From Ascidiella aspersa (lineage: Eukaryota), in assembly GCA_963924565.1 (NCBI GenBank), contig OZ004612.1, positions 15,872,001 to 15,936,000 on the forward strand: a stretch of DNA of 64,000 nucleotides, read 5' to 3'. Shown in pieces: positions 1 through 64,000 of the stretch. The notes beneath the pieces were generated by a model. The model was not told the origin of the DNA. It did no database searches and saw nothing but the letters and a program-made list of their open reading frames with translations. Every line of letters begins with the position of its first letter. The first letter of the stretch is position 1. Both the position numbers and the translations under genes were made by a program.

Positions 1-2433
1 ATTAAAAGGTCATCTTTATTGTCGTGCGTTTCAACGAAGCCAACATATTTATCCGCCCAACACGAAAACGCAAAGCAAATTCCACACGGCCCTGGCGGCG
101 ACAGCAAATGTTTGGACAGCCCAGGTTTATACGCGGTCTTAAAAGGGTCCACCAATACATCTGCTGAATGGTCATTGCCTGTTAAACGGGATGCATCAAT
201 TGAGCCAAACGACACCGGCGACATATAGCGGCATGCTACATCAATAATTAACTATACCAAGAACAGGCATACTGGACGACTTTCAGCCCGAAACCGGTCA
301 ACACAGCTTTCCAATCACAAACCGTGTTGAGCCCTGGTTTGCAGGTAACGCCTCCATCAAAGGCAATGACGATAATCACATGTCAATAATTAGGTGTAGG
401 TTGTGTGTGCGCGGCTGGCGAATGGTCACGCATATTATGTTGGCAGGTATGCAGTTAAGTTTTCGATTTATTGTCTAACTTTTTTACAGTTTCACGGAAA
501 ATGGTTTTATTTTAAATAAGTCTTAGAACATCGAAATTCTACCTTACAATTATTACCGATTATCGATATATGGTTTGATTTTAAAGCTAATTAGGGAGAG
601 GCAGTTCTCTAAAAAAAGAATATCTTAGTAGTACATTTAATCCAAATTATATCTCTCTTTTAAGATTGTTTTAAAATAAACTTAGGGCAACTTAACCTTG
701 TGCAAAAGTGTATAGGATGTATGCCAATTAGTATAATAGTGAATCTGTGAGATCATATATCAAATCGTGTTAAATTAAAGTGGCCTATTATAAATAACCG
801 ATCAGCAATCACCGACAGACCATGACTGTCAATGCACTATACGAGATGTAAAAAAATCCAGTAGTAGTTTTCAAAACTTCTAACTAATACCAGAATAAAA
901 TTAATAATATGGTCTGGCTCTTATTTTCGTGCGCAATGGAAACTATCACGGAGCATTGACGTCAACAGTGGATCCTGGCCTGAATTAACAGCAGGTGCGC
1001 TTTTTGGATAATTCCAACTCGTAATTAATCTGTTCCCTGGTACTTGTTCCAAAATTATATATCTAATTTGTCAACTTTGCTAATTTTACTGTCCAACCTT
1101 CTTCAGTTTAGCTGCATAAACTGTCTAATCTCAATAAAACTGTCACGCGTAAACTCGAAACTGTGAAACGCAAAGCTTGATTTTTGTTGTGCTATGAAAT
1201 GCGACCCAATCGATCTCTATAAGCTTTGCACTTCATCGTGATTGACTTGAATGTTTCATTCGATATTTACTGTTCGATGGTTTATCGTTGGTTATATAAT
1301 TGGCTTGCTAACTTCATATCGCTTCTCTATTTAACTTTAGGTCATGCCAAATTACAGTCAACTGGGTACGTTATAATTCTTAAAAATAAGAAATTTTCAA
1401 AATTGCGTGTTTAAAGTCTAATAAAAGTTCAATAGGAGACTAGGAATTTATTTAAATCAATAAACATCTATATAATTTCCTTTTTCATGCACTCATAAAT
1501 TGGTTTAAATATTTTTCAACTCATTCTGCGTTGGCCCTGAACCCATATATGTCCAAAGAGTTCTTTGCGTATTACGTCCTTTTGCGTAAAGGTTAAAAAA
1601 AGGGTAAACTAGTTCTAAAATTGCCAAGTCGACCAACACAAGTTTGTCAACTAATTAGTAATAACCTCATAATGGTGTGGACTGGAAATTCAGTGTGATC
1701 GGTCGTTAAGCCGATTAACGCAACTCGGTCGCAAAAGTTCCACAACAAATAGGAGATTAAAGGCAGAACGATCCACGATTGCTCGTGCTGACGTACGGCT
1801 TTCATTGCGAAGATAAACTCCCGAAGCTAAAAGATAAGAGAGAGAAACTCGTCAGGGAGAGAAAGGGAAAAAGGTTCAGCACTCATGTAAGCACCCTGTC
1901 CAGAACACGTTTCATACCGGGTTTGTTAGAAAGTGTGCCGGCTGGTACCGTACAAGGCGCTGTACAGTTGACTCGTAAAAGCAACGATCGGTTTATTATT
2001 ATGTTGTACAGCAATACGAGTGACTTGAGAATACATACTAAGATTTTCTATGTTATATGTCATGTTACATTTTGCATTAGTTTGTAGATTACTGCTGAAA
2101 GAACATAACAGAAGTTCAAACTTACCTACGAGTTATCTGTGCGACAGTCGATATTTTTGTCAACGAGAAAGACGCTTCCACACCGTGTTGTTTTTTCCTT
2201 ACAAAATGCAACGTCAAAGCATGCGATTAATAGGTTGTGACGTAACTCTTATACGATTTTGATTTGTCAGTTCTCCCCTCTAATACAGTAGTTTGCTGTA
2301 TTTGCCTAAAGATTTTTGTAAAATTGAATTAGATTAAAGGTGACTAAACTTTTACGTCGACAGGTATTATACGAATAGAGAGTGAGCGAATCCAGTTAAA
2401 TACCCAAAGTCCAATAGTCGTTGAGCTGGTTTG

Positions 2434-2800
2434 ATGAACGCCACTTTGGCCTTTGAGCGGCTTCCACCTGCGGAAAGTGGCTGTAATAAAGCGCCATCGG
2501 CGACCAGCCAGAGCAGTCTTCTCGAGTCAAGTACAAACAGCAACTCGGTGAACAACAACCAGTCCAGCAGTGACGACATGCCACCCGACGTCTCCGCCCG
2601 CTTCAGCTCAGAGTGTTGCGAAGATGACGTCAGCAGCAATGACGTCGCCAAAACCTCGCGCGCTTCGAGCGAGTGCGAAAACCGGCTTAAGTGCGTACTT
2701 CTGGGGGACGGTGCAGTGGGCAAGACGAGTCTGGTTGTGAGTTACTCGACCAATGGATACCCAACGGAATACGTGCCCACTGCCTACGATAATTACTCAG
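2434..2800 (+). CDS. RHOU/RHOV: RhoU/V-like GTPase copy A, coding exon 1 of 4 (~312 aa total)
   Basis: ATG at 2434, with an in-frame MPP start at 2578. Encodes [37 protein letters not shown] (P-loop and switch I, with the RhoU/V-type NGYPTEY). Donor G|GTGAAT at 2801, phase 1. Confidence 0.92.
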
Positions 2801-3911
2801 GTGAATACTGGGTGCTGTGTATTAATTATGGTGGGATTTATTCTAGATTTCAACATAGACTTTCGTCCGATTGTATGACGATCAATAATTTATTGGTGAA
2901 TTATATTCTGCATCTTCCACACATGACCAAATTAATTTAACGAACCACGCGTTAAGTCGCTATCAGTTGTCTGGGTTATACCTTTTATTTATCCTTTTGG
3001 TAATGCCATTAAATTTAGCCAAATTATGAAATTGACTCTTTAAAACAAATATTTTATAAATGTAGTGCCTGAGCTGGTGACCATAATGTCTAGGTATGTA
3101 GTTTTCTAATTAATCGTGCGCAAAACAAAAAAGATTGAGGTTAGGTGGTTTAAAAATATCAATGTTTACGTACTCTGACAAAACAATTAAGTTAGAACGT
3201 TTGTCTTTCGGACGATTAGCCGCGGCGATAAGGTCGCACCCCATCAACTATCTGCGCTGGCCACTGTGTGGTCAGTCTTTGTACCTGTCAGCGAGACAAA
3301 GCATCTCAATTAGACGTTCCTTTGCCTGTTACCAGAGTGAACAAATATACTACAGCCTTCGGGATTAGCACTTATTTGTCTAAAATTAAATTTTGTAAGG
3401 GAAGACTAATGGGCTTACAATATCTACTCAATCGTTATAGTGTACGACGTTTCATTTTGGGAGCGATTAACATTTTACAAATCCACCGAAAATGGCCTTG
3501 TTATAACCAGTTGAATATCTTCCACAAACACAAACCTCCCTGTGTGCCTCATTTACATGTATTTTTGGCACCCCAAATCAGGGGTGGCAAATCTATGGTG
3601 CGTGTGTCAACTGTAGCTCATTACATGACTAGATAATTGACGCACTATACACCAGCGAGAAATAATACAAAAACACAACATGCTTGTTAGGGGAAAGTAT
3701 TAATACGCTTTTTCAGAAAAGGAACAACGGAAATTTAAGTAATTTCGAGCAGAAAGTTTTAATGAGATTAATTGTAATTTAAAACATAGAAATAATTATT
3801 TTTGTTGCGCATTTAACTAATTAAGTGGAAACCGTTATTTGGCTATTTCCACTGTTAAAGTGGTTTGTTACTGTTGTTCCGCTTTGTAACAAAACTTTTT
3901 TATTTTTTCAG

Positions 3912-3970
3912 TCAGCGTGAAAATCAACGACAGGCCAATCAGATTACAGATATGCGACACTGCTGGCCAG
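3912..3970 (+). CDS. RHOU/RHOV: RhoU/V-like copy A, exon 2 (59 nt)
   Basis: Acceptor TTTTTTCAG ends at 3911. Encodes VSVKINDRPIRLQICDTAGQ. Donor GTAAAT, phase 0. Confidence 0.95.
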
Positions 3971-6900
3971 GTAAATTAATCGATTTTGATCGTTCTACTA
4001 AAGACATTAAAACATTGATATATGATCTGATTTTAGTCCGCCACCAATTTAAAACCACCTTTAAAAGTTAGAGCGTAGTGCCTTTGATAGTTTTAAAGGT
4101 TTTTATTGGTGCTGGGATTTGCATTGTACCATAAAAAAGCTTTAATATAATAAGAAGTTTTCATGACTACTGATTTAAATCCGAGAGTTATTATTGTACC
4201 GTGAAGTTGTCTAATTGTAAAAATTGATTGCGTTCGCCATAGCTTCCAATCAGCAAAATATTCCGCCAAGTAAAAGTTTGGGAACCCAAGTTCTGAAGCG
4301 TGCTGTGGTTTCCAGGGGCATGAAGTAAAGAGGATTTGTAAATATTATGCACTGCGCAGATCTTAGGTTTCTGTTAAAATTACCAATACTTGTAAAATGC
4401 TTTAGGTTCGTTTAACTGTAATTTTAGCTTAGAGCCAACAAGTGGACACATCTGCTGGCGCAACAGAAAGTCTTCAAATCATTCGTAAAATTAACTTGCG
4501 CGAGTACTTTGTTGAACAGGGAAACAAATGCCTGTCGCAACACTTCCTTTGGCACCACAAGCGTTTTGTGCTTTTTCCATGAAAGGAAAAACGAAGAAGA
4601 AAGTGAGTCTAGGTTACAGGGCGCGATCTGGCCGACATGTCTATAGCCGCTCGCGAAAACTCTCCCGGGACGACAGTTCAAAGTCGTTAATGCGCTGCGC
4701 TGCGAGAAGCCTAAGGCCTCTTTGCAGCAAGTTTAGCCCTCTTTCGTTCCCAGTAGGCTGAATAACGACTGGAACTTTGACCCAGGCTCCCTTGCCGAGC
4801 ACCGTTTATGGACTTGGTGCCTTCGTTAGGAAAACCCGCGATCAAAGTCTTTTTTGCTGCTGTGTGAATAACACTTTCGTGCACCTCTAGTCATCTCACT
4901 TGCCTGTTGTTTCGGTCCAACAACTATGTGTTTGCCGTGGCAAGGTTTGCACAAGGATGACACGCAAAATCGTAAAGCGTTCCATAATAATAAAAAAAAA
5001 CTTATTTTCGCGGGTTGGCCGCTGCGTGTGGTAGTTTTCTGCTATCTTTTAACAAATCTGCTCGATCGATACAAAAATAAATCACATATTGTCTACAGTG
5101 CAACACCTGTTTATTTCCATTACACAAACATTGAACTTAGTTTCACAAAATGGCCCTAAAGCCTAAATTATGGAGATGGAATCGTACTAAAAGTTGCACC
5201 TATTTAAGCACATTCTTCTAAACTTCATACGCTATTCCAAATTGCCTCGAGGGATTTTCGTGGTTTATATTAAAAAATTAATGGAGAGCACAGTGGAAGA
5301 AGATAACGCCAAGGTTTTGAAGTAAGTGGACTGAAGTAACGCAAGTAAAAATGTATTTTGCGATGGCAGATTGAGATATGTAGAGTCTATTTTTAAATAA
5401 CGAAAAAAGCCTTGTCACAGTCTCGTGCCATAACTCATTTGAAAATATCGATATATTATATTTACCTTGGCATTGTCTGACATTGCCTTAAATGTTATAC
5501 CGTGGGCGTTCTTGATCAGCTGCTTCACCGATACAAGTGCCTAATTGCCTTCGCTAAGTCGCTTACATATATGGTCAAAGGCGCCTTCCACTTGCCTCGC
5601 GCGTTAATGATGTCATTGTCACGGGGTCATTTGGACGACCTTGGCGAAGTTGGCGTGTTTATTCACTTGCCACGTTGAGCGCGCGCTATCATTACACAGC
5701 CAAATGAAAGTCCCTGTTTTAAGCGGTTAATGTTTAAGAACACTATATAGCGGATTGGAAACTTTTGGGAAAGGCACAAGATGAACACAATAATTTTGTT
5801 GTTGCACGAAGCCAATCAGCAGATAGTCAGATAACTTATAAAAATTTTTAGCATGAATTTCATACCACTCAAGTTTATAGACATACGGTGTAGAAGTTGT
5901 TATGATTTAAAAAATATGCTGTAACATCTGTGTTTTAATTATATGGGTTTTACGTTTGTCTGTTTAATATCAACGAGGCTGTGCAAAATATTATTCAACA
6001 CAAAAACCTTCAATAATAAAAAGCCCGTTGGTTGGCAGAGGATAACAATATTCGATTTTTGTTGGATTTTCCTTTGCCCATGTTCTGCGTTTCTCCCTAG
6101 CTGAGCACACACACGGACTCACAAATCCATGGAAGTTTAAATATCATAGGATCGAAATTTGTTAGTATAGTCACGGGCATTGCTCGCAACCATTGTTCAC
6201 CGTATCCGCTATTCGCTCGGCGTTACTCGTCACCAAGTAGTTTACGTAGCCACCCGAATACTCCGATGTTCGCCTTATTTCTCCATCTTGCTCTAAAATG
6301 CCACGCGCCTGTCTTCAAAGCGCTTTAGCCTTTAGGCTAGGCTCGTTTATTGTCGTTTACGGCCACGCCCGAATGCGCACAGTTGGCGTCGATGCAACTC
6401 TGGCATAAGACAGCACTCAAGCGTCGGTTGAATAGCGTTTAAAGCATCATTGCCACCACTCTGACTCTATACTTGTTTTGAATTTACCAACAAATTGAAA
6501 AGAAAGGTAAATCAAGCGTGGCCTAAACGAATTGGTTCATCAGCCAGATTGGCTCTAATCTGGTCTACGCTTGGCGAACACATAGTTGGTGTTTCTTTTT
6601 CTGTTTTTTAGTTGAGGGTTACGTCTTCACACTGGAATTTTTCATTTCACTCCAACTCCAATGGTATACCTCCGACAAAGATAGGACACATTACCCTGTA
6701 AATTTCATAGTCTGTTGTGGCATGTAGCCATAGACAGCAGATGAACTGTATTATGTTAAGGTTTAAGTCTTAATTTGAACAGCCTTTTATTTAAATTGTT
6801 TATTTATATAGAAATGTTGATTCATTTGGTATACCATTGAAGCGCGAAATATATTTCCACTTGTAACGGTTTTATATCTCCTCTGTTTTGAGTAAGGCGG

Positions 6901-7204
6901 TTGGTGGGCGGTCGACAGCAGCGTCAAACGATTTCGTGGTACCAGCAATTTACGAGCTCAGACGGCGCGTCTAAAATGGCCGCCCATCAATTTCACGTTT
7001 TAATATTGAATCAGATGTTTATCGCAATCACATGCTCTGTTGGCGTTCGACACGCCTGCTTTAATTTTACAATGGTCGTGTAAGAAAAAATAAAACGCAA
7101 TTTTAACATTGCTATGGCACTACATGGATAAGTCGCCATGTACCAAAAATTAACAGTACTTCAGTTGAAAGCATTGCGTTGCAGAGTAACGCTCATCTCG
7201 ACAC

Positions 7205-7430
7205 ACTGCTGTAGTGGTAACCCTGCCTAGCGGTTCGAATACACAGTCGGGTGTTAGTTTTCTCTTGGCACACAGCCCACAGTACTAAGGCTACAGGCGC
7301 GGAGAACTACCCCTAGTTGGTTGTCTTGCCTGCTAGCTTTATGTGTAATTGTTAAACAGTTCAAGTGCCTACCAAGCTTATCGGGAGGCTTCCAACCGTC
7401 CGATTAGAGTCGGGTTTACATAATTTCGAA
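7205..7430 (+). mobile_element. possible degenerate tRNA-derived SINE in intron 2 of copy A
   Basis: A-box-like TGTAGTGGTAA at ~7210 and B-box-like GGTTCGAATAC at 7232-7242. No cloverleaf; boundaries uncertain. Confidence 0.25.
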
Positions 7431-7691
7431 ATCGTTAATCTGTAGGCTACTGCTTGTTTCTGAAGGCGAAAAAAGTAGTATGCCTAGATGGAAATCGTCA
7501 TGTCGTAATAAATATTGTATATGTTGTTTTTGGTATTTTTAATATAAAGTAAAATGCAATAGGAATACTTGCTGCACCTAATGTTCTCGGATTGTAATTA
7601 TACTTTATTGAAGTGCTTAGCGTTAATTGTTGCCAAAGCGTAAATAAATTGCGTTGTTCCATTTTTCACAAGCCCTCCTCATCTTTTACAG

Positions 7692-7906
7692 GACGAGTTC
7701 GACGGCATGCGTCCCCTCTGTTACCCGGACACCGAGATATTCCTGGTGTGCTTTAGCGTGGTGCGTCCGGTTTCCTTGTGCAACATAAGGGACAAATGGC
7801 TGCCAGAGATCAAAAAGTTTCAGCCCAAGGTTCCTTTTCTCATCGTGGGCACCCAGATCGATCTCAGGAACAATCTTAATGTGTTGGTCGATCTCGCGCG
7901 CTTAAA
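7692..7906 (+). CDS. RHOU/RHOV: RhoU/V-like copy A, exon 3 (215 nt)
   Basis: Acceptor CTTTTACAG. Encodes DEFDGMRPLCYPDTEIFLVCFSVV...VGTQIDLR. Donor AA|GTAAGT, phase 2. Confidence 0.95.
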
Positions 7907-8363
7907 GTAAGTACTTTTGATCTAATGCCTCTTTTCGTACAATTCTTGTATAGTCGCTTTGCTAATTTGTTAAGACGACGTATAATTTATTGTAGCCGTA
8001 GATGTAAAATTATACTTACGTGCCCCAGTTATATTTACCTTCCACAGTCGCGTACAGAAATTTGAGGGGGCCTGGCGTTAATTTATGGATGACTGTGTTC
8101 CTTAAAAATGGTCCCGGTTATATAGGAAATTGATTTACCATAATTGGATTTGTGCAATCTGGAACCTTCCTCTAAGTGGCACTGTTTATCCCAGTTCTAT
8201 AGGCCTTCATTTCAGCCAATCCCATCCAGTGTACTTAGTTCGGTTTTCAGAAAAATACTAAACATTTAAAAGATTCATATAGGTGAGACAAGGAAGCTAT
8301 TAGGGTTTTAGGTACCGTAATTTACAAACAATTCAGTGGTTAAATTGAACATTTATCCTATAG

Positions 8364-8661
8364 TGAGCGTCCTGTGGAAGAAGAAGAGGCTCAGCTCTTT
8401 GCTAAGCGCTGCGGCGCGGTTGGCTACGTCGAGTGTTCCGCGCTCACGCAGAAAAACCTCAAGGAGGTCTTCGACACCGCAATCCTTGAGGGGATCCGAT
8501 ACAGCGAGAAGAAAGAGAAGAAAGAGAAGAAGGGCAGGAGCTGGAGCATGCGCAGGAACGAGTCCACCAAGAGCGAGAAACGTGAGGCTGCCCAGAGGAG
8601 GGCAAAGAGTGTCCGGAGGAAGTCAGTCGTCTGGTGGAGAAAGTTCTTCTGTTTTTCGTAA
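8364..8661 (+). CDS. RHOU/RHOV: RhoU/V-like copy A, exon 4
   Basis: Acceptor CCTATAG. Encodes ERPVEEEEA...YVECSALTQKNLKEVFD, a polybasic tail, and ends WWRKFFCFS* (CXX end as in RhoV). Confidence 0.95.
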
Positions 8662-11600
8662 CTTCCTCTTTTAGCCATTGTAGGATGCTGGTGATTGACA
8701 AGAAGACCTTGTGACCAAGCGGGCTTCCAGAGGAGGGAAAGTAACAGAAAGAAAAAACAGACCATTGTTTCAAATACGCCGTGTTTCGTACGTTGACTTC
8801 TCGCTTGCTTTTAATTGGCCCTTTCTTTTTGACATAAAAAATTAAATCCATTTTTGTCATTTCGGTGGCCGTAACTATATGACTGTTGGCATCCACATGC
8901 CAACCTTAACTATGGAGATCGATCGACTCTAAAACGGAAGTTAGACTCATTGACGTTCGAATACTGTTCAACTATTGTTCCATGATGTTTCCATTGGGTA
9001 AAACCTATCACAACTTGTTTGGTAAAATGCATTGCCTAGTTTGCGCATGAGCAGTTGGTTGGTCGTTAAACAACATTTTTGATGTACTTCTTTTTTAGTG
9101 CTGGTTGCCGTTGGAAGATTTGTCTGTTATATATGTTTTTGTAAAGGCATTTTGGATTAATCTTTTGTTTTATAACTTAATTTTAATTTCAATATTTCTA
9201 TTTTCAAAAATTAAGCAAGTTTGCTATCTTTGTGATTTTTATTGACTGCTTTTTAGTGCAATTTTCTTTCACGCTCGAAAATTTAATTTGGCTCCTTTTA
9301 GATATAATAGCTTGATGTTTATGGTTATAGTCGCATTTGTTACGTCATGTCTATATCTAAGGACAATTTAGTCTCGTTAAAGATATTCATATGACTATTT
9401 GAGCGAGTTTGTTTCACAGTCCAGCACTTTTTCGATAGTATATGATAATTATACATGCTGGTTAAAGCCTGTCACACCAAATAACCAGAAAACCGATACA
9501 CCGAGCAACTGAAATTCTTCTCAATCACGGGTCGCTATCAAATAATCAAGGGTCCTTGATTGCGCCCTGTTGCTATGACGTAACAATAACACTGTGCACT
9601 TTTCTCTGTGTATATTTTCTAATTGCGCGTGCCCTTATGTGTGTGTATTGGCATTATATGTACTTAGCAAGCGACTAGCAATTATTTCCGTTTTGTCATT
9701 TGCTTGCGTATAAACATGGCTTTTAAACCTAAAATGTCGTCATTTTCTCATAAATCTTTGTTGTTTTGACTTCGCGTGTATAAACCGTTGTGCAAACTAT
9801 AAAACAGGCTGACATACAATCCCAAACATTGCATCACTAAGTTAAATCAACAGAATGATCAAATCGGAATTTTATCTTTCTTGTGTTTGAAAGGTACCGT
9901 TGGTTACTCAAAATGCTGTATGACATTGAATTTATTTCATGGCGTGATTGTCGATAGCCAACCTTTCGATGTATTGACTGTGTTTTTAACCCAATTATGC
10001 CGCACCTATATCGCTATACGCTCGCCGTACTATCGCCCTTTCGTGTGAATCGTAGCAAATACTTTCACTCGTCCTTAAGCATTTTACTTTTGTTTGCTTT
10101 AAGCCATATATGACATAAATTGTTATGCATGGACTGGTGCAAATTTGCGCTTGTCTTTTGTTCATTAAAATTGCATTAAACTTATAATTGTAATTTATTA
10201 TCTTATTACTATATTGGCACGGTGGGATAGTGATTTTTGCAGTTATCAAACTTATAGAGGGGCATATTGGACCACGAATTTGACACAGTTCAGTAGACTT
10301 AGCAGAGTTAAGCGGTTTAAAGGTTGTGGTTTTTGGCTCTCCTGTCAAGTGCTAGACTAGGCGAAAGGCGTAGGACGTGTATGAAACGAATACGAATTTC
10401 TACTTCGGTTGAACTAGCTTAGTAAAATTGGAAGCCCTGGTCATTTGAATTTAGCCATGTCTAAACTATTTATTGCTAGCCTATGACCATCTTTTGTTAA
10501 TTTAACCGAAGCTTGGACAAAATGTAACCTTCAGTATGAAATCCCTATTTTACCAGAACAATAAAGTCAATTTGTCACTGGAATATGAATAGCAACTTGA
10601 GTAGTCTTTGGGCAGCAATATAGCAATAAGCACACCGACTGCTATTAATAATAATTATGTTTCCATTGTTCATTCTACTGTTTTCCAGGAGCACTTTTGC
10701 AATTGTCATAATTCGTGTTTAAGTACAATCAACCAATAAATTTTGTTTGTCAATCAATATGGCATTCCTAAAAGTTCTCAAGAGAACTCTTTTTTGTTCA
10801 GCAAGATACCAAGTTGGTCATTTAAGTGTCAAAACTAAAATGTTTATATGATTAAAAACACACTTTCGACCTATAATAACACAAAAGCTTATTTCGGATC
10901 ATTACGAAAGTTTCATAAAATAATTAGCTAATTATTACCTTGCAATGCTTGTTTAGGCTAAGTTGCAAGGCAACGCTTTTATGAAACATTAAACCCTACT
11001 GACAAGGGTCGTCATTTTAATCGTAAAATCGTTAGCCTTATTGGTGTGACCTTTTAGTTGCATGGTAAACAGAGTTGTTAATCGCGTGCATCAACAGATA
11101 AAGTGAAAATAAACTCAAGCGACACGGCGTTCATGTTCGAGGTTGTTCGAGGCGTCACACTTATTGTGTACAACAACACCGATTAAGTTTTACGGCCAGG
11201 CCAAACCATTCACACTCTCGCGTTTTGTCCCAAACTATAATATGTTTTAGCAGATTCTATTTCTCCCTATTCACTTTCACCAAACACTTGACTAGTGACG
11301 TATTTTACTGGTGATATACGGACGCAGTTCTGTTGGTAATTAAACGTTGATATATATTTTTTACTTTTTGGCGTCATGCACTATCTATAAGGCCACAAAA
11401 CGCGGCGTTGGTTATCGCTGTTTTTTGTTGTCCTGGCGCTTGATTAACCGCTTACTTTTTGAAAGAATAGTTTACAACAAGGTTGCGATCAGGTAAAACA
11501 AGATAAAAATAAGGAATATCTATTACACTTAAAAAGAAAAAAATAGTGACAAAATGCTTCCCGAGAAAGATTTTTCTGTGTAAATCCATGAACTTTAAAA

Positions 11601-13008
11601 TCACGATCATATTATAAATTAAATCGGAATATTCGCTTTCCAACACGGGTAAACTGCATGACAATACAATAACTGAAAAGTGGTACTTCACAGTGTCATG
11701 GTGGACAGATCACAAATCGAACACTTCCGCCGCTGTTAGCTAGAACGGGAGTGGTTTCATACACCTCAGCGATTTTCAAAGGATGGTTAAACTCGTTGGG
11801 CGACCTTAGTAATGTATAACGCGACTGACACACCTCAAATAAGTCATTACCGTACACTGGTGAACAATGATTTTATGTAGCGGCGCGTCCGATTCGGAGA
11901 TTAAGCGCTATTTCGGTTGTCAAGGATAAAAGACCTCACGTACGGGTGGTTAGACGTGCTAAGGTTGAAACAGTTCTTGGGTTTCCGTTTCTTAGCAGTC
12001 AAACAAAGGGTTTGGAAGAGGCCTTTCCCGAATTATGGGGTTCGGTTTGGTTGCGAAGCGTGATGACTTTAAAGGAAAAAAATGATTTGGTTATTTTATT
12101 TAGCCAAGCAAAATAACTATTATCTCCAACGACTGTGCTTTTTCAGGACTACTGGTAAAACACTATATTGTTTTATAAGCAACTTCGAAGTTAAACAGGA
12201 CGAAGAAAAATAAATTGGGAAAGGGTTACTTCGCACCTAACATTTTTGATTTGAAAACTGAACACAATTAAATGTTTTTGTTTTCGTCGCAATTACCTAT
12301 TGTTATGGCCAACCGTATATATGTACAACTTTTTAGCAAATAGAAATATATTTGAATTTTTTAAACAAAACTTGACCGGCGGGTCTACAAGAATTACACT
12401 GTTTTTCGTAAAAATAATGCCCTATTGCGCAATGAAAGGTTCAACGAAAGCAACTCAATGGTTCAATGAAAGCAACTCAGCAATAAAGGCGAAAGAAAGT
12501 AGTTTTGCACATCAAGCGCTTTTCCAAGAAAATTATTTTTACGATTCCTACGTGTAATGTGAGTCTCTGTGAGCAAGTACTTCTTACTGATTGCGTACGA
12601 TTAAAGTGAGGTGTTTGTCATCTTTGACAAGAAAGCAAAAAACCTGCCTAAGGCAGGCGATACAACTCACCAAACATAGGAAGACAAGCCCAGGCAAATC
12701 TCGGTGCCTTGCCCTACTTATCGATTTCTTCTTCGACGGATATAGGCAAGGTGCTTGACAAGCTGTCGCTATGTACCTTCGAATTGACTTTCGTCAATGA
12801 TCGCCTTGACTGAAGTCCTTGCAATTAACGGTATATTGATTAAAGCCATTGTTTCATTCTAGCGTTTCTTCACAGGGATTGCTATTAATATGTAATTTGC
12901 AAGTGTATTGGTATTGTGTAGGGCGACGCTGCATCCCTGGTCTAAACTAGATTTTTTAAAGATTTTCTCATGCTTAAGTCGAAAGAAATGTGAAACCCAG
13001 GCGTGAAC

Positions 13009-13150
13009 AGACGCGGATCTAGACTTTTTGATTGCTGGAGAAATACATTTTTTAGATATGACGTCACAAAGTTGTTATGACGTGACGTCACAAAAATACA
13101 TCAAAACATGACGTCAAAAAGTAAGTTATATACGTGACGTCATAAAAAGT
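13009..13150. repeat. cluster of four TGACGTCA (CRE) palindromes, probably MITE subterminal repeats
   Basis: TGACGTCA at 13059, 13083, 13109 and 13135 (24-26 bp period), preceded by hAT-terminus-like CAGACGCGGATCTAG. Confidence 0.7.
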
Positions 13151-16100
13151 AACCTAACGAACACCACTCAGTTTGACCATATCGTTGTTTTAGGTTGGAG
13201 ATGTAATGTTCAATAGAAAAGCTACATTGCAAATATGTTATTCATTTTCGAGGATACAATAGGACGCGCGACGCCTTTGGGTCTAAAACGAATTTGTTTT
13301 GCATTCACGGAGTTAAAATTTGCCATTCATGGGAAATGTTTTACAATAAGTTTTTAAAATATTGTTACCCATTAAATTGCATTTTTCAAAATACATAAGT
13401 GAGATAAATGCGGAACCAATCAAGTCAATTTAAAAAATTAGGCCAAAACAATCAATTTACAGTCTCATATTTCTATGCCGTAACACGAAACCGTTTGTTG
13501 CTGGCGGCGTTAAACGGAAGTTTAGGCAGACGGCGGTCAGAGGAAATAAAACAGAAAGCTTACGAAGGCAACATGTTTCAACACGGATATCAGACCATCG
13601 AATCTATACACGACTAGCAGATCGGCTTGATGGGAATTAACGCGCGACGAAACTGGATCCAACATGAAGGCTGACGCGACATATCCGTTCACACTGGGCA
13701 CTTTTACCTTTCGCCCGGCTCGTAAAAGTGCTGGGACACGAGGCGGTGACCAGACAGTCGTGTCACTGCTGTATCGTCGTATTGTACCTAACACACAGCC
13801 TTTATTATCTTCCAGGCCAGTCGCGGTGTCGTGTGACGGGTTGCCCCGCCTCTTTTGGCGCACTGCTTTCCAAGGCGTGGGAATCGGGCTTAGTCTTACA
13901 TGTCTGTACCAATTAATCGAAATTTAGGAAAAACAGTCGTTTTATTTTGTAATGTAAAGTACGTCTAACCAGCTTTGTGCTTATTTTTTTACAAACCTAC
14001 TACTTACTACTGAAAGACATGTTGTAAGGCATAGACTTACTTCTGACGTATATTTCCTACTTGGCTATGTATTCAAGTAGAGTTTTACATTTATTGAACT
14101 TATGTCAAAAAGTGTAAATCTCAGGTTCAGTATACATACAATGTCATACAAATATTAAATTACCAACAAGGCTATCTGGTTAAATCCAGAATAAACCTGT
14201 AAAACGGGCTGGCGTCAAGGGGCGGAGTTTGCGCTTTGGAAGTCAGGTTTTATTTGAGATGTAGTTAATGTTTCACGCCTATAAACTCGGTTGACATTTA
14301 AAATTAATACATAACGTTACCACAAGTGATGACAACCATCCTCAACTAATTTGTGAGAAATCGGAATATGCTCTTATGGACACATACATTAAAATAGTCT
14401 GTGGATTGAAACGAAATAATATAAACCTATATTTAATATCAAACACCAACAACCACACAAAGTCAGTTCCTTGGGCGCCATTAGCTTGTATTTTACTTAT
14501 GGTCTAATCTTGATCAACTTATGAGATAAATGTTGGCACACTGTTGAATTTCGTATAGTGGCTGCCCGATGATATCGAAAAAGAAACGATTTCGTCAGAA
14601 GGATCTGACTTAATCAAAAGTGCCAAAACGGTCGCTTGATTGCAAACGAACGTGTCGCAATTGGTATGCCACTTGTCACGCTTTTGTGGGTGTCTTGCTC
14701 CAACGAAGGTGTCTTGCTCCAACAAAAACGGTATATAGCTTCAGCAAGTAAGATAGAGATGTCGTCATGCGCCACAGCAAACATTGTGCAACAATATAAC
14801 AATATTTCGACCTTGTATGTTTTCCCGTGGCTATTGTATGTTCGACTCATTAAGGCCGTTAGTCAAGGACGCACAACAAATGCTAAGTGGGCTGAAATTT
14901 ACTGACTTGAAAAGGCTTTTGGCGTATGACGATAAACATGCAAAGAGTGTGTTATTAGCTATTATAGCCCGATTGCACCATACGAACGTGCAAAGAACAT
15001 ACTTCGGCAGCAAACAAAAGAAAGAGCAAACAGCGGCTTTGTTTATCCGCGCGTCTGCTTCCAGTAAATCTGGGTTGTTATTTTACGACTGATCAAACAA
15101 AGTCCCCCCTCTTGGTGGATTCCCCCTGATCCCCTGATTTCCTATCCCCCTCCCATCCCCATGTTTTTTCGGCGGGCAATATATAGCCACGTGCTTAAAC
15201 CCAACACACGGCAACGAACTAAAAATATATGTTTTTAAATTTATGACGCACTCCGAGATGTTGAGTAAATCATCGTCGGTTATCGTCGAGTGCTTTCCGG
15301 GATGGTGAAGCACAAATCACACATAAATGGCGTACGAAAGTAGTTCGGTGCGTACCTTCTTGGGATAGAGAAAAGGTCAAAAAAATAATAGAAAGTATAG
15401 CTGTGTGCACCACAGTACTTAACCAAACATTTTAAAACATTTGCAAGTATGATGATAATATAACAAAACTTACATCACTCTGCTAAGCTTTATTTCAGGT
15501 ATGTACAAGGAATTATTATTTCAATCCTAACACATTTCTGGGACAAGCATTATATGTATTTCGCAAGCATTAGCCGTTTACGTCGCACAAATCGTGCACA
15601 ATCTGGTACAGTTTATTGCATTGAAAAAAATGAACGCTTGTCTTAACTTTGATTTCGGTTGTAACCTGGCTTTTAAATCTGGCTTTTAAACGTGGATATT
15701 TTAATTTTCTGCATAGTTTAACTGTTTATATAATGCTTGTATGACCCTGGTAATTGATGCCACTAACAAAAACTTGTAAGGAATCATATATTTGCGAGAT
15801 AAATAGCGGTCACATGCTGTCGCCGTAGAGCGGTAGTATTTCGATTGATTAACTAAACTAGTAGTTGGAAGATCATTTGCTCGTTTGTGTGGCGTAATAC
15901 TGAAATTGGTTTGAAAGAACAAATTAAGTTTTCATATGGAGCAAAACCATATTCAAAGTAGCGAAAATAAAGTTAAATAATCAAAAATGGATTGGTACAC
16001 AAGATGTTGTTTGAGAGTACAATATTCGCGAATATTTAATCAAATTTCGATGTCGGTTGAATCACAGCAAAAACATCAAGCAGCCGCAACCTGTGGCACA

Positions 16101-16644
16101 CGATTTTTATTTGATATTGTATGACCGCCACCGAATAAAGAAGGCCAGACAGACCATAATGCGGGTAATTTGATTATAACGCAACAACATAAACGCATGT
16201 GACGTCACACTGGGGTCACACGACACCTATGAAAGTGTTTGTTTGCTGACGAACAACTAGCATCACTTTAAATGGGAACGAACGTCAATACAGCATGGAA
16301 AATAAATGTTGTGTTGTTTTTCGATACAAGTAACAACCTTAGGCTAGCTAACGTGGCCACTAAAAAGCCCAAAGCTGTATTTTGATAGAATAAATTACAC
16401 TTTTCGATTCTTCGATTTACACGAGGGCCTTAAAACAGCTTCTTTTAACCGCGCGGTGCTTATTAACTGAAAAAAACAACTGTTGTCATTTAATATGCCT
16501 GAAAGATTGTCACACAAAAAACATTTTTTTTTAATTATTTATACGCAGCGCCGCCGAGTACACCAAGTGGTCGGACGAACATTTAAATAAAATATATTTC
16601 TGTCTAAAAAACGTAAATAACCATAAAACTACAACCCGATTTTT

Positions 16645-16836
16645 CATCGTCAGTATATCTTAGATTTCATTCGAATTAAGATATACTGACGATGCCTTAG
16701 TTGGCGAAATATATATATATCTTTTTAAGATCTGGTTAATGTGTCTGACCTGAATTGCTAGCTTTGCTAGATTATTTTGCTGTTACTGATCAGGAATTAA
16801 GGTCGACATTTATCTTGCAAGGGTCAAGGTAATTTC
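16645..16836 (+). mobile_element. Penelope-like element pseudo-LTR fragment with 5' inverted segment
   Basis: Highly similar to the reverse complement of 54500-54673. 16645-16662 is the exact reverse complement of 16677-16694. Contains a minimal hammerhead. Confidence 0.7.
16678..16723 (+). ncRNA. minimal type I hammerhead ribozyme (PLE-type)
   Basis: AAGATATA-CTGACGA-T-GCC(TTAGTT)GGC-GAAA-TATA-TA-TATATCTT: 8-bp stem I, CUGANGA core, 3-bp stem II, GAAA, palindromic TATA in place of stem III, cleavage triplet AUA. Confidence 0.8.
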
Positions 16837-19800
16837 TATTATTCACATATTCAGTACAACATAGTACAGTAATAAAAGGGAAAATCATAAATCGAGAATA
16901 TATATTAGCATCGAAAAGGCATTAACTTTTTGAATTCAGTATTGTTAAGGGTCAGCCAACCAAACATTTTATAGTAAAAAGCTGACAGAAAATGCCTTAA
17001 TTGAATGTTTATAAATTCAAAATGTTATCGTCCAAAGTCAACCCCGCTTTTTATAGCACCACCCCCCTTTGGAAATGAGTTGCGCAAGGTCACGTACATG
17101 GATATTTGTTTAGGGTATCACATGGCGTCAAAGACATGTGACCGTAGAATATTTGTTTAATTTGTCCTAGTCAAGCGTTTTTATCAGCGTTGCTAAATAA
17201 CGTAAGAGTGTACAGTTATTTTCGGATTGATGATCGTAAAGTCATCTGAACAGATATAGTATTAATGAGTAACTACAGCCATAAAAAAGAAGTTCAAACG
17301 TCATTCAACCTGTTGACTCCTGACTTCCGCCGCCCGCACACAGAGTGCTATTGATTTGTTTTCGCGCCAGCACTTGCCTTACTCCAGTGGAAACAACGGG
17401 ACGAATAAGTGCAGTAGGAAAGGAATCGGTAAACAACTTTGGTAGGTGACAAAGGTTAAGAGAGAGAAAATTCCCAAGCGAACGCCTGGAGTCTCAAACC
17501 TAACTGAACTGTGGTTGTGTCGTCGGCAGAGCCCGTCAAATCGTACATTGTCCGCTGTGGGTTGCCACGATGGCACGATCAACATCTTCAGAACATCCGC
17601 CGGACCAACAGCGGGTCAACAAGGTGCCTAAAATCACATCCAGTGTGATCGTGCGACCCGGTCGTGCCATTGTGCATAGGGGATTTGGTTAACTCAGCTA
17701 CGTTCACACATTATGCGGAAAACGTGGCCTAGAATATCACTTTGGAATTGCCTTACATAAAAAATATATTTTTAGAACACGTTTCTTAATTTACATAACA
17801 TAATAAAAGTTCGTCACCGTTTTTACAGGCTCGGTAAATAGCAACAGATTTTTGAAAGCTGTTACTCAGCACACAGCCCAATTCACTCTCAAGTTTGTCG
17901 TTGATTCATACTTTAAGTCCTACACATAGAGCTGTTACTGTAGCCGTTTATTGGGAAGCACCTAATAAAAAAAAATATTACTCGGCGAATAGAGCTATTT
18001 TAGTGTCGCGATTAGGCGTTTTCTACTAAGAAGCTTTCATTACAGATTTTTAAAATTTTACCAAAACCACACGGCATTTATTTAGAGATTTAAATCTCCC
18101 TTTACTTTAAACCAGAACAACATTAAAATGTCGTACATTTAATGTGTTGACAGACTTACCATATGTACAGCAAGTGTAACCTTTTAATAAGTTACTATCT
18201 AAATTATACCTAAAGTGAAAACCGGACACATTTCGCAAAGGTCTAGTTTTTCGCATATTTTAAATTAAGGCCTCGTTTAATTCTAGGAAAAGTGTTATTT
18301 AGAAGATCGTTGTTATCTCGAGTTGTTTACGTAATCCTTGAGTTAGTGTGGCTTATGGTTAAATAAAATAAGTTTTCCATTTTAGGTAATACAATGTTTG
18401 TTAAACGTATTGTTTGAAATCATTTGGAAGCTGACTTGTGTTAAAGTGGCACTACTGATTGTCATGATCAAAACATGCAGTGTGACGCAATAAGCTTGGT
18501 AATGGCGAAATCTACTTATGTAGGGCGGCACAGATGCACTGTAGTCAAACAATAGGGTACTCGAAGGTCGCATTACGCTACTTAACTGTGGCCTTGCGCT
18601 TTTGTCGATTTACACTCTAATTTAAATTTAAAAATACACAATAGCACGACAGGTTTTCGTTCAAACTTGTTGATCGTAAAATTATAAGATAACGACGATT
18701 GAGCTCGTTCGTAGCAGCGTTTCCACAAAGCTTGTTTTTCAGGGTGCTGGCCTACTGAAGGGTGCTTGTCTGCTGTGCTGCGAGCATTAAACCCGGGAGA
18801 CTTTTATCTTATCGCTAAGTAAACATTACGTAACGTGTCTTGCGAAAGTTTGTCGAAAGAGATCAGCCAATCAAATTTGAATCTTTAAATATGGGAATTC
18901 TGATTTGAAAGCCGCTCGCCGCACGCGCATGTTGTTATGATTTAAAAATAAAGCTTTAACATCATATCAGTTGCGCATGTTAAGGTAAACAGGATTGCTC
19001 ATAAACATTTTTAAGACCAACACACTGAGTAACCCAACATTTATGCATATAATGTATTGACAAACTATATAAAAATTTGTTAGCACTTGCAAAACGAATG
19101 CTAATATAAGTGACGAGTGACACCGTGGCTCAAACATAGCTGTACATAAAATAATGTATCCCAATATTTTTTGGTCAATTTGGTTAATTGCAAACTCTGG
19201 CAAGCGCATATAAGCAATCGAAAAGCGTAATACTGATAAACAATTGCTGCCACCATAATAAGGCGCCAGTCACAACAATTGTTTTCCCGTTTTGCAGCTA
19301 AAAATACTCTGCTCGTAGCGCGAACTGTCGACGTCATGCCCATTTCCAGGCACATTACCTGGAACCTCGACAAAAAAAGTCGAATTTGTGACGGTCTGTT
19401 GACCACCCAGTAAAACGAGGATATAAATTTCAAAGAGCGCTGATCCCGATAAAGTTTATAGGGCAATGACTCAATCCTCTACTCCCGATCGGATATATAG
19501 GTGAAAAGCAACTTCTGGCCAATATACAAGACATAACCCGCCTTCGGTTTAGTGCATTACACATACTTAACTTTGGAGCATAATGTCTTATTTTGTGAAA
19601 GGGAACGTGTTTGTTGTCACAACAGGACTAGGCTTAATTCATACGGTGATTTTAACTTGTTCAGAACGTAATAAAGCACAGTACGGAGCTCACACTAAAT
19701 GTCTAACTATCTTAAATATATTCATATATGGCCTAGTCAACGGACGTTTTAACATAGATTATATTTAATATTTTTCGCAAAATGTAGCGGGCCTGTGCGC

Positions 19801-21097
19801 CACATTGAATTAAAAATGCAATCTAAAGCTGGGTACCTTCTGCTGAAAGTACAATTTCCCACGCCTTTCTCTGTGTTGTACGCCAGTTGACCTCTACATT
19901 GTTTGTAAAGTGTTTCAATTTGGCCGTAATGGAATCTAAACAAACATTTCGCTTCTGCGAGGAAACTGTCGCAGTTCTAGGAATCGCAATCACCCTCCAA
20001 ACAAAGGAACCGCGATATGGAAATTTCTTGTTTACGCAATCTTTCGACTGTTGCCACCAAGTATTCACAATGCGTTATTTGTGCGGCAGACCCAAAGTTG
20101 TGGCAAATACTTAACAGCGTTTAATGTTTGAAATTGTCGTACATTAAAGTGTTAGTGGGAACAACACCTTTAGTCCTTTGCCAACCTAGAACAGTATCAG
20201 CAGCGGCAATTTAAGGCTTTTTTATCGACGTTGTACCTTGGAATACCCTACACTTTTTCTGTTGCCTCGCGAAAGTGGCCCAGATATAACTACTTCGCTT
20301 TAGAGAGCTGGGAAAATCCTGCAGTGAGTTATTCAATCGGATTACCGACAATACAGCACGTGACTGACATTGTCACAATAGGCGCCTGCAAGACTCGGCG
20401 GCGGTCTTGTGCAATTATCTTGCAGGCTTATCACCAATACACAGGTGGCAAGACTTAACACCGCTAGCAGCAAAGCATCGAACTCATACGCTGACATTAT
20501 AATTTGTTTCCGAAATCCACTAATGCCGTCGCCAAACATTTCACTCGACCATCCAACTGTCGAGAGCTGACCTTTATAAACGACATATAAAAGTAAATCT
20601 TAAATGATATGAGCTACGTGGTAGCAATTAAAAACAGGTTATCTGTAATAATATCGAATCGGGCCATTAAAAAAATGAAAACAAGTTTTTAGACTAAAAC
20701 ACCTGGAAAATATCAACAGTGGACTTTTTAATTTTATCTAATTTTTACAATTGTGTATAGTAATGACGTTACTTGGTATTACCAATCACCTTTATGCTTT
20801 ATCCCGAGAAATAGTGCCTATGACTTGCGGCTTATAAATTTCCTTCTATCAAATTACGATATTCCTGTATAAAAAAAAACAATAATTGTTAAATTGTTAA
20901 GTGAAAGGGTAATTGGTTTATTAGGAGTAATGAAAGTAGCATCGTATGTCCACAAATTACTTTGTAAAATCCATAATAAATTAAGTATTTTACCGATTCG
21001 TTTTTAAAATGTTACAGTTCTATAAATCAGAAAAATGTTGCAACAATATTAATAGTGATTTGTTTTGTAAACCTTGTAATAACATAAAAAATAGTTT

Positions 21098-21169
21098 TGC
21101 CACCAGTGAGGTTTGAACTCACGACCCCTGGTTTACGAGACCAGTGCTCTACCACTGAGCTATAGCGGC
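21098..21169 (-). tRNA. tRNA-Thr (anticodon CGT)
   Basis: GCCGCTATAGCTCAGTGGTAGAGCACTGGTCTCGTAAACCAGGGGTCGTGAGTTCAAACCTCACTGGTGGCA, 72 nt, full cloverleaf with intact A and B boxes. T6 Pol III terminator at 21086-21091. Confidence 0.95.
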
Positions 21170-24100
21170 GCGACGTCGAAGCTGTTCGAATTTTAGAATA
21201 TAATCACTCGCACCAGAGCTTGCAGCAGTTTATCGTTGAATACGTTTAAACAACAATGACGAATAATCTCAACCAATTATTATAATTCAAATTTGTTTTT
21301 CAACATACACCAATATACAAAACAAGCGTGACAGTGGTATTTATAATATTTACATCAGTTTGTTGTTGCTCTTTTTTTAACTTTTCGCCTAATCAAGTTC
21401 AAGCTTGTTCAAACAGTTGCGGTAAAGTGACCCCTAACCAAAAGGCAGGGAAAATTAATGTCGTAATTACGTTTGACCTATTTAAACTTACGCGAATGCG
21501 GGTCATGGTTTTACGACACGATCGGCGAGATTTAATTTCTTGTTTCATTTAATAACGTGTTTGCAAAAATCTTAAATAACGTTTTGCAAAAGTGCAATTT
21601 TGGTTTCATTGCGAGGTGCGTGTCAAATCGCATTAGGCCGTTGATTCGACAGAAAAACCAAACTAATTTCGCAGAAGTGTAGGCCCCGCGGGGGATACAA
21701 GTTTCAAGCAAATTTCGAAGATTTAAAAGCCAGAAAGCTCTGTAAAATATCGGTCGCTAATCGGCTTTTCTCGAGGCTTGTTTACTGAAATGCGGAAGTG
21801 TAATCGTGATCGACGCGCGGAAATTCGCCGTCGGACATGTTGCGAGATATTTGCGGCTTTAACGACGCGTGTTTCAGCTTTCGGGCAATCGGTTGACATC
21901 GCGGCAACCTTGACGCTGGCTTACAGAGGTCAACGAAGTGCCGGCAAATATCCTAACGGAGGTGGTTGCCATAACACCAACGCGCCAAATTTCGCAACGC
22001 CTTTGTTGGTGGGCGTTGCATGCGGCATTCCTTCCTTGGAAGTTAACACTGCCAAGTTTGAGAAATATTTTTACTGCTTACTGGTTGATTTGCCTTTTGT
22101 TTGTTAGTAGCTTTTACGTGTGCTCTGTTTAATGTATAATTGTAGCAGTATGCAATGAAAATTACTATTACGCAACAACTTTAACAAAAAATGAATGACG
22201 TTTCTGATACGATAGAATAGATTGAACCTAATATTACATAATTTGAACAAAAAATTCCCATTTTTGTATTCCTTTGCATACAACACTTATGAATCGTATT
22301 TATCCAAATAAACACATAGCATTAGCCTATGTGAATCTCTTTCGCCTAAAAACGAAAATCAGCATTTAAGGCGGTAGCCCAACTGGAACACACAGTAGCT
22401 GCAAACCAACAAGAGGGGTTTTTATTTTAGGCAAAGGTAATACGAGGACAAATCGGTACCGTGTTGTGTTAGGTGAGGCTTCGAGAGATTTGAAGCACAA
22501 TTAGACACCCACAGCGGGCTCAACTGATCCACGTGGGTGGCACATAAATCAAACTCGGCAACTGCGTGTACCATTCGACTTAAAACGCCGGTTAATAAAT
22601 CTTACAGGTGTTAATGTGATTTAGTCGACCATTTTTCGGAATGTCCGAATGTCCGTGTGTGACATTTCCAAATACCGATTTCTCTATGGATTTAATTTAA
22701 AATTGCAATTTTTAAGGTTAGCATTTTCTAATCCAGAAATGACAACGGCGTTCAAAAAGCGTCCAATTAATAATAATCTGCAAAGTTTATCTTGCCGCGA
22801 GTCGGTAATGGCTAGCGAACGATTAAACAATAGAAGGTTTTTTCGGGCACTTTCAATTGCAAACACGGAAGCGAACGACCGACAATGTTTATTTCGCTTA
22901 CTCAATCCTGTGATGGAGAAATAAAGTTCAAGTATGACGGTTGTTTAGCGCTATTTAAAATGTACTTGTAGGCTGAAATATGGTTAGGTATTTAAACCTA
23001 GAAAAAATATTTAAAGCACCAGAGATACACATGTACATGCGGGGTCATTAGATACCACATGGTTATAAAGGTTGTTAATGTACTTTTATTTGGTTTGAAT
23101 GTTTTTGAAATTTGATATAACATAAATGACAGTCATTTGGGAGTATTACACTGTATGAGGCTACAATACAATATATCTGATCTTACATAAACACCTTTAA
23201 AACAAACATTATCTCGTAAATCAATATTCTGGCTATTTCAAGAAAACAAATATTATTGTTTCATTTAGGCTTTTCGCGAGCTAGTGTTCCTAACCGTTTT
23301 GCACAAAGACCTGAAAGCTCTGTTTGTGATGCGAATTATAAAAACATCCTGTGTGGGAAGCCATAGTATCTTTATCGGAATAAGAAATCAGTAAAATAAG
23401 AAATATTGTAATATAGGAAAACTTTCTTACACCAAGAAAGAGACAATGTGTTTATTTAGGGTTGGATAAATCTGTTTTAAAACTTCCATTAGGTAAAGTG
23501 CGGTATACCATGTCACTAGATGGCGCAACCAAGCAAATTCCTAGTACATCCTGATGAGGTCGTTTTGAATTTACGGAACATTTTAAACTTGCATATACGA
23601 GACAAAACAGTTTTAATTGGACTCAACAATAAGGCAAAAACGGAATAACGATGAGTTTACGTCGTATTCTTTTGTAGATATTACAGCGAATTTGGTTGTA
23701 ATTATGTATGTCGACGATCTTAATACTATGATATTGTAGATATTTCCGGGTTATATATCAATGCTTTATAGGCCTTGTTGTGTGTTTCCTTGTAAATCTG
23801 AACCAATAGCGCATTTCTGATTTAATCAAACAAGTTTAAGGAGGCATATCGGACTATGTTCCTAGAAAAACAACTTTTGGGGAAAATGCCCTCTATCTGT
23901 AATGCAAACTTATACTGAAAATTTATTCAAAGCGCTTGAAGTTTAAAACAGGTAGCTTTAGGCAGATAGGCACAGAAAAAAGTGCAGCTAATATTATAGA
24001 CAAGCATTTTGAAGGCTGCTTCAAACTAAAAAATAGATTATATTGTTTTGTTTGTTCCAAAACAAAAATATCCCAATGTTTAGCTAAATAATTGATTGAT

Positions 24101-24711
24101 TGTTTAAAACTGACACCTTCCAACGTGTAAAGCGCAGTCACTTGACAGCAAGGCAACTTTTCAGTGCGACCTTAAATTTTGATTTTAAACAATGCTCGAG
24201 AGTTATGACGACGTGTCGTTCTTGCGCGTCGTGGTGTTAAAAACAAACAAGCCTGTGAGCGTTCGCAAGTGCTGCGTGCTGCAACCTGTGTGAGAGAAAA
24301 AATAAATTGGAAACTGTTGTGTCGGGCCGGTTCGCCGTCCGCTGCTGCCACCCTCGCAGAGTTGTCTACCCCGCAGCGAAAGAAAAAAAGCGCTGTTCAT
24401 TGTTCGCTCATAAACCAACTCGCAAACGACGGCTAGTGCAGTTAGTCAGGGTTGGAAGCTAGCGACGACAGTTGGTTTGCCGTGTTGCGGATGGATATGT
24501 TTAAAACAACAGTTCACTTTACGTAGTTTTCTGATATAGTGGGCAAGTGTGCACCATAGCGGAGGCTTTAACGTAGAATACTGTATGATGCTTAGATTTG
24601 TGCTTGTGAAAATAAAACCAGAATTATATATTTGTGTTGTTAGATAAGGTAACTTAAACAAGTTTGTTCTGAAACAACTGCAAGCCAACGATTTAAGAAA
24701 ACACCGCAAAA

Positions 24712-24922
24712 ATGGCACCAGATGCACCATCACGATATGCTCACGACTTTCCTGCTCAACAAGACCTAATTCCCGACGAAAAGCCTCAGCCACATCAGGA
24801 AAAGCGACTAAAATGCGTCCTGGTGGGTGACGGAGCTGTGGGAAAAACAAGCTTGGTCGTAAGCTACACTACCAACGGATACCCAACGGAATATGTACCT
24901 ACAGCCTTCGACAACTACTCAG
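24712..24922 (+). CDS. RHOU/RHOV: RhoU/V-like GTPase copy B, exon 1 of 4 (~255 aa total)
   Basis: AAAATGG start. Encodes [37 protein letters not shown]. Donor G|GTACCT, phase 1. Confidence 0.94.
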
Positions 24923-25028
24923 GTACCTTAAGCAAATTTTACTAGATTTGTAATTACAACTTTGTCATAATTTTTTAGCGTCAATCTGTTCACGTTCCCA
25001 ATCATATAAGTTTTGGTTTTGTTTTTAG

Positions 25029-25087
25029 TTCGTGTCAACGTTGACAACACACCCATCAGACTCCAAATATGCGACACAGCAGGCCAG
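25029..25087 (+). CDS. RHOU/RHOV: RhoU/V-like copy B, exon 2 (59 nt)
   Basis: Acceptor TTTTTAG. Encodes VRVNVDNTPIRLQICDTAGQ. Donor GTTTGT. Confidence 0.95.
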
Positions 25088-27224
25088 GTTTGTAACAGCT
25101 TGTTTTTGTTTTCGGTTTTAGCGGCCCAATTTATTGGCCATGTTGCCGCGCAAATGATTCTAGCACAACCAAAATCGGCACAATCGGTCAACTAGCAACA
25201 CTGCCTGTCGAAACGGTTTAAATACCAAATGCGTGACCTGTATGCCATTTATTGATTTATTCTGTTTGAATCAAACACATTTTCACCATGTTCGTGTAAT
25301 GCGTTATGTAATGCAGTGATAAACTGAAGGACGAGGGTATTAACAACTTGATACGCGTATGAATTAATATCCTTCGAATGAAAGCTAGCGGGATACGTTA
25401 AAGTCGATTAGAGTTAATAAAAAATGCCTCTGCTCCTGCTGCGACCAGCTATCAACTGAGGCACCACGCTGCGTGTAAAGTCCATTGTGCGATGCATTTT
25501 ATCCAACAACGGTTATTAAACTTTAAAGGCGGAACATCGTCGTGCAATGTTAATGTAAACGTTTATAAGAAGATAGCAGCTGTGAGTGATAGCTTTTAAC
25601 GATATTCTGTTCGACTCTAACCTGTAATTTTCCTTAAGCGTATTTCATCGTGTAAAATGTTGTTAAGGCGCAGTCCGTCCGTCTTTTGAAAATCCTACGA
25701 CGATTAACCAGTAAGCCTATAGTCGAGGCCAAACCCTTTCCGGTTCACCCGGCGGCCATTGACCAGCATCTGAGCAAGAAGCCCAAGCTATTAATTCGCG
25801 AACACTCATATTTATGAAAGTTTTCCGGGCTTTTGTGTGCTGGGGTGTCCTCAAACACGAGCCTACAATTGATCCAGTCAAGAACAAAAGAACTGTTTTT
25901 GTGCTGCTGATTTCGAAGGCAAACACCGAAGGGGTCCCAAGTGTAAATTTTGTCGCCTTAAAAACTTCGGCCGTGCTCTCGGATTTATTTGCTTCACAAA
26001 TAGTCGCACAGAAGCTCAATAGAAAATACAGGCGCCGTTCGAACTACTTCAAAATGTCGTATATCATGAAAGGGTTGATTTATTTGCCAATATTTGAGTC
26101 GTGCAAGGTGCGAACCGGATTAAACTTATTGACCCTTTAAACTGTAATCTATCAAACTTACGAACATTGCTCATGCCAAATCGGGCTTATGGTTTATTCT
26201 CGGGTAAGCATCACTAGACAATGTCGCTTTGAACCTTTGCGAAACGCTTTTTTGTTGAAACACTACGCCCAAGACAAAAATTGAACAACCCTATACCGCC
26301 GCTTACGATAGGAATGTTTGCATTGTTGTCTATATTGATTCGTCATAACTTGGACGAGTTTTCTCAACCGGGTTATCAGTTTATATTGGACTTGTTCAAT
26401 TACATTGGCGCCCAAGTAAAATGGTCCCGTCAGTCTTTTGTTGCATTTCGTTACGGGGCGGTTGTTTTTGTTGTGTTTAACCGCCCGCGCAGCGCCAACC
26501 TTTACAAGGGAGCAATCTACGATCTTCTAGCTAACAATTCACGGCTTTTGTTACGGTGTCACAGGGCGTCCGCCTTCGCCTTTATTGCGCGTCGACGATC
26601 GGCATTGTTCGAGCCAGTCAACCGACAATTTGACACTTCAAAGCCGGCAGGGGCCTCTCCGTGCCCACCGAGCCGTCCTTTCCCAGTAAGGCGAATAAAC
26701 GAGGCCCTCTGTGCGCTGTTGTCGCGGCACGGTCGAGGCAACTTGTTCACAGCCGACAGTGCGGATGTGTACATAACCGGGCATGACAAAACAAGCAAGG
26801 GAAGCCGGCGCCTTAACAAAACACCTGCGCTCTTCAAACTTTTATGCTTGGCGTAAACTAAAATTGACATTTATGCCGGCTTAATATGGAGTCGACGACT
26901 GATCGCCGCTTTAGTAATTCGAATCGTAAATTACGTAGTTCCTCTGGTATGAACTTAATTTAGTTTCATGCCTTTGCATTACAAACAAAATTGATTAAGG
27001 TTTTCCGACTATGAATTACAAAGTCTTCGTTAAGATGTACGTCTAACTAAAAGCTAAAGCCCTATAGATAACAGCGCACATCCAAATTTGTCGCGCGTGG
27101 GTTGTTTCGAAATAATTGCGTAGCCCCTGTCGTGAGACAGATTGCGATGTCACAACGCGACGTCCCAGAACAACTTGTCTTGAGATATCAGAGCTTGCCG
27201 CGTCGTTTGTCAATCAGCGCATCG

Positions 27225-27234
27225 CCTTATATGG
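27225..27234. promoter_or_regulatory. perfect CArG box (SRF site) in intron 2 of copy B
   Basis: CCTTATATGG matches CC(A/T)6GG. A TCF-type CTTTGAT lies at 27293-27299. Confidence 0.35.
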
Positions 27235-27822
27235 GTGAGTAGTGCGGACGGCTGCGCCAAAGCCAACGAAACAACAAACAGACCAGGCGCGCCTTTGATG
27301 ATGTGTAGCCGGATATCGGACCAATTGTCGTTCCTTTTAGGGCTCAGTACGGAAAAGGAAAAATACACAGCAGCTCGATAGAGTTGGTGGTAATATTGAA
27401 TTTAGGACCGTGAATACGTCAACGCCAAATGGCAATTTATGTCTCGTCACTTCTGCTGTGTTGCGTTTAAGTGTCTCCCATTTTTTTGTTCGTCGTGTGG
27501 ATGCGTACACGACCCGTGTTCAATGTGGCGTATAACTGTTTTACTGCATACAACCCTTAACAGCGCTTGTCAAGAGCGGAAGCGTTGCTGTCGGCTATGT
27601 GGTCGTTTCGTAAGTGGCAGTGGCGCGTCGGTGCCGTTTTACCAGCCATAAACAAGAGCGCTTTTCGAAGTCATCTACTTAATAGGTTTAATTGGTATCA
27701 CTAGCATAGACTTCGAACGTATTTTACGTTAAATTCCGTTCTTGGTAAAGCAAAACGGCATATTATTATTTGTTTAATAAGCTGAAGTTATGAAAGTGTA
27801 ACGTTACCTTTTACATTTTTAG

Positions 27823-28037
27823 GATGAATTCGACAACATGCGCCCACTCTGCTACCCCGGCACCGACGTCATCCTGATATGCTTCAGCGTCATTCGCCCA
27901 ACTTCACTTGCCAACGTTAAGGACAAGTGGATTCCGGAAATGCGCAAATACCTGCCTAAGGTTCCGATCGTCTTGGTGGGGACCATGACCGATCTTCGAA
28001 CGAGTGTGGACGTATTGGTTGACCTTGCAACTTACAG
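27823..28037 (+). CDS. RHOU/RHOV: RhoU/V-like copy B, exon 3 (215 nt)
   Basis: Encodes DEFDNMRPLCYPGTDVILICFSV...VGTMTDLR. Donor AG|GTAATT. Same length and phase as copy A exon 3. Confidence 0.95.
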
Positions 28038-28155
28038 GTAATTAAACGACCAAGCATAACGCCTCAATGTGTTTTAGTTAGGCAAGTTTAATTGACACTT
28101 TTGCCTAATAAACGTAATTATTGTGGAGTATTTAACCACCCTTTTTTATTAACAG

Positions 28156-28438
28156 CGAGCATCCAGTCACCGAGGAAGAAGGCCAGATGTTCGCCGAGCA
28201 GATCGGCGCCAGCAAGTATGTGGAGTGCTCCTCCCTTACACAGAAACACCTCAAGGCGGTTTTCGACACTGCCATTTTGGACGCCTTTGATCACCGCGAT
28301 CACCAGGACCGCAAGGGCAAGCGATCCTGGAGAAAAAAGAGCATGCTCAATAAGGAGCAGACCACGACTCACTGGAGAGCATTGGAGGTGAAGAGGAAGT
28401 CGGTTGTTTGGTGGAAGAGGTACTTCTGCCTGGCTTAA
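28156..28438 (+). CDS. RHOU/RHOV: RhoU/V-like copy B, exon 4
   Basis: Acceptor TTAACAG. Encodes EHPVTEEEG...YVECSSLTQKHLKAVFD...WWKRYFCLA*. Confidence 0.95.
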
Positions 28439-30059
28439 GTTTTTTTGCAAAAAAATGCAATTCAACTACCTAAAGGTCGACGAAAGAAGAGAGTCAACCG
28501 TAAGACCTGTAAAGGAAAGAACAGGTGTATGCCGTCAAAGGCGCTGATGGCGGGTAGAAAGGGACACGAGCTGTCTGATATATATTTCGATTGTTATATT
28601 AAACCTGAAAAGCTATTCTCTGTATTCTCTACTTTGTATATGATACGAGTGCCTTAATGACCAAGTCCCTATCTGTTTCATCAGTTGTAAATTTTGCTAC
28701 GCAATATTGAAACCAGTGAATCGCGATAATAGTTTGTGTTCCAGCCAACTTTAACAAAAATGCTCGGTTTAATTTTATATTGTTGATCAATATTACGCGA
28801 TAAATAATATCTATGTGTGCCGAACTGGCTTTGGTACGAGTTCACTGTGCTTTTTTGCTTCACTTTTCTGATAAAAGATATCGGATTTGAGCGTAACTAT
28901 ACGTCCCCTGAAAAATGTGCATTTGTGTGTCCACCAAACTGTTGCAAACGAACTCTTTTGTGTGTATCGCTCACTCTTGTGTAATTGATTTTATTGTTCT
29001 TTTGCATTTCCTAACGTACTTCGTTTACTGAGATATCTTCTGCGCTAAATGCGTCGTCTGTCAGTCTGGACAGGACACCAAACCCGCCTTTGAAGCGTCG
29101 CTCAAAAGTTTAAACAAGTTCGTTACGTTTATTTTTGGCCGTTCAATTAAATGAGTAAGACGCCAATTTGACTGTTCTCATATTTGGTCAAGTGAATACG
29201 TGCGTGGTCAGTGCGTTATTTGTTGCTGGCAATATCTTACCGACTGCCTCTTAGTTTTTCCTCTTATATGACCTGTGTTCTCGCGCGCTTTTACAAATGC
29301 AATAAAGCGTTAAAAGGAGAAAATACCCTTGGCAGTGCTGTGACATTGCCCGTACATGGGCGTAGCGTTGTGAATCATTACAGCAGTGGCCTGAGTTGAT
29401 CGTGAATAGATAGACACTAAACAGGTGTTGGGTTCATACCTTAGCGACTTGACAGTTTTATTACGGGCTTGTTTGTGTAGGTCAGGAGGCAGAAAGAGTA
29501 ACGCGGCGCACTGCAAAATGTTTACAATGTCCTTCAACTAAGGCAAGCATCAGTCTTGGCGGGATTAAAGTAAAACGCGAACGTTCAACACTACAAGTTG
29601 CCAATCCTAGTAGGTTATGTGTCCAAGTAGTCATCACAGTACCTAATTAAATTAAAAAAAAAGCCATATAATTTTGTTAATCAAACAACCAAATATAAAT
29701 AAATTATTATGTTTTTCTTAGTTTCGATCGTGTGTAATTTCCGTATAATAATGAAAGTTCCCTTATGATAATGCTGAGATTGATGAAGTTACTACGTAGC
29801 TGTTACCATACAATACATGAAACTTAACTCTAGCAATAGAAAAAGAATTCAGTTGTGGTCCTTTGATGCTGTAATCATGTGCCCCACTTGCTCCTAATGG
29901 CCGCCTTTAGCGTCTACTTTCGGTCAGTTCAATCAGGCTCGAAGCAATTATAAATCAAGCTTTACATAATGGCTGTGTCGCAAAAATCGTCTTGTGGCCT
30001 TTAATTTGAATAATTTAAAAGCACCGTCGTTTGCGCTTGTAAAACAATAGTGAAAAAAA

Positions 30060-30360
30060 GTTTGTAAACAATTTATTTTGAAATGACCTATAAGTCCCAG
30101 TCAAGTCATTTATAAAATAATTAACGTCAAGGACTAGTCTTAAAAAAACATTAAGTTATTTTTTGCCTTAGTCTAGTCACTCTAGTGACTAGTCCAAGTC
30201 AAGTCATTATTATAAAGCAAGTCAAGTTTAAATCAATCATTGATAAAAAAGGTAAACAATAAAAAAAATGTAAACCTTTGAAATTATGAGCAATAACTGA
30301 ACTAAAAATTAATAAAAACCCAACAAATAGCAAGCTAATTGTTTTTTAAATTGAGATGAA
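30060..30360 (+). mobile_element. truncated copy of the AAGTCAAGTC-repeat hAT MITE family
   Basis: Colinear similarity to 38640-38860 (TTTTGAAATGACCTA, TATGA.CAATAACT..ACTAAAAAT) and repeated AAGTCAAGTC. Confidence 0.7.
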
Positions 30361-31943
30361 TACCCCAATTGTATAAAAAACTAAAATAATGATGGTAAAA
30401 TTATAACTGATAGTATGAAAATTTAAATGGTTTAAGGCATTTTATTGTGACATTTTAGATAAAATAAGACAGTACAATAAATTAGTTTATCATGTTTTCC
30501 CACTTTGGCTGACCCCGTTTTTTGTCAGTTATCACATATCTCCTTATTTGAGCTGGGGTGCTTTCTGTTAAGTAACAGCACCGGGGCTTGGTATCAGGTG
30601 TAAAAGTGACGGCAAGGAAGCTGATTCAAGCCAGTTGACGCGCTTTCTTGGTGGTTTGTTAACGCCTTTCCCAGAGTATCGAATCGCTATTAGTCTGTGA
30701 CTCTCCGGCCGGTCGATTTACTGCTCGCGTCTCGACTGTTTATTTCTCCTGCCCCACAGCAGAGCGCACAAAGAAAGTGAGTTTCCCATGTTTTCGATTG
30801 TGACGTACCTGCTGGAACCTGTGCTTTGATTTTAGTAGGTCAACAAGTTTGATGTCGATATTCCGTTTTCAGCGACAGCAAAAACATACACCACCCTTTT
30901 TCGTTGCGTTGACTCTTAGTCAGCCTGCACACGCAGCGCTGTTTTGTCGATTATTGTCTATTATCCGACAATGCTTCATTACAAAGCTCACAAGGGTACA
31001 CATTGTGACGTAGCAGATGCTAAAGCTCGAAAGCACTCCTTCCGATGGGTTATCATAAATCTGCGGGATAAGCAATCTATATGACGCACATAATGTGAAT
31101 TTCTGCAATGCCCAAGCGATAGCTTTGAGATAAACCTAAATAAATATAGCAACATAACAACGCTGATGGACATTCTCTTCATATGAGCGAGATAAAACAA
31201 TAGGACGGCAATTTAAAGTATCTTAGTTTTAAAATAGCTCAAAACCAAATTTAGGCCAAATTAAGCGAGGACAACTTGAGCTATACGAGGTGGCCAGTTA
31301 GGATTTAAAATCAGTACAATCGGTAAAATCGGCCACTTCAAGTACCTTCTCGTCACATAAAGCGCCGGCCTTTCATTCTTGTATTGATATAATCGCTGAC
31401 CTATAACATACATTGGAAGGCGCTATCTTTTTCCAAGGAAACCAAAATTGGCGCGTGTGTAGGACGCGACACGTTGACTAACGAGTGGGCCTACGACAAA
31501 TGACTGCGCACATCGTTCGCAAAACAAACCGCACAGGACGCGCCGGCCATTGACCCACATGATAACACTTTTTGCCCCGTAGCTCAGTGCCCGAGTGACT
31601 AAGAAATCGATGCTGCAGCGATGCCATGTATCATTATGGACGCCCCTTCCACTTTTTGCCGACTTTGTTTAACCGTCATCCATTATAACATTCGAGACAA
31701 GTTGGAGTCGTGAGAAGAGGCAACGCCGTTTGGTTTTTATCCACGATTTCTATATGATTTATGTTAAATCTCTAATGTAATCACCACAACGTTGCTTTGC
31801 AACTTTTACCTGTAGCTTTGCATATAAATTTTCGCACAACAACGGTACGCTTAACAAAAGTTGTTTATTTATTCAGGTTGTTTGTTATTACTATTGACGA
31901 CAATTACATTTGTTAATTCGTTTGACACAAAAACATCGATTGA

Positions 31944-32163
31944 TTTGCGGGGTTGTGTCGCGATCGTCTACTCGCGAAGCTATATTTAATTGCTTTTTCA
32001 ATCGAAGGAGTCTGGCACAAAACATCAATTGATTGACCTTAGCTTATACTCCGTTGAAAGCAACAACAAAGATCGTTTGATATAGGACTTTTTTCTCCTC
32101 CAGCTTGAACTCGATTGAAAAGCAATAGCTTCGCGAGCAGACGATCGCGACACAACCCGCAAA
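31944..32163. repeat. CpG-rich inverted repeat (hairpin), ~55-60 bp arms
   Basis: 31944-32005 TTTGCGGGGTTGTGTCGCGATCGTCTACTCGCGAAGCTAT...TTGCTTTTTCAATCGA is the reverse complement of 32111-32163 apart from small indels. Confidence 0.85.
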
Positions 32164-33471
32164 CCTGACGTCATACGAGAACAGAAATTCAACAAACTTA
32201 TCGGAAATCGAAATCTGGCGAGGGTCGGCATAAGAACGGCACCGACAACAGGATAAGCGATTTTTAACGATCCACGGCGGAAACAACAATAAACCGAGCG
32301 TTGAATGGTGACGGGTGATCTGTAGATAAAGAGGCAACAAGGCCCATGGCAGTAAAACTAAGGCACACGGGGAAACGGCGAGAGTGCCCGGTTCCGCTGT
32401 TGCCTTGTTGCCGATACAGGGCCGGGCTGTGACGTTACGCTCCCTTATCACGGCATCGGATTTACGCCGGTGCTGCAAGTTTGTTGCTGGTAGAACTCAC
32501 CAGGCATCCACGGCGCCGCGAACAAGTGTGACCACATAGCCGCGAATAAATTAGGAGGGCGTATGTGCCCGTGGGTGGCGGGCGACTTGAGGATCGGGTT
32601 TCACGTGACGCGCTCGACTTGGGTCTAAACTTGAAACTCTCTAAATGGGGTCGCGTGACGCAACACAGCGCAGAGAATGGTTCGCCAAAATTGGAGGTCT
32701 CGTTTTTTTAGCTTTTGGTAGTGACGTGCCGCATCAGACCAAGGTGAATGATTCACGCCGATTTTTATACCCCCGTAACTGTAGTGTTTCTACGATTGAT
32801 ACAAAATCAAACTTTTTAATTTTAGGGATTTTGTGCGCACGGATCATTGTTTGCTGAGAACTGATTTTTCTTTCATGTTAGCCTACTATACGTAACGGAA
32901 TTACCGATCAAAGAAAACTCTTTGATGCAGTTAGCCAATTTAAGCTTCGTTTAACCTAAAGTACTCCTGATCGGTGTACAAACGCGATTCGTGTAAGTCG
33001 TTAGGGCAATTGCAACATCAGATTTGAACTGACCAAAGCGCCCACGGTACAAGCGTAATTACTAGACTGACAGTACCAGCGTAACCAAGCTAGTAATCAT
33101 CAACGCTTAATTGCACGTCAGCGGTCTGGTGCGCGACCATAATTACGCGAAACAGCTTTGTTACGTCAGTGCGAGCGGACGCGCGGGTTTCTAAACTTTT
33201 ATTTGGAGGGGTTATGATAAATTAAAATCGAATTTGGGTAGTAAGTGGCCGAAAACTCAAACTGTACCTGAGCGAGACATCGGTAAACTGCTAAACATAT
33301 GCCCACGTTTTTGAAAAGATTTCGGCTGTTACAATATTTTACTAATGTTTTTTAAGCGTCATCAATACGCAAACACGAAATTGGCATTAATTGTTTCGAA
33401 AAAAGCAATAAATGTTAAATCATGTTGACCTGTTCGTTATTATTTGCTTTCTCCCAATGTTATACCTAATG

Positions 33472-33796
33472 CAGTGTTTCTTAACCTTTTTTACTTGGGG
33501 GCGCACCTAGAGACGTATGAAAATGTGGCGGGGCACCTTACGAGCGAAGCGAGCGCAAAATTTTTGAGGTGTACCGATTTTAAGTTGCCTGCATTTTTTA
33601 TTATATGGGTTTTATAGTTGCATATCTTTAAAGGGACTTCCAGCCTTTGAGACAAAAAACGTTATTTTGTCCATTAAAGTCTTATTCCGATTATTTTTGG
33701 ACTTATTTCGACATGGTTTTTCCTTTTGCTCGCGGCGCACCTAGCAGCCTTCCATGGCGCACCAATGCGCCGCGGCGAACCGGTTAAGAAAGGCTG
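33472..33796. mobile_element. non-autonomous hAT MITE
   Basis: TIRs CAGTGTTTCTTAACC / GGTTAAGAAAGGCTG; perfect 8-bp TSD ACCTAATG. Confidence 0.92.
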
Positions 33797-34202
33797 ACCT
33801 AATGTAATGGTAAAGTATAAAAAAGTCGACACAGTCCCTCAAATTATTAAAACGTATGCAATAAAATTTATCGGAGTTTTTATTTTTTGTTGTAAAAATA
33901 TTTGTTGTAAATAACGTATCAATTAATGCCAAAATGAAAATTCCATTAATGTTCGTATCTGTTTTATTATCGCAGTATCTGTGTTTTCAAGTGCTATTTT
34001 GATGGAGCCATCAGCACAATGACAAATTGACAATACGGTTTCCTAATATGATTGTGAGAAACGTAGGGGACGAGTACGTCTAAATCGCAATTAAAGTCGC
34101 ATAGTACAAAAGTGTGTTGTTAACATGAGTTCAGAGAAGGTAAAAAAGCTTACAGTAGGTAAAAGTCAAATTTTTTTTTTCAATAAAATAAACAGTTCGT
34201 TG

Positions 34203-34360
34203 TTGATTTTACAACGCCTTTGGTATTTTAATTTTAATTTTTTCTTTTGCAAAAAAAAAAAAAAAAGTTGTAAAAGCTTTTCAGAAATTTCCAAAAGCAA
34301 TACGGTCTCTCTCTTTATGAGACCGTCAAAATTAAAATAACAAAGGCGTTGTAAAATCAA
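34203..34360. repeat. inverted repeat, 33-bp arms (32/33 match)
   Basis: TTGATTTTACAACGCCTTTGGTATTTTAATTTT (34203-34235) versus 34328-34360. Probably a foldback/MITE relic. Confidence 0.8.
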
Positions 34361-34719
34361 ACAAATTAAATTATTTATTTGTGCGAAAATTTCACACAGT
34401 TAGTATACAGATGTTATTTCACGCTCGGCTTAAATTTATCCTATATGAATCACAGTGCAGACTTCCAGTGGTGACAGACCAGAACTATAGAGAAATGTTC
34501 ACCTCGCAATGTGATATTCGACGTCAAATTGGCCAAACCCTTCTGATTAAACGATTTACCAAACAGACATCGTTTCCTAAAGGTTATGTAAACTCACATT
34601 CTGGGATCTTAGTAGATTTTATACAAAAAATAATTTGTAACTAATATCTAACTTCTTTTGTGTTAAGTTTTCTTTATATTTATTAGCGACCGTTTTTGAA
34701 ATATCTAAATCATAGAAGT

Positions 34720-36256
34720 CAGGGGTTTTTAAATTGGCGGACGTGAAGAATTATCATGGGGGTAGCGAAGGACTCACTGAGGAAAAAACTTTTTTATTTA
34801 TTAGTATTGTGAATACGAATATAGTTTTCAAAATGGCTTATTTCCATGACTGACACACGCAATATGTGATGAAAATAACTAATTTAGTTCTCCGCAGTGA
34901 CTTTAATATGGTTTTCCGATTTCTTATATTCAGCTATACAGTGACCTAAATGTGGCAGGATATTTACTTAACAAACAGTAGGCTACGGTGTTGACAGATT
35001 GTGAATTTGAGAGGCAGATACAGGACTATGTTCCTTAGAAAAAACTATATCCTTTGACAACTTTTATTATATTAATGCATCGCGAACTTTTTTCACGTTT
35101 TACTACATTTTTTGTCGTTTAAATAAAATCTTATTACACCAAATACATGCATACTATGGCCTGTTCCGCCATGTGACATAATACTTAAGGACTGCAATTT
35201 CGGCTAAATTTATAAATCTAATCATGTCAATAGGTATGGGAATCTCGTTATTGTGCCCATCACGTGTTTTGTGCACGTTCTCTGATTCCACGTGGTTTTA
35301 GGTTTAGTAACTGCTGAATTCTTTTTCGCTAAATCTCAAGTTTTGATCAGATGATGCTTGATGAGTTCTCCTGCAATAGTCTCAGGAGATAGACAAAAAG
35401 TTTCTCTGGCAAAAAAAAAATGTTCCTTTTGAATTTTTCTACAACTGGGGTGAAAAAAAAATTGCTGACGTCATGTTGAAATATATTTTTATGAAAAAAA
35501 AAAAAAACTTTTAAACACAATTTTGCGAAAGTCTTAATACTAAATTGAGAATCAATTAACTCTGCACAAAATTCAGTTTCATTTACGCTATTGACGTCAT
35601 CAGTGTAGTTGTTACGTCACAAATTGGCCTATTTGTACTTTTCTCCTAACTGTCCTTTTACCAAATAAAGTTATTCATTCCACTTTTTTTGTTAAAATTG
35701 AAACATTTTTGTAACAAGATCACCAAAACAGCAACCAAAAGGTACTTTATTACCAACTGCATGATTTTTTTAGAACGTGTATCAAACATTACCGACAGAA
35801 ACCAGCCAAAATAAACCGTGTAGGCCATGTAGTGAAATTGCGTCACACCCAAGCCAGAATGTGAACAAAGAAAGCCACAACAAGCCCCTAACGCAAAAAA
35901 GTATAGTCAGAGCTGCCTTTGGAACCTACTCATGCGCAAAAAAAAACAAAAAAATACATTTCGAAAAGGTAAAAAAATGGATGTTTTTCGTTTGTTTATT
36001 TTTTTTTAAATACATATAACTATTTTTATTCAAATGCCAACATATATTTTTTTTAATCAAAAAGAAACAAAATACGTCTTCTTTCAAAAGCATCCCAACT
36101 GGAAAAAATGATGTCAAGCTTTTTATGGCAGTATAATGGCTGTTGGTCGTTGGGCCCACATGGGCCCGCCGCAGTTAAAGGGTTAAAGTGCATGGACGCG
36201 AGTTTAAAGAATACGTGTAAAAGGAGGGAGGGGGCAAACAAGTTCAAGAAACCCTG
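34720..36256. mobile_element. old hAT element with a nested piggyBac-like fragment
   Basis: Termini CAGGGGTTTTTAAATT / AAGTTCAAGAAACCCTG; degenerate TSD ATAGAAGT/ATATAACT. Internal end ...GCAGTTAAAGGG+TTAA at ~36170-36186 is piggyBac-like; its left end was not found. Confidence 0.55.
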
Positions 36257-38637
36257 ATATAACTGTTTGTTTAAGATTAAACTTCAAATTGTTGTTTATG
36301 AGTTAGTTTTGCTAATGCGTTGGAACTGACAACATATACGCCATTGTTACTATAAAGATTATATTTTCGAATACTTGGCAATTAGCATTCATTCGTCTGA
36401 ACTCTTTGTCGTCTTTCATAAAAGAAAACATCTTTCCACCTCAGCTGGTCAAAGGTCGCGGTACCTCAAGAAGTTATGCTCAAGATTCCCGAAGATTCGA
36501 TCTTCGAAGAAAAGTCTTTGTTGACGTCAATGATTTTTTGCGAAATCAGCAAACGCTGGATTGCTACGTGTTTTAGTCCCACAGTGAACAGCAGCACGGC
36601 CCCACAATATAAGAGGCTTTGAGTTGATATAAGACGAAAGCCGTTCAAGCCTTACGTTGTTTGTCCAAGTCAGGTTTAAACTCACACCGGTTTAAATAAA
36701 TTACCACCATCGAGAACCTGAAGTGGGCCACCCGGCCAATCCGCTCTATCATTGTTTTACCACGTTTCGGTTTACAGAAGGAAGTTCACTTTGGTCGCAC
36801 TATTTTAAAGTATTTCGTCAAAGGAGTTTATCATTTTCAGCAGGATCTACACACCTGTAATCTATGCATTACAATTATGTATTAAAAATACGGTATTAAT
36901 GATGGATATGCGTTTTTCCATACGGTACACACTGCACAGCCCTGCCGTATTAAGTTTATTAATTATTTTAATTTAAAACTAATTTATTTAACTCAATTGC
37001 AGTCTGAATCATGTGTTCTATTTTTAATTGTCGTATAAAAAAAATAATACGACAAAAAATAGGCTGGGCAAGCTCTGACTAACAAAAAGCAGTGGGTAAA
37101 ACACATTTTAGGAGAAAGGTAGGTAACATGTCGGTAACATATATGGACAACCTGTGTTAAACGTGGTATTTGTAGACTTCGATTGCACAAATGCATACAA
37201 ATAACAATTTCAGTGTTATCACATTCTATTGCAAAAATCACTTATACAAACAAAAAAGGCATTGAATGTATACTGGATAGTTGTTTGCATCATGTACTCA
37301 TCTGCTGAAAAAATGAGATCCTTTTTGCCTCTGTAAACTTGCGAAATGTTGCTTCGATTATGTGTTGTTTTTTTGTCAAAAGCATGCCATGAAAATTTTC
37401 CACTTTACAAAAATTTTCTTGTGAAAATATTATAAAGATCAATATGTATTTATTTATTTTTCAATCTCGACTTGAACACCTTTACAACGTTTGAAACAGA
37501 TGAAGGGTAAGTTAGCGGCGGCGTTGTAACCAAATTCGCTGTCATAACGATCCACTCGTTTCCTTTTGAGATAATGCACTGACGTCTGACGTATAATTCA
37601 CAGTGGCAATTTAAAGCGATTCAAGTGTAAACACAAACCAGTCTCGCACAGTTCCCTGTATTTCGCTAGTGTATGCTTTTAAGGCAGGCCCGGTGTCTCG
37701 ATTGCTGATATTGGTTCTCACACACTTTTACACCCCCATTTCCTAAGCTAACGAGGCGTTGGTGTATAATTATGTTCGGTTGATGACAGGTGTCGCTGCG
37801 TGAGTGTGGATATGTGGACATATGTTTCCATTTAGAGATGTACTTTCACATCCGATTCGGACTACGATTTAATCATTCAACTCAGTTGGAAGACTGTGAT
37901 GTAACTACACTATTGGTAAAGCCAAATAAAAAATCCGATACAATGCTTTTAAACTAGCTTAGTAAACGTCTAGAGATATTAAAAATACATGAGGTAAGTT
38001 TAATTTTTCTGTTTAATTTTGGTTCAGGTGTTTTTGTTGTGGAGACCCACCTTGTAGTTTAACGCTTTGTTAGCGATACATGATGGAGATTTTCGTTGCA
38101 CTACTCTATAGTAAACTTTACATAAAAGATTCACAGGACAAACCAATAATAGCAAAAACTACGCTAAAAATAAACTTTCTGACCTGTAAATATCCCCAAC
38201 AGGGAAGACAAAAATTTATTTGGAGAAGAATCGACAGTTTGAATGTATTAAACACAACCCTTTTCAAATGAGTCTTAGGCAAGTTCGATGGTAAAATTAC
38301 TGATGACTCTCCTTTAATTACTATTTATCGACGGGCTGGGCACTTGAAAATGCGGTGTACAACCTGATCTGTGCCAAGTCGTCGTGCCCCGACTTTAATA
38401 AGTGCTGTGAATCGTCTCTCTAATTACTGGTAAATGCTGCCTTAGTCTAAACTACGGGTCAACTTTGAGCTAAAATACTCTCACTGCGGTAATGCATTAA
38501 AGATTGGGCTACGGATAGCCTTTTTTTAACCATTAATGCCGTTCGCCCTGCTGGGTACAAAATCGTAGTTTCAGTGCAACTGTTGCAGTCATGGTTGCAC
38601 TGCCTAACCCATGTAAAATTATTGGGTCGAAAAATAT

Positions 38638-39102
38638 CAGTGTTTAAACAAGTCATTTTGAAATGACCTAAGTCGCGGAAGTCATAATTTTGTAAAATAC
38701 GTAGTCCAAGTCAAATCGTTTTAAGAGCAAGTTAACTTCAAGTCATGTCATTTGACATAATAAGTTGAACGTTTAACTAAAAAATCTGGAAACTCGCCCG
38801 TTTATGAACAATAACTCGACTAAAAATAACAAAAACGCAATATACAGCCAGCAAATTGTTTTACTTCAGCAAAAATGGAGATAATTAAACCATCTTTTTT
38901 TGAATTTTTTTTAATAATAACACTTAATTTAAACCTAAGTTATTTGATACAATGACTTAAGCCCAAATCAAGTCATTTGTCCAAAAGACCCAAGTCACGT
39001 CAAGTTATTTTGGTCAAAAGACTTATGTCAAGTCAAGTCATTTAAAAAGTGTTACTTATGTGCACGTAAGTCAAGTCAATAAATTAGGTCGTTACAACAC
39101 TG
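38638..39102. mobile_element. hAT-type MITE with AAGTCAAGTC subrepeats
   Basis: Termini CAGTGTTTAAAC / GTTACAACACTG; TSD AAAAATAT/GAAAATAT (7/8). Related copies at ~30060 and ~46790-46886. Confidence 0.8.
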
Positions 39103-42100
39103 GAAAATATGCCTTATGGTGTCAATCAAACCTGAAAAACAGATAAACTTAATTTAATTTTTGAACTTTGTTATAACCGCGGCCCTTCGGGCAGACTATA
39201 GCCTCTGCTGAAATTCCGAAATTCAAAAGGTAGTCCATGATTACTGCAGAAAAAAAATATTTTTTTTTGCAGGATTTATTTCATTTCCATTCACGCCAGA
39301 AATTTGTGGAACATCAGCAGTCCAACACATAAAGAATATACGAAACGCTATCGTCTGTGCTCCGCACCTAAAGTTGGGTATATGGGCGTGACTCTACCAT
39401 AAGTAATAATAATGGTTGCCATCTCGGCAAGTTAGCTTATGATTACGTGAAGTTCAAAAGGCAACAACCGGGGCGTTGCTTTTTAGGCCACGACGCCATG
39501 TGTTGCTTGTATCTGTGCGGTGTGATTACTGATTAGGTACCATATTATGCTAAACTTTGTTATGCTAGATGTTGAATCAAAATGGCATTAGATTAGTTTG
39601 ATGAGGTAACCATTTTAAGGACATGTTTGTTTATTCATACCTTATTTTGTAAGATTTTTAGAAAATGCCTTCGTGGATTTGAACGCTTTACGATTTCCAA
39701 TGGAAAGGCTAATTAGACGGTTTGTGAACCGTATCGCTGTAAGACAAGATCTCGTGCGTAATTTGGGCCGTCTTCTAAGTGAACCGTAATGGGTCATAAG
39801 ATTTTTATCACCTTGTCAAGTTGAAAAACACCAATTATATGCAGCTTTAAAGAGCTGTTGTTTTTGCCGTTACAACGCCATGCTGACTAAATTAGACACA
39901 TCTTCCAGGCTGTTATGCTGCCAAACGACTTTGAATGACTTTCAAATTTACTGCTAAGGATGTCGTCACGCCATAGCAATCGTCATAATCGTATTGCCCT
40001 CTGAGTCACCATATTGATAAACTAATTTGATTGATTGTAGTTGGTTATCCACAGCCATAAGGTTGCTAATTTTGGTTTTATTACTTAACACTATGTTCAT
40101 TCATACTAGTTTGATATGATTTTAACGTTTCACTCGTGAATAAACATTTATGTGTAAATTGGACATGTAACTGCGACAACTTTAATAAAATATGTTAGTT
40201 TAGACTTTAGAAGTATAATTTTTTACTTTGATGACGTTTTATTGTTGTCATATGATATGGCTGTAAAGTTGATGCTGGTGTAAATAACCTCTAACCTCCA
40301 AATTGACTGACCTTTACCAATTAAGCCGAGAGATGGCTAATGTCGGGCCAAATATAGCAGTAGTGTCGACTGTCGAGTCAAACGAGGACGCGGTTTCAGT
40401 TCTAATAAAAAAAGACCGCATCACTTAGTTAAGGACTATTGGCTTGAACCGTTTTCGCTTGGTTCGAGATTTAAGGGCATGAAAAAATGTTGCAACTTTC
40501 AGACCGTACAAACATTCATTTGCTTTATTTATTTATTAGGAGACTGACTAACTGTTCAAACGCGACAACTCCTTTGTAAAACACATATCCCATGTTGCCC
40601 AGGCGCTAGCTTAATCCTTTTCAACCCGAAATAACCCCGTTCCACGCTACAGCGCGTGTGCGTTGCTCTGAGTGGCAAATATTTAAGGCGATTAAACCTA
40701 CCCAGAACCGTTGGGGAAAAATCCGTTGCAAGGAATATATTATTTATACTGTTGATTTTCGCCCTTAATAACGGCTTCCTTTCTTTAAAACGACCAGAGT
40801 CAAGTCATTTAGAAAGAATGTCCATAACTTGCAAGCACCTGGTCAAAGATATAAATAGTTGGGCTATGAAGAAAAAGTATTAATGTTATTAAACTTTAAA
40901 TGTTTTTATGGTAAAAAATGTTGACGTCCTAACGTCTAGGCCTAAGTGTCATTTCGATCACCGGTCATATGTAATATGTTATATGGTTATACGGAACTGT
41001 GCCGGAAGGCATCACAGACCAAATCGTCGCCATCTTGGCATCCGGAAAACACAATAGGGTGAATCGAGTTTAAGTAGCGAAGACGTGTTCTCATTCACAC
41101 GGGAAAATGTTAGAACTTTTTGTTTAAATTCTGCAGGCATGACTGCAATCAACCATCTACTGCTCAATAGAACGAGATTCAGCAAATAGTATGATAAAAT
41201 ACGTCCATCGAGATACAAACCATTGGAAAAATACTTAAGTAAGACGTTCTGACAACAGGTACGTTATTGTCTTTAATTGGTGTTTATATGTAAGATTTGC
41301 AAAACAACTACAATAGAATCAGGCCATTAGTTTTTGAAATGACCTTCAACTGACAAACGGGTTCTTCGATAAGTCCACCGTCAGCACTTCCAGTTAGGAT
41401 AACCTGGTTCTCTAAGTTACGCGTGTGTCTGTAAAAATCCATTAAACCCGCTTTCCCCAAATAGAATCTTTGTGCCTCATACCCTGTTGAAACCCGACAA
41501 AGGCACGGCGTGACATCTTGAAGGTGGTCTCTTTGTGGTGACGAGAAAGTTCGTCCAAAGACATAAACATATTGAGAACGAAAACGAAGCATCCTTTCCA
41601 TTTGGATTACAAGTATGCCAGTTATGGTTAATAAAGAACAATAAAATACATTTAACATTGACGTTGCAGTGTCCGTTTTGCTTACTGGCATTGTTATTTC
41701 TATCACAAAATAATGTAACGCCTGGTCATATTACGAAAATAAAATTAATGGCCCATTCCTATATCCTTTGTTTTTTTATTTTTTATAATACGATTATTGC
41801 GTAACTGAAAGTTAACTTTATGTGGGCGTGCGTATATAAATGAATTCAGAAAACTAAATTTCCAAGGACCAACCTTCGGTTCACATGTCCATTCAATTTC
41901 AGCCAACCGCATTTTAGGTGGTGTAAGACGCCTGGCTGGTATCAATTACAATGTTCGACATAACTCCTTTCGACCCTTCCTTATCTTAACAGTGTCAACA
42001 GAATACCCAAAACTGTAATTGTGAAAAAATACAATGGCGTCCACGCGACCGTTTATTGTGTTGCGAAATATGCGAATCAGTACCGGAGAGCACATTTCGT

Positions 42101-43642
42101 TGTCTCCCGCACGCTTTGTTATCGGATAGCTCTTTATGTAATGAGTTGCGACGGCAAGATTTGGTCTAGAAGCCACTTTAAAACTGGAATATAAACGTAT
42201 ATGAAAGGTGAAATGCTGTGATTTTATGATTGTGGTTAAATCGTTGGTTTACGACTAAATGCCACCACTACTCACTATGTACAAAACTCTGACGGGCCGT
42301 CTTTAAATATACAAAGATAGGAACATAAAAAAAAATTAATTTGAAAAAACCTAAGTTTTAATACTTGTTTCGCGCAATCTTGCTTCGCGCGTTGTAGTGT
42401 TGTTTTTCTGCCCGAAATTATAGGCAGGTTGGCAGTGGAGGTCCCGAAACCAAAGGCTCAATCATGTGTCAACAATGGGATTTTTATTACGTCACAGCTA
42501 CGACTCACAGGTCGCGTCGAAGGCGTGTTGATTAGTGTTGCGTCAATAACTAAGGATAAAGGAGCCACGCGATGCGATCTGGGGGGTATTTGTGTTGTTT
42601 GAGAGGGTATCGCGGGATTTCATATTGTCAATAGTTAAAGTGTAGGAAAAATACTGGTTGTACTTTCTAGTTATTTACGTTTTGTCGAAAAAATAAACTT
42701 TTTTAACCGTAGAACCATCCATCAAATCGGTGAAATCACATTAGCGGAACTCTTAAAATGAGTTTATTGGGTTCATTGGTGTAATGGTGTATGCAGAATA
42801 TTGATTAACATTTCTGTTCTTTTAAATTGGTATTTGCGTTTTTGTCAAATTTATTTGAACCAAGATTTTCGTTTGCTTGAAGTTATTGTCCCCCAGGATG
42901 TTATTGGACCAAACAGCCACGTGATCACCCACACCACTTACGACGTCACAAACGTATGGTGAACGCGTCATTAGCTACTCGAACTGTGACACCGACTGGG
43001 TTTATGAAAAAACACACTTTTTGTTGGTCTGAAAAGACCGCTTGTTGACGATAAATGATGTCATTCGCAAACTGATAGTAGGCTACATCTATTGACGGTT
43101 TTCCATGCTGGTGCTTTTAAGATAGAACAATTATTTTTTGCGTAGTAACGTAGGAATGTAAATGATGAAAGCCAGATTCCAACTCACTTTTTTCGGTATA
43201 ACATGATTATTAACTATACTCTTTATATTGCGTTACGTTTTATTTCGATACCTGTTAAAATATTATTAATTTAGCCTCTAATAATAAACAAGATTTTATT
43301 GTTTTTATGGAAGCGTTTATTGCAGAATTAGCAATTTAAGCAAATATAACTTGCTTGGTTCTATGTGGTCACCTAAATATTGCTCGTGTTTTGCGACAGG
43401 CTGCGGTGTCAACAGATTTTTTTAAAGTCTTATAAAGTCTAGGACTGTCTAAACCCGAAAACAAAGAAAACCCGAATACACTGACATACGTTTGAAATGA
43501 AATATAATTATGAAAACAGAGTCATTTTTTTCCTTGCCATTTAAAAAATGAAGTAGAAGTAACAAATATCGATTTTTATATTGATAATTTGCCTTCAATG
43601 TCTTATGATCCGCCATTGTAAAGTGTTTCCAGAGCTTTAAGG

Positions 43643-43783
43643 CAGGGCTGCGGAGTCGGTGTAAAATACCATCAGCCCGACTTCAGTGAATTACATCAAC
43701 CGACAAAATAAAGTCAAGTCCGACTCCAGCGAAACTAGCCAGCTACAGCGAGTCTAAAGTTTGGTCACGATGCCACAGTCCTG
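43643..43783. mobile_element. degenerate short hAT MITE (CAGGGCTGCGGAGTCGG type)
   Basis: Left terminus CAGGGCTGCGGAGTCGG, internal CCGACTCC-like repeats, right CCACAGTCCTG. TSD not preserved. Confidence 0.5.
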
Positions 43784-46700
43784 TTTTCCACAAATCCACA
43801 TAACAAAATAGGTTGAATATACAGTCAAGTCGTTCATTTATAGTGGCGTCATTAGCTCCATCGTCCAATAAAGATGATTCGGTAATTGACTAATTCTAAA
43901 AACCGCAATCATCGCTCTTTAAAAATGAGCCCTCATAAAATTACATACGATATTAATAATTTTTTAAACGGAAATCAAGTATAGGGTGTGTATCATTTTG
44001 TATAAAGTTTAGGAGTGTCTTTCCTTCCGATTGAAATGACCGTTTGTCCAATTTCGTTGTCTTGTTGCCGAATGATGCCTCGTGAGTTCCGGAAAAAACA
44101 GCATTCCTTGGTTTGACTTTCAAGTGGCAACTATTAACGCTTCGTTTCGGGTTACGTTCGGGGTCAGCGCGCACGTGCTTCGGCGTCAAATGTGTGTGGG
44201 GTTGTTGTGAGGAAAAAATGGGCGACACACTTACCGTACCACGGCCGTACCACGTCGAATTTCCCATTTAGGGTAATAATGTATTTACCGTAGTTTGTAA
44301 TGTCAGATATGCTGTTTTGGTGCAAAAAAATACAACTATATCTTAATTAGATAAACAATAACGTTTTGCAAATTAGTATGCAAATATACTTTTCATCCAG
44401 TTGCTATGTTAGAGCAACATATTAAAGTACGGAGAAGTTTAATATACATGCCATATCTAAAATTGTCAGAACAAATCTCTAAAAAACCTTTTATAGCTTG
44501 AATTATTAATGTGGTGACTAATCAAGCATTAGAATTTCAAAGAGTCTGCCCTTCAGTAGAACCGTTCTGAGTTGAGTCTAATTTAGAAGCAACAGCTGTG
44601 AGATCTGCTTTAAAATAGACGCCCTCGAGAACCGACGGAAATGGTTTGGATCCGATGTCGAGCACAGCCAGATTGCATTTCCATCTTTTAAACACTTGAT
44701 TAAGTGGCCACTCTCAGCAGAGACTTCACACGCAAAATGTTGGCAACAGGGGGCGACTGAGATTGGATGTTGGTGTTTTGTTACACGCCTGGTATGCACA
44801 GTGGATGTTGTGCAGCACACTCGAAGAAGTACGACTGTTATTGATTCGAAACAAGACCAGCGATAATATTTGTCGGCGTGACATAATTTATGTGAAACAG
44901 CATTTCGAAATGTCATGCGCAAATTCGAATTGGTGCAGAGTAATTTTGTATTACTTGTTTAAACGTCACTAAATGTGTACTTTTTTAACTAATAATTTAT
45001 TTTTACAATATATGTTTTTCTAAGTTATTGTGTTACAGTTAAAACTATTTAATCATTCTAGAATAGTTTAGAATTGTTGCTATCCAAAATAGAAATAGCA
45101 ATATACTTCTTGTGTGGATACTTAAAAGTGTTTGAAACTTAACCAATGCAGTAAATAACCTTTTCGCAGTGTCTCACAATAACAACATTTTAAAGACGTC
45201 TTTTTCGTGCCTTTTTCCACTACGTAATAGTATAGAAATAACTAGTTTTATACGACACATTAAAAGATTAAAAAATACAGAATGAACGCTTTAGGCTTGA
45301 AAGGACCACCCATAAACCAACAAAGTTCAAGACAAAAAGATCTAAATCAAAGCGAAAATAGAAGAATTTTAGTTAGGGGTTAGGCTCGGTGGCCAAAACA
45401 ATTTCTCTTGCGGACATCCGTTATCTATTGTTAAAAAACGACTACCAAACGTCAACAATGGGCTTTTCAGCTTCGAGCCACCGAATCGCAGCCAATTCAT
45501 AAGCAGAGGTCCGTGAAATTAGCTTCCACGTTGCTCCATACATCACAGAGACTTGCCACTGCAGCACAATCCGCCAGGGTCTGATGGTTTACAAATGATT
45601 ATTTTTTGTTAAACTCCCCATACGAATAAAGTAATTTGTCCGAAAATTAGATGAAAGGGTTTTAAGTAGTTCGCAAGGTAATAATATGCTTGTTGTTCTT
45701 CAATTAGCTTTTATTTCAGCTAATCTTTCTAACGTTTGCGCGTTGAGGCTAGAGTAAACAGTTAAGAAACACTAGAGAAAAATACTCTAATTACTTCAAT
45801 CGTCGCGGCTTTAAAATCAGTAGCAATAACATAGCAAAACAATTGTAGAAAAATGTGTTTGCCTGTATAGCTTTTCCTTTAACCGAAAATTTATAAAAAC
45901 TTACACTTTTGTAAAAAATTAGGACAGTCGTGAATAGTTTTTAATAAGATGTGTGGCTTTAAAATCGTCATAATTTTAGCCCATGGTTTTTATTTAAGAA
46001 CGCATTAACTTTTTATAATATTGGGCTATTGTCTCCATTTAACCCAAACGTTTAACTTTGATATTATCGTCTGTTTGTTTCACCAATAGAACTAAGTTAA
46101 AGTAATCCTATCAGATGAGCGGAAAACATTCCTAATAACCAGATGCCTTTAATCGAAATCTTTTCAAGGGCGATCATCTTGAGTTTTATTCATTGGTTTT
46201 ATTGGACTGTATTTGGATTTAATTTATCTTGTAGAGCGATTTGGGTCAAGTGTAATTGTTAACGCCGTTAAGAATTTGTTGCCTTGTAACTATTGGTTCT
46301 AGTTTGATGTGAACTACAGAAAAAAAGTTAAATAAACTAGGCCTACTTAAACGTAGCCTAATTAATAAAAGTAAGGTTCACATAAAAAACAAAATTAAAG
46401 CCGCTTTCTTGCTTATTATTGTATAGGTATTGTTAAATAAAAAACAGGAAATACGAACAATAATCTCAGACATTGCTCTGCAGCCCCGTCTAACGTAGGG
46501 GCAGAGAGAAAAAATTACTGTCCAAGCCTTTTGTGCACAAGCAACTTATTTTAACTCAATGGCTCAACCCAACATTTTTAATATTATATGATATAGCTTA
46601 GCCCTGAGTAATCCAGTAACTGGACTGTTTTTATTAGATATATTTTTAAACAAGTGCTTGATGTTCCAAAACATGTTTAGTTTTTGTTTTTTTGTTTACG

Positions 46701-49129
46701 AAATATACCTACGAAAGAAATGAGTCTAGACATTGCAATAGACATAAATGTATTTTTAGTGCAATGTAACTTGCACGTTACTTGAAGAATGAACTGGATT
46801 TGGACTTGACTTGGACTTAAATTATTTGGCAAATAACTTTACCCGGAGAAGTCATACAAAAGTGATTCAATTGTTTTACAACACTGGGTTTTCGTTATTT
46901 GGCGACCACTAAGTGTATAAAATAAATGATAGCAGTCAAACATGACGTTGACACTTTCAATTTGCTTCACGCGTTTAAAATATAAAATGTAGCTTACGTG
47001 ACCTAAAAATTAATACGATGGTTGCTCGAGGTATGACTCGCGGGTGTGTAAAGTTCTCCAAATCGGCCAATGTGACGGTAGTTGAACGACAGGCGTCTGT
47101 ATTTCATCAAATTTCTAAGGGATGGGCGTGATTTTGGGAATATTCGGTCTCAAAATAGAAGAGGCCGAAGGCGATATTCACGAATCGCGAAATCACATCA
47201 AAGCGTTTTCAGGCACTCCAGATTTTTTTTATTAGCAATAAGGTCATGACCGGGAAAGTTTTAAGGGAATATTGCAACACCCACGACGTGACGCGAACCC
47301 GATAAGAAGACGTTTATCACGATATTTTTAAGACGGTTCAAGGCATAAACAATAAACATGTCTTAAAGCGGTGATTCTTAAAGTGTATACCGCATTAGCG
47401 TGCCTTGAGAGATTCCGACGTGTGCCGCGAAACTTATAAATTTGGAAAATAGCATATTTTTTTACAAATAGGCATGTGCAAGCATGCGACACTAAGGCAC
47501 AATATCCATTCAAAAACTCATAATATTATGCATTGCCTTACCGTGGATTTAATACGTTGTTCTATAAACTGTGCAGTGATTTTTTTGTACTCATCTCAGT
47601 GCGCTGCAAGCCATGTTTGTAAAACTGGTCTTCTTGAAGCACTATTTTATTGCTACATGATGCACTTCAAGAAAATCAAAAAGCCGTGAAGTATTTTCTT
47701 AGAAAGCTGTTCTTTGTTGGGTGGGACGGAAATAAGGGTAGGCCAAGTGCAACAAACCACCTGACAAAGTGAAATTCATATGTAAACAAACAAATATGTG
47801 CAGTAACAGTAACGCAAACTTATTTTGTTTAAGAAATTATTATAAAAGATAATGTAATAAATTATATAAGCAACGAAAAAAATATACAGCCTATGACATA
47901 AGCGCCCTATTTACAATAACCGTTGTGTAGCAAATACCTCAGAATATTTACGGCCACATATAATATAAAAAGTTTCAAGATTTACCTCAATATTATAAAT
48001 GGACGGCAACCCAATCTAGAGTACGTTTCTACTTTCTAGTAGTTACCCGATTCCAAACTCTCTTAAAAATAAAGAAACAATTACTTCAAAGTAACATATC
48101 AAACTTTCGTTAAAACGAAAATTGCCAATATCAGGCCAACGACAATAACATCGATCAAAAAAATAAGGTGTTGCTTTTGTGCGCCACCTTGTGACTATTA
48201 AAAATAGTCCATAGGGCCGAGTAAAAGTGATAGCGTTTTAAGTTTATCGGGGAAAGTGGTCTCTTTTTTTAACCTTCATAAAAAAAAAAATTATACATTT
48301 GTAGGCCTACATGTCAGTGTTCTGAACTATTTTTGCCGAAAGATTCTCAAGTGTACAGTAGTCCTTTTTATGCTTGGGGCTGCGAGACTTTACTTCACTA
48401 CTTACCTTTTGCCTTGCAAAGCAGTTACGGCGAATGTCAACTTATAATTTTTTTTTTTTAAAGTGTGCAGCAAATTATGTTCAAAAAGGGGGTATGTGTA
48501 AAGCCATACGACTGTTGGGTCAATACTAAATAGCCCTAACAACTATTTTTGTACTAGTTATTTGTGTTGATTAGTCGTATCAAGCTTAGAATTTATAGGA
48601 AGTTATTAATTTTACGTTTACTGTTTGTTTAGACATTTATTGATAAACTTTAAAATACAACTGAAGTTTAGCTGTCAGGTAATCCTGAATCGTCCCCTTG
48701 GTACTATAATGTAAACGCAAAATGTAATATAAATATCTGTATTTCTGTTAATCTAAGATTGTAAAGCCTCGTCTGCCATAGCCTCGTATGACGGAATAAT
48801 TGGATTTCGTTGATTCTTTGTACTGTTTAATACAGAGGTTCCCAACGTGGGCGGTACCGCCCCCTTGTGGGCGTTGGCGAGTTACAAGGAGGCGTGTTGG
48901 GTCTTTTTCTCATTTGGGGGGCGCTGAACACATATAAGGGGGCGTTACATAAAAGTACTTATGGCAACATTTCATAAAAAGTTTACATAAAAATAGTAAC
49001 AAACACCACTTTAGGTAATTTTTAACCTTAAATGGCAACTTCCGTACTGCGAACTTGGAGTAGTTTCCCGATCATTGTTTGGCTTTCTTCTGTTAGGTTG
49101 TTGGTTGCTGTTGCGTTTCACCGTTTTAA

Positions 49130-49420
49130 GGCCCGTTTACACTACAGCTGCACTGAGCTGCACTGGGCGTGAAATTGTTTTCACTTCAGCTGCAGTGAGC
49201 TGCGCTGGGCGTAAAAATCTCTCCAAACGTAATGTGTTTCTATAGCTGCACTGGGCTTGAGTTTAGCAAAGCGTGAAAATCGCTCCAAAGCGTATTTTTA
49301 AGCTAGCTGCAGCTGCTGCACGGGGCTTGAGTTTAGAAAAGCGTGAAACGCTCGCCACAATAGAATTTAAATGCAAATTACGCTTTGCTCAGCTCAGTGC
49401 AGCTGTAGTGTAAACGGGCC
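49130..49420. mobile_element. young MITE with perfect 31-bp TIRs, TTAA-flanked (Harbinger-like termini; Kolobok not excluded)
   Basis: GGCCCGTTTACACTACAGCTGCACTGAGCTG is exactly inverted at both ends, with TTAA on both sides and internal AGCTGCAC subrepeats. Confidence 0.92.
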
Positions 49421-49453
49421 TTAATACGTGGCAAAATGTCTGTATATTTAAAG

Positions 49454-50071
49454 CAGGGGTCGACAACCTACGGCCCACGGGCCAGATTCTGTCCGCCGCC
49501 ACTTTGACAACTAGATAGGAGTCCATTTCAAATACTTTTTGACTATTTTAACTTGGTACGGGCGAAAAATTTTCGCGCTTCGCGCCAGTGATCTATCTAC
49601 GTCCAGTTTGTTTGCGTTTTGATGCTGTTTTTGGACTAGATCAGCGCTACTTTACCGTTGCGCCATGGAAGACTGCTAAGTGCGTCGCGGACAAACGTAT
49701 TCAAAAATATTAGGCATATATTTTTTAACATTTTTTCATTTTTTTTTCGGCAATGTTATAAAAACTAGCAGAAAATTTAAAAGAAATGCCGGTATAGCTC
49801 AAAAAAATCGCAATTGCTTCGCTCGCCAGGTGCGCCCGGACTTCAAAACATTAACAAACACTGAATTACACTATCTATTAAGGCTATCGCGTTTCCTCAA
49901 AATAGCTTTATTGCACTTTTCATTAGTAGTATGGATGAAAAACTAACACTTTAATAACTCAATTTCTTCTAACATTTAATAACACAATTCTTAGTTAACA
50001 TTTTGTGCGGCCAACAGAGACCTTTCTGAATTTGTTTGATGCCCGCGACTAGAAAAGGTTGCCGACCCCTG
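49454..50071. mobile_element. hAT (Charlie-like) MITE
   Basis: Termini CAGGGGTCGACAACC / GGTTGCCGACCCCTG; TSD ATTTAAAG/ATTTAAAT. Confidence 0.9.
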
Positions 50072-50153
50072 ATTTAAATCTTGGTGCAGAAAGTATGACA
50101 TAACCTTGTGAAATAATGTATGTATTAATTCCTACAGAGAATGTATGTTAGAC

Positions 50154-50514
50154 CAGGGTTTCCCAGTTTTTTTGGACCACGGACCACTATTTGTGAATCT
50201 GTGTTTTCGCGGACCGCAATACAATTAAAGTTAAGTTACTGAAGTTAACAACTAATTTAATGGCAGTATAATTACACAATTAAATTATCCTATAACCGCA
50301 CTTCGTTTCTCATATCTGCCTAACAACCAACTTTTTACTCACTAATCTTCGCGCAACAAGTAAGAATAACTGCGGCCATTATTAAAAAGGTACGTAGCCT
50401 GTACTGTACAAAGTATATGTGTGACTTTTTAATTTCTTGTCATATCGCCGCGAACCACCTGTGCAGTCGTCGCGGACCACCAATTGTCCGCGGACCACAG
50501 TTCGGGAAACCCTG
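50154..50514. mobile_element. hAT MITE with GGACCAC subterminal repeats
   Basis: Termini CAGGGTTTCCC / GGGAAACCCTG; perfect TSD TGTTAGAC. Confidence 0.92.
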
Positions 50515-51572
50515 TGTTAGACAACCTAAAATATGACTGACAGCTTATCGAAACGAAAGTTAAGACAATATGATGTTAGACAACGACTAATATAATACTT
50601 TACCGTAAAGCAAGATAAGGGGGCGATATGAAATAATATTGAGCTCAAGGGAGCATAGTGTAAAAAAGGTTGGGAAACACTGGTTTAATAGATAGAGAAC
50701 CGTCACCGTTGAAAGACTCGTGCACTCTGTGTGACAAATATAAAGGCAGTACATGCACAGCACAAGAGAACGGGACGCGTTCCAACTAGGAAACACCCAT
50801 GTAAAGGCCAGGCTACATAGGTCGCGTAGTTGCAGTCACGACCGTTACTTATTAAATAAATAAATTAGGCCATACTTCTGTCGCTTATCAGTCTGCGTTA
50901 AATGGGACCGAATTTGTCAAAGTTTCTTAAAGCTTTTTGTTGAGGTGTTCTTGGAGTCCATTCGGCTTCATTGCCTTAGTTTGCTTAGTAGAAAAGGTAA
51001 ATCCACAAACAAGGCACATTGGACGCTCAGCTATATTAACGTATTTCTTTTTTTATCTTGCTTTATATTGGTCATTGGAGGAGTAAGTTTACATGTTTCA
51101 GTTTATAATAAGTGTATATGGCTCAACTAACCCAAATGTATAACAAAGATAAGGAACACGCGATAATTATTTACGTATTTTACGTAAAATACCCAAAAGA
51201 CATAGTGAATGAACTCGTGCCCATAGTTTGCAATAGAGGTAGCTGGCAATAAGTTGCCGATTCCGGATTTAGAATATGCGTTATCGAACCCGCCAAGGTT
51301 TTCGGTCCAGAAGAGGTGATTTTGCCCTGTAAGTCTTGTTGTGTATTACAAACAAACTTCCGAATCCAATTTATAAGAAAATGTGCGTAAGCTGGCTAAC
51401 GGAACAAAGCGGACTTCTCAATGTTTAATTCAAATATTGCGCCACGAAGCGCTTATTGTGTTGTATATTAGAGCGTGTCGATACGCGTCTCGGACGCCAT
51501 TACAGTTACAAGTTTCGGACGAAACGAGGTGTTCATCTTGAAACGTTAATTTTTGGATGTCATGATATAAGG

Positions 51573-51906
51573 CAGTGGTTTCCAACCTTTTTTGGCTTTC
51601 GGCATCGGCACCATACAGAAACTATAAATTGTTCGCGGCACTCTTGATCGTATTTTTGCTGAGTGGTCAACTGTAAGCGTAACGTTACAATAAAAACGAT
51701 AGCGAAACAGCATGTTAACTGTGCAACAAAGGTTAAACAATCTTTTTAATGTTGACACTTTTATCGTACACAAAAATGTATCAAAAAGCTTACCAATGGA
51801 GCAAAAATTGGAATCCTAAAGAATTTGAAATATATCTCGGCACCATGAGGTTTGAAAATGGCACCCTACTACTAAAGTGCCGCGGCACCTCGGTTGAGAA
51901 CCACTG
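51573..51906. mobile_element. hAT MITE
   Basis: Termini CAGTGGTTTCCAACC / GGTTGAGAACCACTG; TSD ATATAAGG/ATTTAAGA (6/8); CGGCAC subrepeats. Confidence 0.8.
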
Positions 51907-52274
51907 ATTTAAGATAAGGGTTCAAATAGAATTAGATAACCGTATAAACTGGTTGCTTTAATAAATGTTTCAGCGATGTGGTAGGATTCTAGACCAGTTC
52001 TCCGCAACCGGTGTGCCTTGAAGTTCCCAGAGATCCACTTAACTGCTAACTGTATTAGGACATGCATATCTTTTTTGTGTTGGTAACCGCAGCACTAAGT
52101 GCATAATATGAAGTAGTACGAACTTAATTTTTTGTGGAGATATTTATTGCAATGTTTTTGTAAGCAAGTTAAGGTACATGGGTAAAGTTTTAACCTAGGT
52201 GGTCCCAATTTAAGTATTGATAAAACTTTGAAGTTGTTGATGGATTAATTATTTATACTTTTTCGATTTTACAG

Positions 52275-52410
52275 GTTTGTTCAGCTATACAACGCAACTA
52301 CCAAAGAAAAAACAACCAAGAATGCAATTATGGCTGTTCAATCTAAAACCATGAGTTATACTGCTGCAAACAAGACATTTAATGTACCCAAAACTACACT
52401 AATAGGAAGA
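52275..52410 (+). pseudogene. pipsqueak-type HTH remnant of a pogo-like transposase
   Basis: After acceptor TTTTACAG: RNYQRK, a frameshift, then NAIMAVQSKTMSYTAANKTFNVPKTTLIGR (psq HTH pattern AIxAV...mS...AAxxFxVPxxTL). Interrupted by the next insertion. Confidence 0.65.
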
Positions 52411-53261
52411 GCGTCTCCCTCCCACACCAGACAAAGTAAACATTTTGCTTTTTTGCGCAGTAACATTTGCTTTTGCGCACTTACATCATTCTCGAATTAA
52501 AACTAAAATATCTTCATTTTTTGTCACAACTATTTGAGCATTTCGCATTGGTCACTTTTTGTTGATGTTTTTAGCTAAAAGCAAGTAAACAAAAAAACAA
52601 ATTCGCATTGACAATTGTGACGTAATAAATTACTTTGTCTATTCGGTTTTCATCATACACGCTGTGTACGTTTTTTTATCTCACGTAGAACTAAATGTCA
52701 GGAAAATCAAGCTTAAAAAAAATGAGTTTAGAAGAGTACCGAACACAGCAGTAGACTGTTTGATAATTTTGGATCATGAAACCGAAATGCATTTTTTAAG
52801 ACGTAATTTTTTAACACCATTGCAGTTTTTACACTATTTCTGTGCAGATACATCTGTGGGGTCAATAATGGCCCTCACAAATTGACAAAATCATCTTTAT
52901 TATTACAAATGAGCAAATAGTTCGTGATTCTGGATTGTGCGTTAAAGGCATCACGCATCCTATTTTTAAAATTAGACATTTCGTCAATTTAACCCAAATA
53001 TTCGCACATTTTTTTTCCGACCGCTTTGTTGCCATATCCTTAAACATATTTAACTCGATTTCAGTTGCACATACAAGTTTATTGAAAATATTTGTTTCAT
53101 GACGTCACGCTTTTTTACGTCATCCTTAAAATTTACACGCCTCGCCCCTATACCAAAAAACATTGATATGCCGCGGGCCTCTGCTAACGCAGCCTTAAAA
53201 TATTCTTGCGCACTACAAAACATATTTGCGCAGTAGAAAATTTTCTTAGAGGGAACACTGC
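52410..53261. mobile_element. degenerate hAT-like element (CAGTGTTCCCTC type)
   Basis: Right terminus TAGAGGGAACACTG; TGCGCA subterminal repeats at both ends; left terminus decayed. Confidence 0.5.
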
Positions 53262-53599
53262 CTACGAGCCGGAGTAAAGCGGATTTTCTGAGGTTTTAAA
53301 ATTAAAACGGGTAACCTCTTTTTCAGATAATCACGTTTAAACAGATAATGCCACTCTTGCCAGAATACGATACAAAATTACAGTTGTTTGTTTCAGGATG
53401 CAGGAAAAGACCGTAAGGAACACCGAGTCAACGGCACCCTGTTTGCGATTCAATTGGAAGTATATACACAAATCTTCATCAGAAAAAAATTTTATACACA
53501 AAAAATATAAGAAAACAAACGAAAAATCACCACCAGCAACGCAGGTTTAGTGCCAGAAATAACGTGAACACAGTGATACATTTACAACTTGACATAAAC

Positions 53600-54213
53600 C
53601 ACCCCATCCGTCAGAAATCAGTGCAGTTCTAAGCAAAAAGGTCTACGACAATCAGTGCATTCAAAGGATCAAAAAGTCCGACTTTGAGGTCTTGGACAAT
53701 GCACTAATTTGCATTAACAAATGTGCATAAGAAGATTAAGTTTAACAATACTTGACCCAACCAAACCTAAACGCTAACCAGCGCCCTAACCCAAATAATG
53801 TGCGATAATTTAATACTTATAACGCTTCAGGTCCCAATACCTCAATTTGTGACGTAATAATCTTAAATACAATGGACGAGAAACCATCTTATGACCATCC
53901 GAGTTTGAGCCTTTTTCCCTAGAAATTTAAAGAATTATTAAAATAACGTACATTATTTGGGTTAGGATTCGGGTTAGCGTTAGGGTTTAGGTGGGTCAAG
54001 TGTTATCAATCCTATCTCATATTTTTTGTTATCTTTTCTGGACTTTTAATGAATATTTTTAATTTATCTTCGCCGGGAGTTTACCTAAAGGTCCAAATCA
54101 GTGCATTGCCAGGACCTCAAGGTCTAAAAGTCTTAGACTTTTCTGCCATTGGATGCCCTGATTGTCGTAGACCTTTTTGCTTAGAAATGCACTGATTTCT
54201 AACGGATCGGGTG
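53600..54213. mobile_element. foldback element with long TIRs and a 7-bp TSD
   Basis: CACCCCATCCGTCAGAAATCAGTGCA... versus ...TGCACTGATTTCTAACGGATCGGGTG. Arms pair over >100 bp and again over internal CCCTAA-like tracts. TSD CATAAAC on both sides. Confidence 0.9.
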
Positions 54214-54499
54214 CATAAACATAATACAATTACTCATACATAAAGTTTAATATTATGGCTAAAATTAATGTACTGCTATGGTTGGAAAAGGTTTAGTATT
54301 TATGATTTGTTTATATGAAATGCTTTATTCAATTTTGGTTAATTGTAACTTGAAAATTTCGTGTTGCTAAGCAGGGTTAAGGTTAATGAAGTAAAAAATG
54401 TTACTATGACTGTCTGCAATCAAATCAAGCAACTAAACCACATAACCAAATATGATGTCTATACTCGTTTGTATGTTGCACTGAATATGTGAATAATGG

Positions 54500-54769
54500 A
54501 AATCACCTTGACCCTTGCAAGATAAATGTCGGCCTTAATTCATCCTGATCAGTAACAGCAAAATACTCCAGCAAAGCTAGCAATTCAGGTCAGACACAAT
54601 AAACAGATCTTGAAAGATATATATATATTTCGCCAATCAAGGCATCGTCAGTATATCTTAATTCAAATGAATCATTCATTCGAATTATGAATTATATAAA
54701 TATCTTTTAAGATCTGTTTTTTGTGTCTGACCTGAATTGCTAGTTTTGCTAGAGTATTTTGCTGTTACT
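54500..54769. mobile_element. inverted pair of Penelope-like pseudo-LTR fragments
   Basis: 54500-54673 (minus) and ~54675-54769 (plus, hammerhead core deleted) both match 16665-16836. Confidence 0.75.
54614..54659 (-). ncRNA. minimal type I hammerhead ribozyme (PLE-type)
   Basis: Minus strand reads AAGATATA-CTGACGA-T-GCC(TTGATT)GGC-GAAA-TATA-TA-TATATCTT. Differs from the 16.7 kb copy only in loop II. Confidence 0.8.
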
Positions 54770-54818
54770 CATTTGTATTGTGTCTTGCACAGCATTTTTT
54801 TAAACAGCTCAATCTTCA

Positions 54819-54997
54819 TCATCTTGATTCTCCATCATGAGATAAATTATGTTGAGGTATTTTTGAAAGTGCATCATGTTCCAATAGTGGAAAAAGTTCT
54901 ATTTGATTTATTGCCTGTTGTTCAGGGTGAAGTTTTCTTTTAATGTTGTCTCGATAATTATTGCTTGTAGATACATCATCAGAAAGATGAATTTCAT
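54819..54997 (-). CDS. CCDC32: CCDC32 orthologue, last coding exon
   Basis: Acceptor ATTTTAG. Encodes DEIHLSDD...NIKRKLHPEQQAINQIELFPLLEHDALSK...GESR*; compare human KRWLQPDKVAVSTEEVQYLI (from memory). Confidence 0.85.
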
Positions 54998-55800
54998 CTA
55001 AAATATCAAATGTGACAAATAATTTCCCTCATTTTAGTTTTAATAAAATATAAAAAAACACAAAAGCAATACCAAAATTTAGTATTTCAGGTAGGCCATG
55101 CCAGTGCTCTTTAAACTGTTTTCCGTTGTATACCAATAACAACCTATTAAGAACTTTGTAAACCTAACATATAGCAAAGCACAAGAATTTAACAAAGTAA
55201 TAATGTAAGGGTTCAGGTTTTAGCTCACTCAGCACACAGCTGCATGACATACTAAAAAAATTATATACACTTTAATGATAAAAAATTCATATTTGCGGTA
55301 AAAATAGAATATGCGCATAGCCCACAGTTTGAGAATTAATGATGAGTTTTATGATCCCATTTGATGTCTTCGCAAAGTTTTTGAAAAGTCGAGTGTGTTT
55401 ATGTTCACAAAACCTAATATTTGAATAGTAACATTAAAGATATTTTGAAGACCACAGGATAATGTTTTGAAAGCTAAAGCTTCTTAATTATGCAATAAAT
55501 GTCTCATACTGAATGTTAGGTGCATAACTGTACAAAATCTACATTTGAAACCCTGCACTGCCTGGAGCAGCACAATTCATACTTTATTTGAGGCCACTGT
55601 CTACCTTTTTATTTAATCTGATGTTGTTAACTTCTATCTGCTGTTCTGCCAAAAAATATTATAGCCGTTTATAGATTCCTCACCTCTAATGAAGACCAGG
55701 CTGACAGAATCTTGCCAGCCGTGTGGTGACAATCATTTTGGCCCGAATACTTCAGTTTTATTGCTGCACCCCTAAAGTTAAATGCTGTGTTCGCCTAAGG

Positions 55801-56749
55801 CAGGGGTCAGCAATCTTTACCAAGTCGCAGGCCAAATCAAGCTCAGCCAGTCTTGGTATACATGCCATAGTACGCCTTTGGTCTGAATAAATTTCCTTAA
55901 AACAGAAACTAAATCAGCCATAAATTGTTTAAGCCTTAGGTGGAAAAGCATGGCCTGGTACCTCCACAATATGGTGTCTATGGTAATTGCTTTTTTAACT
56001 CATTATATGATTACATGCTAAATCAAAGTGAAACTCAACAATTCTGTGATCGAAATTAAGTACTTTTTAAATAAACATTCTATTTGCCTAATATTGGCTC
56101 TTCCCCAGTCAACAGAGGCTTCGCTCTTAAACTTTTTTTAGAATGGAACAACAAAATTGATTCCTGCCAATTGTAGTGTGTAATGTTCCTACATATTCGG
56201 CAATTCAAACATATGTGTTTAAATATTTCAAGAAAAAGCTGCAAGGTTATTTTTGAGCAATCTTATAAAAAAAGTTTGTTTTATAATCATTTTTTCTGGC
56301 TGATTTTTCGGCCGACATGGTTGCCAATTGGCCATCATTTTGCCATACTGGTGATTACTAAGGTGCACTTTGAACACCGGTTTTCAGGTATTATAAAGAA
56401 TTTTCTGCCCTAATTTCATTAAATCTTTATTAAGTTTCAGGTCAGTCTAACTATACTTCTGCAATTGGGACTATTGTGCACTACTAACATGGTACACCTA
56501 TGTAAGCTATGTTGCATGCACTGCTGCCAAAATCTCACAACCTTGAGTCTGTAGTCCCATATTTTTAGACAATAACCATTTGGTCAAACAGGGTTAAAGA
56601 ACAAAGTATAATATTTCTTCTTTAACAAGAAACTTTCAATATGCTAACTACTTTAGTGTATATTGAAAATTTATAAATAGCTGTATGAACCACTAAAAAT
56701 TGTCTTGTGGCCCACTTCTGAGCCATGACTCACAGTTTGGGAACAACTG
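55801..56749. mobile_element. degraded hAT fragments in a CCDC32 intron
   Basis: Left terminus CAGGGGTCAGCAA at 55801 and a right terminus CAGTTTGGGAACAACTG ending at 56749. These may belong to different elements; TSD is poor. Confidence 0.4.
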
Positions 56750-57021
56750 CCCTAGGACCTAGATTGAACCAGGTATCACTTAAGTGGGTATACGGTATAC
56801 CAGCTTAAATAGCGCTGCGCTACAACCATGAGATAATCAGGTTTAACTTTGTTAATAAAAGATTAATACATACCTATTGTTAAGTTGATGTTAAATATTT
56901 TAATGATGAATATGTAATGTGAAATTATATGTGAGTAAAATTTACAACTCACAAATTAATATAAAACCCACAAAGTAATACAAAACTATTTTTAAGACAT
57001 GCTAATCTTGTTTTTAAATAC

Positions 57022-57159
57022 CTTCAACTGGGAATAAGTGGTTGGTTTTTGTTGCTAGTCTTTCCTCAAACTGTACTTTTTTTCGTGATTGTAGTGAAGC
57101 GATCATACCCTGGGGGGTGACAGATGTTGACGTACTTTGAATATTTTGCAGTTTGCGTT
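57022..57159 (-). CDS. CCDC32: CCDC32 orthologue, middle coding exon (138 nt, phase 1-1)
   Basis: Acceptor ATACAG, donor GTATTT. Encodes ERKLQNIQSTSTSVTPQGMIASLQSRKKVQFEERL; compare human EKKLRRIKG...VTSKDMLRTL. Confidence 0.85.
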
Positions 57160-57270
57160 CTGTATGAATATTTATACTTAAAACGCATATACATACTTAA
57201 CATGCTACTACCCTACATTTATTAGCAAATCTTACATTATAAAAATGAAGCTACAAGCAACATCACTTAA

Positions 57271-58186
57271 CACTAGAATTACCGCGCGGTGAACACACCT
57301 AGAATAACCGCAAGCGATCAAAATCACCGTTTGTATAATAAAGAAAAAAATGCATAATAATTGAGATTTATTTCAATCTATAAGTTTCCTTTACTATTAA
57401 GCGACCTAAACCTTTGTAAGTGTGAGATTAATACGCAGTAGGCTCCATTATAATATCATGTTCTGAAATATACTTTAGAAGCCATATCTACGAATTGATG
57501 CATTGTTGGCTTGCAACCTGCTCTTTAGCTGCGTAAGAAGAATTTGTTTTTGTTTGCTTTCTTTACAACTAACATAAATATTGAAATTGATTGACAAACA
57601 TTTAGTTTTTAATTAGTCTAAAAATATCAAACATGAATTTTTATTATGTTGCTTGTCACATGGATCACAAATAGCTATCCAAAGGCATACATGAACCAAA
57701 AAATTAGCAGCGCTTAGTGCAATCCACACATTCAAGTTAAACATAACTTGTACACTTTCCGCAATCTTATACACGGCATCCACAACACATTTTTGTATTT
57801 TGTTTTGTTGATAGTTCACAGTTGTGTGAAATCACTTCCGCTTTTTGCTTTCGTCAACCATCAAATTTTGATAAGAATTGTTGGCTTAAAATCATGAACT
57901 AGCTAGTAACTTACTGTTATGAGCTACTGCAACATGTACGATGGTTGTTTTAAAATAATAGCGAAACAAATAGCTATCGTTTATGGCGATTTTTTTTCAT
58001 TGGCGGTAATTTAAGGTAAATCGATTCCTATCTTATACTGTGGTTATTCTAATAAACTAAAAATTTACATACCAAAAGGTGACCTAGACTTAGAAAAAGT
58101 CAGGAAGTTTTAATATTCTCACAGTTACCTAAGCGGAGATATAAACGATTGAAAATCAAAAACGTGCCGCACCGGTAATTCTAGTG
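57271..58186 (-). mobile_element. non-autonomous piggyBac element in a CCDC32 intron
   Basis: TTAA TSDs and perfect 14-bp TIR CACTAGAATTACCG. Decayed Cys-rich C-terminal transposase domain (TKMCCGCRV*DCGKCTS) on the minus strand at ~57725-57845. Confidence 0.9.
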
Positions 58187-58238
58187 TTAAAAGCTGTTTT
58201 TTAAAACAGCTTAACAAATTAAATTTTATGCGTTGTAC

Positions 58239-58425
58239 CTAATCTAAATATGTAGTTTTCTGCTTGGATTGGAGGGTCTGAAATATTTTGAGGAATAGGT
58301 TTTATGAAGACTTCTGTTTGTTCTGCACTGCTATTCTTGTTATCATTAAAGGTGTCTTCAAACTCAAGTGTAGTGCAGTTGTGGCAGTCCACAAGTTCTT
58401 CACCACGACTTGACCATGGATCCAT
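58239..58425 (-). CDS. CCDC32: CCDC32 orthologue, first coding exon (167 aa total)
   Basis: ACAATGG start. Encodes MDPW...FEDTF...PPIQAENYIFRL; compare human DLW, FSDSF, PLQDSEVYLASL. Donor G|GTACAA, phase 1. Upstream acceptor at ~58454. Confidence 0.85.
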
Positions 58426-58867
58426 TGTTATTATGATTGAAAGAAACGGAAGCTAATCAGAAAATAAAAAAATGTGTTATGTTGATTGTGGCACATAACT
58501 AATAGACCACTTATTATTACTCAAAAATAAAAAGATTTCATACTCAAAAATAAAAGATTTATATTTTGACTTAAAAATAAAAGATTCATAGTTTAACATT
58601 AAAAATAGAACACAAAAAGAAATGGAAGAGGCTATTTGTTTTAAACTTAAAAATTTAAAGTACAGTAATATTCCATTTTTTATAGTTATGAAGAAATGCA
58701 ACGCAATCCGAAGTTCGAAATTTGATACACGGCTAGCATGGGCGCCCGCAGGGGGGGGGGCAAGGGGGCCCTCCCTGGAATTTCAAAATGTGATTATTAG
58801 TATTATTTGTATTTGTAATATGTATTACTTACGAAGGTTAAAAATAATATACACTATTCATTGCCCC

Positions 58868-60584
58868 TGGTGGCGTATCCAGTAGTGGGCGGGAGTTCTT
58901 ACCCCCCCCCCCTTTTTGTAAGTGATATTATCGTTTTTAGTTCGTTTTTGTCATGGTTTAGCAAACTGTTCGAAGCAGTGTGCTTTTTAAGTAATTGGGT
59001 CACGCGTCTTAATCTAATGCGAAACCAAAATCAAGCGCAAAACGCCGTTTTTAGTTTGGTGGACCGTAAACGTTGGATAGTTTTTCTCTTTCGTTGTTTG
59101 TTTAGGTCAGTGGTTCCCAACCGTTTTTCTTTCGTGGCCCATGTACATTTGCAAAAAAAAAAACTCAATCATGCCGGCGTGCCAATTTTTATCCTATAAC
59201 GTCTTCCCGTGCCAAAGTTTAGTAACTAATTCTTTCTAATAATAAAAGCGCATTTTTAAAAACAATAAAGACGTATGGCAGTGCGCGCATTACTGCAGCA
59301 AACTGTCCGTCGGTGAGCTGAATTTTGCTTCTTGTTTCCTCACACCAAACTTTATAGTTATGTAAATGCTAGCCTCCACTACAATATATTGTTATAGTAT
59401 TAGAATGATTTTACTGTATAAAAAATTAGCAATTTACTGTACAAAATAAAGAATTTTTTGACAATTGGGTGAATAACAAATTAAGTAGCCTATTTTAGGA
59501 GGGTTTGCGTGCCATTTTTTATTAGGTCGCCTGCCACCTCTGGTTTAGAACAAAACACAGCAGAACATATTTCAAAACAGATTATTAAATCAACCGTGCA
59601 TTAGTGAGATACTTGCGGCTGAACAATAAGTTTTCATTCCTTTTTAACTTCTGCCAAAACCATTATTCCTTTAAAATTAAATACAATGACACAAATGAAA
59701 CTAAATCTAGCTTTTTAAATTGGTCTGTGGCCCACCTCAAATGTTCTTATGGCCCCCACTGGTTGAGAAGCGCTGGTTTAGGTTGACTGATTAGCAAGTG
59801 TGTATTCAACAATTGACAACGCTAAGTCAAACCTTATTCCTTTTTTTCTCGCTAAAAAACGTCAAGTTATACGCAGAATGTTCCTCGCTGTTCGGTCTCT
59901 GCGCTAATATCCGATGTTGGTGTAGCATCGACATTTGTTTAAATGAAGCAGATTCTTAAAAGGAGGTATAATGGTGACTGTCGTGCACGTTTTTATGTAT
60001 AAATTTTTAAGTAATGATAGTTAACGCAAAATTATGCTATTTAAGCATACTCTACTAGGACCACGTGCTAAGTGTGCAATGGACACGACTTATTTCCCCT
60101 CAACCACAGCTTGTAATTTAGGTGACTTGTTACACAGCTCCGCGCAGTTGTTGCGCCAATCGTGGCATAATAACACCCAGTAAAAACGATCTTCGTTTAG
60201 TATTGCACGAGGTGAAAGGCTTGCTTGTAATTTAGAATTGAGCGCTAGTTCCGTTCATGGAACTTGAAAACTGCGCTTTTTCTACCACAATTAAACACAC
60301 ATATTTTAAGGTCTTGGTTTGTTTTTTTGCCTAAAGTTAACGATTGCACACTGTGGTTTCGCAGCTGGCGCCTGACAGCATTGTCGACGACGCACGTTGT
60401 CGCTATTGCTGGACGTATTTGGCTGTTTCTGTTTTTTTTCTATCTCTTCTTGCAATCACCATTCTATGACGTCATACTGTCACTGTTTTAATGACGTCAT
60501 TATTCACTAACATCAGGCGGAAAAGGGGGAATTTCCTACGTTGAAAATTCAGGACCCTTTTTTGATTTTCTGGTTACGTCCCTG
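58868..60584. mobile_element. hAT element, middle layer
   Basis: Termini TGGTGGCGTATCCAG / CTGGTTACGTCCCTG; TSD ATTGCCCC/ATTGCCCA. Confidence 0.75.
59108..59775. mobile_element. hAT MITE, inner layer
   Basis: Termini CAGTGGTTCCCAACC / GGTTGAGAAGCGCTG; perfect TSD GTTTAGGT. Confidence 0.9.
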
Positions 60585-61409
60585 ATTGCCCACCCTGGAA
60601 AATTTTCTGCGGGCGCATTTGACGGCTAGAGAATTAGTTTACCATTCATTGGAACGCTATTACAATCATCGGGGTTGGTAGCCGATGTCTCATATACGGG
60701 CGGCGACGTCGGAATGGCGTTCGGACATATTTTAGTTGGTCATTAAAGCGTTCGGACATATTTTTAGTTGACCATAAAGTGTTTGTGCTGCCTGACAGGT
60801 ATGACATCATATCATCATGGTGACGTCACACCAAGGCTTATATCACAGGCATGGACACGGGAATTCCCCCGCCCATTGTAGCTGTATTATTTGTTGTATA
60901 TTTGAGTCTGCCGTCTCACGCTTGACTGAATTTACCAAAAGCAACAATTAACGTTGGTTGTAGTCTGCGAGATTCATTAGATTTTGTAATATGTTTATTA
61001 GGATTGCAGTTTATAAAGTTAGGTAAAGACCAAAATATTTACATTGTTTCGACACGAACGAAAAAATTACAATATAGTTACTTTTTATTTGGATTGTGGG
61101 CAAAGTAATACAACAGTAACGAGATTTCGTTGGCCCAGTCTGTATGGTGTGGCAAACGCATGCCCCAAATTTTTTTAGGCAAGTTGTGTGCACAGGAGAT
61201 CTCGGTGATTTTTGCGTAAAGTGCTTTGCAGTACAGACTGGTCGTCGGCGAAAACAAACTTCTTCTTACATGTGTACATGTGTACATGTAGACCTACTTA
61301 CCTTTAACAATGACTTTTATTTACTGGTCCAGTATTTGTAAACCTTGAGCAAGATTTCACTACCTTGGTCAAAGTAACTTTTGTTCCTATTTTCATAGAC
61401 TAGTTAAAA

Positions 61410-63270
61410 ATGAGTAAACATTGCTGTATTCCTGATTGTGATGGTAAATATCCCGACCAACTTTACCATGTGCCAGCAAAAAGATTCTGTTCAGGCGACA
61501 AACTCAAGTGGGCAAATGATTTGGAAAAAATTATTCTTGGCCTCAGGGCTGACAAAGCAATTGGGGATTTATATAAACGAGATGTAGTAAAGATATGTGG
61601 TCGTCATTTTAAAGCAGACCAGTTTATTCATGGTTAGTTTAAACAATTTCTTAACTATTCTACACCTGTATTGTATTCCTGGATTGGAAAAGTTTGTGTA
61701 TTTTAGAAATAGTCATTATGTTAGTTTACTTAAAAAACATAAATTATTATTTATCTACAGGACAGAAACGAGATACGTTAAAATTTGGATCAATTCCAAC
61801 ATTAAACATGCCAGTGAAGTTAGCAGCCAGTACAAAGGTAGCTCGCAGACCACCCACTCCACGAAATCCAGAAAATTCTATTGTCTTTAAAACTTTTAGT
61901 TCATTTCTAAAACAAGCTAAATGTCTTGTTTCAAAAAGTGATACATGGAAAATACATGCAAAAGATTTCTCACAAATTTGCATTTCCAACGTCTCTGAAT
62001 TCGATCAACAAAAATATAAAATATTTGTTAATGAAAATTTTCAATTAGATGTGCACTACTTTGGATGGTCTGGCCTCTCTAAAGAAATTTTTGAGTATAA
62101 CGTTAGGTCCAAATCTGTAAGAGATCTTTTAAATTTTATTTCGAACCTACCAATTTGTGGAGGAGTGTCTGTGTTAGCAGATGGAGAAGATAGCAATATG
62201 ACAGCTTCACATATTGTAACAAAATCAAGTCAAGCGTTTGATCACTGCAAACCTCTTCAATCAGTAACATTGGCTGTTAGGTGTGTTATACAGAACTTTT
62301 GTAAAATATAGTATTTAGATAATATGTTCAAACCTTTTTATTTTATTTACCCCAGAACAGATAAAATTGGTATATGCATAATTAGTCAGGAATTTGAGTT
62401 TACTGTTATTTAAATATTAAGCACTTACAGGATTATTTGAGAGTTGGTATGTCCGATAATATAGGATCGTAGCCTATAGCTGATGTAATAGTGTCGGTAC
62501 TCACCCGTTGGTATCGGTGCCGATCCGATACCAGTTCATTTGTGCTTAACAGCCATATTGGGTAACAGATCAGATCGCGATTCTTTTTGCTCGAAATACT
62601 GGGTATCGGTATTAAATATCAAGTATCAGACATCCCTATTGAGAGTTCTAAATATAGATTAATATTAAGGTTAAGAACATTACATTTTGTTAGAAGAAGC
62701 CAGTTAGAACAGGATATAATATATATATATATGAAAATAAATGTAAAATTTTTGGAAGTTTTAAATAGAGATAATCAGCTCATAAAAAGATTATATTTTT
62801 TGCCAAAAAACTACTAAAAATATATTGGTATAGTAATGTATTTGTAAACTTCATCAAATCTAGGTCATTGCAGTGTGAACTATTTTTTGCTGGATTTTGT
62901 CCAAAATGTGTGATGGTATCAATGACAAACAAAAAAAGACTGCAACAAAAGCAGAGGTATGTTGCCAAAGTTGAAGGTATTCCCCTTCGCAAAGTAGATG
63001 CTCGTTCACTACCACAACGTGTAAAAAACACCATAAAGGATAAAAATGAAAGGTGAAAAATAAAATATTAAAATCAATAAATGTGATCGTAGTATTGATT
63101 ATATGTTAATTGAAAAATATTTTAGCATTGCAAACCTGCAAAATCAAATTTCGGAGCTACTAAAGGATCAAAGCAAACACATACTACTGGACGATAATCA
63201 ATCTTTTGATATCCAAAGTTGTATGCAAGAAGGTCAGTTTGTAATTCACACTTACAGCTTTTGGATATCC

Positions 63271-63311
<41 letters not shown>

Positions 63312-64000
63312 TTGGAATATTATAGTTAAAGGAAAAAAAGGAATTTCACCTTTCTATGAAGAATTTTGGAAACAACAACTTTCTCTTAATCACCAAAGTA
63401 GAAAAACCAATCGATATCATCCTGATTTAATAAAGTAAGTTTTGCTGCTGGGATTTTATTTAAAAATAAAATAATGGTTACATGTTTACAGGCATTGTTT
63501 ACTTCTCTATGCTAAAGGACCAAAAGCATATCAAATGCTCCAGGAAACTGACATTCTTGTTCTTCCATCTTCAAGAACACTCCGCAGATATAGGTAAACA
63601 ACTGATTTTCATTTTCAGATGAGTGAGATATACTGTATATATATATATTTTAACTGTTGCTATATGGACATATAAAAGTGGATATACATATATTTATAGA
63701 TGTATAGATATTTATTAATTTATTTGTTATGTGTTAAAAGAAATGCCACACGGCCAAATGTTGGATTTGATCATGACATTTTGAAAAATCTAAATCTACC
63801 AGGCGATATTGATGACCACAGCCATCAAGTGATGCTTATTGTTGATGAGATGAAAATTCGTGGTAAGTAAAATTATCAAGGTGGTAAATTCGGTTTTACA
63901 AAATATGAATGGTAAAAGTTTAATTTTAGAGGAATTGGTATTTCAAGCCTCATCATCAAAATTTTTGGGATTTGTTGATCTGGGCAGCAACCTAACATTG
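61410..64000 (+). CDS. THAP-domain P-element transposase (THAP9-like), >=8 exons, runs off the window
   Basis: Exons 61410-61632, 61761-62280, 62864-63052, 63126-63232, 63326-63434, 63492-63593, 63741-63862 and 63930-end splice GT-AG into 481 stop-free codons. Motifs: THAP (CCIPDC...W...CGRHF...GSIPTL), RSLQC...CPKC, FWKQQ...RYHP, GPKAY, LPSSRTLRRY, and catalytic-domain start VDEMKIREELVF...GFVDLG. Confidence 0.92.
62445..62638. mobile_element. decayed hAT MITE within transposase intron 2
   Basis: Perfect TSD TTGAGAGT; right end ATCAGACATCCCTA; decayed left end TGGTATGTCCGAT; GTATCGG/CCGAT subrepeats. Confidence 0.8.
63276..63302. repeat. (TA)n microsatellite in transposase intron 4
   Basis: About 13 TA units. 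Confidence 0.9.

What the first reader, a model, noticed from the sequence alone, without database searches (positions are those of the whole stretch)
54500..54819. Sense-oriented hammerhead ribozyme plus antisense arm in the putative CCDC32 3' UTR
Seen: a complete minimal hammerhead core (54659->54614) lies on the CCDC32 strand 160-205 nt after the stop codon. The first canonical AATAAA on that strand is further downstream (54324-54329). Between the stop and the ribozyme is an inverted copy of the same repeat that lacks the catalytic core but is complementary to the 3' strand of stem I and ~70 nt beyond. Known: Penelope-like elements carry minimal hammerheads with a palindromic stem III that cleave mainly as dimers, and a 3' UTR hammerhead lowers expression of rodent Clec2 mRNAs. 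Inference: the mRNA may carry a conditional self-cleavage site (predicted cut between 54622 and 54621) that is held off by a long hairpin, which is also a possible ADAR or Dicer substrate. It could equally be a neutral insertion.
Basis: partly seen in the sequence, partly recalled or inferred. Interest (0 to 1): 0.8.

Follow-up and report, generated by a model that had tools for sequence, protein, structure and literature searches.

The report
Penelope-type hammerhead retroelement in CCDC32 3'UTR
The hammerhead-ribozyme motif and its antisense arm are real and do sit in the transcribed 3' UTR of a CCDC32-like gene, but together they are one decayed copy of an abundant Penelope-type mini-retroelement, and nothing shows that it cuts or regulates the mRNA.

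Summary
Observation confirmed. A minimal type-I hammerhead motif lies at 54659→54614 on the minus strand. An 84-nt antisense arm (92% complementary) lies between it and the stop codon (TGA, 54823-54821) of a CCDC32-like gene.

Motif and arm are not separate features. They form one ~297-bp retroelement (54771→54475) flanked by a 7-bp target-site duplication. The family has at least 314 and up to about 1100 copies in this 308-Mb ascidian genome. Its layout is that of Penelope-like element (PLE) insertions: an inverted 5'-truncated copy, a tail at one end only, and variable 7-14-bp duplications. Its ribozyme matches that of an autonomous RT+GIY-YIG PLE in the same genome.

The sense copy begins with a 16-nt host spliced leader, so it was copied from trans-spliced RNA. 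This scan had already noted that on other DNA of this genome.

RNA contigs and stranded reads show the mRNA running into and beyond the element, so it does lie in the 3' UTR. There is no evidence of cleavage. The hairpin is favoured over the ribozyme fold by about 12 kcal/mol. Published single PLE hammerheads do not cut. The core decays at the same rate as the flanks.

Most likely a neutral insertion of a known kind.

The parts
54824..54997 (-). Last coding exon of the CCDC32-like gene. The acceptor AG is at 54999-54998 and the stop TGA at 54823-54821.
   Evidence: Translation. Pfam PF14989 positions 118-149/150, E 5.3e-5. The X2 RNA contig begins exactly at 54997.
57017..57196 (-). Open stretch holding an upstream CCDC32 exon.
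   Evidence: Pfam PF14989 positions 66-104/150, E 6.6e-5. RNA depth peaks in 56940-57136.
54772..54778 (-). Upstream copy of the target-site duplication, ATACAAA.
   Evidence: It overlaps the AATACA variant signal.
54689..54772 (-). Antisense arm: an inverted, internally shortened copy of the element. It pairs with 54631-54548.
   Evidence: the repeat finder: 84 nt, 92%. Present with variable inner end in most of the 27 aligned copies.
54674..54686 (-). Antisense copy of nt 1-13 of the SL-B spliced leader, followed by a single G (54673) at the palindrome centre.
   Evidence: SL-B defined.
54657..54672 (-). Sense 16-nt leader ATTCATTTGAATTAAG. This is host spliced leader SL-B with one CpG>TpG change. 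Its last 3 nt are part of helix I.
   Evidence: SL-B + GT occurs 2301 times in 429-bp tandem arrays. Exact SL-B or SL-A is fused to ATATACTGA in 59 and 23 copies.
54614..54659 (-). Minimal type-I hammerhead motif. Helix I 54659-54652 / 54621-54614; CUGACGA 54651-54645; extra U 54644; helix II 54643-54641 / 54634-54632; loop 54640-54635; GAA 54631-54629; palindrome AUAUAU 54628-54623; A17 54622.
   Evidence: Same design as the PLE-B and PLE-A hammerheads.
54548..54631 (-). Sense arm. It overlaps the 3' half of the hammerhead.
54475..54547 (-). One-sided 73-nt tail, ending ...CAGTGCAAC. There is no poly(A).
   Evidence: Shared by the copies at one end only. PLE-B has the same asymmetry.
54468..54474 (-). 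Downstream copy of the target-site duplication, ATACAAA.
54324..54329 (-). First canonical AATAAA after the stop. RNA continues beyond it.
   Evidence: Minus-strand RNA depth is 2-4 down to about 53200, and the X2 contig covers 54498-54214 joined to 53592-53234.
53593..54213 (.). A separate 621-bp element with terminal inverted repeats and a 7-bp duplication CATAAAC, also inside the long 3' UTR. It is absent from the alleles in runs X1-X3.
   Evidence: Joint 53592->54214 in three runs. Sequence.

Best explanation
The region 54771->54475 is one old copy of a short non-autonomous Penelope-like retroelement (a 'mini-PLE') that inserted 43 nt after the stop codon of a CCDC32-like gene.

Shown:
- The source RNA was about 210 nt: a 16-nt host spliced leader, then the hammerhead, a ~70-nt body and a ~73-nt tail.
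- The element inserted with a 7-bp target-site duplication.
- The mRNA is transcribed through the element.

Inferred:
- A PLE reverse transcriptase / GIY-YIG endonuclease supplied in trans copied the RNA from both nicked target strands.
- The two cDNAs met head to head. That produced the antisense arm, the SL-to-SL junction at 54686-54657 and the one-sided tail.
- The antisense copy later lost, or never had, its ribozyme core.
- In the mRNA, the 84-bp hairpin forms in preference to the ribozyme. A lone dimer-type hammerhead has nothing to dimerise with. The insertion is therefore functionally neutral, or at most mildly deleterious as a double-stranded segment.
For: Family and copy number.
- The 241-nt unit has 82 scored matches from 1107 first-look candidates in the genome.
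- An exact 17-mer spanning helix I and the core occurs 314 times, against 0 for the control.

Retroelement, not DNA transposon.
- About 23 of 27 copies have variable 7-14-bp duplications, and none has a poly(A) tail.
- The window copy has ATACAAA on both sides.

PLE architecture.
- Copies differ in where the inverted copy stops. Four carry a hammerhead on both strands, and some have almost no inverted part.
- Autonomous PLE-B has ORFs with RVT_1 and GIY-YIG. Its insertions are head-to-head pairs flanked by 10-bp duplications.
- In PLE-B the inverted copy ends about 100 nt after CUGA and the direct copy about 185 nt after. The element shows 103 and 176.
- The literature gives exactly these PLE hallmarks (PMC8557442) and a mechanism: both strands are nicked and extended, with two reverse-transcription start sites (PMC11167929).

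Ribozyme homology.
- PLE-B reads ACAAA CUGAUGA U GCC AUUUAUA GGC GAAA UGCA UA|UUUGU.
- It shares the core, the extra U and helix II with the element, while helix I covaries and helix III keeps its palindrome.

Spliced leader.
- establish the two leaders and their fusion to the element.

Neutrality.
- 18 of 27 copies keep the motif, and the core is no better conserved than the arm.

Transcript.
- X2 contigs cover 54997-54734 at depth 39.8 and 54498-54214 joined to 53592-53234 at depth 31.8, against 0-5 in introns.
- X4 stranded depth is 3.9, 2.7, 2.1 and 3.8 along the minus strand.

Energetics.
- The minimum-energy fold is -160.5 kcal/mol, against -148.6 with hammerhead helices I and II forced.
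Against: - No cleavage assay or end-mapping was possible. RNA depth was about 3 in the raw-read run, and the other RNA evidence is from assembled contigs, which cannot show ends.
- A poly(A)-selected library would hide cleaved molecules.
- The autonomous partner is only inferred. PLE-B is about 60% similar over the shared 180 nt, and no full-length element with this exact hammerhead was found.
- The window copy's hammerhead is fully intact despite 11-20% divergence from its relatives. I estimate this has a chance of about one in six, so it is not evidence either way.
- Rfam models do not recognise the motif.
Confidence: 0.87

Rival explanations
1. Conditional 3'-UTR ribozyme. The hammerhead cuts CCDC32 mRNA when the antisense arm is displaced or when two transcripts dimerise, lowering expression.
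For: - The motif is complete and sense-oriented in a transcribed 3' UTR.
- The hairpin masks it by about 12 kcal/mol, which could in principle act as a switch.
- A precedent for a 3'-UTR hammerhead exists in rodent Clec2. That is from my own knowledge and was not checked here.
Against: - The arm-plus-ribozyme layout is the family's default, not a local invention.
- A single PLE min-hammerhead (from Schistosoma mansoni) showed no detectable cleavage, and dimers were weak (PMC4209133).
- No RNA-seq ends were found at a PLE hammerhead site in Anolis (PMC11167929).
- CCDC32 mRNA is low in abundance (depth about 4 in 1.2 Gb read), so trans-dimerisation is unlikely.
- Depth is similar on both sides of the element.
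- There is no excess conservation of the core.
Confidence: 0.04
2. Exapted double-stranded RNA element. The ribozyme is irrelevant, but the 84-bp hairpin in the 3' UTR is processed by Dicer, edited by ADAR, or bound by dsRNA-binding proteins, and so affects the mRNA.
For: - The hairpin is very stable: -128 kcal/mol, z = -20.
- It is transcribed.
- Rfam miRNA-precursor models align to it, but far below their thresholds, for example 47.7 against 139 bits.
Against: - No listed RNA-specific A>G or T>C differences fall in 54548-54772. The T>C and A>G counts in the RNA run resemble those of the DNA runs, though depth was too low to be decisive.
- Hundreds of other copies make the same hairpin, so nothing is specific to this gene.
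Confidence: 0.07
3. DNA-transposon MITE or foldback element with long terminal inverted repeats. The hammerhead-like string is then a coincidence in its loop.
For: Long inverted arms and a small total size.
Against: - Duplications vary from 7 to 14 bp.
- One end carries a 73-nt tail with no inverted partner.
- The inner ends of the arms differ from copy to copy.
- Some copies lack the inverted part and start exactly at nt 1 of the spliced leader.
- The hammerhead is homologous to that of an RT-encoding PLE.
- Descriptor hits in simulated sequence: 0 of 200 windows.
Confidence: 0.01

Closest known systems
Minimal hammerheads of metazoan Penelope-like elements (Cervera & De la Pena 2014, PMC4209133)
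   Same: - Type-I layout with core boxes CUGANGA and GAAA.
- One unpaired nucleotide between A9 and G10.1, and a G10.1-C11.1 pair.
- A very short palindromic helix III, implying action as a dimer.
- Hundreds to thousands of mostly solitary copies.
- Pairs on opposite strands 100-700 bp apart.
   Different: - Helix II is only 3 bp, against 7-8 bp in the Schistosoma families described there.
- Helix I is long (8 bp), and its outer 3 bp come from the host spliced leader.
Penelope-like element insertion architecture (Craig et al. 2021, PMC8557442; PAc biochemistry, PMC11167929)
   Same: - 5'-truncated copies with an adjacent inverted 5'-truncated copy.
- An extension ('tail') at one end only.
- Duplications of variable length.
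- The hammerhead sits in the terminal repeat.
   Different: - The element has no ORF and is about 300 bp in all.
- The tail is about 73-80 nt rather than 30-40.
- The RNA 5' end is set by SL trans-splicing.
Animal non-LTR retrozymes (Cervera & De la Pena 2020, PMC7229834; Li et al. 2026 preprint, 10.64898/2026.07.22.740005)
   Same: Short non-autonomous hammerhead-bearing elements derived from the terminal repeats of PLEs.
   Different: - Retrozymes are defined by tandem head-to-tail units giving circular RNAs of 170-400 nt.
- This family is dispersed as single or head-to-head copies with duplications.
- No tandem array was seen among the copies examined.
Discontinuous 3'-UTR hammerhead of rodent Clec2 genes (from my own knowledge; not read here)
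   Same: A hammerhead in the sense strand of a 3' UTR.
   Different: - As I recall, the Clec2 ribozyme is split into two distant segments, is conserved between orthologues, and was shown to cleave and lower expression.
- Here the motif is contiguous, derives from a transposable element, is of the weakly active dimer type, and is untested.

Membership tests
PLE-type minimal hammerhead (min-HHR) | Core boxes CUGANGA and GAAA, with helix II between them | tested here: met
   CUGACGA 54651-54645, GCC/GGC helix II, GAAA 54631-54628.
PLE-type minimal hammerhead (min-HHR) | [quoted passage not shown] | tested here: met
   U 54644; G 54643 pairs with C 54632. The criterion is quoted from PMC4209133. 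PLE-B has the same and PLE-A has an A.
PLE-type minimal hammerhead (min-HHR) | Palindromic positions 15.2-16.2 / loop 3, and an NUH cleavage triplet | tested here: met
   AUAUAU 54628-54623, then A17 54622. PLE-B has AUGCAU and PLE-A has AGCU.
PLE-type minimal hammerhead (min-HHR) | Helix I complementarity that covaries between families | tested here: met
   8 bp here, 5 bp in PLE-B and 6 bp in PLE-A, with different sequences. Only three families were compared.
PLE-type minimal hammerhead (min-HHR) | Self-cleavage | not testable with these tools
   No end-mapping was possible (depth too low, and contigs show no ends). Published single motifs are inactive.
Rfam Hammerhead_1 (RF00163) | Score at or above the family threshold | tested here: not met
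   No hammerhead hit at E<=10 on 281 nt and none in the genome scan (only 74 of 39749 candidates were scored). The model represents canonical type-I motifs with loop-loop contacts.
Penelope-like element (non-autonomous derivative) | Variable duplications, an inverted 5'-truncated partner, and a tail at one end only | tested here: met
   Criteria from PMC8557442.
Penelope-like element (non-autonomous derivative) | RT plus GIY-YIG ORF in the element itself | tested here: not met
   The element is 297 bp with no ORF. Such ORFs exist elsewhere in the genome in PLE-A and PLE-B. Hence 'non-autonomous derivative' rather than a PLE proper.
Animal non-LTR retrozyme | Tandem head-to-tail units allowing unit-length excision and circular RNA | tested here: not met
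   The copies examined are solitary or head-to-head. Circular RNA was not testable.
MITE (DNA transposon) | Fixed-length duplication and symmetrical terminal inverted repeats | tested here: not met
   7-14-bp duplications, an asymmetric tail, and copies without an inverted arm.
Regulatory 3'-UTR hammerhead (Clec2-like) | Conservation in orthologous 3' UTRs and demonstrated cleavage | not testable with these tools
   No related genomes were available. The insertion is present in the two other samples whose contigs span its junctions.

The most novel reading that the evidence does not exclude
This particular copy has been co-opted. The antisense arm holds a still-intact dimer-type hammerhead off, and unwinding or editing of the hairpin, or pairing with another copy-bearing RNA, releases self-cleavage of CCDC32 mRNA at 54622/54621. 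That would be a transposon-derived conditional ribozyme in a chordate 3' UTR.
Probability: 0.04. Interest if true: 0.75.

Novelty: new member of a known kind. Interest (0 to 1): 0.3.

Why it matters
For the gene itself it matters little. A CCDC32-like mRNA carries two transposon insertions in a 3' UTR of about 1.6 kb in this assembly, and nothing suggests that either one regulates it.

The family is of some interest to people who study transposons and ribozymes.
- It shows the whole Penelope insertion architecture in miniature: two cDNAs meeting head to head, and a tail at one end only.
- Its copies begin with either of two host spliced leaders. The template was therefore a capped, trans-spliced, uncleaved RNA.
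- That argues that hammerhead cleavage is not what defines the 5' end of the transposition intermediate here.
- The scan had already noted the spliced-leader point elsewhere in this genome.

Tried and rejected
- Rfam scans of 9 kb and of 281 nt gave no hammerhead. They gave only sub-threshold miRNA-precursor hits that reflect the hairpin.
- RF00163 over the whole genome gave nothing, but only 74 of 39749 candidates were scored.
- The MITE / foldback DNA-transposon reading was rejected on the duplications, the asymmetric tail and the spliced-leader starts.
- The retrozyme (tandem, circular RNA) reading was rejected because no tandem arrangement was seen.
- PLE-A as the partner was rejected. Its hammerhead and flanks are unrelated in sequence.
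- PLE-B is only a distant relative, with a collinear but weak alignment. No full-length element with this exact hammerhead was found.
- A pattern for the SL RNA gene using the Ciona Sm-site spacing found nothing. The leader plus GT found the arrays.
- A search for excess conservation of the catalytic core among copies found none.
- RNA evidence for cleavage or editing was unobtainable. The single read-laying run gave depth of about 3 in the raw-read run.
- The poly(A) site could not be placed. RNA runs to about 53200, where further polymorphic indels confuse the picture.
- Literature searches for spliced-leader-bearing PLEs found nothing relevant in the held library.

Full report
**1. What is in the sequence**

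Read on the minus strand, 54659→54614 is AAGAUAUA-CUGACGA-U-GCC-UUGAUU-GGC-GAA-AUAUAU-A-UAUAUCUU.
- It has an 8-bp helix I, both hammerhead core boxes, and a 3-bp helix II with a G10.1-C11.1 pair.
- It has one unpaired U between A9 and G10.1, a self-complementary AUAUAU in place of helix III, and an AUA triplet before the predicted cut at 54622/54621.
- I wrote a descriptor requiring all of these features. It hits two places in the window, this one and another copy of the same repeat at 16686(+). It hits none in 200 composition-matched simulated windows.
- Rfam does not report a hammerhead at E<=10 on a 281-nt slice, or in a partial scan of the genome. Its only hits are sub-threshold miRNA-precursor models that respond to the hairpin.
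- The inverted repeat is real. The arms are 54548-54631 and 54689-54772, 84 nt, 92% complementary, with 57 nt between them. The fold is -128 kcal/mol, z = -20.

**2. The gene and the transcript**

- The frame ending in TGA at 54823-54821 matches the C-terminal end of Pfam CCDC32, positions 118-149 of 150, E 5e-5.
- An upstream open stretch at 57196-57017 matches positions 66-104, E 7e-5. The two hits are collinear on the minus strand.
Depth is 3.9 over the last exon and 2.7 over the ribozyme and arm. It is 2.1 over 53394-53590, 3.8 over 53197-53393, and about 0.1 below 53197.
- Run X2 has no recorded kind but behaves as RNA. Exon contigs have depth 25-40 and introns 0-5. One 432-nt contig begins exactly at the splice acceptor (54997), crosses the stop and stops at 54734, 38 nt inside the element.
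- Another X2 contig, at depth 31.8, leaves the element's tail (54498) and runs to 53234.
- Transcripts therefore do not end at the AATACA variant (54779-54774). They also continue past the first AATAAA (54329-54324). The element lies inside a long 3' UTR.
- The poly(A) site could not be placed.

**3. Arm and ribozyme are one mobile element**

- The 241-nt unit has 82 scored matches from 1107 first-look candidates in the 308-Mb genome.
- An exact 17-mer spanning helix I and the core occurs 314 times, with 0 in the control.
- Similarity between the window and other copies runs from 54772 to about 54473.
- An alignment of 27 copies shows a constant sense part: leader, hammerhead, ~70-nt body and ~73-nt tail ending CAGTGCAAC.
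- It is preceded by an antisense copy whose outer end is nearly fixed, at the body/tail boundary, and whose inner end differs in almost every copy.
- Four copies carry the hammerhead on both strands. Others have only 27-50 nt of antisense copy, or none.
- About 23 of 27 copies are flanked by direct duplications of 7-14 bp, and none has a poly(A) tail.
- The window copy has ATACAAA at 54778-54772 and at 54474-54468.
- These features exclude a DNA-transposon MITE and point to target-primed reverse transcription.

**4. It is Penelope-type**

- A GIY-YIG scan of the genome found two repeated families with RVT_1 and GIY-YIG ORFs.
- PLE-A carries UUUGAC-CUGAUGA-A-GCAC-GGUU-GUGC-GAA-AGCU-U-GUCGAG.
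- PLE-B carries ACAAA-CUGAUGA-U-GCC-AUUUAUA-GGC-GAA-AUGCAU-A-UUUGU.
- PLE-B shares the core, the extra U and helix II with the window element. Helix I differs on both strands while staying complementary, and helix III changes from AUGCAU to AUAUAU while staying palindromic.
- The two sequences align collinearly, though weakly, from just upstream of helix I to their 3' ends. That stretch is 176 nt in the element and about 185 nt in PLE-B.
- Solitary PLE-B insertions are head-to-head pairs flanked by 10-bp duplications. The inverted copy ends about 100 nt after CUGA and the direct copy about 185 nt after. The small element has the same asymmetry, 103 and 176 nt.
- The literature lists exactly these hallmarks for PLEs: an inverted 5'-truncated copy and a tail at one end only (PMC8557442).
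- Biochemistry on an Anolis PLE shows that both target strands are nicked and extended, and that two reverse-transcription start sites account for the tail (PMC11167929).
- Cervera and De la Pena list four features for metazoan PLE min-hammerheads: the nucleotide between 9 and 10.1, G10.1-C11.1, the palindromic 15.2-16.2, and families with covariation (PMC4209133). All four are met here.

**5. The 5' end is a host spliced leader**

Earlier notes of this scan on other DNA of the same genome (s1-806516 and s1-790903) said that such elements start with the ascidian spliced leader. I tested that here.
- The published 16-nt Ciona leader (PMC7986045) followed by GT occurs 354 times in this genome, mostly in 584-bp tandem arrays.
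- One unit of that array shows the leader, a GTAAGT donor, a hairpin and a U-run. I call this leader SL-A.
- The commoner leader of the element, ATTCATTCGAATTAAG, followed by GT occurs 2301 times, mostly in 429-bp arrays. A GTAAGC donor follows it.
- I take this to be a second SL RNA gene family, SL-B. No RNA evidence for it was obtainable.
- Exact SL-A or exact SL-B is joined to ATATACTGA in 23 and 59 copies respectively.
- Copies without an antisense part begin at nt 1 of the leader. Full antisense copies end at its complement.
- The tail ends of both leaders are also found fused to the PLE-B hammerhead, at 8 sites with 0 in the control. In PLE-B a good acceptor (…TTTGTACAG|ACAAACUGAUGA) sits at that point.
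- In the window, 54672-54657 is SL-B with one CpG>TpG change. 54686-54674 is the complement of SL-B nt 1-13, and a single G (54673) lies between them.
- The small apical hairpin in the fold is thus two leader copies abutting head to head.
- The last three leader bases (AAG) form the outer pairs of helix I.
- Because every copy keeps the whole hammerhead behind the leader, the template was uncleaved RNA. This agrees with the Anolis result.

**6. Does it act on the mRNA?**

- From stop codon to past the element, the minimum-energy fold is -160.5 kcal/mol with the long hairpin. Forcing hammerhead helices I and II gives -148.6. At equilibrium the ribozyme fold is therefore negligible.
- Helix III cannot form in a monomer, because it would be 2 bp with a 2-nt loop.
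- In vitro, a single PLE min-hammerhead from Schistosoma mansoni showed no detectable cleavage, and dimers and trimers cut weakly.
- CCDC32 mRNA is rare in the RNA run, so pairing between two molecules is improbable.
- Transcript depth is similar upstream and downstream of the element.
- Among copies, core positions match the majority base in 95.6% of cases, against 93.9% for the adjacent arm. 18 of 27 copies keep the motif. That is neutral decay.
- The window copy is 80-89% identical to its relatives. Keeping about 37 constrained bases intact at that age is unremarkable.
- No RNA-specific differences were listed in the hairpin, but depth was too low to exclude editing.

**7. Verdict**

The antisense arm is part of the standard architecture of a known class of element, and the conditional-ribozyme idea has no support. 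The best reading is a neutral, moderately old insertion of a spliced-leader-capped mini-PLE (confidence 0.87).

No full-length consensus or ancestral sequence of any element was built. There were no referred steps.

Noticed in passing
window 53593-54213: A 621-bp element with ~55-bp terminal inverted repeats and a 7-bp duplication CATAAAC. Contigs of runs X1, X2 and X3 join 53592 directly to 54214, so it is an insertion polymorphism inside the same 3' UTR. Its internal inverted repeat (53743-53818 / 53933-54006) matches other loci (L015, L019).
   Followed up: partly
G000:C7:14.76-14.82 Mb (L074) and G000:C3:5.2-5.45 Mb (L075): Two tandem-array families of putative SL RNA genes. The Ciona-type leader is in 584-bp units (354 leader+GT sites). 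A second 16-nt leader, ATTCATTCGAATTAAG, is in 429-bp units (2301 sites). Use of the second as a spliced leader is inferred only from retro-copies.
   Followed up: partly
L047 (G000:C2:30626000-30635999): A tandem array of 3422-bp PLE-B units with open 748-aa (weak RVT_1) and 293-aa (GIY-YIG) frames. The units are 99% identical to the copies in L048 and L049, so the family may be recently active.
   Followed up: partly
8 genome sites, e.g. G000:C2:18289926, G000:C4:18957852: The 3' ends of both leaders are fused directly to the PLE-B hammerhead (…GAAT(T)AAG|ACAAACTGATGATGCC). The autonomous family's RNA therefore also appears to be trans-spliced just upstream of helix I and then retro-copied.
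   Followed up: no
window 16646-16870 (+): A second copy of the same mini-PLE family, with an intact hammerhead motif, an SL-B leader, and only a ~20-nt antisense fragment upstream.
   Followed up: partly
window 53045-53260: DNA contigs of X1 and X3 skip 147-157 bp here (53045->53193, 53079->53237). These are further indel or transposon polymorphism near the probable 3' end of the transcript. An AATAAA lies at about 53083-53078 on the minus strand.
   Followed up: no
window 55758-56545: Minus-strand RNA depth of 1.6-3.5 inside what should be an intron of the CCDC32-like gene. No Pfam match for the open stretches there. This could be a retained intron, an unrecognised exon or transposon-derived reads.
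   Followed up: no
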